64,000 nucleotides of DNA from the NCBI GenBank assembly GCA_964247055.1, contig OZ176052.1, forward strand, positions 8,618,001-8,682,000. Reading direction: 5' to 3'. The notes beneath the pieces are model-generated. The model ran no database searches. It was given only the letters and a program-made list of their open reading frames with translations, and was not told the DNA's origin. Of this stretch, positions 1-64,000 are shown piece after piece (the first letter of the stretch is position 1; every line of letters starts with the position of its first letter). Source of the stretch: Paragordius varius. Its lineage: Eukaryota > Animalia > Nematomorpha. The position numbers and the translations under genes were made by a program.

Positions 1-660
1 AAATATAATTTCAAAATCTTTTTTAAATTATATGATATAATACGTTTGTAAGGACGTTGCGGATTCTCCAAACACGTTTGATAAATCATCCGCATTATCA
101 TCATCTTCGTCCAAACCAGTTAGTCCATAAGTTTTGGACAAAGGTAATATGGCAAAAAAATGATTGTAAAATGACATAGCGACACATTTTTCAATCGGAT
201 CTCTAGCAACTTGCGGTAAATATATGTTCGAATAAAAGCCACTCTTATTTTTAAGAAAACTTATAAAACCTTAAAATCAGGTGTTTCAAAGTTATGCAAA
301 GATATGGTTTTAAGATTATAAACATTTGAGTCAAATACCAATATAGAAAACTAAATTTTAATGTTAGGTTTACTTTTGCATCTTTAAATCCAATAACCAA
401 CCCATATCTATCAATATCACACAAATATACAGAAGTGAAACAAACAATGTTGTCTAAGAATTCATATGAACCAATCTTGTTCAAAAAATATTCACCTTAT
501 AATAGAATTAAAATTAACTTTTGGAATCTATAATGTTATATATGGTTAGAATATTAGATCCTGATATAATTAAGTTTTTGTTAATTTTTGATGTGAAATG
601 TGCAAAAACACAATTTTCCACAATAGTGGGCTTATGGATGGATTTTACTACAGTATACAT
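1..660 (-). CDS. CPSF1: Cleavage and polyadenylation specificity factor 160 kDa subunit, 5' exons (gene continues off the window start)
   Basis: Exons 660-519, 495-374, 350-270, 243-44 splice to MYTVVKSIHKPTIVENCVFAHF...SGSNILTIY...GFKDAK|FSILVFDSNVYNLKTISLHNFE...LPQVARDPIEKCVAMSFY, matching the CPSF160 N-terminus (MYAVYKQAHPPT..FKDAK..LKTLSLHYFE..VRVDPDGRCAAM). GT-AG introns 496-518 (23 nt), 351-373 (23 nt), 244-269 (26 nt). Confidence 0.93.
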
Positions 661-1919
661 GCGGTTTTATTTCCCATATGTGCAACCTTTAAGAAAATTC
701 AAAGATTAATTCATCAAAACGCATACCAGAACACTTTATGATCCCAATAGATCCAATATTTATTTAAGCATTTAACGTCGCATTTTAGTTATTAAATTTA
801 ATTTTTATCTCTTTAATATAATTATTCTTGTCTATATTTGTCTGATATTCAAATATGGCACTTGGATAGTGTTTTTTTATAATGCTTTATCTCTGTTAAA
901 TTGCTTTATTAATTTTTTTGATTAAAAGGTGTATTTTTGGGTCATTTTTAGTTTTATATTGTGAGTTAACTAATTAGGGAATCATATAATAACTAAAGTT
1001 TTTTCTATGGCTGAATGTAGAAAATGAAAATTTTATCATATCTATGCTGTTAAACATTCGGATATATATTCAATATAAATAAGGTATCACACGGTTTAAG
1101 CCGCACCAAGGGTTTATTTTGGTTGGTATATAGTTGGGATTTTGCATTAAAGCGATACACTTTAAGAAGAATATTCAAGAAACAATATTAGATCAAATAC
1201 TTAAAACTAATGTGACCAGATAGGCTGTTTTTCGCAGTAGTACTGGATTTTCAGAAGAGAACTGTGACTGTACTGCGCCCACTTTTGTATTGCTTTTTGA
1301 AACTAAAAAAATTTAAATTTTTATAATATATGTTTGATTGTAGGAAACATTAAAATTTGGGCAACATATTTTGATTGTTGAAAAAATTATTTGATATATC
1401 AATTACCTTTTATTTATTGAAAATTTTTTTTAGAATTTGATATAGTACCCTCTGTAAAAATAACCCCATTGCAAAGAAATGGTATTTTGGGGTAAAACAA
1501 AGATTGGCCTATTTTTAATTGGTTAACACTTTATTTTCTGCTCGAATTATACATAAAATTGAATTTAGATCGATCAAACCTCTTATGATCGCAGCCCTTC
1601 GCGCAGTGGCGTAACTAGAAATCAGTTAATGGCGTTTTCACTCAGGGTTTCCGCAAAAAACGATGCCTTAAAATTTAAAATTAACAAAATTAATTTATGA
1701 TATTTTAATAAATGTTTGATTAAGTTTAAAAAGTTTATTTTTTGTTGTAATTATCCAACGGATAATTATGGAGAAAATTGTTATTCCCGTAACATATTAT
1801 TTAAAATTTATATATGGCATATAGTTTTGAAAAACCAAGAGTTTTTTACGTTATACTCATTAAGTGGGAGGTATGATACTTAATTTTTTTCCTAAACTTT
1901 AATTTTTAATAGTTTCTTT

Positions 1920-2745
1920 ATTTTTAAACAAATTTGAGATATTTTGTTGAAGCGTACTTCAAACTATTTTGAAGCATGATGTAAACGGTATAACACTTAT
2001 GTAAACGGTATAACACTTTAAGATATAATAAAACCCTTTTTCTAAATATTTCGATTAAGTTGAACATTACTATAGGTTGAGTTTTAATTTAAAGATTTGT
2101 TTGCTTGAAAATTTGGTAAATTTTTGTAAAAACACAATTTTTATTTAACATAAATAATAAAACAAAGGTAAAAATATTGGGTGAGATAAATGTTTATCAT
2201 TATCGAATTATATATATAAATGTAACATCTCAACCGTTTATATCGTTTCCATTGTGATCAAAATAGTATGAAGTACGCTTCAACAAAATTTTGATAAAAA
2301 TTAAATTTTGAAAGTATTAATTTTTTAAAAATATATTTAGTCGATATCAAAATATAGTACATATTTAAAATTATTGCACAATGTAGGAATTTTTGCGTTT
2401 ATTTTAAGAGAACACTCCATAAAAGAGCCAAAATATTAGGGACTTTCAGAGCCCGCATCTAAAAATTTAAAATTTTTAAAAATATTGTTTTGCTTTTTAA
2501 ATGTAGTTTACATATTATATTTAAATGATATGTTTTTTAATAAAGCATTTATTCACCAAAATATATATATTAAAACAAATTGCGCTCCTTTTGCAATTTT
2601 ATGCGAAGCACTTACCACAAAAGTGTAAATAACTTTCTTTATAACTCGTGAGGGTTAAAACCAAAAGCACCATGATAATTCTGATATTTTTCTATCAAAA
2701 TATATATATTTCGTCAGGATAATTTTTTGTGGAAACTGTGTAATA
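1920..2745. mobile_element. Long-TIR (foldback/Tc1-mariner-like) non-autonomous element, left arm truncated
   Basis: Inner inverted repeat attttgttgaagcgtacttca (1941) / tgaagtacgcttcaacaaaat (2269). The right arm (~2240-2745) is homologous to 7622-8160, 8770-9180 and 48700-49230. Terminus ...TTTTGTGGAAACTGTG-TA. Confidence 0.65.
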
Positions 2746-4780
2746 TACCACACCGATGGTGTAAAAACAGCCAAACTATGCTTTAGTTTTGTACTGAGTC
2801 AAAGTTCAAAATATCTGGTCACATTACTTAATACATTAGCAACGGCTAACACCTCTATCTGGGTGGAAAAACGGCATAAAGATAAAACTGATATCGTATT
2901 ATAAAAATAACTGACTATACAAACAAAAGCACATATGTTTATGACTAAATATTTTTTTATGAATAAGCCTCTTTTACAGAGCTGTGCGCTTTTATGGGCC
3001 GCCATAACTTAGTAAAAATGATTTGTAAATCAGGTTAAAAAAATAGTGGCCCATCTATGTTTGACGCAATAATTGAATCGTAATGCGAATGAATTTTAAT
3101 GGGGATATCCATGTTTGGAAACATTGCTTTAGCGTCATTTTATATACGGGCATAATAAAATTAGAGGGTACCTCAAGATTCAAAATAGGTGTGGTTGAAT
3201 TTGCACCTTTTAAAGGAATATACGGAGATGAAATCACATGTAATACGTTTTTTTTGAATTTCTAAATAATTTTAGAGGATGGTTTTTTGCCAAAAACGCT
3301 AATTTAACAGGGATGTAGCTGAATGTTAAAAAAGCACACTATGATAGGCGCTTTGATAAATAATATATTGATTATTGAGTCTGAATAATCGCTGCGGATT
3401 CGTTCAAAATAATTTTAACATGTTAAACTTTATTTTTCGACAAGGTGTGGCGCAACATACATAACTCATATAATCCAATTGCCCAAAAGCCAATAAATAT
3501 ATATTTTATAAATTTATGATACTTAAATATTTCATCTTACATATATTTATATAAAAAACCGGGCCATTAGGAGTCAAAATTTTAAAAAATATATTTGGTA
3601 ACTGCAACTTTTAAAATTAATAAAATGCCACTAATAATAATAAACATTTAAATGCAGGTGTTCTCTATCGATTGAATAATAAATCCATATGAAATGATAG
3701 GCGATAAATAATGGAATTTTTTTTCCGCATATACTCATTTTTTAGGGATATCCAGTAAAGCGCCTCAAATACCATAGAATGCGCTTTTTTGATCCAATAT
3801 AATAGTTTTATATATTTAATCAATCAATATGCAAGGGGTCCCCAACACAAATATTTTTGCGGGCTGCTTAATTTTTGGCCTTAATTTATTTTAATCCCAA
3901 TTTTGGATGATATATTTTCTAAATAACCGTTAATTAAATTAAAATCCAATTTTTTATTTTTTTAACATTTTTCATAGCTTTTTTGCATACCGAACAAAGG
4001 GGTATAAATTTGAAGGCTTCGTAGATTCCTGAGAATAATCCAATAATATATTACTTCTTTATGAAGTAGCTTCTTAATTTAAAAAACGGCTTCATAATGA
4101 TGGTTAATTCGAACCTCTTCAATTAAATATACTGCTTAAATTAAATTTAAAAAATTTATGTTGTTTGATTTAATTAATATTGAATACGAAATGTTTTAGG
4201 ATGCTAACAATATTTGTCAATTTAAGACTTAAGGCGCTAAAATTTGAATCTTCCAAACTTTCCTCGAAAACAAAACCAGAAAAATGTTTTTTAAATGAAA
4301 AACCTTAGTCTCGGTTTTTACTATTGTATTGAAACCGGTCATACACATCTAAATGAGAGTAATATAATAAAGTTTTTCATTGTACTTACAATTTTAACAG
4401 ATGGTTATATTGGCAAGAAACTGACGCAATATTTTATAATGCGCCATGCGGCCTTTAGAGTGATTGTTTAAATAAAGATTAGTAATTGTTTTAAAACAGT
4501 TGTAAAAATTAATGGGCGATTCTTATTTGAAGCGATTCCAAGACGCATTGATAAACAAGCAGTTTCTTAATGATTTAACTAACCAAGGTTCCTATTCCAG
4601 TTAAAAGCTTTAATAAAGTTATTACAAAAATTAAAACGCACACATATTTCAGATGATATATAGTAAGTATATAAATACAAATATAATTTTATTGTGCGCT
4701 TTGATTATAAAAATTCCCTGACATCTTAAATGTAATTTTCAATATCAATTGATACGATAACAAATTTTTCGTTTGCTAAT

Positions 4781-6882
4781 TCATGAAGTAGTTATTAACG
4801 GTTCATTTTGATAATGACTTGCGTTGCCTGAACGTCCCTCCACTATCTCAGCAGGGGTATCACATTCTTTAGTATGGTATTCTAATCCTTGCCAAGTAAG
4901 ATGACTCAAATAATCAGCTAAAATTATATGATAAAAATGATAGATAAATAATATCCCTTCATTGCATTATGAAAATAATATAAAATTCTTACAACTGGTA
5001 ATAAGTGCAGCATTCATAGACTGTCTTGTAGTTACTATAAAAAAAATATAATCATTTGTTAAAAATATCAAAAAATATACGTAATTATAAAACACATAAT
5101 ATATTTACGGTGAATATGAAATGTTTAGGATAGAGGTTTAAATGGTATAACTGTTGGTATTTTATTAATCAACACCGTTAGGCCATGAAATTGTATTATA
5201 TATAAATCTAACTTATAATTTGTAAACATAAGTTAATTTTAATTTATGTTACCAGCCAAATTTTGTTACAATTACAGTAAAATTTTTAAGCTGTTTGGCT
5301 CAAATTAATCGGTTAGCTAGCATATCAAAAACATATTATGGACCGATTCCCAAACAAAATGGGAAGTTATATTTGTATCATGCATGCATCATTACATATA
5401 TAATATAAAACATATAACTATTACTTTGTTTTTCTGAATCACTCTCTTCAAATTTCTCCAGCGAATCTGATTCTTGGCCAAAATCAATTGACAACTTTGT
5501 AAAATCTAACGTGAAATTTTGGCTATAATTTATATCGGTTTGACATGCGACAATCAATTCCCACACAGTTAAAATGGGTTTGTTGAATGTTTTAAGCGTA
5601 CTTACATCCAAGATAAGGCTTTGTGGACATGCAATGAGAACATAGGCATCAATTTCCCCATAATTACCCAATTTGTATGGATTTATTTTTCCAAACACAA
5701 ACAAATATGATTTTTTACCAGCCATCTCAATGAGTCTTTTAACCCTGTTAAATTTGTAATAGCGTCATGCATAATTTTTAAAAATAAGATATAAACTTTG
5801 ACAAATTCATAAATATATGTAATTTTTTGATTGTAAAGTAAAAAACCAAACATTTTATACAGAAATTTTTGTACAATTATATATACCGGGAAATCGTGTC
5901 CGTTATTCTAGCGTCATATAAGGTTGATACAATTATACCTATGATTTTAGATTGTTTGGCCTTTTCTATGTAATGATATCGTTTTGCCAATAATTTTGAC
6001 ATTTTTGTTGTAACTTCCATAGGATTAGCATTAATATTATCACTATTAAAAGTGCATATTCTGTCTATTTTAAGAGGATTAGACAAGCGTGATTCAGATT
6101 TGATATCGAAATATAATTGAGTAAATGCAAGACTATCATTATCGCCCAAATAAATGAGTAAATTATAATTTTTATCACCATTAATGGATATATCAGTGGA
6201 CTTATAATAAAAGTTATTTTGAATTTGTATGAAATCCTTGTCGTTGGTTTCATTTGATGAACACGGATATTGTAAAAAGGAATAAGATTTAGTGGGTAAT
6301 TTTGGATGAGTAATTAATATTTTAATGATCAGATCCTTAAATTCTTCTGCCAATATATTTTCAATATATGATTTATATTCCTTATAAATGATATCTATAT
6401 TTAACTAATATATACCTTTATAAAAGCAGAGATCATAGGTTAATACAATATTTAAATGTTTTATATCCGATAATGTAATTTGGTTAATTTGATGTTTAAG
6501 GAATATAATCAAATTTTTAATGTTCAACGTTGTGTAAGGATTAAATGTATAAAAGACGGGAATTTGATTGTAGGGATTGAAAAAACACGGAATTCCAAAA
6601 TAAACTATCGCATCACATTGTATGTGACTTGCAGTTAAAAAATCGATGCAACAACTATGATAAAAAAATTTTTTACCTTCCCAGTGTAGTATCAGATAAA
6701 ATAAACATTTCTTTATCATAATCTTTTTTGATTAAATTCACAATATCCACAGCATGTTTTAATAAGTTATCCGGTAATTGAATACCAACCTAATGTTATA
6801 ATTATATTACTTTTCTGAATTCATTGGAAAAAATCCATTGACGAATTTCTTCAGATTCTCTTGGATCAAGTATGCAATTCAT
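4781..6882 (-). CDS. DPH2: 2-(3-amino-3-carboxypropyl)histidine synthase subunit 2 (diphthamide biosynthesis)
   Basis: Spliced product has VGIQLPDNLL, FILSDTTLGSCCID..ASHIQCD.IVYFG..C, KIIGIIVSTL, KKSYLFVFGKINPYKLGNYGEIDAYVLIACP and C-terminal TWQGLE...VEGRSGNASHY, all DPH2-type motifs. Introns 6790-6810 (21), 6655-6676 (22), 6395-6415 (21), 5745-5886 (142), ~5035-5420, 4918-4992 (75). Stop TGA at 4781. Confidence 0.92.
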
Positions 6883-7239
6883 AACATGGATAAAGCATGT
6901 GACAAAATATATTTTTTGCGTTTAACCCTCAGAAAGTAATTGGGATATTCATTATCTTGAAGATATCGGTATTTGATTAATAAATGTGCATTTAAATCTT
7001 TGGGGCAGATTTTTACATAATTTTAAATAAAATAAAAAAATCATGATTTAGGACTTGGTTATATTTTTTGCAGATAACCCAAACGTTAAAGTTGCAAATG
7101 TTTTTTATAGATAGTTGTTGGTTTTGTTAATAATTGTAACATTTTATTTTACATAATTTGTAGGTAATTATGATCAATTTCACAATATTTACAAAAAATA
7201 TCCTGATTTTTTTTCTGATATGGAAATGTATGAGAATTA

Positions 7240-7610
7240 GTACGTTACTTTTGGGATTTAAAAAAAGTTGACACTTTTGTGGTAAGTGTCCATAATAGAA
7301 AATTGGAATTTGCGTACATTTTTCAAATAAATTTTTTTGGTTAAACCGAAAAACATTCCAAAAAATATTACTAAAATATATTAAAACCTAATGAAAACCA
7401 AAACTATATTAAATTTTAATTTTAAATGTGGTCTTTAAAATCTTCTAAAATAAGCCTCTTAATATAAACACAAAACTGAGATTTCACGTCTGTCCTAGAT
7501 TATGGCACCAAATAAATATTTATAATATGCATACTTTGCTCACAATTTCATTTTTTGCACAATTTTGTTGAAGCTTACTTCATAATATTTTTAGGCATTA
7601 TGATGGAAAG
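7240..7610. mobile_element. Partial arm of the long-TIR element family
   Basis: Contains cacttttgtggtaagtgtcc and ttttgttgaagcttacttcata, the same motifs as the other arms, in tandem with the 7622 arm. Confidence 0.55.
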
Positions 7611-7621
7611 GGTTTTTCCAA

Positions 7622-9180
7622 CACAATGTTCGCACAAAAATAACCTACTATTCTAACAGGAAAATGCATCAGGATTAATATGGTGATTTTGGTGTTGGCC
7701 TTTAAGAGTGACATTTAGGAATTCTTTACATTTTTGTGGTAGGTGCTCTATATGCGAAAATGGCAAAATTTTCGCACAGTTTTTAAATAATAGCTAAATG
7801 CTGCATTTCAAAATATATCATTAAAATAATATCATAAACTACATAAAAATAGCAAAACATAAATTTTTATTAAAAAAAATGATTTGTAGATGTGGGCTGT
7901 GAAAGTCCCAAATATTTTGCTCTTCTAAAACGAGCTGGTTCTCTTAAAAACGCTAAAATACCGAGATTGTGTGATAAACGTTTTAAATATGCTAAATTAT
8001 ATATCAGCTAAAAATATTTTTATAAAATGCATACATTCAAAAATTTATTTTCAACGAAATTTATATGAAGACTTCATACTTGTTTTAGGCATGATGGAAA
8101 CTATATAAAAATGCGCTAAGATATTATAAAAACACTTTTTCTAAATAATTTATGATACTGAACATTTCTATTACATCAGAATGGTTGAAATGTTCGTTCG
8201 TGTTGTTATTACTCCATCTTTTGGAATAGGCATGATGTAGACTGTATAAGCTATAAGATATTATACGAATACTTTTTACATAATTCTATGATGCTGAATA
8301 TTTCTATTGCTTAGAATAATTGAAATATAAATTCATGTTGAAATTTATGTTACCACTCCATTAACTTTTAGAGTATTTTTATATCCCAGAGCAATTTGAA
8401 ATTCAAAATCTTATAAAATATTTAATGTATTGAGCCAAATTTAAAAATGAGCTTTTTTTAGTCAAAAATGTTTAGAGCGCAAAGTTATGATAAATCTACC
8501 ACCTCAAAATTTTAATTGATGTTCTTTCGACTTAATATTTATTTTAAATTTGATTGTTTTTTTTGACAATAATTTATCAGAAATTAAAATCAAACGAACC
8601 TTTTATTTAAAATTCCGAAATGATAGAAATGTTCAGCAAAATCGAACTTTGTGGAAAATGTGTTTTTATTATATCTTAAAACATTTTATACAATTACCAC
8701 TATGCTTCAAAATACCATGAACCTCGCTTTATCAAAATTCTACTATAAATTAAATTTTTAGGCAAATTATTCCTTTTGTCGGTAAAATCTTTTTTTAATA
8801 TCAGAATTTAGCATATACGTAAAAGTTGTATCGCCCCGGCCCTTTGGCCTTTATTTTAAGAGAACTTGCCTATTTTAGCGGGCTCAGAAATTTAGGACTG
8901 TCGGAGCCTAAATTTAAAAATTAAAATGATAAATATTGTGTTAATATGCAGTTCATGATATATTTTAGCGATATGTTTGAAATGAAACATATAGTTTTCA
9001 CAAAAAAAATATTTGGCATCCCAAATTTCACCATTTTATGATATGGACACTTACCAAAAAAGCGCAATATCTTTTTTAAATCCGTAATGGCCAAAACCAA
9101 AAGTCCATGATAACACTGATTTATTTTCTATCAAAATATATATATATTTAATCAGGATATATTTTTGTGGACACTGATAT
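7622..9180. mobile_element. Long-TIR palindromic non-autonomous element (arms ~7622-8160 and ~8770-9180)
   Basis: The two arms are diverged reverse complements (tagatgtgggctgtgaaagtccc vs ggactgtcggagcctaaat; atcaggattaatatggtg vs ccatgataacactgat). Right end ...ttttgtggacactg. No transposase ORF. Confidence 0.65.
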
Positions 9181-9364
9181 AATATAGGTATTTTTATTCC
9201 AGCTTTCTAAAAGGCATCAAGTTATTATAAATATAATATACTTTTAATTATAAAAAAATTTTGATTTAAAAAATCCTATTTTCAACGAAAATAGTAATAA
9301 TTTTAATAATAACAAAATCCAACATTTTTAATTATAAGGTAAGATGAACACAAATAATTATTAT

Positions 9365-9724
9365 TTCAATTTCACCCTTAAACAATTCAAATTCACCCTT
9401 GAACAATTCAAATTCACCCTTGAACAATTCAAATTCACCTTCAAATAAAATATATGTTTTTTCAGATTAAAAATTACCTATTTTTATATATTTTTCAAAA
9501 ATAATTTTGTTTTAAATTAAAATAATACTGAATAAATAATAAACTATACCACAAACATATATTTCATATTAATAATGAGTTATATTAGTTTGAAAACACA
9601 TAATTTATTTTTAGGGTGAATTTGAATTGTTCAAAGGTGAATTTGATTTGTTTAAGGGTGAATTTGAATTGTTTGAGGGGGAATTCGAATTGTTCAAGGG
9701 TGAATTTGAACTGTAAATGGTATA
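9365..9724. mobile_element. MITE with 21-bp subterminal tandem arrays
   Basis: Arrays of (ttcaaattcacccttgaacaa)n on the left and their reverse complement on the right; end ...gaactgtaaatggTA. Same family as 10236-10550 and 29684-29934. Confidence 0.8.
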
Positions 9725-10235
9725 TTTGGCTGTACAACCACTGTAGTTTATTATCAGACTCAAAGCCGTCAGTTGCATGCATTATTACCCAATTAGTACC
9801 CTTTTTGGAACAGCAGAGTTCAAAAAGTTGAGATAGTTTCCTATGTGATTTAAAATTAGGCGCCTATATATAGGTTTAAAGAAGATATAAATATGTATAC
9901 ATATATATATATATATATAGCAGTGTTACACCTAAAAATTCGGCTTCTTAATATTTTATATGGTCGATAGGGCTAAAATCTATATCAATGCCGAGACTTT
10001 GCTGTTATATAAATCTATTAAATTAAGCATCACATTATATAAAATAGTGATCTATTGTTTCTTCATATTGGCACTAAATTGATACATAATATTGTGTTGT
10101 GTGCCATAATACGTACCACTAACTAACCTTACATGGTAAAATGTTGCAAAATCTATGCTATAAACTCAGTTTAAGGACCATGTGCGGTTCAGAGCCTCGG
10201 ATTGAATGCCATTAATTCACCATTTTTATTTAACA

Positions 10236-10550
10236 CTCACCCTTAAACAATTCTAATTCTCCCTTCAACAATTCAAATTCACCCTATAAAATCAATTAAG
10301 TATTTTCGAACTAACATAACTAATTAATTCGTTATTAAAATATATCTTTATGGCATCCTATATTATTTTTTCAGGATTGTTTTAATTTTAAAAATTTTTT
10401 TTATTAAAATATATTAAAATATAGGTAATTTTTAATTTAAAAAGACACATAATTTATTTGAGGGTGAATTTGAATGGTTTAAAGGTGAATTTGAATTGTT
10501 TAAGGTGAATTTAAATTGTTTAAGGGTGATTTGAATTGTAAATGGTATAT
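10236..10550. mobile_element. MITE with 21-bp subterminal tandem arrays
   Basis: Same TIR arrays and core; core in opposite orientation to the 9365 copy; ends tgtaaatggTATA. Confidence 0.8.
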
Positions 10551-11129
10551 ATAGTGTGGCTCATTTTATTCTATTACGAGAAATTGATTGTGGATGCTAT
10601 AGTTGGTTTTATTAAATTAATGTTTTCAGAATTATTTAAAAATACTAAAAAAATTTTAAAGGTAAAAAATATAGGAAAGCATAACCTGATTTATCGTATT
10701 TCCCCTTTTTATGAGACACCAATATATATAGTTTATGAATAAGGTTAATGTTCTTAATATATAGAAAAAAATCTACATAAATAATTATGTCTGTGGTTAA
10801 AAGTAGATATTCATAAAACATCAACATTGCAATTCCATTTCATGGATACGGGAAAAATGTTATTATATGATTACTTTTTTAAAAAAATGATATTTATTGT
10901 GATGGGAAACCAGAAGTTATCATACAAGAATATTATGATAATATTTTTAACAATAAATTTAATTTTTAAAATTAAAAACATATGAGAGTCACTTATTTTG
11001 GTGGGAGAACTGAAACCGGGTCGTATACTGGGCAGTTAGAACCGAAATAGGGAGGTTTACTGAGAATTAAAACTGGATTACTTGAAGTAAAACCGAAACC
11101 GGTTGCTTCTAAAATCCGTGATCAAAAGT

Positions 11130-12070
11130 ATTTCTCAATTGGTTCAAATATACAAGGAATTCGTGAATTAGCCAATACACAGGCGGAGTTCCGAAAGAAT
11201 ATGGATGTATAGATATGATTTGCAACATCCATGAATAATTGAATAACAACCATTTCAAAAGAAAATCCACTTTTGAATTATCGATTTTGCAAAGGCGTTG
11301 ACAATATCAGCCACGCCTTGCACTGGAAAAAACGAATTCAGATGGGATTCATCACATAATCAAAATTATACATTTATTCCAACTTTACACTGAATATATC
11401 CTATCACGACTTTTGGATACCACTGAAGAAATGATTGTGCCAAAGTTGCATTCAATCACCAACACCATTTAAACCTTGTATAGAAATTAGAATACAAAAC
11501 ATAAAAAGATTAACGTAAAAATTGCTAGACTCACAATCGCATCCTTCCACTATGCGGATGATACAAACTGGCTAATTCTCTAATTTATATCAACTTGAAA
11601 GCTTATTAAAAGATTTTACGTTTGAATTCGCCTAATTTGATTCCTCAATCAATTTAAAAAAACAAAACATAAAAAACCAAATATTCAGTGAGTTTACGAA
11701 TATATATTGGAATTTTCAATAATAATAATTATAATAATAATAATACTTAGATATCAAGAGGCGACGAATTGTGATGCGTAAAACCAATATGACAAAATAT
11801 TATAAAATATGAAGTCTAATGTGTGATAAAGGCTTTTAAACTATGGTGTGGAGGAAAGATTTAAAAATAACACAAATAAACAAATTTAAACACTCCTACT
11901 TCTGGAAAAATAGAACCCATAATAGCTCAAACCGGTCATATCAATAAAAATTAATATATTAGGACACACGTTTAGAGCACAAAATTTGGAATATATTTAA
12001 TCAGAGTCAAAGTAGAATAAAAAAGAAAGCGCCATCGCTGTAAATGGGCTGGATACAAATTTTTCATGTA
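11130..12070 (+). mobile_element. Decayed non-LTR retrotransposon (RTE-like) RT and C-terminal region
   Basis: Broken frames give QAEFRK (~11180), IDFAKA.DNISH (~11280), FHYADD (~11545), (M)WCWRKILKI (~11843) and KWAGY (~12042). Confidence 0.7.
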
Positions 12071-13439
12071 CCTTAATTACAACAGGGTAAATTGGTGTAT
12101 ATTTACTCACCTAAAAGCTATAAACCGACAATGATTTTAGCTCTATTTATACATATCTAAAAACTTGAACATAATCACTTTAAACTTTAATTTAAATAAA
12201 TGAGTCGAATCTCTCACATTTTCGAACTCCGATTTATTCAGAAAATTTGTTAAAAAAATCAATTTCATTTAGTTTTTGTTTTGTATATGAAATTTCTTGA
12301 GGGCTGCAAAAATAATATTTTTCAAAAAACTTAATTTTGAAGCTCGAATAATAGCACTATGAATATTTACTATGAAACAATTATTCTTCATAATACAATG
12401 ATGTTGAATGTATCTATAAAGTAATTTATAAATGTTTTTATTTGCACGATTAATATTTCATTGTTTTTTGCGAAAAAGTTGTCAATAAATAAATTAGTAA
12501 TATCATTTATAATAAAATAGCTTATCATATTCTATCTAGAAAAAAGGGTATATCTATGATATACAAGATCTCGGCTAAACAACAAATAAGGATATTTTAT
12601 AAACTAAAATAGGGTTGGCTTATGAATGCTCTGATCGTACCTACCCGCTAAACCAGTAAAATTGAACAGATTTTTATTACGTGAAATTAAAGGTACATAA
12701 ATAATATAAAACTTTAATCTATAACGTTTTTAATCCATAAAATTTGATTGTTATTTTCTTCCAAATATATTAGGAATTTGTTGTAATTAATTATCATGAG
12801 CAGCTCTGGTGGTTTTTATTTTTCTTCACGCCTTAGCTGTAAAAATAAAATATTTATAGTCACTAAAGTTTAATCTTACGAGGATGAATGGCATATTATT
12901 AAAACGAATGGAATAAAGTTTAGACACCGCTTATGCATCCTGCAGCAACAAATTATACTTATAATAAAAAAAGCATCAGTTTAAGTCTTTTCCAATTTGG
13001 TTAAGATTAAAATATAAAAAACCGCGCCGATTGTATAAAATTTCCAACCACACCTAAGTGAACCAAACCGTGGGGGCCCTATAAATAAAGTCCAAGTGTA
13101 ATTATAGAAAGTTTTTTTATTTTTTTGTTAAAATATTTACAATCTGAGAACATTTCGACACGGTGAAACTAATTGGACAATTAGCGGAACTATATTATGA
13201 TATAGATCAAATGATATAAAACAGACTATAATTGAACAATTATTAACATCATATTTTTGATTTTAATTAAAAATTAGAGGTTTTAAATTTACTTCTGCCC
13301 TATAAAACATTGTTTATCACGTATTTATAATGATCAAAGGTTCCGATTGCCGAAATACATTTTCGATTAAAATATTACAACGTATAAATTTATATTTTGC
13401 AAACACCAAAACAATCAATAAGATAATTTATTTGACTAA

Positions 13440-15648
13440 TTAAATATTGAATTTATTTTTTAATTCCATTACATTTTCAAATGCATTTTGAACACAATGG
13501 TTGACGGAAACACCGGAATAGGACATCCCTATCAAACTAATTAGTAGATTGTTTTGTGTTATAAGTTGTTTAATATTCTCAATGTTTTTATTGTGGCCAA
13601 CGATGTACTGTGGGATACATTGCTAAATAATTTTATAAAATATATATATATCGGATATAAAAACTTTGGAATAATATGAAGTTATCTTATCAAATGAATT
13701 AAATTACAACCTCTTGAAAAAAAAATAAAAATTTTATAGTCTTAATTGGTAAAAAGGTATGGTCTAATTATTAAAAAAGTAAATTACAAATTAGTAAACG
13801 ATTGGTTAAAGTTGTAAACTTATCTATGTAAAATATTAATACTTTTTATTTACAAAGTATATGTAATTTATTAATATAATATGGTTTATATTAAAGATAT
13901 TTTATGGTATATAAACCCGTAAAATGTTGACATGACTGTAAATCGGTGATGTAGTTTTTAAACCGACTTGCGTTTGCACAGCATTAATAGCCAAATCTTC
14001 GAATCGACTTTTAGGATGCTTATCTATACTACCAAAATAATGTTCGGTCCATGCCCCGCCTATTAAACACTATATAAATAATTTGTTAATTAAGTGTTTG
14101 AACATAAGTCATGTGTTAAATGATGCTTCATAAAACTAATGTAGTATAATTTAAAATATATAAATATATTGACTATAAAAAATTTTATTGATGTAACTCT
14201 TATGAAATTATGTGTTATACATGTAAATCGCTTAAATTGTAACAAATTAATACAAAAGATTATGTTTCCTGGAGTAGAGGTCCCTGTGCAAAACTTGCTA
14301 ATATTCTTAAAATAATTTTGGATGCCAAATCTTACCAAAATATAAAGTATTTTTGAAATTTGAATATAATATCAAACAAATACAGAAAAGTTAATATATT
14401 CGGGCCAAGATGCTTGAGGAGATGATCTTAACTGTGAAACATTTTCGCATCGTAAACACCAATCATATATGACACCCAAAACGGGTGTATTTTCAACCGA
14501 AGGTATTAGATGTCCAAAACCCAAGGGTATGGTATTTAAAACTTCTTTGGGAATATCACGAGTTTTATATACCAAATGCACCATGGCAATATCAACATAT
14601 GGGATTTTATTTATGTGATTGAGCAATGATTGCATATGTGGGTAGGTTGAAGTAATTGGAATATTGTTATCAGTAAGAAGGCTCTTGCTAAGCACCTGTG
14701 AAAAATCTAAGTATGCAAATAACGTAAAAAGCTATTAGATAAGTGACAAAATAATCTGTATCAAAAATCATTTTTATAAAACGAAATCAATATGATAATT
14801 CTATATAAAAATACAAAAATCGTTATGTTCACATAATAATACCATTTGACGGAAGAGCTGATATCACATGATCAACTTGTAACTTTTGTTGACTGTTGTC
14901 TTGAGATTTGCAGGCAAACAAATTAATATAATTTTCGTGTTGATTATATTCAATACGATCAACATAAGTCTCATTTTTCATTGCTATTCGATTGATAGAA
15001 GACTCCAACTTTAACATCAACTTTTCTATGAGCGTTTCCAAACCCCGAGGGAAAAAGTATAGGGCTAATTTATCTTTCACCATTTTTTCATACAAGGGAT
15101 GTGATTGAGACTTTGATAATGCTGTTTGTTCCTTGTTTGGCCTTTTGACCATGTTTAGTAGGGATCCTTTTACGATTGATTTATGCTGAGTTTTAAGGCG
15201 TAACAAATCTGGAAAACATGATTTTGCACTAAGTTGTGTTATGTTTCCGGCATATATGCCCTTGCACAAGGGATCAACCATTAAAGATGAGATCTATGAA
15301 AAACATTGATACAACCATAATACTGAATGATAAATGCTTATTATAGCAGATATGAAGTCAAACTTTAATTATAACTTTATATATATTTGTATAATCGCAA
15401 ATAACTCTGTTTATCCTTCCGTATTATAAAAAATAAACAGTTTAAAGGCTCTTTTTTCCTTCTTAATTAAAGGGTAAGGACTGTATCTGGACTTATAAAG
15501 GCTTTCACTATCGCCCGCCCAGGGCTGACAGTGATGATGGATAAATTGCGTAGTTTCCGGGTTCGAACCCAGACATGCAGTAGAGTCCGGCGCCCTACCT
15601 ACTAAACCATCATGCCTTAATCCTTTCATATTATACATTTCCTAAAAA

Positions 15649-15683
<35 letters not shown>

Positions 15684-16613
15684 AGGTAAGATTATAAAAC
15701 AAATGGTACCATATGGGAAATGGAAAAAAATATATTATTCAAAAAGAAAATTTAAAAACAATGATGTAAGCCAAAAATTGACCGGTATCCATAAAAAATC
15801 TTAAATTTGTTTCCACTATAATGTCAGACGTGTATAACGAGGACCAAAACTAATATGATATTTAAATAAGGCAAGAGTGGTAACACTTGATTTTATATCA
15901 AATGTTTGGTATTAATTCAAATCAAACAATATAGTGGATAATTGATAAACGAGCCAATGATGTAAATTTTTTTATATATTTGGTTTATATTTGTCCAAGA
16001 TTGTATAAGATATAGGAGATAAATAAATAAAATTAATAAATGGCATTGATTAAATCAGAAAAGGTTAATAAAAATACACTTTACAAAAAATAACATACTT
16101 CTCTTCCAAACGAGTTAGATATTAAATTTTCTACAGATGTATCATAGTCATCATCTGCTTGGAGATTTTCAGGTTTTAAAAATTCTTTGGCAGCATAATA
16201 AAAAAGAGAATGTTTAAGTAATGAGTTCTTTTTCAAAATGTTCGAGCTTATGGGGAGTGTATGCAACTTTTTATCGTGAAAAATATATCTATTGGCAGAT
16301 CTAACATCTTTACGATCAACACCGATGTATTCGTTAGATAAATTAAGATCATTTAACTAAAATTAATAAAAGATATAAACTAAAGTTAAAATAGCTGTCA
16401 TATTTTTGACGGGTCGCATAGTACGGGGCCCATTTTCAAATGTGCAATTATATTCATCATTTGACGATTTAATCCAACCGCCATACCTCAAAGATTTTTC
16501 ACATAATATAATCTACTAATAGAATTATTAGATACTTGCGCATTTGTGTGCTTTAAAAGAAAATAGGCACTACTTAAGCCTGACACGCCTCCTCCTAAAA
16601 CCGCTATCTTCAT
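13440..16613 (-). CDS. PPOX: Protoporphyrinogen oxidase
   Basis: MKIAVLGGGVSGLSSAYFL (FAD-binding), YGGWIKS..FENGPRTMRP, MVDPLCKGIYAGN, GFGHLIPS..VLGVIYD, CLIGGAW, QCIPQYIVGH, YSGVSVNHC. Introns 16513-16535 (23), 16357-16380 (24), 15294-16098, 14707-14842, 14070-14383, 13623-13916. Confidence 0.95.
15465..15616 (-). mobile_element. tRNA-derived SINE in PPOX intron 3
   Basis: Minus strand GGCATGATGGTTTAGTAGGTAGGGCG (A-box-like) ... GGGTTCGAACCCGG (B-box), followed by a non-tRNA body; no complete cloverleaf. Confidence 0.65.
15651..15680. repeat. (TA)n microsatellite
   Basis: 15 perfect TA units in PPOX intron 3. Confidence 0.95.
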
Positions 16614-16650
16614 TAAACGGTGTGACTTTTCATATGGTTTGAACTTTAAA

Positions 16651-19600
16651 ATGTTCAATCGCCCTCCACCACAGTCTGGTAAGCGAAATTTGGGAATTGG
16701 CCCAGAGGACAAAAGCGATGTTAATTCAGTTAAAAACTTATCGGATAACGGTTTTCGGTTCCAAAACACAGATATGTCACAAGAATCTCACCATTTAAAA
16801 TATATGGTACATAGAAGACTCAAGTTTTTTTTCATGGATCCCCTTCAAAAATGGCAAATACGAAAACAATTCCCATGGAAGCTAATGTTACAACTTATCA
16901 AAATAATATTTGTGACAATGCATGTAAGTAATCTATTATATTTTATTATAGCTTGCTTTATTTGCAACAAACCGATACAAACATGTAATATATTTTGAAC
17001 ACACTCAAATATCTTTTAAACATTTATTTTTACTTGATTGGGATTCCACTCGTGAAGTAATATCATATCCTCCTTCAAATGGTGTATATGCATTATATAC
17101 TGTTGACAGCTTTTATGAGCATCTCAATTATGCCATCGATAAAGTTTTATTGTTTTAAACAATTTATATAGTATTTTAACCTAGAAAAAATGGCAATAGG
17201 ATCTTATGATTTTCCATTCTTTAATAAAAGCGCTGTTCATGTGACACTATGTCAATACTCCTATAAAACTGGTCAAATTTGGGCTTATAATCATTCCTAC
17301 GTCTTTGACTCACAAACGACATTTAGTAGGCTTTAATTATTAATATCATATATATTTTAACCCCAATATACGCTATTCAATAGTTATTCCAAATCGTTTA
17401 AATGCGCTTTTAAACGATGTTTTTATTATTTTTCCATAAAATTTATTCGGATCGTTTTACAAGCTTCGACTAGGCGCTGTTAAATTAAATTTTTGGGTTG
17501 TAAAAATTTTATTATCGACCGATCTTATATATAACCAAATTATTTATTTTTTTAAATTTTTCGTAAATTATTAAAATATTCTAATTTATCTGATTGAATG
17601 ATCATATCCAATGAATTTGTTATGAAAATAAATCATCATAATTTCTTTTATTTGGATTTGACATCAGTTGTTAGTTTCAGTAATAATAATTTGACATTTA
17701 TTAATAATTTATACAAAACAACAAAAATCCAAATAATAGGCTAAGTTTATTAAATTAATTGCCGAACCTTAATAGCTTACAAATACGGTTATGTAGACTT
17801 CAATATTAATAAAATTTTAAATAAAGTTTATTTTATTGGGAGGTAAATTAGTAATTTACCGGAGAAATTACATAAATTCTAACATATATCCATGAGCCAA
17901 AAATAATATATTATCACTATTTTTTATAAAAATATTTGATATTTTTAACTCTTCACTCTCATAGATTGCACGCCTATGTATAAATGGAATATGACAATTT
18001 TTAACCAGACAAATTTACCTATCAATTTCGATAGGTATATTTTACATTTTCATTTATTTTAAAAATGAATAATATATATATTTATTTAGAAGTATATATA
18101 TATAACATGGTTCCCAAACTTTAAAAACTATTATTATATAATATTTATCATTTATCTTTCAATCTTTTGATTGGCATTATATTTTTTATGATATTAAGTA
18201 AATAAAAATTAGCCTAAGTTTTAATTAAAACTTTAAATTCTTACTTTGTTATTATTCTAATATTAAAGATTTCTCATTACGATCTTTTAAAACATGGAGT
18301 TATGTTTTTCATTTATTTAACACACGAACAATTATAACACTTTACAATTGTATAGTTTAATACGTTTCACGCTTAAATTTGTGTTGAATACGGTTCACTT
18401 GAAACTATTACAACCATCCATATCTCCGGATTGTTATTCATTCATCATACAAGTATATGATTTTTTTGCTATTACATGATATAAATAATGCACATTATTA
18501 TACAAACATACATACTTTTTACTTGGAAATCAAAATATAAGTTTAAAACAGAATTTTAATAATTGAGATTTTTCGAGTGATAATATTATTTTACCAATAA
18601 TGTAGTTTAATCTTTGATTTTATTTCTAGCTAAACTATGATAACAGTGAACACAGTGGTAATTTAGTTGTTAATATTAATACCGAAAACATTCAACATCC
18701 CTGTCACGGCGAAGTATCTTATCACGGTAATAACCTACCGAAACATTTATATATTTCTAATTTTAAAAATAATCTGTGTATCCATATCACATATTTATTT
18801 ATAAGGATTAAATTATTTTATTATTAAAATGATAAAAAAATATCTTTTAATCTTAAAATTTCCTTCATTTAATATTCATCCTTGAAAATATCAATAACTA
18901 TTGCGATCCCTAATAATTTTATGTTTTGGGATCGGCCTAGTTTACTATTTCTTAATTTTTAACACTCTCATTTTCAGAAATAACAATATATATTACTGAT
19001 ATATCGATTAAGCTCTATCAAAATAAAAATTTAAATTTAAAAACACCTATCATATCTATATACTTTATATTATTTAAAATTAATTAAGTCGGTAATATTG
19101 AAATATTAATAAAGTATTTAACCTTGAAACTTGAAATTTAATTTTAGGATGATGTGAAATGTTGAAATTAAAATGTTTTAGGTTAAATTTGAGGTGTAAA
19201 TGGTATATGTGTTTTACTTAGAAAAACATTGGCTCTCAAAACCCCAATTACTCGTTATGAATTTACTAATATTGTCCATGTGCAGTCTTTCCCTTTACCT
19301 ATGTTGCCGAGCCTTAATTAGAGGCTATCGGTTAAGAAAGGTCAGAAATTAGATTTATTTTGCCATATTATCATTTTTTAACGGTTTAAATATATGTAAT
19401 TTAATAAATTTTTTTAATTTAAACAAATTATTAATGTTTTATTAGTTTATATGCAATATAATAAATTTAAAGATTTTAATCAATATTATATGCGAATGAA
19501 TTAGGATTGTACGAAGTTTTTCAAGGCACATTATGATTACACGCTTTCCCGTTCGGAACAATTGGAGTTTTTTAATCTTTGGTACGTCACTATCCTTATA

Positions 19601-22041
19601 AATGATATTCTCTTGATTTTGGGAACCATATTAAAGTTGGAATTGGAAAGAAAGGTTGCTATTATTTTGTATATAAAAGCATTTTTTGTAAAATCCTTTT
19701 TATTGCAATTGGCATTACACATATATAAATTTTAAAAATTTAAAATAAATTACTCATTATTTGGAGTAAAACTTTATTGTTTTTTAGCAAATAAAATATA
19801 TTATATAGGTTATTTTAAAATTTTAATAACAAGGAGCCATTTTTACATTATAAAACGATCGTAATCATTAAACCTGTACCCTGAAGATTTTATGTATTAA
19901 ATAAATATAATTAATTACTTTACTAATTTATTTTGTGTAGCTAACGACAAATCAAAGTGTATTTCTATATGACACATGCGGTATTTTACTTGGGTGCGGA
20001 TGTCTTTTAGTTTGGATTGGAATCCTGCGATACCTCAAATTTTTTGATCAATATAATGTAATCAATTATTTTGATATTAAGCTTAATGAAAAATATATCC
20101 TTATAATTGTTTCATTTTTAGGTCCTTTTATTGACAATCAAAAAAGCTTTACCGAACGTTTTTCGATATTTGGTGTGCAGTACATTTTTATATATGGGAT
20201 TTTTGGTGTGTGGATGGGTTGTTTTCTCACCATATCATACAAAAGTATTTATATATCATTTGCGCTTCAAGAGTGTCCTTAAACACTTCAAATTGGTCCT
20301 TCGACTTTTTTAATTTGTTTTTAACTTTTATCAATCAAACCGTGTATCATTAAATATATTTTCTAATTTTTAACCAATTCTCTTGATTTAACCAAATTAT
20401 CGAATCGCTTTTGATCATTCAGAAACTGTATATTTATATTAAGTTTTTAAAATATACCATATTTTTAAAAGATTTCAACTGAAAATATAAGTTTTCTGGG
20501 TTATTAATTACAATTTCTCGTTGTAAACATTATTTATTAAATAATATTCTTGAATTAAAAAAAATTAGTGAGAAAGAAAAAAATGGTTTTTTTATCAAAA
20601 ATATTAATTTGAAATTAATAAATTTATAATAAATCAAGAATGGGTTAAAAATTAATAAAATAAATAAATTGCAAAGTTTATGGTTAAATCCAAATTTAAA
20701 AAAATTTAAGGACCAACTTGAAGTGTTCAAGGACACTCTTGAAGTCAAATGTTATATATTCTAATTTTCCCATAATGGTTATTAAAATTTTAATTTTTAC
20801 CATTTTTATAAAACATACAAGGGATTATTAAAACCTTTTTCTTCTTTGCTAGTTTTTTTAAATGCCAGATATTATTTATAGTAGAGGGCATTTCTACCTA
20901 CTAAAAGCAAACATTAGCGAAAAAACAATTTTTTTCTATGCACAAACTTTGAACCAAATATGCTCTTTACATGATATCTGACAATATTAAATTAAAAACT
21001 AGCAATGTTTTTTTACTTATATTGTATTTATTACACCAACTATATTGAATTAAATAGTATATAAATATTTTTCTTTATTATTTATTAGTTTCGAAGTATT
21101 AGTATTGCATCGGAATGCTTGTTTTCCCTTATAAATGGGGATGATATGTTTGCCACATTTTCAATCACAAACACTAAAAGTCCTCTAGTTTGGTGGTTTT
21201 CTCGCTTTTATCTCTACATTTTTAACGCCCTTTTCATTTATGTCGTAATCAATCTATTCATTTCCGTTATACTTGACACCTATGAATCCATTAAGGTAGT
21301 AGTACAATTTTTAATATAATTTTTGGTTATAAAATGTCATTTGGGTTATGATTTTTCAAAAAAACTTGATTAGAATAAAATTCATCTATGGGCCTTATAT
21401 CTAATCAAAATTTTACATCAAAAGGATTAATAGAGTTAAAAAAATAAATTTATGGAGTTAATTTTATAACTATTGGACATTTTACAAAATAACTTTTTTC
21501 TAGGCATATTGGGGAAAAGGCTATGTCCCACACGGATTTTTGGCCGATTTTATTGCTCAAAACGATGAATTGAATTACCTTACGAATTCTAACACGTCTT
21601 CCACTGTAAATCCAGATGATCCTTTGTGGAAAAGATGCATTGCTTGTTGTTTTCATAAGTATTTATTCCGCGTTAAAATTTTTGATTTAATCTTTACTTT
21701 CGTATGTATTGAAATATCAAAATTTTTAAAGTCGCAAATTAAAATTTATGAATCAACCATATATATTAAATTTTTTTAGTTATTAAATATTAAGTAAGGG
21801 GATAACTTGATTCAAACTAGATACCTACCGTACTCATATTGGCTATATAAAATAAGTAAAAAGTATGGTTAATCCTAATTTTTTAATTGGGTTCTCTCTA
21901 AAAAACTTTGAATTTTTTTACATTTTTCCCCTATTATCTGTGCATTTTAACATTTACCAAATTATATATGTTTAAATAATTAGACGTTTTCATACCGAAG
22001 ATGACAGTTTGAGACATATATTAGATGATGTGGAAACCTAA
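16651..22041 (+). CDS. MCOLN: Mucolipin (TRPML) cation channel
   Basis: [79 protein letters not shown]|[24 protein letters not shown] (pore GDD), [17 protein letters not shown]. The first two introns are 28 nt (16924-16951, 17144-17171); the rest are 64 nt or longer. The last exon (21984-22041) is inferred from splice phase. Confidence 0.93.
20251..20758. mobile_element. MITE in MCOLN intron
   Basis: About 45-bp TIRs: tatatcatttgcgcttcaagagtgtccttaaacacttcaaattggtcctt / aaggaccaacttgaagtgttcaaggacactcttgaagtcaaatgttatata. Confidence 0.75.
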
Positions 22042-22648
22042 TACTCATTTTTGGATACAAGCTCAATATATTAATTGAAATTTTTAACTAGGGATACACC
22101 AAAGTATATAAAATGAAAACAAACGTTATTATCTTATCAAATATGTATATCACAAATTTTTATGGATATAATTTATTTATCTAAAAAAATTGAAGTATCA
22201 ATTGTCATTTTTACCTATCATTATATAATTATACATCATTGTTGAATGAATCGCATATCAAGATTTGTAGTGATGAAAAACGATACAAATAAAAATTATA
22301 TATCAAAATAAATATTTAGTGTGACAATATAATATATAATTACATAAACTTAAAATAAAATTTACATTAGAATATGTTGATAATTTACATTTATGATTAC
22401 AAATTTACAATTTAATAAGGATAATATAATTTTAGTCGTCAGGGGTAATCATATACTTAAGACAATTATCATTATTTAGTAAAGGTTTTTGGGTTTTTAT
22501 GGGTCTGTCTCCAAATGGAAGAAATTAAGGAGGAGTTTACATAAAAAACAATGGATTCTCTCAATCGTTCACTTAATACATTCGTAAATTTAAATTACAA
22601 GAAAAAATAAATAGTATGTACAACATCTAATAAAGATAAATATTATAA

Positions 22649-22652
<4 letters not shown>

Positions 22653-22680
<28 letters not shown>
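22653..22680. repeat. (TA)n microsatellite
   Basis: 14 TA units. Confidence 0.95.
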
Positions 22681-22683
<3 letters not shown>

Positions 22684-23258
22684 AATAGTCATTTGGTATA
22701 AAAATAGGTAAAATTAATTGGATACTTTGATAACTATTGTGACGTGTGGTTGTGTGAGTGTTTCCTTAAAAACTTAATGTTAAAAAAGGGTTGTAATTAA
22801 TAATTAAAATGTCTCAGAATGCGAGTGCGTTTAAATTTTAGGGAAAAAACTATCATAAGGATATGCGATTCATGATTTGGGATTTGTAAAATACATAACT
22901 ATATTTACCACCAAAATGTTGTATTACCCTGAAAAAGTAAGTTTGTGGTTATTTCCGTTATCTTAAAGCGTCAATATTATATTTTATTTTTTGAATGAAG
23001 CACAAAATCATAATGATAATTAAATCGCCCAACCAATCTCATTCATAAGGTTAAAACATACAAATGGTTATGAGATCAATGTGTCGTCAAAAATTGTAGT
23101 TTTAAAATAAATATTGTCCAGCCAAATTCTTCCATATCCAGTAATAGCTAGTATGTTATGATAATTAAAACTTTGGTGTCTTGTATCCATGTTTGAAAAT
23201 AGTTTAGAAACATCGTATAAGGATAATTATTTTTACAATAGAAAATTATATCATGTGA

Positions 23259-26200
23259 TTAGGACATAAAAAAATCTGCCGTGTTTTGTATGTGTTCATT
23301 TTGGGACATTGGACCCTTTTCGAATAATTTGGCTTCTTCCTGCATGCTTTCTTTGATTTTAAGTATGGCCGCGGATTCACTTTGGTCCTACATTATTTAT
23401 AAATAAAATTCGTTATTTTGATATCAATAGTAACTACCATAAACAATATAATTAATAGCCTTTACGTAATAAGTTGTGTTTTAGGCATTCAACCAATAGA
23501 TTTTATACAGTCAAAAAAAATTTACGCAGTTTTTTTTTAAAAATTGGCCCTTTTTACATATGTTTATATTTGATTTTATTAGTTATGAAAATTATAAGAA
23601 CCGGTTCAAAAAAAGTGGAACTGGAACCGCGTTGGTTCTTAAGAATTTAATAAAACCGGGGTGGTTCCTGAACAAATAGAACCGTAACCGCGTTGGTTTT
23701 TTTAAAATGCAATTCCGAAACCGGTTCTCTACATTTACGGTTTCATATATTATAAGATTATTACTTTCCTTTTATTAAAGAGGGAATAACAATATAAAAA
23801 AAATTCCGTTGTTTACGCAGCTTGTATTTAGATTCAAGGTTTAAAAATGAACTGGCTTTTGAAGAAAAAAAAACATCGCTCGCCATCATTTATTTATATT
23901 ACACAAAAGAGAAACTAAAGGAAACACTATCATTGTGGAAAATGATGAAAGAACGGATGAATTCGAAAATTATCTCCGTCAGAAAAATTTCACAAATAAT
24001 ATTTTCGATTTTATTAAAAATGCAAATTTACGAATTTAATAAACAGCCGTTTATTACCCCATCAGCCAATATAGTGTGGAAACAACTCACCCTGATATAT
24101 AAGTTGGCCAATATTGTAATGGCCGTACCTGCTAGTCAAATTTATTATAATAAATATGTTCGTATATATAGGTCCTTGTAGGAGTTTTTCCATCCTTAAT
24201 TTTATATTTTCAGACCTGAGAAGCAGTTTGACCAGCGAATTGCTTGGTACAATATTTTTTTAAAGTTAATAAAGATTTTTTAGATGCCACACTTAATTTA
24301 ACACTCATTTTATACCTTTAAACTTATAAATTCTTGTACTATACATTCGGCAATTTATGTAAATTGTTTATTTACAATTGTTAAAATTTTGATTATATCA
24401 TTATTATGATAGATATTTTGCAAGAAAATTATTTAATTAAAAGTCGGGAATCTAAAATGGAACCCGTTCTAAAGGTTAAGACCGGTTCTGGAACCGCTAA
24501 GGTTCTACTTAGGGAACCGCCCGGTTTTATTTTAAATTCGTAAAAACCAACGCGGTTCCGGTTCCACTTTTTTTAACGGGTTCCAAGCCCTGGTTTTTTC
24601 ACAATTTTATTTTATTTCTGAAGTATTTTTTAGTCACGATCAACAAACATAAATTGATATATTTTAGATTATATCGTTATGATATGAATAATATGAATTT
24701 TAAAACGTAAGTAAATTAACATTGAGAAAAATTCGAATAATAACAAAATTTTATGCTAGCTAATAAGAGTTGAAAATTCAAAAATATGACTTTTTCATGA
24801 AACCTTTTGTATGCGGTACCGTGTATTGCATGAAAAAGGTTTGACTGTAATCGCCTTCGATTGTAATATATACAATTTTTCATGTAGGTAATTACTAAGA
24901 AGGATAGTACGAATTGCGAATATAAATATCCGATAGTTTTCAAATAAGTGGATTTACCGCATAATAGGCCGTAAAAATATTAAGCAAAATAGCAATTAAA
25001 GAAAGGGCTTACCGACAAACCAGTGCCCATACTTTTTCCAGCATTGGCCCCATTGTTAGCGCTCTGGCCTGGTCCAACGCTCCCAACGCCACTGTGTAAA
25101 CTACTTGAACTGCCTGGATTCATGTTTAAGTTGCTATTTGCAACATTGTTATTATTATTGTTTTGGTTGTTGGGGTTTGAGTTTCCCCCATTTCCGTTGT
25201 TACTATTGTTAAGCGTATTGTTTGAATTTGTGCTTTGATTCTGGGGTGGAGGTGGGGACATCCAATCACTATTAGCATTGGCTGAATTATTCATTCCCAT
25301 GTTTGTGACTGAAGACGGTCCCCCGCTGTTATTGAGTTGAGTCCCACCGCCAGGAGGAGCTCCATTCCCACCTACATCAATGGATAAACAGTAATAATCT
25401 AAACCATATATGATCAAATACAATCAAACACTTATAAAATAACCAAAAATCTATCTTTCTTTAAACTTGATATTAATAGTTGAATTAAAACTTTTGACAG
25501 TTTTTATATATATATATATATATAATTTATTTTCATTCTCCGTTTTAGAAAGTAAACACTAATTTCCTATTTTGTTGAGTTTTTTTTTAATATCTTATAT
25601 TCAAACCTCTGAATTTCCTTATATTTAACATATTTTTATAAATTGGCTAAAAAAGTTTAATATTTTTACTGCCATTCTTTATTATGTTTTAGTAAAGACC
25701 ACATGTTATGTGCGTATTTTCGCTCAAAGGCTTTAACTAGTTATTTTTTAATTTTTTTTAAATGTAACGGTTTTTTATGCCATTATTTTTATAAGATCAC
25801 GTAATTTAATGGTAATCTATTAGTTACATATATTCTAAAATCCTAAAAGATATTCATATATTTTTAAAATAATTCGATAATCAAATAAAGAACAATGAAC
25901 CATTTGGTGTAGGCATAGAGTGATGTGTTGCCGGGGAAGTAAGTGGCCCTCCTGGTCCATCGGGACCTCCAGGAATACCTAACATGTGACTTCCTCCACC
26001 CATTAGACTACCACCACCACCAGGAGAAGATTTCATACCTATATTTGATTTTAACGATCGAAATCATAAATTTTAATGAAAAACAGCGCTTTTAAGTTAA
26101 GAAGCCCATCTCATGCATTTTTCTGATATGATTTTTATATAGGGATCTCCCCCCCCCCCCGGTTACTAACAAGATTTTTGAAAAGGGACAGCGTCTATAA

Positions 26201-29200
26201 ACCACAATGGTTCACTTTTCTGACTTAGAAAAAAGATAAATTTTAATCGCATAAAGTTGGTTAAACATTAACAGAGGTATGTAGAGTGTGGATATTTATT
26301 TGGTTCTCTCATAATGCGACATAAAGGGAATATTTAATTGTAATGTATAAAAAAATTTTAAAAGACATATTTTATACTTAATGATCTCGAATAAAAGATA
26401 TTAATATAGCAAACCCTTTAAAACAACCAAAAATCTATCTTTCTTTAAACAAAGTTTTAATAATAAGTTGGATTAAAACTTTTGAACTATAATATAATTT
26501 ATTTAATTCTCTATAATAAAATATCTATGTCTTAATATAAAATTTCTAATTTCCTATTTTCCAAAGTTTTGTTTCAAAGTATTTATTTCAAAAAACCTGG
26601 GTGTTGCATATTTGGTCCACCAATCATAGGTGGTAATTGTTGTTGAGATGAATTGCTGTTGTTGTTGTTGTTAAAGGGATGCATTTCAGTCATGGAAGAA
26701 TGATGACCTGAATGTCCGTGTAAGATTGGACCACCTCCATTGCTTAATAAAATCGCCGGTAAAATTAATATATTTTTGCAAAAAAATTAATAATATTTTA
26801 AAATAATTAACTATCAAAATTATACCAGTTAATATCAATTAATTTTGTGTGACAACATTTAATTTTATTCTTTTACTACAAATGTTGAATAAGGAATTCT
26901 GAGTGAAACAAAATAATAAATCAAGTCGTTTTCATTCCAAATCAAAGTTGATTGTTTAACAGTATTTAAATTCGATTATAAATACTGATAAGATAAAGTA
27001 ACACCCATTTATTTCACAAACCAATTTTTAAATAAAAAACTTACCCATTCGAATTGTTATTAGAATTGGGCATGAAAGAAAGTGGGGGCCCATTTGACCC
27101 CATCATTGGCCCTCCGGGGTGATGGTGCAAAGAGGGCGGGCCTGTGCCCATATGCGGTTGAGGATTATTATTATTTGGGTGATGGTGTTGCAAAGAACCT
27201 AGAAAATTAGTAAAAATATTTATCAAAAGCTCTTATCAAAAATTAAACTTATATATTTGTGACAGTTTTAATATATAACCAGTCAAATTTTTGACCTTAT
27301 GCTTATCATGTTTTATTAATCTAGATAATATAACGGTATTATAAAACCTTTAATTCACAAAATTTCTGTTAATTGTCATTCATATAAAAGTAATTTAATT
27401 AGTCACAACTTATATTCTGCATTTTAGCATATAGTGAATGGTTGTAGATTATTACATTTATTAGCGGCGATGGTTTTTATTTTTAACCTTATGCACAAAA
27501 ATTGATTATATTAGATATATTTTTATCTTGTTTCAACCTGGAAAATGTTGTTGATTATTTCCAAAATGTCCAATAGTTCCCATGGGCGGTCCGTTATTGT
27601 TGGCAGAATTTGGGCCGCCTTCTCTGCCATTATTAGTGTTTGGGTTATTTGGATTCATAGAGGAATTTGGTAAGGGTCCATTACCAGGAGGATACTAAAA
27701 AATATATTTTTATATTTTTAATACAGTTTTTACATAAAATTGAAAAAGTAGAACGAATAAATTAGTTATCCTACACAATCCTTAATTCGCACAAAGTTTT
27801 TTTCGCCGAAACCTGATAAAATGGCCTAATTTAGGGAATTATTTTATTCAATTAGTATAGAAAAATTAACAAGGTTTTATGCCCATACCTGTCCATAAAT
27901 AGTATTAAAAAACGAAAAAGTTTATATTCCACAAAAACAGTTAAGAAATAGGTCGACGCACAAGAATTGCATGACATGGTTTATATTTTCACTTCATGGT
28001 TAAAGATATTGTGTGACAGATTTATCAAACGAAAACAAAATAATGAGTTATATATATTGTATTAGAACGAAATTAATTACCATATTTTTCATCATCATAT
28101 CTGAATTATTATCTTGGGGACTTGGCATTATGTTTGGATTGGAGCCTGAACCCTGTTTGTTTTTTTCAAAAAAAAATACAAATTAAATAGGTTAAACGTA
28201 AAGCGGTTATTTGTTTCAAAAAGATTTTTAAACGAATAAAAGATAAAAAGATATGGTTTAGCTGTAATTTAAACTTAACTTACATGAAACATGGGTGGTG
28301 GTGGTGAATTCGATGTGGAAAAATTCATCTTGAATACAAACAAAAGATTTGTAAAATATAATACAAAAAAACAACATTTCATTGCGATAATGTAGCTATT
28401 AAAAAGAAAAATTGTTTTGCATTAATAATGAGAAAATATCATGTCCTTTGAAACAAACTGAAATTGAAAACAGTAAATCAAATAAAAAAAGTATCCATAC
28501 ATTTATTCCATTTCCACCGTTTGTGGAACCGGCGGGCGGCCATCGTGCTTGAGAACCAGGGTGTGGAGGTAAGCGCTCCCTAAATAGATTTATAATTTTT
28601 TAATTTTTTAGTAAATCATAAATCTAAATAAAAAAATATAATTATTATAATTATTCGGCATCGATAAAATATGACAAATGTGTTTTTTAATTCATTTGTT
28701 GTTTATAGAAGCGCATATATATACAAAATTTGCAAAATTTTATTTTTTTTATTTACAAAACAAAGAAAATAGATGTGTTATAAAATTAAGTAAACGTTGC
28801 TATATTAAAAACTTTTGTTAAGTTATTTATCAAAATAGGTTACAAAAATTTTGTTGATTCTAAATTAAAACTTACATTCTCATTGGTGAACAATAGTTTG
28901 GAGGAGTCATATGACCCATGGGTGTTCTAGAACCTAATAAACCTCTTGGCATATTGTTAGGCGGGCTCATACGAGGTTGCACTAAAATATTTTTTTAAAA
29001 AAAATCGAGGTCATTTAATAAAATTTTAAATAATTATATAGATTGAAATAAAATTTAAAAATTTTCAGCTTAAGTGAAAGTTAAATTTCTAGTGACAATG
29101 TATTTATTAAATATATATTTAGCGGTAAAAAAATTATTTCATTTAAAATATTTTATTAAAAAATTAGACTCATTATGAATTAAAAAATGATCATAAATGT

Positions 29201-31488
29201 AAATATAGTTAAAATTCATATTTCACAAAAATAATTGCACACTTTCGATTTCGATCTAATTAAACACACTAGATCTAAAAATTAAACAAAATTTAAACCA
29301 TTAAATAAATTAACAATGGTGATTTAATTCCGTATTTTTTATGAGTGCAAAAATAAGATATTAAGATATCAATGTTAAATTTTTGATATAACAAAAAAAT
29401 GTTAAATGATTTACTTTGTCGGGGATCCATATTATTCATCATGGGATGACCACCCATAGAATTTGGCGGTAGGTGCTATTATTATAATAATAATATTTAA
29501 GATTTAAAAATATATAATTTTAAATCGAAATAGAAATTAAATAAATAATTTCAAATCGAATCCAAAATAAAATAAAATTACATTAAATTCGTTGGGTGGC
29601 ATACGAAGGGGCATTCTTCCACCCCCATACCGAGGTGACATGTAATTCTATTGTTTTAAATTATTACGATATAAATGTTAATATATACCATTTACAGTTC
29701 GAATTCACCCTCGAATAATTCAAATTAACCCTAAAAATAAATTAAGTGTTTTCGGGATAATATAACTCATCATTACTATTAAATATATTTTTACGACATA
29801 GTTTAATATTTTTTCAGCATTATATTAATTTTAAACAGAATTTCATATTTTAAAAATATTAAAAAATAAAGGTAATTTTTAATCTAAAAAACACATAATT
29901 TATTTTAGGGTAAATTTGAACTGTAAATGGTATATATTTATAGTTAAGAATTATATTATTGGCTAAAAAGTATTGTAATTGGCATAAATAGGGCTACAAA
30001 ATTCCAGATTGGTTTTTCTTTGCTTAATTTAGACATGATCATATATGTATAGTTAAGGCAGATAAGGGAAAAATAATTTAACATCCATAGAAAACAACAA
30101 ACTATTTTTCTAGGCGCAAATTAAAAATCTTTTTAGCCAATAATAATTTTTTCTAAACAGATATTAATTTGTGTTCATTAGGCTAAAAAATGTTTTACCT
30201 GGGCTCCGCCAGGTATAATTTGGTTGGGTCCTAGCGGAAGTCCCCCTTGGGGGTTCAAAGGTGACGGTTGAGAGGATTGATGAGGAGGCGGTGAAGGTCT
30301 TAAACTTGAATTCTAGTAGGAAAAAAATATAAATCAAAATAAAAAGTAAAATAATTTTGTAATTTAGATAAAAATATTAAGAATTAAAGTTTTTAGTTAA
30401 AATGTAAGCTGTTTTTGTCTCTGGTTAATGTTTTCCATATTTTTGGAAAAAAAGGTTCGGACAATAAAAAATAGCCAAAATTTCGTTCTGACTCCATTAT
30501 TTTATGGTCAAATGGTAATTATTTTCACTCCATTTTTACTTTCACAAGGATTGGCTTATAGTCACAAATAGATGATCTAGAACAGATAGGCCAACTCGCT
30601 GCCCGCAAAAAATTTGGAAATCCATAAATTATAAAAACATGCTCACAAAATTTTAATTAAATTGATATTTCTAGATATTTTTTCTATATAAGTCTATCTA
30701 ATTGGCAAGAACTAGAAAGAATTGTTACATTGTGTTTGCATTTTCCAGTTTAATGTTTAAAATTTAATAAATTCCTTATGAATGCCCATATATATTTAGA
30801 ATGCGGCCCGCTGTCAGTTTTTTGAGTCGAAAATGCGCCCCATAAAGCCATTGTTGGACATCACCATATGTAATTTTTATCTAATCATTCGTTAAAGAGT
30901 TGTCCCGAAAAAAACATCTCTTTTAATTCTTTTCTCCATGTCCTTCTATTATGAGCTAAATCTAATTTATGTTGCGCTAAATTTTCTTGAGTTGTCGGTA
31001 GTTAGGTTTTATGAAATCTGCCCGCTTTATGTGCAATGACTTTGTAATGTATCCTTGTTTTTAGTACGTTGAACAGTTCTCTACAATGTATACGACCCGC
31101 CCATCTTAACCTACCCATTTAAATGACATAGACTAATCTTAATTGTGCACCTTGTGGAGATTAGGGTTATTGTGTAATTAAACTTCTTGAGATTGTGCAA
31201 TTACAAGATTGTAAAATACTTTGGTTCCGAAACAGTTTCAATTCCAATCCCTTAATGTAAAGTCTCCTTGTCAAAAAAATAAGCTATTTTTTGATACTTA
31301 ATATAAGGTAGTTTGTTACAACACTACAACCTACGCATGCCTTTTACAATGAAAGAAATAATCAATAATTTATTTTCAAAAAAAAAATCATATAAGAATT
31401 TTACCAATTTGTACGACACTTGGTGACATAATGTTCGTTTATATATATATTTTGTACTAATATGTAGTATCTTATAACAATATTGTTG

Positions 31489-31525
<37 letters not shown>

Positions 31526-34500
31526 AGTTATAATCATTTATATTTTGTAGTGTAAAAACAAATTTTTTTGCTGATATAGAGATGGAAAAATCAATAATTA
31601 AATATATTTTATACAAGGATCAACATCATCATGGTTATCTATATATATATCAGTTTATAACTATTAATTCTTTTTTTCTCACTAAGTACCACAATAGATG
31701 TATTGGGAAATTTTCAAATTAAAAAGTTAATACTGTAATGTTTATTGTATAAAGATAAAACACATATTGTAAAGTGGAGAAGTATATAAGTTAATTAGTT
31801 TAAAATATTAATTATGACTGGATATCTACTTATTTACTTACTTAAAAGTAATACTCCCACAGATTTAAAACAAATTAAATTTATATAATAATTTAGTTTT
31901 GAAATTTAAAGAGAAATAAAAATTACTGGAAAAAATCCAGGTGGCATTGGAGCACCAGGACCTCCCATTTCATTGTGACCTAAAGGCCCGATTGGGCTAG
32001 GTGTGTTTGGGTTCTATAAAATAAAATGGATATGATAAATCTACGATAATTTTTGACAAATTTTACAAAATTTATTAAAAGGCATTGCTATTGAATTATT
32101 ATGTATGCTCTAAAACTGAAACAAATTCAGAAAATAGGCTTTTACATAATGAAATAAAAATTAGTTAATGTTAGGTAAGTGTGAAGTTAACTAAAAATAC
32201 GAAAAAACACTCACATGAGCTATTCCATTGATAGGGTATCCAGAATTGACAAAACCCTACAATTAATAAGTATAAAATATATTAATATACATGATTAAAA
32301 AATTAAATATAGATAGTATAATAATACAATATCTAAAAATTAAATTTTTTTTAATTTATAAATCCAAAAATTTTTACATAATCATGGAAGGCTTTGGCTT
32401 CATTACTATGTTCACAAGATTCTCGCCTTTCGGGTGCAGCGCAATATAGATCCCAAAATACACTAAAAGTAAAATTGTAAAATATTTTTTTTAGTATTTA
32501 TAACTAATGAATAAAATGATCACATATTTATAATTAATTAATAATAAAAAATATATAAATAATTATTTTAAAAGTATTTCAAAAAAGTATATATTACCAC
32601 CACCAAGAATGCAAAAATCCTGGCGGTTCACCCAACGTTATATTTTTCTCCCATCGAATCTAAATGAGTATTTAAAAATATAAAATCATCAAATTTTTTG
32701 GATATGAAAAATTTAGATATAAATATGACCGTGATAAAACATAAATTGATTTATATCTAACCTAAATACATTTGATAAACGAATCTATAGGGGAGAAGAT
32801 TTTTTGTAATTAACAAGTTTATGGCTCTGTTTGGCTAAAAAGGTTTATTGTTTATACCTTTAATTAAATGTATAAAGATAAAACTCAACATAAAAAGCTT
32901 ACTCATACTTCAATAATTCCAAAAAAGGTCATAGTGTGAAATTGAAATCATAGAAAGGTTTTAAAAATATTTTGACGAAAACTCTTCAAATGCAATTAGT
33001 TTTACGTTAAATTTTAACTAAAATTTTCGAAAATTAAACCATGTATTCAGAATTAACTTGGGCTCGTCAAGAACAAATATAAAAAACGGTATATGGCAAG
33101 AGGTAGAAAAAGTCTGCGTTATAAATATCAACTAACTTAGTCTTAGTGCTATTACGAAACCAAAGGTCTTATGATGAGTTATTCATAGAATATCAAGTTA
33201 TTTGAATAAATGCTATTTTAAGAACAAAAACCTCCGCTTTTTTCTTGTTATGGGGGTCATTATCTACAATCATTCTTAAAAAAATTAATTTATAACACAA
33301 CCCCTAATTTGGCTGAGAGTGAAAATATACTTGGATAATAAATTGGCTAATTATACAGGCTTAAAAAACCTAATAAAATAAAACATCCCAAAATAAAACC
33401 CTTTAAAAATAAAAAAATAAGATTTATCAATGAAAATATTTACTTCGGAAAGGAATGTTTGAGCTGCTTTTTGAGCGCCAACGTGCAATAAATATTCATA
33501 GACATATAGGGCCAATCTAAATAATTTCCAAAACAACAAATTTTAATTTTTTAAAATATATAATTTTCAACAATAATTTAATGGTAATGAACGGATTGGT
33601 TATTTTTGTAATAACAGTTGTTAAAATCCGTAATTTAATGATAAAGGATAATTAAATAGAATTAAATGAAATTATAAATAGAAATTATAAACGATATGTG
33701 AAACCCTTCGTCAATAGTAATCGCAGACTAGTTTCGTGCTTGTTAGCACTCATCAGTACGACACAACTATTTGACTTGGGGTTTTCACATATCGATTTCG
33801 TATATATATCCAACTTTGCAATTTTGGTATAAATGCAGTTGGTTTTACGAATTTAAATTAAATTTAATGTAATTTATGAAAATTAAACTGAAAATTTGAA
33901 AATAAACTGAAAATTAACTCTAGGAGTGAGCCTAGATTTAGAGTATAGCTACTTAGGGATTTCATAGAAATCAATTTAATAACTAAGAAGCACTCTATTA
34001 TGATAAGAAACATAAGATAAAGATGATATTGTAATGGTAATGAACGGATTGGTTATGTTTTGTAATAACAGTTGTTAAAATCCGTAATTTAATGATAAAG
34101 GATAATTAAATAGAATTAAATGAAATTATAAATAGAAATTATAAACAATATGTGAAACCCTTCGTCAATAGTAATCGCAGACTAGTTTCGTGCTTGTTCA
34201 TCAGTACGACACAACTATTTGACTTGGGGTTTTCACATATCGATTTCGTATATATATCCAACTTTGCAATTTTGGTAAAAATGCAGTTGGTTTACGAATT
34301 TAAATTGTTCATCTTGAAAAAAAAGGCAAAAAATAACTAATAATGTTTAAAAAAAAAGTTAATAAAACCAAAATAAAATAAAGTTTGATGCATGATCCAA
34401 CTATTAAGTATCATATTGAGTCTGACCGGTATCGTTATATGACCATGACTGTGACCGCTAATAAAAAACCAAACATTTTTGAACAACACAACACTTGCTA

Positions 34501-37333
34501 TAAATTAATAAAATACAAGGATAAAACTGATATTCAATGCCAAAAATATGAAATTTAAAATTAATTCTACAACATGTACATAATTCCGATTATGGTATAT
34601 ATTCACTGGTTAAACTATATATGACAATATTTTTGAGCAATCAAACGAGACATTTTTGTTGGAACAGTCAAAAACGTAACCCTATTTCGTCAAGTTTATT
34701 TTGAAAAAAATAGACTATAAAAGAATAAAAAATTATAAATTTTCTCGGTTTAATAAAATTTAGATTTAGGCAGACGAATCCTCCTTATGCGAAAAAATAA
34801 CAATAATTTACTATAAATACATTTTTTTCAAAAGCCTCGGGCATATAAAATTTAACATCGTAAAGAGTGAGCCAAAAGTTAAACAGTAAAGTTTTATTCA
34901 AAAATATATAGATTATTGAACCCTTCAAAAATCCTAAATTTTTCTAAAGATAAAAAACGGCTTGACAAATAACATGTTTAATTTATTTTATATATCAATT
35001 AGTTTTGAAACCAGATTTTAAAGCGAATAAATTCAAATATCCAATCATTATGGAAATATGTATTAACTCTGTTAAATAACTCATTACTTATACTCTTTGA
35101 AATATTCTGAGTTAAAAACATAGGTTGGATATTTTTGTCATAAAATCGATATATATAATATAAAATGATATTACATAAGGATAGATTATTAAACAAACGA
35201 AACAAATATATTTACCATCATAAATAAATTATTAAAATTAAATATAAAACTTATGGATTTTCGATAGGGTGCATAATACAAAACTTTTAAGTAAGAATTT
35301 TTAATATGGTATCACCCTAAATATTTAACTCTTAAGATGACAAATATTTTAAAAAACAGAATCTACGGTTAAATAATACATTGGTTTATACTGTCGATGT
35401 TAGAGTATCTCGTTGTTTTAGCTTTTCATTATCGAGAACAAAAAGCGTTCCGCTAAGCATAACAAAAAAATAAAATCGAAATCTCTAGATCAAGCATTTT
35501 ACAGAACTTAACAAATCATTTCATAACTTTAAAAGCAATATCCGGTGTATACGGTAACTGAAAACAGCGATTCGAAAAAAAAGGATTCGTATGTATCAGC
35601 GTCTTTTCTAATAAAAAAAGAATTTAAGTAAAATTATCACAGGGTTGTAAAACGAAAACAATGTTGATAGCCTAGCAGCAGATACCTTATAAGTTTTTGA
35701 ACCAATGATATCATTAATGGATCTTTTACCTATTAATTAGGATATAGTCGTTTGAATGACGGCCTTAATATACAAAGACATAAAAATAAATCTTAAGCTA
35801 AATACTTGGAATGTCGCAAAAATTGTAATAGTATTTCTTAAACATCAAGTTAGAGGTGTGAATATAAGGTCATTACTTTTTTAATACTATTACTTGTTCG
35901 GATTGCTGCAAAATATTTATGCATCTTAAACTTACAATAAAACAATAATTAGGTCTGCCCATCTTATCCTAAAGAGTTTAATTGTTTTTGTGGCTAACAA
36001 GCTCCCAGAAATGGGAAGTAAAATATTTTTTAGTCAATATTTTTTCAAATATCATATTTTCATTCGCAATCGAATGAGCTTATTCACAACCAAAAGATTC
36101 ACCTATTAGATCAGTGGTGTCTAACACAAATATCTTCGCGATTGCTTCGATAATTTTGGGTTAATATTATTTATTTTGCGCCCAATTTTGGATGATATGT
36201 CTTCTAATTAATGCTAAATTTTTGATTGGAATCCAATTTTTTATTTTTTTAACATTTTTTAGAGCACTTTTGCGTAAAGAAAAAAGCGTGTTGAACATCT
36301 CTATATTAGATAAAGGTAAAAAATATGACTTCAAAACATTATTAAGAAGCACGTAAAATAAAATCACCACTTGCAATGATGAAACATCTTCCAGAATTTT
36401 GGATAAATAACAATATATACGGTATATTAAAAAGACAATTTGATAGCGGTATTTACATTGTTTTGGCGCAAGAAAAAGTATATATATAAAATTGGATAAT
36501 TCCATAATAGTCCTTGAAATATCTATTTATGGCTGCGAAAGCTACTGGGTCAGAAAAAAAGATCGAAAATTTTACCTGTTGAGAAATTTGGTTGGCGCAT
36601 ACTACTCGACAAATATAACTACTAATCCCCAATCTGAATTCTGAACTCAAGAACAATATTCTAAGGAAGATTGACCAACTTAAGTCAAGTTATTCATTAT
36701 AACAACTTAGATAAATTAAGAATGTTAGGTGTCCCAAAAGGTACTCAAAAAAGAACCACCAAGAAATATATCAACACAACAACTTATCGACAACATTAAT
36801 TTCCCCATCTCCAAATTGGTGAATTTACCCTAAGATTTATCATCCTATAAAAATTTGCATATAACCAGTTTATTTAAAGTTAGTGTTTATTCATTCGAAA
36901 ATCCAAGTATGGAAATAATGTTAAAAAACTATAATCGGTGTTAAAACAACATTAGCAAATGAAAATCGGTTTTTTGAAGTAAATAATCGATTTTAAATAC
37001 ATAAATTTTAAAAAAATAATTTTCAAATTTTCGTTCTCGTTGTGCGAAATATCGGTTTTTAAAATTGTCAAAGAACCGGTTCTTTATAAGCCAACCAAAC
37101 GATGAAAAAAACAGTTTGCAAAGAGTTTTAAAGCAAATTTGATATAAAAATTTACTTTTGCTATAAACCATTGTGTATAAACGTAAAATAATCAACGAAA
37201 AAAAAGTTTTAAAACAATAAGTTTGTAATGTTTTATTATTTTTCAAGGTCCTGCTCTCTCACACAATTCGACGACATTAACATTTATACATGTGTTAACC
37301 TATAATGTAAAATTAAAGTATTCTTATTTTGAA

Positions 37334-37376
<43 letters not shown>

Positions 37377-38005
37377 AAATTTGAGGGATTTAAACGTAAA
37401 TCACTGTATTAACTGTATAAAATGTGTATGGATATCTTTGTTTTCTAACAATTTAATAAAAGATAAACTGTCTTCCATTCATAAAACTTTCAAAATGGGT
37501 TTTTTTTACCCAAACCCTTAAACTTAAGCTGCAAAATAAATCGCTATTCAAACAGAATAGATATGGATCAGCTAAAAAATGTATTAATATTTTTATTGTA
37601 TATTATAAATATTCACAAATTTTTAAAATAATTTTTGCAAATACATGGGCAAAAAGTATAAAAATCAGATTTTTAAGAAGCTAGATAATTAAAGGAGGAA
37701 GTTTCAAAAATATTAACAGTGATAAAAAGCATAAAACCATTAGCATGAGTTGATTGGAAACGTTTATCAAAATTATGAATCCCCAAACTAAAATAATTGA
37801 AAACAAAAATTCCTATTTTTAAATTATAAACCATTTGTAAACTTTTTAAACAAATTTAAACCTTAAATTATAAAAAAACAAATAAAAAATTGGCACCATA
37901 TGGTTTTAGCTTGTGATTGCAAATAGTTTTATATTACAATAAAAAATACTTTTCTCTAGCTTGAGCGTCGGAAGGTACATTGGTACCTTTACCCTTCGAG
38001 AACAT
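23259..38005 (-). CDS. SSBP: Single-stranded DNA-binding protein / Ssdp (LDB1 cofactor), ~19 exons
   Basis: [19 protein letters not shown]|[24 protein letters not shown]|[21 protein letters not shown]|[28 protein letters not shown] (LUFS/LisH domain), then G/P/M/N-rich exons, then last exon [24 protein letters not shown]...FFMS*, resembling invertebrate Ssdp. Intron 1 is 33517-37949. Confidence 0.95.
23599..24592 (+). mobile_element. Internally deleted hAT transposon carrying a transposase C-terminal dimerization-domain remnant (last intron of SSBP)
   Basis: About 85-bp TIRs with GAACCG subterminal repeats; right end ...ttccaagccctg (CAGGG-type). Internal LDSRFK...[15 protein letters not shown]...[21 protein letters not shown]. 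Confidence 0.8.
29684..29934. mobile_element. MITE (21-bp-array family), complete TIRs, in SSBP intron
   Basis: tataccatttacagttcgaattcaccc ... gggtaaatttgaactgtaaatggtata, flanked by TA. Confidence 0.85.
30585..30865. mobile_element. hAT-like MITE (CAGGGGTGTCCAA family), degenerate, in SSBP intron
   Basis: Shares ggcaagaactagaaa..gtgtttgcatttt..gcccat..aatgcggccc..aagccatt..ttggacat with 57868-58083 and 45064-45307. Confidence 0.6.
30900..31270 (-). mobile_element. Decayed LINE 3' fragment
   Basis: Minus strand encodes GRLRWAGRI, the RL.WAGH..R motif typical of RTE/L2/CR1 ORF2 C-termini. Confidence 0.5.
31491..31520. repeat. (AT)n microsatellite
   Basis: 15 AT units. Confidence 0.95.
33720..33762 (-). 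ncRNA. Type I hammerhead ribozyme (intact core)
   Basis: Minus strand GTCGTA-CTGATGA-GTGC-TAACAA-GCAC-GAAA-C-TA-G-TC^-TGCGAT: 6-bp stem I, CUGAUGA core, 4-bp stem II, GAAA, short palindromic stem III (ACUAGU), GUC cleavage triplet. Stem I extends into a long hairpin spanning 33692-33794. Confidence 0.88.
34174..34210 (-). ncRNA. Defective hammerhead copy (6-nt deletion removes one stem II strand)
   Basis: GTCGTA-CTGATG-AACAA-GCAC-GAAACTAGTC-TGCGAT; identical to copy 1 except for loss of plus-strand AGCACT. Confidence 0.75.
37337..37374. repeat. (TA)n microsatellite
   Basis: 19 TA units in SSBP intron 1. Confidence 0.95.
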
Positions 38006-41000
38006 TTACTAAATCGTTATAGAATGTCCAAATAAAAGGAATCACATGGAGGCATTGTATGATTAAAAATCGGTGTAAAAAAACTATGGCAACAGAAATT
38101 TATATGCATCCTATTACTAGGAAAAATTTGCATGGTCATTCTTGAAATATTCCATTATATGTGTACATAGAATTATTGATCACAAGATTAGCGGTCCATA
38201 AGTTAACATAAAAATTAATTTATCCAGCAAGTATCAATAATTTATCAAGTTTTATATAAGATCATAAATAAACTTTATAACAGGTATCCATGTATGTATG
38301 CATGTATATACCGAGAAAATAACTTAAAAATAAAATGTTAAATATAAAAAAAATTAAACAACTTCATCGTAAAAAAAGGCAGCGTTATAGAAGACATTGT
38401 TGTTTTTTTTTCTATTACAACATGATATCTCATCTCATCAGTATAGTATAGTATAAGTTAGTTAGTTATTATATATAGTGGAAAAAAAGCAAAAGCGTAA
38501 ATGAACAAACATAAAAAAATATATACACATATATTATCATATAAAAAAATGCAAAGGAAAAAATGAATGTAACAAGCACTAGATTTTTGTTTATTTTATC
38601 AGCAAAAGGTGTTTTAAAAAACAACAACATTGTTCTTTTAGATTTATGTTATAATTTAAATTAGTAATAAAAATTCCGATGCGATTTTGGTTTTTGTTAA
38701 TTTTTTCCAGCTAAAATTTAAAGTTATTGAAATACAATTTGGTGGACATGCCATTTTTAATTATGTGTACAGGTTAGAAAGGTATATCTATATATGCATT
38801 TATCCATAGCAAGAGTTTGTTAATTTTGTATGTTTTTTCCTCTATATTTACTACGGCGTTATCACTTTACAATTTTGTTTGTTTATCTTAAAAAATCAAT
38901 AAAAATTATTAATATTTATTCATAATTGTATTTTATTGAGTCGTGTATTAATATATAATAATAATAAAAAAACTGCTTGTCAATATACACTCTTTATAAA
39001 GGAATATTTTATTGTGAATCGAAATTATTGGTTATTTGACAAATTATCCAAGCAAGATGCGTCAAATCGTTTTATTCCGGAAAGGTTTGAAAAAAAAAAT
39101 AAAAAATACTTGGGTTAATATTACGCTAACTACTTTTTTCTAATGGTATTTAAATATTTTTTACAATTTTGTGGACGAGGGTTCATAGATACGAGCCTTT
39201 CGTTTAAGGGAACAGCGTTTAATTTTAATTTTCGTCATATGATTTTAATAATTAGAGATTGTGGATTAACAAAATAATTGTCCAAAAAATAAAACTACCC
39301 ATTGAATTAGTTGGAAAATTCATTTTTTTTCATTTGGATTGTTAAAAGGTTAGGTTTAGCGGGTATAATCCAAGCATTTTATATTTTGATGAAATATGGG
39401 TTTATAATACCTACACCAGGGGTGTCCAATATGCGGCTCTTTGGAACATTCTATGCTGCTCGTGAAAAAATTAAATAAAATACAAAATACAATCGAAAGT
39501 ATTAAGTATTCATGACTTAATATACTTAAAAATTTTATTTGACTTTCTCAAACACAATATATTATCGGTAAAGTGTATTATTTTTTTCGATTAAATATTT
39601 ATCACATTTGAATCCATGGAATACTCTCGGATCTTTATGTTTCTATTTTAAATGATGCCGACGAAGCCATATGTGTTGGGTATTCCTGATCTCCAGCATT
39701 TATCCAATCAATTCTAATATCATTTAAAAATAATTTACCAAAGTATAATATTACGTTGAACCACAAAACTTTATTTGAAACTCCATTTTAAACGATATTG
39801 ATAATAAATGACCTAAGATAATTACAGTAAGTCTCGTGTATGGCGGGAAAAGAGAATTAATATCAAGGACTACACCGGAGCAATTGGAAAGAACCGAAAA
39901 ATTTAGAAAACGGTCATTAAAATCAGAATGGTTTCAAAATAATATTTTTTATATCAATTAGCATCTATGTTTATAATCCGTAGTATTTAAAACGGCTTCG
40001 GTTTTATTTGGGTCATAGTTTAAATATGGCGTACGTGTTGTGCCGGTAAAATGGTGATAAAAATATTGTATTTGAATTATGTTTGATCTTATAGCATAAG
40101 TATTAAGGATTAAAAAGCCAATATCCAAAACATGATTTAAAAAACTATTCTCTTTTTATTAATGTTATTGTCATTTTACTATTTTTTTGGGGTAATATCC
40201 CGCCATTACAAATTTAAAAATATGCATTCTATGGCGTGTTAGGCGCATATTTAACACTATATTACCTTTTGGGGTGGTTTTATATCCTAGACCGATTTAA
40301 AAAGTGCATATAAAAAGTGTTTAATCTATTAAGCCTTTTTAGCCTTTTAGGCCTATTATATTTTTTTTTAAAAAAAGGTAAAATTGTAAAAAAATCCTGA
40401 TCAAAACTTTTTTGACACTATTTTTTTCTATAAATATTTTAATTCGCTATTGCAACAGGCAAATAAATTTATAATATGGTTAGAAAATTTAAATAATACT
40501 TTAAAAAGCTTTCAGGTTTTAGATTTTACCAGTAAAAACTAGATATTTTAATATCAGCTGTTTATTTCCAATCATGTTTTGGAGCTGTCCTAATTTTAAA
40601 TTCTATAAGTCCACAAAACTGTAAAAAATATAAGTTTTTTTATCTACATGAGAACAATGTTTGATAATTAAATTTTAACTAAAATGACAAACTGTAGTTT
40701 ATTTACAAAATTGGGCTCGGGGATATAAAACTATCTAAAATGGTAAGCTAGGATTTGTAAATTTTAGAAACAATTGTTTGTTTTATTAGCATTTGGGAGA
40801 TATCCAAATTTTTGGCTGTATTTACAAAAGTGTTATAAAAAAATTCTGTTATTACATTATTAAATTTTATATTTCTTTCAAATTACAATTTATTATAAAT
40901 TTTTGCCTTTAAAATATCATTTTACAATGTTAATCAAAGGGTAACTACATACAAGACACCATTTTTCCTCTGATGTTCTATTGAAGTCATATTTTAGTGA

Positions 41001-44000
41001 TATTATAATATCAATAGTTAGTATAGCTATAGATAATCAATATATATATTGACCATTCAAAATTACAACATTCTTATTAATGATAAATTTAATAAAAAAA
41101 TTATATTTTAACGTAAAATCATATGTTAGCTTATCAAAAATTAAAACCTTAAATATTAAAAATTTAAAAAAAATATTTGATGAGACTTTTATAATATATA
41201 ATACATTTAAATTATATCCATAATTTATATAATATTTTAACATATTAATTCACAAATTCCACATATCAAAATCTAAAAAGAGCTTTAAAACACTGTTAAA
41301 TTCAAATCATTGGAGCTATTTAAGATATTAGAACCTACCAAATTAATACAACACAAAAAAATTAAACGTAGTAATCACGCTATATATTCTAAAAATTCAA
41401 GAAACTTTCACAAGTCATTTGATATTTTACTTGGATGTTATTTTTTGAGAACAAGACCAATATGTTCTTCTAAAGTTATGCTATATATAGTACAATTTAA
41501 AAAAATAAATTCCTGACCTTTTATTTGGCATGCAATATATTGTGTTAAATGAAGGTATAAATTATTGCAAAAAGATTCGGTTAAGCCTGGATAGCCGTGG
41601 TTTCTGTATAGTTTGCATAAAAAGACTCTTGTGTTATGCTAGTTTATATGTTTATCCATTGAAAAAGATTTATATTATCGTGGGAATCATAATTACATTG
41701 TAAAGACGCGTTAACTTGGAAATATAATAAGATTGATACTGATTTTTAATAGGATATAAAACTCCGGCCTCTTTCACTCGGTGTGTGGTGTGGCAGAGTC
41801 CGAAAGCTGAAAGTGCGTAATTTTACATCATCAATATCAGCTCTGTGTAGGCAAATATTTATAGCTTTCACAAGTCTTGATACAAATTAAGCCCTTACCC
41901 ATCTATATAAAAAACAAACGAGTGACTCTAAACTGTATATTCTATTTTAAGATAGATTAGATTATATATAAACCCCCAAATATTCACCGGTTAAAGTTAA
42001 GCGAAACAATCAAATTATCAATATGTATTTTAGAAACAAACGAGAATAATGGAGTTTTTCCTATTTATGCCCCTATAGGAGGGATGCCCAACGCATATAG
42101 TTCTCCGTGACATTTTGTACGCACGCGAAAATTTTTTGAAAAAATTTAATAAAATCGAAATTCTATGATTTGCAAAAAATTCGGATCACAAATTTTTAGA
42201 TGAAATTAGATACAAATATTATATCACTTTTTATTATTTTTGAACATTTAAATGAGATGATATTTGATTAAGTATAAACACCGTTGATTGTTCGATAAAT
42301 CGTTAATTAATTTTAGTCCGTTTATTATTTATATATAAAAACATTTTATCCTTTGATTGAATAAAACTATCGGGTTTTAACGGATTAGATATATTTTTAA
42401 TATGCGGCTGGCCATTTCTATATGGGTACCTCTGCTTTTGATTCTATCCTCTTTCAGCATAGAAGAAATTCAGGATTTCAAGAGTCATGTTTATTTAAGC
42501 ATAAAATATAACACGTAAAATTTTACGGAAAAGGAATAATGAAAGTTATTTTGTTTAGATTAGAACATTTCCATTTGGTTATAACTGCGTATTTTCATAA
42601 AAGGGAAAAACATGATAAAAATGGGTTAATCTCGTGAAATTCCTTGAAACTCGTCATATATTGTAAGGCGAAACAAAATTTTATAATTAACAAACAGCAT
42701 GAATTATTTGCATCCAAATTTTTACAGAATTAACAAAACAAAATTAATTCCAAATAATTAAATAGAAAAAATAATTTATAAATAAAATTATAATTAATTA
42801 CATAGTTATGGAAAATGCCGACCTAAGCGGTGGCTCTAAAATAAGCCATAATGTTAGAAATGCCAATTCATAGAATGAAAAATGATAAATCCGAAGTATA
42901 TAGACCCTGATTATATAATAAATGGTAAAAAAATAGGTTTGACCGGATGAAACATTATGGGAAAGATGTAAAAAAGTTTAAACAGTGTGAGCAAAACAAG
43001 GTCATCGGTTTAAGAGAGAAAACATGAATTTAATTTATAAAAAAGATTTTAAAGTTAATGAATTGGGAAAAGGATTAGTGCTAGATTGCATTTTCCGGGT
43101 ATGCCATTACAATGAAAGAATGTATAAACACTGTTGGGGGAAGGGAGAATCATTAAATTAAAAAAATGGTAAGTCTCGACCATTGAGTATGCGATGCTAC
43201 CAGAGACCTAAGTCCATCTTGGCATTATTTAATGCAAAAAATAAGGCAAAACCTAATTTTATATAATGCCCAAGGGATGTGGGATAGATTTGATAAATGT
43301 GTTGGGCTGAGAAACACAGGAATCGATTTTTGGATTATGTTTTTAATATAATTATACGACTCATGGAATGATTAAATCGAAGACTGCGTTTAGACTGTGT
43401 AAAAAACAGGTGGTTTTAAAAAAACTGCCCTATTAATATATTCTAATAAAAAAAGTAGAAGATTCTCATAGAGTTTGGGATTATGAGTAATGTAAAAATG
43501 TTATTTCCACTCTTGTGGTTATTTCTCCTAATAAAAAATCGTAAAATCAGTGCAAATAAAAATATTTTTTGGTGAAAGCTAAAGCCTTCATCACCAAATT
43601 TTGCTTATAAATTACAAAAATATCTATTTTATTATAGATGTGACAAAAGTCTCAAGTTTATAAACCCCTCTAAAATAAACTATCTTTTGATACAAAATAA
43701 AGTCTACCGCTATAACAAGATTATTAACATGGCTCAGTATAAAAAAACGTTTTCCCACTCGGTAAAAACTTTTTACCAATCAATAAACGAGTTTAAATTT
43801 GAAGATTATATCAAAATAGAAAAATATTTTTTACCGTACTTACTTATATTGACAATTTTGTTGTCTTCGACTTGAATAATCATTAATTGACTTTTTGTGT
43901 TATTTTTTAAATTTAATTTATTTGCAGCTCGATTACCACAACATTTTACAATCGGTCAAAATCAAATATTTTAATGGTAAAAATTAAAAATATTGCAAAT

Positions 44001-44145
44001 TGCATTTATATAATGTTGATGCCGCATTAAATAATAATTATTAAAAATTAATATAAATTATTTGTAAATTTCCAGTTTAGTCAACACATGTATGCCTTAT
44101 CTAACTATAAAAATAATGCAAAATAAACCACTTTTTCTGTTAATA

Positions 44146-44688
44146 TTAACATCGATTATGATTGGGGTATCTAAATATCCGACACTATATTAAATTTGAT
44201 ATTTTTAAAAAACTACTGAAATAAACGGCCCCAATTTATATTTATCCTTCTATTCTAATAAAAATTAAATATAAAAGCCGAAATATCTAAATAAAATTTG
44301 CTTTTTTGAAAAAAGTTGCAGATCAATCTACTTCGAGGTCATTTTTATTTTACAACATTTTTGCTAAATAACGGGTTTATTTAATTTTTGAGCTAAAATT
44401 ATTTACTTAAATCATATGCAGAAAAAGTGATTTTTTTGTATTAGTTTAAAATTATGCTAATGCACACATGTCATGCTGACTATTTTTACTTTTGGGTTTT
44501 ACCTTATAAAAACTGATATCAAGAATTTATTTTTTTATATTTTGGTCTATAAATATTATATAAGCGCATTTTTGCCATGGTATCGATATCTTCCATATTT
44601 TTGAAATAAATTTTAAACAGGCCCGGGGTATCGCACTACCCAATTTGAATCGAAGGAGTAAAATAAATGTGTTGTAACCAAGTGTTAA
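44146..44688 (+). mobile_element. piggyBac-like MITE copy 1 (degenerate left end)
   Basis: ttaac..gattatgattggggtatctaaatatcc ... ggggtatcgcactacccaatttgaatcgaagg..gtgttgtaaccaagtgTTAA. Confidence 0.75.
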
Positions 44689-45063
44689 TGTTAGATGTGA
44701 TTTAATGATAAAAACTTTAATTTAGCGTTAAAAATCAAAAACATGATATTTTGCAAAAATGTTTGAATTAAATGGGGACAAATTATTTTGATATGGGGCT
44801 GTTTTTTAAATCTTCAAAGATGTTTTGCCTTTTTTATATAATTTTTATTAGCATAGAAGCATAAATTTAAATTGGAGCCGTTCCTTTCAATAGATTATAA
44901 AAATCAATTATAGTGTCTCTGCGGTCACTAGTTACCCCAATTTAAATCGTGTTAATTTTCCTATTTTTAATCATAGCTGCATTTTGAATTAGTTTTACCC
45001 AAGGCCATTTTTAAAATATTTGTATAGACAATTTAAAAATATACTTTCTTAGGCCATTTAGAT

Positions 45064-45307
45064 CAGGGTTCTCCAATACGTGGCCCTCCGAAATTCTGTG
45101 CGCCCGACTTATTTACGAAACTATAATCTTAGTAAAATTTATATTTCTTAGACAATTATTCAAATATATCTATTTTGCTAAAAAATAATTTTATTTGTAT
45201 TTTTAATCTCATGTTTGACATTTAAGAATGTCCACATATATAAATGCCGGGCGTTTTTTCTGAGTCAAAATAACGGCCCGCGAAGCCATTTGTGTTGGAC
45301 ACCACTG
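45064..45307. mobile_element. hAT-like MITE
   Basis: cagggttctccaa ... ttggacaccactg; flanks atttagat/ttttagac match at 6 of 8 positions (degenerate 8-bp TSD). Confidence 0.75.
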
Positions 45308-45480
45308 TTTTAGACGCATGATATAATTTATTTAAATATCAAAAAATATTAATCCACATCTCAAACTTAGCCGCCATTATTTCCTGTAAATTATTCGATA
45401 ATGCAACATGAAAAAATATGGATTTTATAATTAGAAATTTATATAAAATTAACTTCAAGTTTTCAGGATACATTTTACCA

Positions 45481-46066
45481 TTAACAATTCGATTCAAATT
45501 GGGGTATCTAAAACACCAGACTAAATTTAAATTAATAATTTTAAAAAACTACTGAAGGAAACGGTTTTAATTGAAATTTATGCTTCTATCCTGATAAAAA
45601 TTATATAAATATGACAAAATATCTTGATAAAATTTTGTTTTGAAAAAAAGTACCATCCCAAACTACTTCGACGCCATTTTTATTTTACAAAATTTTTGTA
45701 AAATATCTTCTTCATTTAATTTTAAGGGTAAAACTAAAGCTAATTTTTTATATAAATATATCTAACATTGATAGAAATAGAAAAAGCGGTTTATTTTGTA
45801 TTATTTTTAAATTTTACAATTTGACACATGTCACGTTGACGAAATTTTTACCTTTCGGTTTTAGCTTAAAATATGTAATATGAAGTATTTTTAATTATTT
45901 TTTTTATATATTTCGTTTTCTTTATGTTATATAAGTCCAATAGTTTGCCATGGTTTCGATTCCTTCCATACTTTTTTAAGTATTTGATTTTAAGCAGGCC
46001 TGGGGTATCCAACTACCCCAATTTGAATCGAAGGACTAAACTGAGTGTGTTGTATCCAAGTGTTAA
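45481..46066 (+). mobile_element. piggyBac-like MITE copy 2
   Basis: TTAAcaattcgattcaaattggggtatc ... ctggggtatccaactaccccaatttgaatcgaagg...tatccaagtgTTAA. Confidence 0.85.
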
Positions 46067-46497
46067 ATACCTATTTTATTTATTTATATGTGAGTTGTTA
46101 GTTTCAATGCTGCTTTAGAGCTCTCCAAATTTTCTTAAAGTTATACTGTAAAAATACAAGCTATCTAATACAGGGAAGCAATGTTTATTTAACTTAAATT
46201 AACAACTTTAAATTGTTTACTTTAAGCTCACTGGGTAGTAAAACTCTTCAAAATGTCGTGCAAAATAATATGTTAAAAATATTTTAAGTACATATATAAA
46301 AATAAAAACTTTTAACTCAATATAACAGTAAAAAAGCTAAATAATTATGTTTTTGCGTCTATGTACAAAAATACCCGATCTTTAACAATTTTCACAAAAT
46401 TTATACACCTAAATATTATAAGATGTAATCCCTTTGTGTAAATATATCCCGACCTAATATTTTAAACATACGCATATACGAGCGATCTGCTTTCCAT

Positions 46498-46861
46498 ATG
46501 TCTTACAAATCAACAAATTTTAAAATTTACGGCCTGGTGCAAGGTACAATTGCTAATAAAATATAGGTGTCTTTTTTAGAAAGGTATAATTGTTTTTTAT
46601 ATGAGCACACTCAAGATATGGCACACAAATTAAACATTGTTGGATGGGTTAAAAACGCCGAGGATTCAACTGTTGAAGGGTTGATGCAAGGGAATATTGA
46701 TTCTATAACCAAAATGTATATTAATTTACATTTATAGGAAGGATTGGTTAAAATGCGTCGGAAGCCCTGCTTCCAAAATCGAAGATGCCAAATTTTTTAA
46801 CGAAAAAGAAATACCTTCGTTGGAATATGACGATTTTGAAGTTGTACGCCGTAAAAAATAA
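46498..46861 (+). CDS. ACYP: Acylphosphatase (98 aa)
   Basis: Exons 46498-46543, 46567-46583, 46606-46715, 46738-46861 give MSYKSTNFKIYGLVQGVFFRKHTQDMAHKLNIVGWVKNAEDSTVEGLMQG...WLKCVGSPASKIEDAKFFNEKEIPSLEYDDFEVVRRKK*, with the VQGV.FR phosphate loop and catalytic Asn (WVKN). Introns of 23, 22 and 22 nt. Confidence 0.95.
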
Positions 46862-48699
46862 CCAAAACGCTATTAATAATCACGTGTGATATATGTTAGT
46901 CAAAGATAATTGTATATATTGAATTTTTCTCACCACATTATAATATAATTAATAACTTTAATTTTTTCGATCAAATGCTAAAATTTCTAGATAATTGTAT
47001 TTAATATAGGGATAAGCGATATCATTTAACCGTTATAAAAACTTTAAATTAAGCAAAGACGCGTTTTTTAGTGGGTATTTTGGTGGAAAGGATGAGCTTT
47101 GTGATGATAAAGTTGTTAATTACTGATTTATTACGCCTACATTGTACACTGCAGTCCATACCCAACACACCTTTATCTAAAGTGGATTATTTTGTTTTAT
47201 GTTATCATTAATACCTTTTGTTTATATTTAAAGTTGAAACGATTGAATTAAACCTTATTTTCAAGATATTTTCATTCCTAGTTCTACGACTAAGGGCTTA
47301 AACTAATAATCGAACCACAAAATATTTACAGTTTTCCTAAAAAAGAGAAACTCAATATATGAAAACCATGAAAAAAGGCCTCTTTTTTACCGCGGCCTGT
47401 ATTCCTGCCATTGGCCTTAATCTTTTCGATTAATAGGGTTATTTTGTTATAAAATCGAGGAAACAAGTGTATGAAAATAACCTGTCCAATATTTGTCGTG
47501 GATCTATAATTAATGCTAAGGCGAATGTTGCTGTGTTTAACCAACGGTCGTATTAAAAGTTTTACCTTTTTAACCTATCAAAAAACATACTACTATGTAA
47601 CGAAAATTTCGGTTCCAAATATTTAAAATATAAATTATTATAACACATAATATTATTTACCGATTTTTAAGCCATTTCGCAAAAAACCTTAAAATGGGCG
47701 GTTAAAAAATCGAGCGTATAATTTTTTTAGTATACAATATACATTAAAAAATTCGCAACTCAATCCGAAATCAGGGAGTCTACAAGATAATCCTGATGAA
47801 ATTCCCATGGATAAACGTATCAGGATTCTCATAATGCTTTTGATTTTAGGGCTACATATGATATAAGTGAGTTATTTGCACTATTTTGGTAATTGTTCGA
47901 TATCAGAAGAGTTAGCGCTCCGGGATTTAGCGATAAAAGTTTAAAACATGTGTTAAATTTTATTATCAAAAAAATTTCCCCAAAAAATGAAGTTGTTAAA
48001 AAATATAATAAAATTTCGATTAACCGTATATTATGGTATTTAGGATTGTGGTTGAAAACAGCATAAAAACATTATAATACTTATTAAAATACTTTTGTTA
48101 GTTTGATGGTGCTAAATATTTCCACCCCAGAACTTTGATTAATTATTTGTTTAAATTTATGTTATATATAAATTGTTTTTTATACAATAATCCTAAACTT
48201 GAAAGAAACAACCCTTTAAATTTAAATTCTGAGTGTTGATGTTCAGCAACATCGAATTATATAGAGAAAGTCTTTATATGATATCTTAATTTTGGCGTTT
48301 TAGCCATGCCTCAAAATAATGTGAAGTACACTTTAAAAAAAATTTGTTATATAAATATTTAAGCAAAATATCCATTTCCGACAAAATTTTTGATTGCAAA
48401 GTATAGCATATATATATATATATAAAATTTTTAGCCCGGAATCTCGGCACTTTCGCCTTTATAAGTTAAGAACTGGCCCATTTTAGAAGGGCAAGAATGT
48501 GAAAATTTCGTACCTTACATCTACAAAATATAATTTTATAAAAATATGGTATAGATTATATGTGGTTAATATGTTTTAGTAGTATTTTTTGTAAGAAAGC
48601 ATTTTGTTTTCACTCAAAAAAAAGTTATTTTAAAAATTTTTGCAAGTATTTCCCATTGCTGATATGGAACATTTACCACAAAAATGTAAAAAACTTTCC

Positions 48700-50600
48700 T
48701 ATACACAGCGTCCACAAGAAAATAACCTTTTGAAATATATATATTCTGATAGGGAAAATGTATCAGGATTATCATGGTGCTTTTAGTTTTGGCTTACGAG
48801 TGACATAACAAGGCTATTTACACTTTTGTGGTAAGTCCTCCAAATCAGAAAATGGCAAAATTTGCTTACATTATAAAATTTTATTGGTGAAAGATAATTA
48901 CTTCATTCCTAAAAATATTACTAATACATTAAAAACTCCATATAAAAAGCAAAACATTAATTTCAAAAATATTTGATTTTAGATATCGGCTCCGAAACTT
49001 CTATTTTTTTATTCTTTTAAAATGGGTTAGTTCTCAAAAGCAAAAATTCCGGGATTGCGCGATAAACTTTTTCAAATATTTACTAAAATTTCACATTAAA
49101 AAATATTTTTAAAAACTGCGTACTTTTCAAAAATTTATTTTTCAGCAAAACTTTGATGAAGCGTACTTAATACTAGTTTGAGGCATAAAGAGTCTAAAAT
49201 TAATTTAAGAATATATTATAATACATTTTCTGTATAAATCATAAACATTTTTATTATTAATGAATATTTATTAAAATATTTGCTTGCCTTTATTAATAAA
49301 TAAATTCAGTTTTCGAAAATTCAGCAAAAATTAACTAACCTTTAAATTTACCTCTAAAGCAATAAAAATGTTCTGCATAATCAGACTATATCTAAAAGGT
49401 GCATTATAACATTCAAAAGCGTTTTTAAACCGTTTCCATCATGACTCAAAATAGTATGAGATATACTTCAAAATATTTTGAAAAAAGTATGCATTTTTTA
49501 AGACTTTAAAAATTGGGGATATTTAAATAACCCAGTAAATTGATTTTTTAAAAAAAATACTGAAAGAAACGGTTCTAATTTAAATTTATGCTCCTATACT
49601 TTAAACTTCAAAAAAATTTGTAAAAATAAAATTTTTGAAAAAAGTATGCATTTTTTAAGACTTTGAAAATTGGGCTATTTATATAACCCAGACAATATTT
49701 AACTTGATTTTTTTTAAAAAACTACTGAGAGAACCGGTTCTAATTGAATTTATGCTCCTATCCTTTTAAAAATTATAGAAATAAACCGAAATATCTGAAT
49801 AAAATTTAGTTTTGAAAAAAAGTTCCATATCAAACTACTACGCCACTTTTATTTTACAACATTTTCGCAAAATATCGTGTTTATTTGATTGTTATCCTAA
49901 AATTTACTTTTCTATCAAAATCACATATGACTTTGATATTAACAGAAAAAATGGTATATCCAGGTATCCAGAAAATTTTCCATAAATTTTATATTTAGCT
50001 TGCGCACATATGTCATAATGGCTAAATTTTTACCCTTTTTTACCTACCAATAAGTAATATCAAGTATTTTTGAATGAATTTTTTATTATATTTGGTTATT
50101 AATGTGTGAGTGCAAACCTTTGTCATGGTCAATTTATTCAATATTTTTTGAAATATTTAATTTTAAACAAGCCTGGGGTATCCTACCCCAATTTGAATCG
50201 AAGGATTGAAATTAATGTGTTGTGTCCAAGTGTTAAATAATTTTAGTGATATTAAAATTTACCATATATTTAAAATTTTTACTGCGCAATTCCGGCATTT
50301 TTGGGTTTGCTTTAAAAGGACTAGCCCATTTTTGGAAAAAAATTTTGGACTTTCGAAGTCCAAACCAAGAAATTTTTTTTTAGAATATTATTTGCTCTTT
50401 AGATGTTTATATATATTTTAGTGATATTTTTTGGATTGAAGTTTCTAGCTTTCACTAAAAAATCTTATTAAAAAAATTCGCAGATTCTGCCGTTTGTATA
50501 ACACTCGTTAGGCCAAAGCCAAAGTATCAGAATAATCATAATACATTTTCCTATCAAAAATATCTCCGAAGATACCAATGTTAATAGTTAATTCAAAAAA
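48700..50600. mobile_element. Long-TIR palindromic element interrupted by a piggyBac-like MITE
   Basis: Left arm 48700-49230 begins TA-CACAGCGTCCACAAG. The right arm starts ~49420, is broken at ~49500-50236, and resumes 50237-50600 matching 2330-2720. Confidence 0.65.
49500..50236 (+). mobile_element. piggyBac-like MITE copy 3 (with a ~140-bp tandem duplication at the left junction)
   Basis: aattggggatatttaaataacccag and aattgggctatttatataacccag are duplicated; right end ...gtgttgtgtccaagtgTTAA. Confidence 0.75.
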
Positions 50601-51451
50601 TTAACTTATTTAAATTTTAAGACCCTAAAACAGTCTGGCATGTGATATATTTTAATTATAGTTTTGAATGGAGCATTCCAAAAAAAAATATTTAAGGAAA
50701 TATGCATTAATTTTGCTATTTTTGATAAGGATGAGTTATTACAAAAAACTTTTTCATATTATTCGTAAGGTCCAAACCTATCAATCCTGATCCATTTTAT
50801 CTGACAGAAAATATAAATTTTATCAAGATATATTTTAGCCCTCGAATTTATGAACTGATATTTGTAAAAGATTAGCCCTTAATCCATATGGAAAAGAATC
50901 TCTTCTTTTTTAAACAATCAAACCTCTGCAAACAGTAAAAATTTGGTTACATAATTTCACATGTTTGTCCCAGGTTTAATTGTGGTAGTTTTATATTCCA
51001 AAGCTTAATTTTGTAAATAAACTACAGTTTTAGGAGTTATTTTAGTCAAAATATAATTATCAAACATTGCTCTCAGGTATTTGATAAAAGCTTTATACAG
51101 TTTTGTGACTTGTAAAGTCTAAATGTGAACTTAATAACACAAATGAAACAATAGTAAAATCAAAAGATATCAAATTGCTTGTAAATAGTCTGAAAGCTTA
51201 TTTAAGTTAATTATTTATATTTTCTAACCTTAAACATTTATTTGTCTGTTGCAATAGCGATAAAAAAAAATATAAAAAATGGCGGGAATACTTTTTTTTG
51301 TACTATGTGCCTAAATACCTTATTAAAATCGATCTGGAATATGAAACGTAAAAAATATTTAGCATATATAAAACATATAAATGTTACTATGCAGAAATCA
51401 AAGTTTTTAAATATATTTAATTTATTTATAATAATATTTAGAGATATATGA

Positions 51452-51996
51452 TTAACACTTTAAGTCAAATAGGGGTATCTAAATACCCCAGGCAATATTC
51501 GATCAGATTTTTTAAAAAACTACTGAAAAAACGGTCCCAATTTGAATTTATTCTATCCTCATAAAAATTATATAAATAACCCGAAATATCTGAATAGAAG
51601 TTAGTTTTGAAAAAAAGTTTCCTATCAAACTACTTAGGGGCCATTTTTATTTTACAAAGTTTTGGCATTATATCCTGTTTATTTGATTTTGAAGCTAAAA
51701 TTAAAGCGAATTTTATTTAAATCACATCTAACATTGATAGAAACATAAAAAGTGACTTATTATGTATTGTTTTTATATTTAACTAATGCATATATGTCAG
51801 GTTGACAAATTTTTACCTTTGTATTTCACCTTAAAATAATTAATATCAAGTATTTTTAAATAATTTTTTTTTATTTCCGTTCAATAATGTTATGTGCCAC
51901 TTGCATGTTTTCAATTCCTCACATATTTTTTGAAGTATTTAATTTTAAACAGAGCTGGGGTATCTTTGAAACGAACTGACTGTTGTATGGTGTTAA
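51452..51996 (+). mobile_element. piggyBac-like MITE copy 4, right end eroded, abutting CMPK
   Basis: TTAAcactttaagtcaaataggggtatctaaataccccagg ... ctggggtatctttgaaacgaa..tgttgtatggtgTTAA. Confidence 0.75.
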
Positions 51997-52011
51997 AATA
52001 TGTGGCTGTGA

Positions 52012-53164
<1,153 letters not shown>

Positions 53165-53535
53165 CAAAAGCTTTACTTGTAAAATTTTATATTATTAGTC
53201 TTTCGAATTACAAATCATGGGCTTACCGATGTTGATTGATAAATGCAATTTTAAATAATTAGTTATAATTTTTATAATGTGGTCATCAAATAACATAACT
53301 CATTACCATTGCTTCAAATGTATTATTTCAGTATGATCCTCAGATAATTTTTACAATTTGGTATGCAATTTGTATCTTTTTATTACTAGAAAATCAATAA
53401 AATATCTGTTATTTACTATAATTTAATAAATTGTATTATTATTTTGACAAAATCACATACCGTCCATTAAAATGATATAATTGTTATGTAAAAATCTTAA
53501 CGGTAGTAGTCAATTTCGACACGTGGGGGTTATAA

Positions 53536-53870
53536 TAGATAGATAGAAATCTGTTGTCAAGGGGTCCCTTGGCATCCCGTCGTGACGGGGTTTAGGTGTC
53601 TGATCATTGCATTGAAGGATTTATTTCCAGTCCTCGGCTTTTATGTTTTTGGCCTGTAGGTCTTGGGTAATGTTTTTGTCCCATGTTATTGCTGGACGAC
53701 CAACTCTGTTTTGTTTGTTTGGCTTAAATTTTGATATATTTTTAATCCAATTATTGTTATTTAATCTTTGAATGTGACCGTAGTAGCCAAGTCTAAGGAT
53801 TTGAATATATTTTGAGATTGGTAGGATTTGATCAGGAGAGGTTGTTCGTTGAAAACCTGTAGACTGCACA
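53536..53870 (-). mobile_element. Non-LTR retrotransposon 3' end
   Basis: RLGYYGHIQR...RVGRPAITWDKNITQDL...W ORF2 C-terminal motif, followed by a short 3' UTR and (CTAT)n tail. Confidence 0.75.
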
Positions 53871-54446
53871 TTTTCTTTTTATCAGTCACAATCTGACATT
53901 ATTATAAAATCCTAGGTTCTAATTATACAAATTTAGTCCGTATCCTCACCCCTATGCATGAAGGGAAAGATTTAAATCGGGACATCAATAACCCTTTATT
54001 ACCGAATTCATAGAAACTGCATTCAGCCAATGATGAAGACCGATATTGCAACGCAATATATAACCTAAATAAAATTACTCAAAATGTGGATAGACTACGG
54101 CGTTTGCTGGTAAAACCCAATTTTAGCAGCAAAAAATTACGGTTTTAAAAATCACGACCCGCATGATACAAAGATAATCATTGTGGAAGAATGAAAAATA
54201 TGCATAAATTCACTGAAAAATAAAAAACATATCTTTATATAGACACCATTTATTCGTATATACTTCAATATATATATATATATATAATCCAGTTTAAACA
54301 TCCAAGGCCAGATCACTATAGTAAACTGAATCTGTCACGCATACAAAAACCAAATAATTAATGGTAAATATTTACTTAGTTGAAAAAATATAAATGGTTT
54401 TTATGTAAGACTCACGATAATTTTATAATTTACTCATAGGCATAAC

Positions 54447-55150
54447 TAGGGTTGTGCTGACCGAGTCATAACCAGGTCAATTGACCGGATCCTGACCAGG
54501 TCAGTGACTATTTATTTTTTGACCACGGCCATTTAAAAAAAACAGCTGTATTTTAAAAAATTGTTGGTTAATTTTTTTTGAAGAGAAATAGTAATATTTT
54601 ATTGTTTTTTAATATATTTTTTAAAAAATATAAATTAAATATTTAAATATGCATATTTAACGATATAAAATTGTTAAGTATGCATCGTTCATTAGCATTT
54701 AAGCATATTCAGTTATTTCGAATAACAAAACAATCAAGCACTTTGCAAAATGCAATTATTCCATATATGTACACCAATAAAATGAATAAACATTTTGTAA
54801 TTGAATATTACAATGATGTAAGAAAGTGTAAAACATACTATGTAAATTTTATTTAAAATATCCAGTATTAAAAGCTATATATTTGAAGATTTAGATGGCC
54901 ACAAACATGTGGAATTTATTTGAAAACAAAATTCTTGATTAGATATGATTGAAAATATTTGGAAATAATAAATATAAAAAAAAATGTATGATACATTTTA
55001 CGAAAAAAACATGACATTATTAGTGCAACGCAAGTGTCGTTCGAATCTTATTTTTACAATCCCATATCGCATAAGTAAAAAGTGGTCATGACCATGGTCT
55101 GACTGGGTCTGACCGGACTTTTTTAAAAAAGCAGTCAAATGCATAACCTA
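54447..55150. mobile_element. hAT-family MITE with perfect 8-bp TSD
   Basis: TAGGGTTGTGC ... GCATAACCTA termini; GGCATAAC duplicated at 54439-54446 and 55151-55158; TGACC subterminal repeats at both ends. Confidence 0.85.
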
Positions 55151-55908
55151 GGCATAACATTAATTATATTTAAGTAGCAATTTAAATTAAATATATAATT
55201 TAGAGATAAACAAATTTTTTTAAACGATATTAAACCGCGATTAAACAAAAATTTATAGCTTAAACAATTTTTTAAATTAATTTGAAAAAGGAAGTTTACT
55301 AATCGCATAAAATATAAAAAACTCACTATGCAATTAAAGACCTAATAAATAAAATTTATTAACAAATCTTGCCTAAATACCAAATTTAAATGAGACATCG
55401 ATAATGTGCATATATTAGTGATTTTTGACAATCATAAAAGTACAATACAATGAATATAGTGTGTAAAACAAGAGATCTGAATTACATAAATAAATACAAG
55501 GACGGATTAGATAAGGTCTAAATAAGTGTTTTATCTAAAAGATATATGTAGTCTATATAAATATTTATATATATATATTATATACTATGAAAAATCTAGT
55601 TCAAAATGTCATAAAAATTAAAAAGGAATATAAAATTTTTATGATTTAATTTAAATTTACTGAACATTCTCTATCAATCCAAAAAATCTCTTAAATATTC
55701 CAACCTTAATAATAAAAAATGAAGGTGTGAGGAAAACCATGAAACTCATATTACAACATGCATTTTTCATTGATTAAAATTGACGATTTCGGTGGTTATT
55801 GACCGAAATATACTCAAATATACACCGCCCTCCCACGGGAAAAAGAAGGAGAAACTCCAATTCAAAAATAAACCCATTTTTTACGTCCGTTGTGCACTGC
55901 GCCTCTAC

Positions 55909-56839
55909 TTATAATTTGCTTTCTTTTTGCTGTGAAATGCACATAGCAATGAGCCAATTTATACCAGTCATTATACGGTTATGATAATTTACAAATGGTA
56001 CATCATGTTTTCGCCTAACAATCGTATCAATGCTTAAAGTTTTTTGTTTTGCCGATAAAGTATCTTCATTTTCTATGGGATTTAGGGAAAATGGTGTTAT
56101 GGGAACAGGGTCGGTTGGAAAAACGACATTATTTGCGCTTCCAATTTTGTTTTTAGCCGTATAAGTTTCAATAAATTTTTTGGATCCCCCTTGTGTTGTA
56201 AATGGGGAAAATGGATTTAAATTAATGGGAAATAAATCATTGGAATTTCCATGAGAAGGTATCAAAGAAATCGCATCCTAATTTTAGAGGGAAAAAATTA
56301 CGAAATATATGGGTGTTGAACATTCTTGACTAAGATTTATAATATCCAAAAGGGAGCAGATATTAAATCCCGATAATTTACTAACATCTTGTTTATTTGA
56401 AAATCTGTGAATTAATAAATTATTTAATACATCAAAAATGGTTTATGCATAAGATTTTGGTTTAACAACAATTGCATTAGAATGCGCTTATTTTCTAAAA
56501 TATCTGTTGTTGAGTCAATCATCAAAATTATTCCACACACCTATATTTTAAAAAATTAAACTTCGGAAAAATAATTTGACCATAAGGAAGTAAATGCAGG
56601 CGATCCACTAACATCGAATACATGTATGGTATATTTTCGATATTGAAATTTCTTTTGTGTGAAGCCAAGTGTAGGGCTGGTTTTAGTTAATTTCCCTATC
56701 ATAAATTCAAATAGTAAACCATGTATAATATAATTTAGCAAACAAGTTTTGCCAGAGCCGCTAAATCCCAATATAATTAATTTTATATTTCTATATAAAG
56801 ATATACTTTATACCTGTTTTTACACCTTCCACATCGCAT
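55909..56839 (-). CDS. ARF-like small GTPase, ARL13-like, divergent
   Basis: MRCGRCKNR|NIKLIILGFSGSGKT (G1)..IHG|KLTKTSPTLGF (G2)..VFDVSGS (G3)..LWSNYFSE|VCGIILMIDS..KPFLI|FSNKQD (G4)..GINWL. Five introns of 23, 24, 21, 26 and 24 nt. Confidence 0.8.
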
Positions 56840-56889
56840 TCAAGGTAAATTTTTACCTTTTACACATGTTTTTATGGCTTGCTTTAGGC

Positions 56890-59013
56890 ATGTTAGTTGG
56901 ATATTTTGTGTTTCCCGGCGATCGCATTGATTTGACCAAAATAATAGGCGAAGATGAACTTGATTTATCAAAATACAAGCACATTATAGGACCTGGTTTA
57001 CATTTCAATTCAAAATCGGGAGTTGTAGCCACTGTGTCAGGAGTACTTAAAAGTTTTAACAAATTATTATTTTAAGGTCGACCTAATGTTACTAATGAGC
57101 AGAAAAGTTTAAAATCAATATATCTATGGGTAGAATATTGTCAAAAATCTTATGTTCCTTGTAAAGGAGACCTAGTCATAGGGACCGTCGTAAAATGTCA
57201 TCCCCAAGATGGTTCTTTTATCATAGATATTGATTCGAATCATGATGGTAACGAAACGCCGAGAATGTATGGTCATGCCATATTACCTGATCAATCATTC
57301 GAAGGTGCCACCAAAAGAAATAAACCTGATTTACGGCCGGGTGATATAATTTTTGGAAAAATTGAACAAGCAAATAGAGGCATAGATCCCTTGCTAACCT
57401 GTAAATCAAATGAAGGACAAAACAAATATTTATATGGAATTTTAAACTCAGCAGCCAATCTTTTAACCCATAACAGTACAGCCATAACAAATGCCATGGA
57501 AACAGACGATATTGAAAATCAGGCTTCATCGCCTGAAATATCCCCCATAACTGGGTTCATGTGGCAGACAACAATAGACCATGTAACCAAATTAATGAAA
57601 CTACAAAATATGGGTATTTCTCATAAGTTTTTTTGGCAAATATATTTTAGGTGTTTTTTGTAATCAGATAAATGAGAATTAAAAAACATTATGCTTATCT
57701 TTTATAATTAATGTTTTGCTGTATTTTTGAATTCATAAATGGATTTCTTTTACCGAGATATTAGTAATTTTAATTTTTTTAGCATTTCTTTTATTTATGC
57801 AATAAATCAAATTACCTTTTTTTATAGGTTATTTGCAAAAATGGTTTATTTCATAATATGGTTATACCAGGGGTGTCCAACACGCGGGCCGCGTGCGGAC
57901 CTCCTAGATATGATGTGCGGTCCGCTAAAAACTTTAAACCCATAATGAGTTTATCCAATAGGCAACGAACTAGAAAAAAGTGTTTGCATTTTACAGTCTT
58001 GTTTGAAATCGAATAATATATTTATTAAGGCCCATGTATATTTCAAATGCGGCCCTCAAAGCCATTTGTGTTAGACACTCCTTAACACTTACATTATTGT
58101 TTTGAATTTGTAACAGCGAAGAGCTATATTGAAGTAGATAAACGCGTGTTTTTGAATTAAAAACCTATGATTTGTTAAAATTTTTATATCTGTAAAAAAT
58201 TGCTTAACATTTCTTAAGAGGCCATATTTTTAAATAATTTTATCCCTATATTTTACACTACTTTTATCCTCTTATAATTTTTTTAAGTTCCGACGAACAC
58301 GTAATTTACCAAATTAGCCATATAAACTATTTTTTTCATATTGTGTAAGTTCCACATAATTAGACAAAAAGTTTAAAACTTTATATTTCCGGTTCCACTA
58401 AAAGGCTTTACTTGATCTAATTAACCATTTCTTTAATTCACGATAACCCAAATTCTGAAGATAAAGCCAAAATATACATGTAAACTTAAAAAATTATTAA
58501 ATGCTTCTTGTTTCAGATAATGGATATTCAAACGAAATATAAAACAATTTGGTTTATTTTGAACGGTTCGTTACATGGTTATTCAAAATGTATCTGTGTT
58601 TACTATAAAGAGCAGGGGCAAATTAAATTACTTTTTGTGCAAGGAATCGTAGATGTTAAAAAGCTTTCTATCAAAAATTATGAAAAAAATGTTAGAAATG
58701 CCTTAACAAGTCTGCGCTAAAAAATGTTGATATAGATTTTAAATTTAATTTTTTATATGATATTACAGAAGACGAAAACAATGTGTTAAAGATTATTGGC
58801 AAGTGCAGTCCGTACGAAATGGTTGTCGGTATGAATGGCCGCATATGGATACGAGCCGGAACCGCAAAAAATATTTTTTACATTTATTGTATCATAAAAT
58901 CTTTACGTAATATGCCTCTTAGTGAATGGATCAAATTTTGGACACCTATATTATCATCAAATGATGGTTGGAAAAGTGTGAATTGGGAAAAATGGTCCGC
59001 CGCCCTTGACTGA
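56890..59013 (+). CDS. EXOSC3: Exosome complex component RRP40
   Basis: FVFPGD..IIGPGL..YLWVEYCQKSYVPCKGDLVIGTV..SFEGATKRNKPDLRPGDIIFG..YEMVVGMNGRIWIRA. Introns 57053-57076 (24) and 57614-58768. An in-frame upstream ATG lies at 56866. Confidence 0.93.
57868..58083. mobile_element. hAT-like MITE in EXOSC3 intron 2
   Basis: caggggtgtccaacacgcgggccgc ... gcggccctcaaagccatttgtgttagacactcct. Confidence 0.75.
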
Positions 59014-59058
59014 AAAAAAACCTCTTATGATTATAAATGGCAATTAATAAATTTATTA

Positions 59059-59655
59059 CTATTTTAATTTTATAATTTTTTGTTCTAAATCAAATATCCC
59101 AACTGAACAATTTGCATTTTCATCGTAATCTACCCATTCCTAAATATAATTTAAAATAAATAGTACATTATCCACCAGGGATACATTGGTGAAAAGGGAA
59201 TTGCTTTCAGTTGATTTTGCTTTAAAAAGAGCCTGCTATAATTTAAATATACTTTTGGTAAAAATTTTAGAATTTCTAAACCTCGACAATCAAATTCCAC
59301 AATAGTTTTATAACTTTCATCTGTATCGTATGGTTTAACAGTGTTTTGCATTATGTCTTAATTTTATATTTGGATATAAACTTAAATAGTTTTCTCGCTG
59401 ACAAAATTTACATTTTGCTTTAAAATTGGCAAAACCTCTGCTGCCACTCAATATATTTTCATCCTTTTATCGTCTAAAAAAATAAAAACCTCTGAACTAA
59501 TATCATGCCATATGTTAGAAGATTCCCCACATTGCGAACATTTAATCTATATAAAAAAAATATTGTGCCTTAAGCGTCCAATAAAAATTTTCGGATGGCG
59601 AAAAATATTCAATATTTTCTAAGCGTGCTTTAAGTTGCAAGCCTACTATAGGCAT
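59059..59655 (-). CDS. CZIB: CXXC motif-containing zinc-binding protein (UPF0587 / C1orf123)
   Basis: MPIVGLQLKARLENI..FYWTLK|IKCSQCGE..GSRG..KCKFCQREN..TVKPY..YKTIVEFDCRGLE..EWVDYDENANCSVGIF. Introns 59547-59568 (22, GC-AG), 59464-59489 (26), 59357-59381 (25), 59233-59252 (20), 59140-59166 (27). Confidence 0.95.
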
Positions 59656-60614
59656 ATGAAGCCTAATAGTAAAATGCGTTAATTTGCGTACAAATTTTAA
59701 GTAATATTTTAAACATAAAATTAATTGTATAATGTTTCATATCTTTTGTATTTTCATATGAAAATAATTAGGCGTTAAAATAATCCAAAATACCCGAATA
59801 GCGTCCAAAATCACACAAAGCAATTTATGATTTAAAAAATAATTATTTAAACTTCTGTCAAAATGATTACTGCATTTTTTAGGTTTCGTTAAAAATCTAA
59901 AATTTTTTTAGTGTCATGTGTCCCGAATTCGGATAGCTTTAAAACTCAATAAAATAAATGGCTGGTAGACAAAAAATTTAAGGTGAAGATTTTCTTGCAA
60001 CTTTTCAAATGATATTCCATCTATCACGCCCCTAATAAGGTTAAAAAATGCATATGTATGAATTTGGACCAATACTAAGAGTTTTTTAAGATACTTAAAT
60101 TCAATATGACTTTGTGGTATAATAACAGTATTCCAAAAAGTCCTGGACTGTAAAGTTATACAATTTACACCAAATAATATTATTAGCGGGATTTTAGCTA
60201 TTTTAAAAATATAAATGGCGGTAAAAGTGATTTTTCGATTGTTAACACAATTTCATTTTTGTAGTTGATGATATTTTGGGTAATTTTGCACCAAAGTATA
60301 GATTTATAAAAACTGATTTGATTTTTTTAGTCATTACTAGAGTGGGTGATAAAAAAAATTTGACTTAATTTAAAAGTTTTTCAAGTTATGGCTTGCGTTT
60401 TGTGTTAAGAATTTTAACATTATAAGACTTAAGCCAAGCGAGAATAAAAAAATGATTTGATAAAATATAACTTAAAAATTTTTCAAGTGTGGTGCGGGGC
60501 ACTCTTGACAGATTTAATAATATGGATAAAAGATTATATTAAATATTTAAATATATGATTTAAGTTTTATATGTAGCATTGCCCTGTGATAACCTGGTGT
60601 AATATATATCTTGT

Positions 60615-61480
60615 GATTGGAAAATGTATCAGGATAATCATGTAACTTTTGGTTTTAAACGCGTGATTTAAGAAATTTATCATAGCAAAATTTGAACAAA
60701 ATTTTTGATAAAAAAATTTTGGTACAAAATGCTTTATTAAAAATATCATCAATATATATTAACACTTCGATTAAAAATTGGGTATCTAAATACCCCAGAC
60801 TAAATTTAAGTAAGGTTTTTAAAAAACTACTGAAGGAAACGGCCCCAATTTAAATTTATTCTATCCTGATAAAATTATATAAAAAGCCAAAATATCTAAG
60901 TAAAATTTCGTTTTGAAAAAAAAATTTCATGTCTGACTACTTGGACGCCATTTTTATTTTACAAAATTTTTGAAATCTCGTGTTTATTTGATTTTAAAGG
61001 TAAAATTAAAGCTATTTTTTATTTAATTACATCTAACATTGATAGAAATAGAAAAAGCAGTTTATTTTTTATTATTTTTAAATTTTGCTAATGCACATAT
61101 GTCATAGTGACTAAATTTTAACCTATCGGTTTTAGCTTAAAATAAGTATTATCAAGTTATTGAATATAATTTTTATATATTTCGGTTTATTCATGTTATA
61201 TAAGAGCAACATTTTGCCATGGTTTCGATTCCTTCCATATTTTTAAAGAATTTAATTTAAAACAGACCTGGGGTATTTAACTACTCCAATTTGAATCGAA
61301 GGACTAAAATGAATGTGTTGTATCCAAGTGTTAAACTGCTTACATAAAGCCAATAATATTTAAAAAATTTAATTGTTAGATGTGCGCGGCGAAAGTTCCA
61401 AATTTCTTCTAAAATAGTCCACTTCGCCTTAAATAAAAAGTACCGAGATCGCGCACTAAAAGTTTCAATATATGCTAAAT
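60615..61480. mobile_element. Arm of the long-TIR family split by piggyBac-like MITE copy 5
   Basis: 60615-60758 plus 61335-61480 rejoin to match 7650-8010 and the reverse complement of 2330-2700. Confidence 0.6.
60759..61334 (+). mobile_element. piggyBac-like MITE copy 5
   Basis: TTAAcacttcgattaaaaattgggtatctaaataccccag ... gtgttgtatccaagtgTTAA. Confidence 0.88.
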
Positions 61481-62834
61481 TTTGTACTCAAATTAAAACA
61501 TTTTTTACACTATTACCTTTTAGGGTAATATTACATCCCAGATTGGAAGCTTAAATATCTCGAAAAGTATTTATGGTATTAATTCGGAATAAAATATGCC
61601 TTTTTTAGCTTTTTAGGCCCATAATACATTTTTTATCAACATCTTAAATTTTATTGCAAATTTTTTATATAAATGGTTTTACGATAATTTAGCAGGCTAT
61701 AAATGTATATTGCGGCTAGAAAATGGAAATAATAAACTTCAAAAGGATTTTAGACAACACATTACGAGCAAAGACATGATATATTTATATATATATCAGC
61801 TGTTCGTTTTCGTGTTTCAAAGCATTTTTTAAGCACTTCATTACCTTTTCACTTTTTTCTAGTTTACCTTTTGGGTAATTTTATTAGTAGAGATTAATTT
61901 AGTAAATAAACTACAGATTTGAAAGTTATTTAAAATTTAATCAAACATTGTTCTCATTCATTAGATAAAAAATATTATATTTTTTACGGCTTTGTGACTT
62001 TTAGAGCCTAAAATTGGGACAGCTCCAAAACACGATTGAAACGAAAGCTGGTTCGAAAATCATATATATCTTTGCTGATAAAATGTTGCCTGAAAGCACT
62101 TTAAAGTTAATTATTTACATTTTCTAACCATAATACATTTATTTGCCTGTTACGTTAGGGATTTAAAAAAATCTATAGGGTAGAAAATTGCGGCAAAAAG
62201 TTTGAGATGAGAATATTTTCAATTTTACATTTCTTAAAAAATTTATTTGCATCATACACTTAAAAACAAAAAAAGCATATTTTTAAATTCGACTTAATAC
62301 CATAAATACTTTTTAGGATATTCAAATTTCAAATCCCCACAAGGTAATAGAGTGTTAATTTTGGTGGGGCGTGAACAAAAAATGTTGGAAACCTTTAACA
62401 TAGCCTCTATAGTTACCGTTTCTGATAAAAAAAGAGTATTAAAAATTATAGTTGTTTAAGATAACCATTCCGTTATATTTTTCACTAATGCAATCAAAAG
62501 TTTTAAGCTTTTGAAATCAATTAAAGTAAGGGCCTATTTAAAGCAAATATTTTTTTAAAATATTTGTCAATTACATCTTAACAAAAGCTTAGAAAAGCAT
62601 ATAACTGAAAAATTTTGCGGCGATAAGTTTATGCGAATTTTCATAATATTTTCATTTAATAAATAAAGCACGTTCAACACACTTCATGACCTTTTGACTT
62701 TTGTCCGTGATGACTTGGAGTAGTGTTATACTCCAGAGCTCAATTTTGTAAATATACTCTTTTAAAGGTTACTTCTTAAGAAATGTTCTCTTGTATTAAT
62801 AAAAAATATTTTTTACTTTTGTGACTACTAGATT

Positions 62835-63414
62835 TTAACACTTTGATTCAATTTGGGGTATCTAAATACCCCAGACTAAATTAAATTAAAAATTTTAAAA
62901 AACTACTGAAGGAAACGGTCTTAATTTAAATTTATGCTTCTATCCCAATAAAAATTATATAAATAGGCTAAAATATTTTAATAAAATTTCGTTTTGAAAA
63001 AAAAGTTCCATCTCAAACTACTTGGACGCCATTTTTATTTTGCTAACTTTTTGCAAAATATCGTGTTCATTTATTTTTCAATGTATAGTTAAAGCTAATT
63101 TTTTATTTAAATCATATCTAACACTGATATAAATAAAAAAGTGGTTTATTTTGTATTATTTTTCAATTTAGCCATTGCACATATGTCAGGTTGACTAAAT
63201 TTTCACCTTTGGGTTTCAGCTTAATATGAGTAATATCAAGTATTTTTTAAAAATTTTTTTTATATATTCCGGTTATGTTATATAAGTGCAATTTGCTATG
63301 GTTTCAATTCCTTCCATATTTTTTAAAGAATTTAATTTTAAACAGGCCTGGGGTATCCAACTACCCCAATTTGAATCGAAGGACTAAAATGAATGTGTTG
63401 TATCCAAGTGTTAA
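62835..63414 (+). mobile_element. piggyBac-like MITE copy 6 (best preserved)
   Basis: TTAAcactttgattcaatttggggtatctaaataccccag ... ctggggtatccaactaccccaatttgaatcgaaggactaaaatgaatgtgttgtatccaagtgTTAA. Confidence 0.9.
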
Positions 63415-64000
63415 AATAGACACAGATCCAAAACACCTTGAATTAAACAGCTGATATTATATCAAGTTTTTGTTGGTAAAATGCCACCTATAATAAAGTC
63501 AATTATCTACATTTTTAACCCATAAGATACATTTATTGTATATTGTATTAGCGATTTATGAAAATCGGAAAAAAGATGAGGATTGTTTTATAATTTTACA
63601 TTTTTTAATAATTTGTTTTGCATTATGCGCCTTAAAATCTAAAGAAAACATTTTAAATTCGGCCTAATCCTAAAATAGTTTTCAAGATATTCTGATTTTA
63701 AATCGCTCTGGGATATAAAATTACCTTAAGAAGTCATGAATCAAAGGGTTATAATATTTGAATTAAACTCACAACTTTGGCAGTTTTTAGTATTTTTCAA
63801 TCGCTATGGGGTCGTCAACTATCTTAAAGGGTAATGAAAAGTTAATTAATATCTTACATCTACCAAATTTACATATGTTTCAATCGATTTTTTCTACAAA
63901 AACATTTAAAAAGAAATTAATTAGTTATTTTATTAAATATTACGTCTTCTTATACACATTTGCCTATCTCTCAGGTAAGACATGGATGCCGCGCAAGAAT

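Follow-up and report, generated by a model that had tools for sequence, protein, structure and literature searches.

Animal retrozymes carry type I hammerhead ribozymes in tandem repeats of 150-450 bp, which occur as dimers to multimers in many invertebrate phyla, are low in GC and give rise to highly self-paired RNAs (PMC7229834). In retrozyme-type hammerheads, helix I has 6 bp, helix II 4 bp and helix III only 1-2 bp with a small palindromic loop, and the motifs work as dimers in tandem repeats (PMC4209133; PMC6466107). Hammerheads with a palindromic, single-base-pair helix III are nearly inactive as monomers (6% cleavage in one hour) and become efficient only as dimers. Retrozymes are regarded as non-autonomous derivatives of Penelope-like elements, and about 43% of the Xenopus copies overlap introns (bioRxiv 10.64898/2026.07.22.740005); Penelope-like elements are the proposed retrozyme source (PMC4209133; bioRxiv 10.64898/2026.07.22.740005).

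The hammerhead described here lies in an SSBP gene on the minus strand of the window, by which we mean the whole 64-kb stretch of DNA analyzed. The relevant parts of this gene are the following:

37950-38005, minus strand: SSBP exon 1, with the ATG at 38005, 19 encoded residues and the donor GT at 37949-37948
33517-37949, minus strand: SSBP intron 1, 4433 nt, GT...AG, which carries the element
33444-33516, minus strand: SSBP exon 2, 24 residues, recognized by homology to Drosophila Ssdp

Exon 1 joins exon 2 in frame, and exon 2 is identical at 24 of 24 residues to the LUFS domain of fly Ssdp (6s9r, E = 2.5e-10), with SSBP2 structures matching as well; an additional conserved exon near 32440 matches SSBP2. 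The gene model of the sequence-only reading, in which exon 1 (38005-37950) is joined to 33516, holds by this homology and by the in-frame join. Normal introns of the host genome are only 22-24 nt long, and by such intron lengths the host may be a myxobolid myxozoan or a dicyemid. In homology searches, a PPOX-like exon had no homologue within the permitted length range, and a DPH2-like exon gave only matches with E between 1e-3 and 1e-6 among 1.8 billion representatives. Intron 1 of SSBP is very long; another dispersed repeat is present in it, at 36123-36286.

The motif and the structure around it are placed as follows:

33720-33762, minus strand: intact type I hammerhead, recognized from the sequence read, Rfam HH9 and our own descriptor
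33692-33794, minus strand: extended stem I hairpin, at whose tip the hammerhead sits, supported by fold and GC

From 33762 to 33720 the minus strand reads, in order, GUCGUA / CUGAUGA / GUGC-UAACAA-GCAC / GAAA / C-UA-G / UC / UGCGAU, with the CUGAUGA core at 33756-33750. The full set of invariant hammerhead positions is present between 33756 and 33726 (C3 U4 G5 A6 U7 G8 A9, G10.1-C11.1, G12 A13 A14, A15.1-U16.1 and C17). Helix I has 6 bp (GUCGUA/UGCGAU), helix II has 4-5 bp (GUGC(U)/(A)GCAC) including the G10.1-C11.1 pair, and helix III consists of the single base pair A15.1-U16.1 with the palindromic tetraloop CUAG, so that the palindrome is ACUAGU. Helix I is open while helices II and III are closed, the three-helix arrangement of type I. 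The sequence matches the complete type I core with a tiny palindromic stem III as it had been quoted, with no core position missing, and we confirm a genuine, complete type I hammerhead, for which self-cleavage is predicted. C17 is base 33726, in agreement with the cut predicted earlier between 33726 and 33725. The hammerhead is in sense orientation to SSBP inside intron 1, and the distance from the predicted cut site to the acceptor AG at 33518-33517 is 209 nt, where approximately 210 nt had been proposed.

Helix I runs on into the 103-nt hairpin, whose pairings are UAGU/ACUA, GUCAA/UUGAC, CCC/GGG and a 12-bp helix CGAUAUGUGAAA/UUUCACAUAUCG. Folding of 33685-33800 gave a minimum free energy (MFE) of -42.7 kcal/mol (z = -6.75), none of 200 shuffled sequences was as stable, and the fold reproduces the pairings of the long stem I hairpin with internal loops described before. 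The GC content of the hairpin is 41.7%, compared with 26.7% for the window. In the MFE fold, C3-U4-G5 are sequestered.

The earlier description of the motif omitted a second copy upstream and the direct repeat that encloses both. The whole element extends on the minus strand from 34306 to its 3' end near 33573 and comprises 1.6 ORF-less units of a 454-nt repeat, organized as follows:

34026-34306, minus strand: direct repeat copy B, the upstream, 5'-truncated copy, defined by repeat search, blastn and alignment
34174-34210, minus strand: decayed hammerhead of copy B, seen as a pattern match at 34185-34204 and in alignment columns 154-159
33860-34025, minus strand: non-duplicated body of the unit between both repeats, 166 nt, no ORF
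33573-33859, minus strand: direct repeat copy A, the downstream (3') copy, 287 nt, with the intact hammerhead, defined by repeat search, blastn and alignment
33726-34179, minus strand: predicted unit-length RNA, 454 nt, which spans the two cleavage sites and whose ends pair as helix I

Copy B lies 453/454 nt upstream of copy A and each carries the hammerhead at the same place. Over 274 aligned nucleotides the two copies differ by 2 substitutions and 3 indel events, which makes them about 98.5% alike (95.8% over 288 columns in blastn, gaps counted), and the insertion would accordingly be a young one, judging by so few substitutions. The hammerhead of copy B has decayed: a 6-nt deletion (GTGCTA) takes out the 5' strand of helix II, while CUGAUGA, GAAA, ACUAGU and the cleavage-site strand are kept, with C17 at 34180. 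The longest stop-free stretch across the element is 65 codons, the unit has a GC content of 26.7%, and the 454-nt unit RNA folds at -88 kcal/mol (z = -4.59) and is strongly self-paired.

Sensitive blastn detected no further unit copies in the 64-kb window besides the two repeats; a 43-nt match at 42754-42793 was rejected as a further copy, being AT-rich low-complexity sequence. A search for a target-site duplication at the element ends gave only AATT / TTAAATT microhomology, not significant in DNA of 27% GC. A Pfam scan found no reverse transcriptase (RT) or endonuclease domains in the intron ORFs tested, and the element itself has no ORF and no Pfam domain. Pattern scans for relatives retrieved two contigs only from IMG/VR, with an unrelated phage-type hammerhead, no match from the GTDB genomes, and one unrelated, GC-richer contig from the JGI metagenomes, whose hammerhead has the same helix II and III sequences as the one described here, with dissimilar flanks and no Pfam-recognizable RT.

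Of the described systems, the animal non-LTR retrozymes (Cervera and de la Pena 2020, PMC7229834), which include the newt/axolotl 'satellite 2' and HHR_Amex1, resemble this locus in that every direct repeat is short, ORF-less and low in GC and carries a type I hammerhead, and in that the unit RNA is highly self-paired. As in that group, HHR_Amex1 included, helix I has 6 bp, helix II 4 bp, and helix III a single base pair with a palindromic tetraloop, implying dimer action. The head-to-tail hammerhead units, a few hundred bp in length, that mark a retrozyme are found here 453/454 nt apart, with one core deleted, and the unit is non-coding, low in GC and self-paired, as retrozyme units are. The locus differs in that its 454-nt unit lies at the top of, or slightly beyond, the reported range (150-450 bp for genomic repeats and ~170-400 nt for RNAs), in that there are only 1.6 units with one of two cores dead, and in that its host appears to belong to a lineage with 22-24-nt introns. 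With the hammerheads in the pLTRs of Penelope-like elements (Cervera and de la Pena 2014, PMC4209133) it shares a minimal, palindromic helix III in direct flanking repeats and a partial-tandem, 5'-truncated insertion; however, it has no RT/GIY-YIG ORF, only 166 nt of unique sequence between the repeats, and a canonical helix I/II layout instead of the most reduced 'min-HHR'. An autonomous Penelope-like element was rejected, given the 166 nt and the lack of an ORF between the repeats, and the intron ORFs tested had no Pfam match. The double hammerheads of ASBVd and newt RNA (Forster et al. 1988, reviewed in PMC6466107) likewise combine an unstable helix III and a palindromic loop in tandem motifs that merge into an active dimer, but here one partner has no helix II, so that, from the topology, no more than one composite active site out of two could form.

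Taking these comparisons into consideration, the motif is very likely the ribozyme of a non-coding retroelement, of the animal non-LTR retrozyme or non-autonomous Penelope-like kind, inserted in sense orientation into SSBP intron 1, and not the gene's own. Since the motif occurs twice in a 1.6-unit repeat element, the presence of a hammerhead in this intron would be explained by insertion and not by gene-specific selection. We infer retrotransposition, the dimer mechanism and the copy number of the family, and the process may be pictured as follows. A retroelement of ~454 nt per unit would have inserted in sense into intron 1 as a 5'-truncated partial tandem of 1.6 units. Every unit of such elements has its type I hammerhead at the end of a long stem I hairpin. 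Where units adjoin in a multimeric transcript, two neighbouring hammerheads would join through their palindromic helices III (here ACUAGU) to give a double hammerhead, and this would excise RNA of unit length that ends in 5'-OH and 2',3'-cyclic phosphate. This RNA would be circularized by a host tRNA ligase, and the circle may then be copied into DNA by a Penelope-type reverse transcriptase acting in trans.

At the present locus, the upstream core is dead through the 6-nt helix II deletion and the downstream core is intact. In a double hammerhead, the topology implies that copy A's intact core would cut the copy B site at 34180/34179, and its own site at 33726/33725 would be cut only in the weak single-hammerhead mode. 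Folding of the 734-nt tandem transcript gave an MFE of -150.0 kcal/mol, compared with -147.6 kcal/mol for a single catalytic-like structure and -146.7 kcal/mol for a double hammerhead, so that both are within ~3 kcal/mol of the MFE.

If SSBP mRNA is affected at all, we expect only a small change. It had been proposed that cleavage competes with splicing in a dosage-sensitive SSBP gene, and the corresponding explanation, that the hammerhead cuts enough nascent pre-mRNA to compete with intron 1 removal and thereby tunes dosage, as the CPEB3 precedent might suggest, appears unlikely to us. An intact sense core does lie in a very long intron, its catalytic-like fold is merely 2.4 kcal/mol over the MFE, blocking the intronic Cpeb3 ribozyme raises CPEB3 expression (PMC10919898), and the modest depletion of retrozymes from Xenopus introns hints at a cost. 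However, the single-base-pair helix III with its palindromic tetraloop places the motif in the class that reaches only ~6% cleavage per hour as a monomer, the sole possible partner has no helix II, and C3-U4-G5 are hidden in the MFE fold. For the CPEB3 ribozyme, the one validated case, this distance is 9931 nt and the half-life 2-3 min (PMC10919898), against the 209 nt between cut and acceptor here. Moreover, splicing proceeds normally and efficiently in introns that a slow hammerhead cuts, and was aborted by a fast ribozyme only (Dye 2006 and Fong 2009, summarized in PMC2995048). The proposed competition with splicing is thus unsupported, because the motif is a repeat-element copy of a dimer-dependent class that performs poorly alone.

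A variant that draws on the retroelement itself is just as doubtful. Here the two copies would behave, within the SSBP pre-mRNA, like a 'one-way' double hammerhead, in which the copy A core cuts 34180/34179 in the dimer fold and its own site 33726/33725 more slowly in the monomer fold; this would free a 454-nt intron RNA for circularization, with host-gene transcription replacing the element's own promoter, and would measurably lower SSBP output.

Somewhat less probable still is a local tandem duplication or satellite-like repeat that includes a hammerhead and is maintained at the DNA level, with no RNA-mediated mobility. The presence of just 1.6 units, without a clear target-site duplication or tail, would fit such an origin, and the newt 'satellite 2' hammerheads were originally described as satellite DNA; those repeats, however, are now classed as retrozymes.

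That the motif is an intronic ribozyme of the HH9/HH10 kind, domesticated, conserved and kept in SSBP for mRNA biogenesis, is very improbable. Amniote intronic hammerheads are considered descendants of those in retroelements (PMC6155905), and the amniote HH9/HH10 hammerheads (RECK, CTCL), like the HDV-like ribozyme of CPEB3, are self-cleaving motifs located in introns of protein-coding genes, in sense orientation, as is the motif found here. At the gathering score, Rfam gave no match for the whole window, but in E-value mode Hammerhead_HH9 matched with 26.7 bits against a gathering score of 52 (E = 1.7e-4 in a 501-nt search). This is the best sub-threshold Rfam match of the window (E = 0.021 when all 4227 families are searched with the entire window), and there is resemblance to the HH9 consensus in the nucleotides beside helix I (GUU ... 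UACU) and in the A-rich 6-nt loop 2. Nevertheless, the score is half of the gathering value, most of it being lost because helix III is missing, and the alignment does not include the five helix III positions that permit monomer folding in HH9. HH9/HH10 and CPEB3 are also single-copy, conserved across orders or classes and monomer-folding, whereas the present motif lies inside a young duplicated repeat whose copies differ by only those two substitutions, has no stable helix III, and is 209 nt from the next exon instead of ~10 kb. It is therefore neither single-copy nor outside a repeat nor monomer-folding, as a conserved intronic ribozyme would be, and decay is already under way in the sister copy.

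An accidental match between AT-rich DNA and the hammerhead consensus, which the score below the Rfam gathering value might suggest, has a negligible probability and was rejected, since our descriptor matched once on both strands of the window and never in 300 first-order Markov simulations, the pattern CUGAUGA-N8-36-GAAAC occurs twice against 0.03 expected (the second occurrence being the decayed sister copy), the motif sits at the tip of the z = -6.75 hairpin, and it was duplicated along with its unit.

The retroelement reading thus places this locus among the ordinary copies of retroelements that bear ribozymes and belong to a known class, and it says little on SSBP regulation. Its value is modest and lies in placing a family of retrozyme type, whose hammerhead is amphibian-like and dimer-dependent, in an animal genome that evolves fast, is very rich in AT and has introns of 22-24 nt; in the literature on the only animal groups known to have introns of that length, we found no report of retrozyme-type elements. 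The tandem pair of one intact and one dead core is a natural construct for asking, in a double hammerhead, which site is cut by which core. If it is true that intronic sense copies cleave host pre-mRNAs genome-wide, this would bear on the depletion of retrozymes from Xenopus introns.

The hammerhead motif lies within intron 1 of an SSBP gene on the minus strand, and the gene model proposed from the sequence alone holds by homology and reading frame. The exon 2 product agrees with the Drosophila Ssdp LUFS domain at 24 of 24 residues, and its match to human SSBP2 is nearly as complete; the end of that domain has its match in a later exon, and more SSBP-like exons reach down the minus strand to approximately 24980. 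The bounds of exons 1 and 2 delimit intron 1, whose splicing as modelled is predicted from homology and frame. The sense orientation claimed for the motif was confirmed, with 209 nt of intron remaining after the predicted cut.

SSBP intron 1 and the repeats inside it (window positions)
38005-37950, minus strand: SSBP exon 1, encoding 19 residues, with GT directly after
33517-37949, minus strand: SSBP intron 1, 4433 nt, extent from homology and reading frame
33516, minus strand: start of SSBP exon 2, encoding 24 residues, acceptor AG at 33518-33517
33859-33573, minus strand: copy A, direct repeat with the intact hammerhead (repeat finding, blastn, alignment)
34306-34026, minus strand: copy B, direct repeat with a decayed hammerhead (repeat finding, blastn, alignment)

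The SSBP introns in the window comprise one of 4.4 kb and several of 0.5-1 kb. The C-terminal SSBP-like exon (24980-25423, minus strand) has an extreme content of Asn, Gly and Ser runs, which are typical for coding sequence of a 27% GC genome. Intron 1 also holds one member (36123-36286) of a second dispersed repeat, with the other at 3844-3999 (approximately 76% identity over 166 nt); it has no relation to the hammerhead unit. In the same window as the 4.4-kb SSBP intron, a UMP-CMP kinase-like gene on the plus strand has GT-AG introns of 24 nt (52132-52155; in frame, read-through VNIFILLK) and 22 nt (52303-52324). Animal introns below 30 nt have so far been reported for myxobolid myxozoans and Dicyema only (PMC13644364), and a limited literature search found no paper on Penelope-like or hammerhead elements in these two groups. 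A DPH2-like exon (5877-6353, minus strand, 158 aa) gave only four matches (E 1e-3 to 7e-6) among 1.8 billion protein representatives, and a PPOX-like exon (14829-15281, minus strand) gave none among proteins of its length class; the lineage evolves very fast, and matches are scarce because its proteins are very divergent.

The hammerhead sequence reported for 33762-33720 agrees exactly with the minus strand, and all invariant hammerhead nucleotides are found there.

Elements of the copy A hammerhead
minus strand: helix I, GUCGUA/UGCGAU, 6 bp, two of the six G-U
minus strand: 5' core, CUGAUGA, read from the sequence
minus strand: helix II, GUGC/GCAC, which a U-A pair may lengthen around an AACA loop
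minus strand: GAAA, then the hexamer ACUAGU, then C17 (33726), then the helix I 3' strand

Helix III consists of one A-U pair and the palindromic tetraloop CUAG. Our own descriptor called for the core, for helices I and II with no fewer than 4 and 3 bp respectively, and for a helix III either paired or palindromic. In the 64-kb window, both strands included, it matched once, at this hammerhead; 300 windows simulated with a first-order Markov model gave no match. No Rfam family matched the window at gathering thresholds; in E-value mode over all 4227 families, the motif was the top match, to Hammerhead_HH9, scoring 26.7 bits where the gathering score is 52 (E = 0.021 for the whole window, 1.7e-4 in a 501-nt search). 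The low score is explained by the alignment, which lacks the five positions of the HH9 helix III hairpin. Folding recovered the long hairpin that had been described, with every listed pairing: it is 103 nt long and imperfect, and carries the hammerhead at its tip (-42.7 kcal/mol, z = -6.75).

Absent from the sequence-only reading is a second CUGAUGA-N8-36-GAAAC on the same strand, at 34204-34185, which belongs to copy B. The two copies recur at a spacing of 453/454 nt, and 166 nt of unique sequence separates them; their 274 aligned positions show 2 substitutions and 3 indel events. One of these indels, a 6-nt deletion in copy B, takes out the helix II 5' strand, while CUGAUGA, GAAA, ACUAGU and the cleavage-site strand are retained (C17 = 34180). 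On the minus strand a 5'-truncated unit thus lies upstream of a complete one, the 734 nt (34306-33573) amounting to 1.6 times the 454-nt repeat. The element has 27% GC and lacks an open reading frame, its longest run without a stop being 65 codons; no convincing target-site duplication was found at it, only AATT/TTAAATT microhomology in AT-rich DNA. The RNA bounded by the two predicted cleavage sites, from 34179 to 33726, shows strong self-pairing (z = -4.59), with its ends paired to each other as helix I in the fold.

This anatomy is that of animal non-LTR retrozymes, or non-autonomous derivatives of Penelope-like elements. Animal type I hammerheads occur in 150-450 bp tandem repeats of low GC, from dimers up to large multimers, which are transcribed into linear and circular RNAs with a high degree of self-pairing (PMC7229834). 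Typically these hammerheads have 6 bp in helix I, 4 bp in helix II and 1-2 bp in helix III, the last capped by a small palindromic loop; with so short a helix III a single motif cleaves inefficiently, and two tandem motifs form an active dimer (PMC4209133; PMC6466107). HHR_Amex1 of newt and axolotl, which shares the helix III form of copy A, cleaves 6% in one hour as a monomer and efficiently as a dimer. A preprint of 2026 makes the case that the retrozymes of animals are related to Penelope pLTRs and non-autonomous; for Xenopus it reports a modest depletion from introns, which approximately 43% of the copies overlap.

Relatives were sought by scanning IMG/VR, JGI metagenomes and GTDB genomes for the pattern; the scans returned only unrelated hammerheads or no match. 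An unrelated, GC-richer metagenome contig (L003, Ga0126339_10028693) carries at 1420-1451, plus strand, a motif resembling a type I hammerhead, in which the helix II stem (GUGC/GCAC) and helix III (ACUAGU) are the same as here, and another CUGAUGA...GAAAC match at 3240-3277; the adjacent ORFs gave no Pfam RT match. Two viral contigs of IMG/VR (L001:6710-6742 and L002:2966-2998) share one identical motif with a true helix III hairpin, CUAGUCC...GGGCUAG, probably a phage-type hammerhead without relation to the window.

By analogy with the family, double hammerheads would cut unit-length RNA out of multimeric transcripts, tRNA ligase would circularize it, and a Penelope-type enzyme would reverse transcribe the circles into DNA. 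In the topology expected of an ACUAGU-palindrome double hammerhead, each active site would draw its core and helix II from one copy and its cleavage-site strand from the other. Since copy B has lost helix II, a single composite site would be possible, with the core of copy A acting on the site of copy B (34180/34179); at 33726/33725, the site named in the sequence-only reading, cleavage would proceed only through the weak monomer mode. The 734-nt tandem transcript has a predicted MFE of -150.0 kcal/mol, in an inactive conformer with C3-U4-G5 paired to UAG of the palindrome, and the enforced folds reach -147.6 (single catalytic-like) and -146.7 (double hammerhead). From these energies, thermodynamics would permit all three without favouring catalysis.

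The sequence-only reading went further, proposing that cleavage competes with splicing of SSBP intron 1. Its observation of the hammerhead stands and its interpretation is supported in part, but this regulatory part is not supported, given a weak helix III and a dead partner copy. The predicted cut is only 209 nt from the acceptor; in Cpeb3, the single intronic case that has been validated, the half-life of 2-3 min suits the 9931 nt of intron that follow the ribozyme. In vivo, introns cut by a hammerhead lost no splicing efficiency relative to intact ones, and splicing was aborted only by a fast HDV ribozyme (Dye 2006 and Fong 2009, summarised in PMC2995048). The near-identity of the repeats likewise points to a recent insertion and not to an old selected feature. 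Repeats with type I hammerheads are known from many invertebrate phyla (PMC7229834), and the feature in SSBP intron 1 is most probably a young, half-decayed retrozyme-type insertion of this already known kind.
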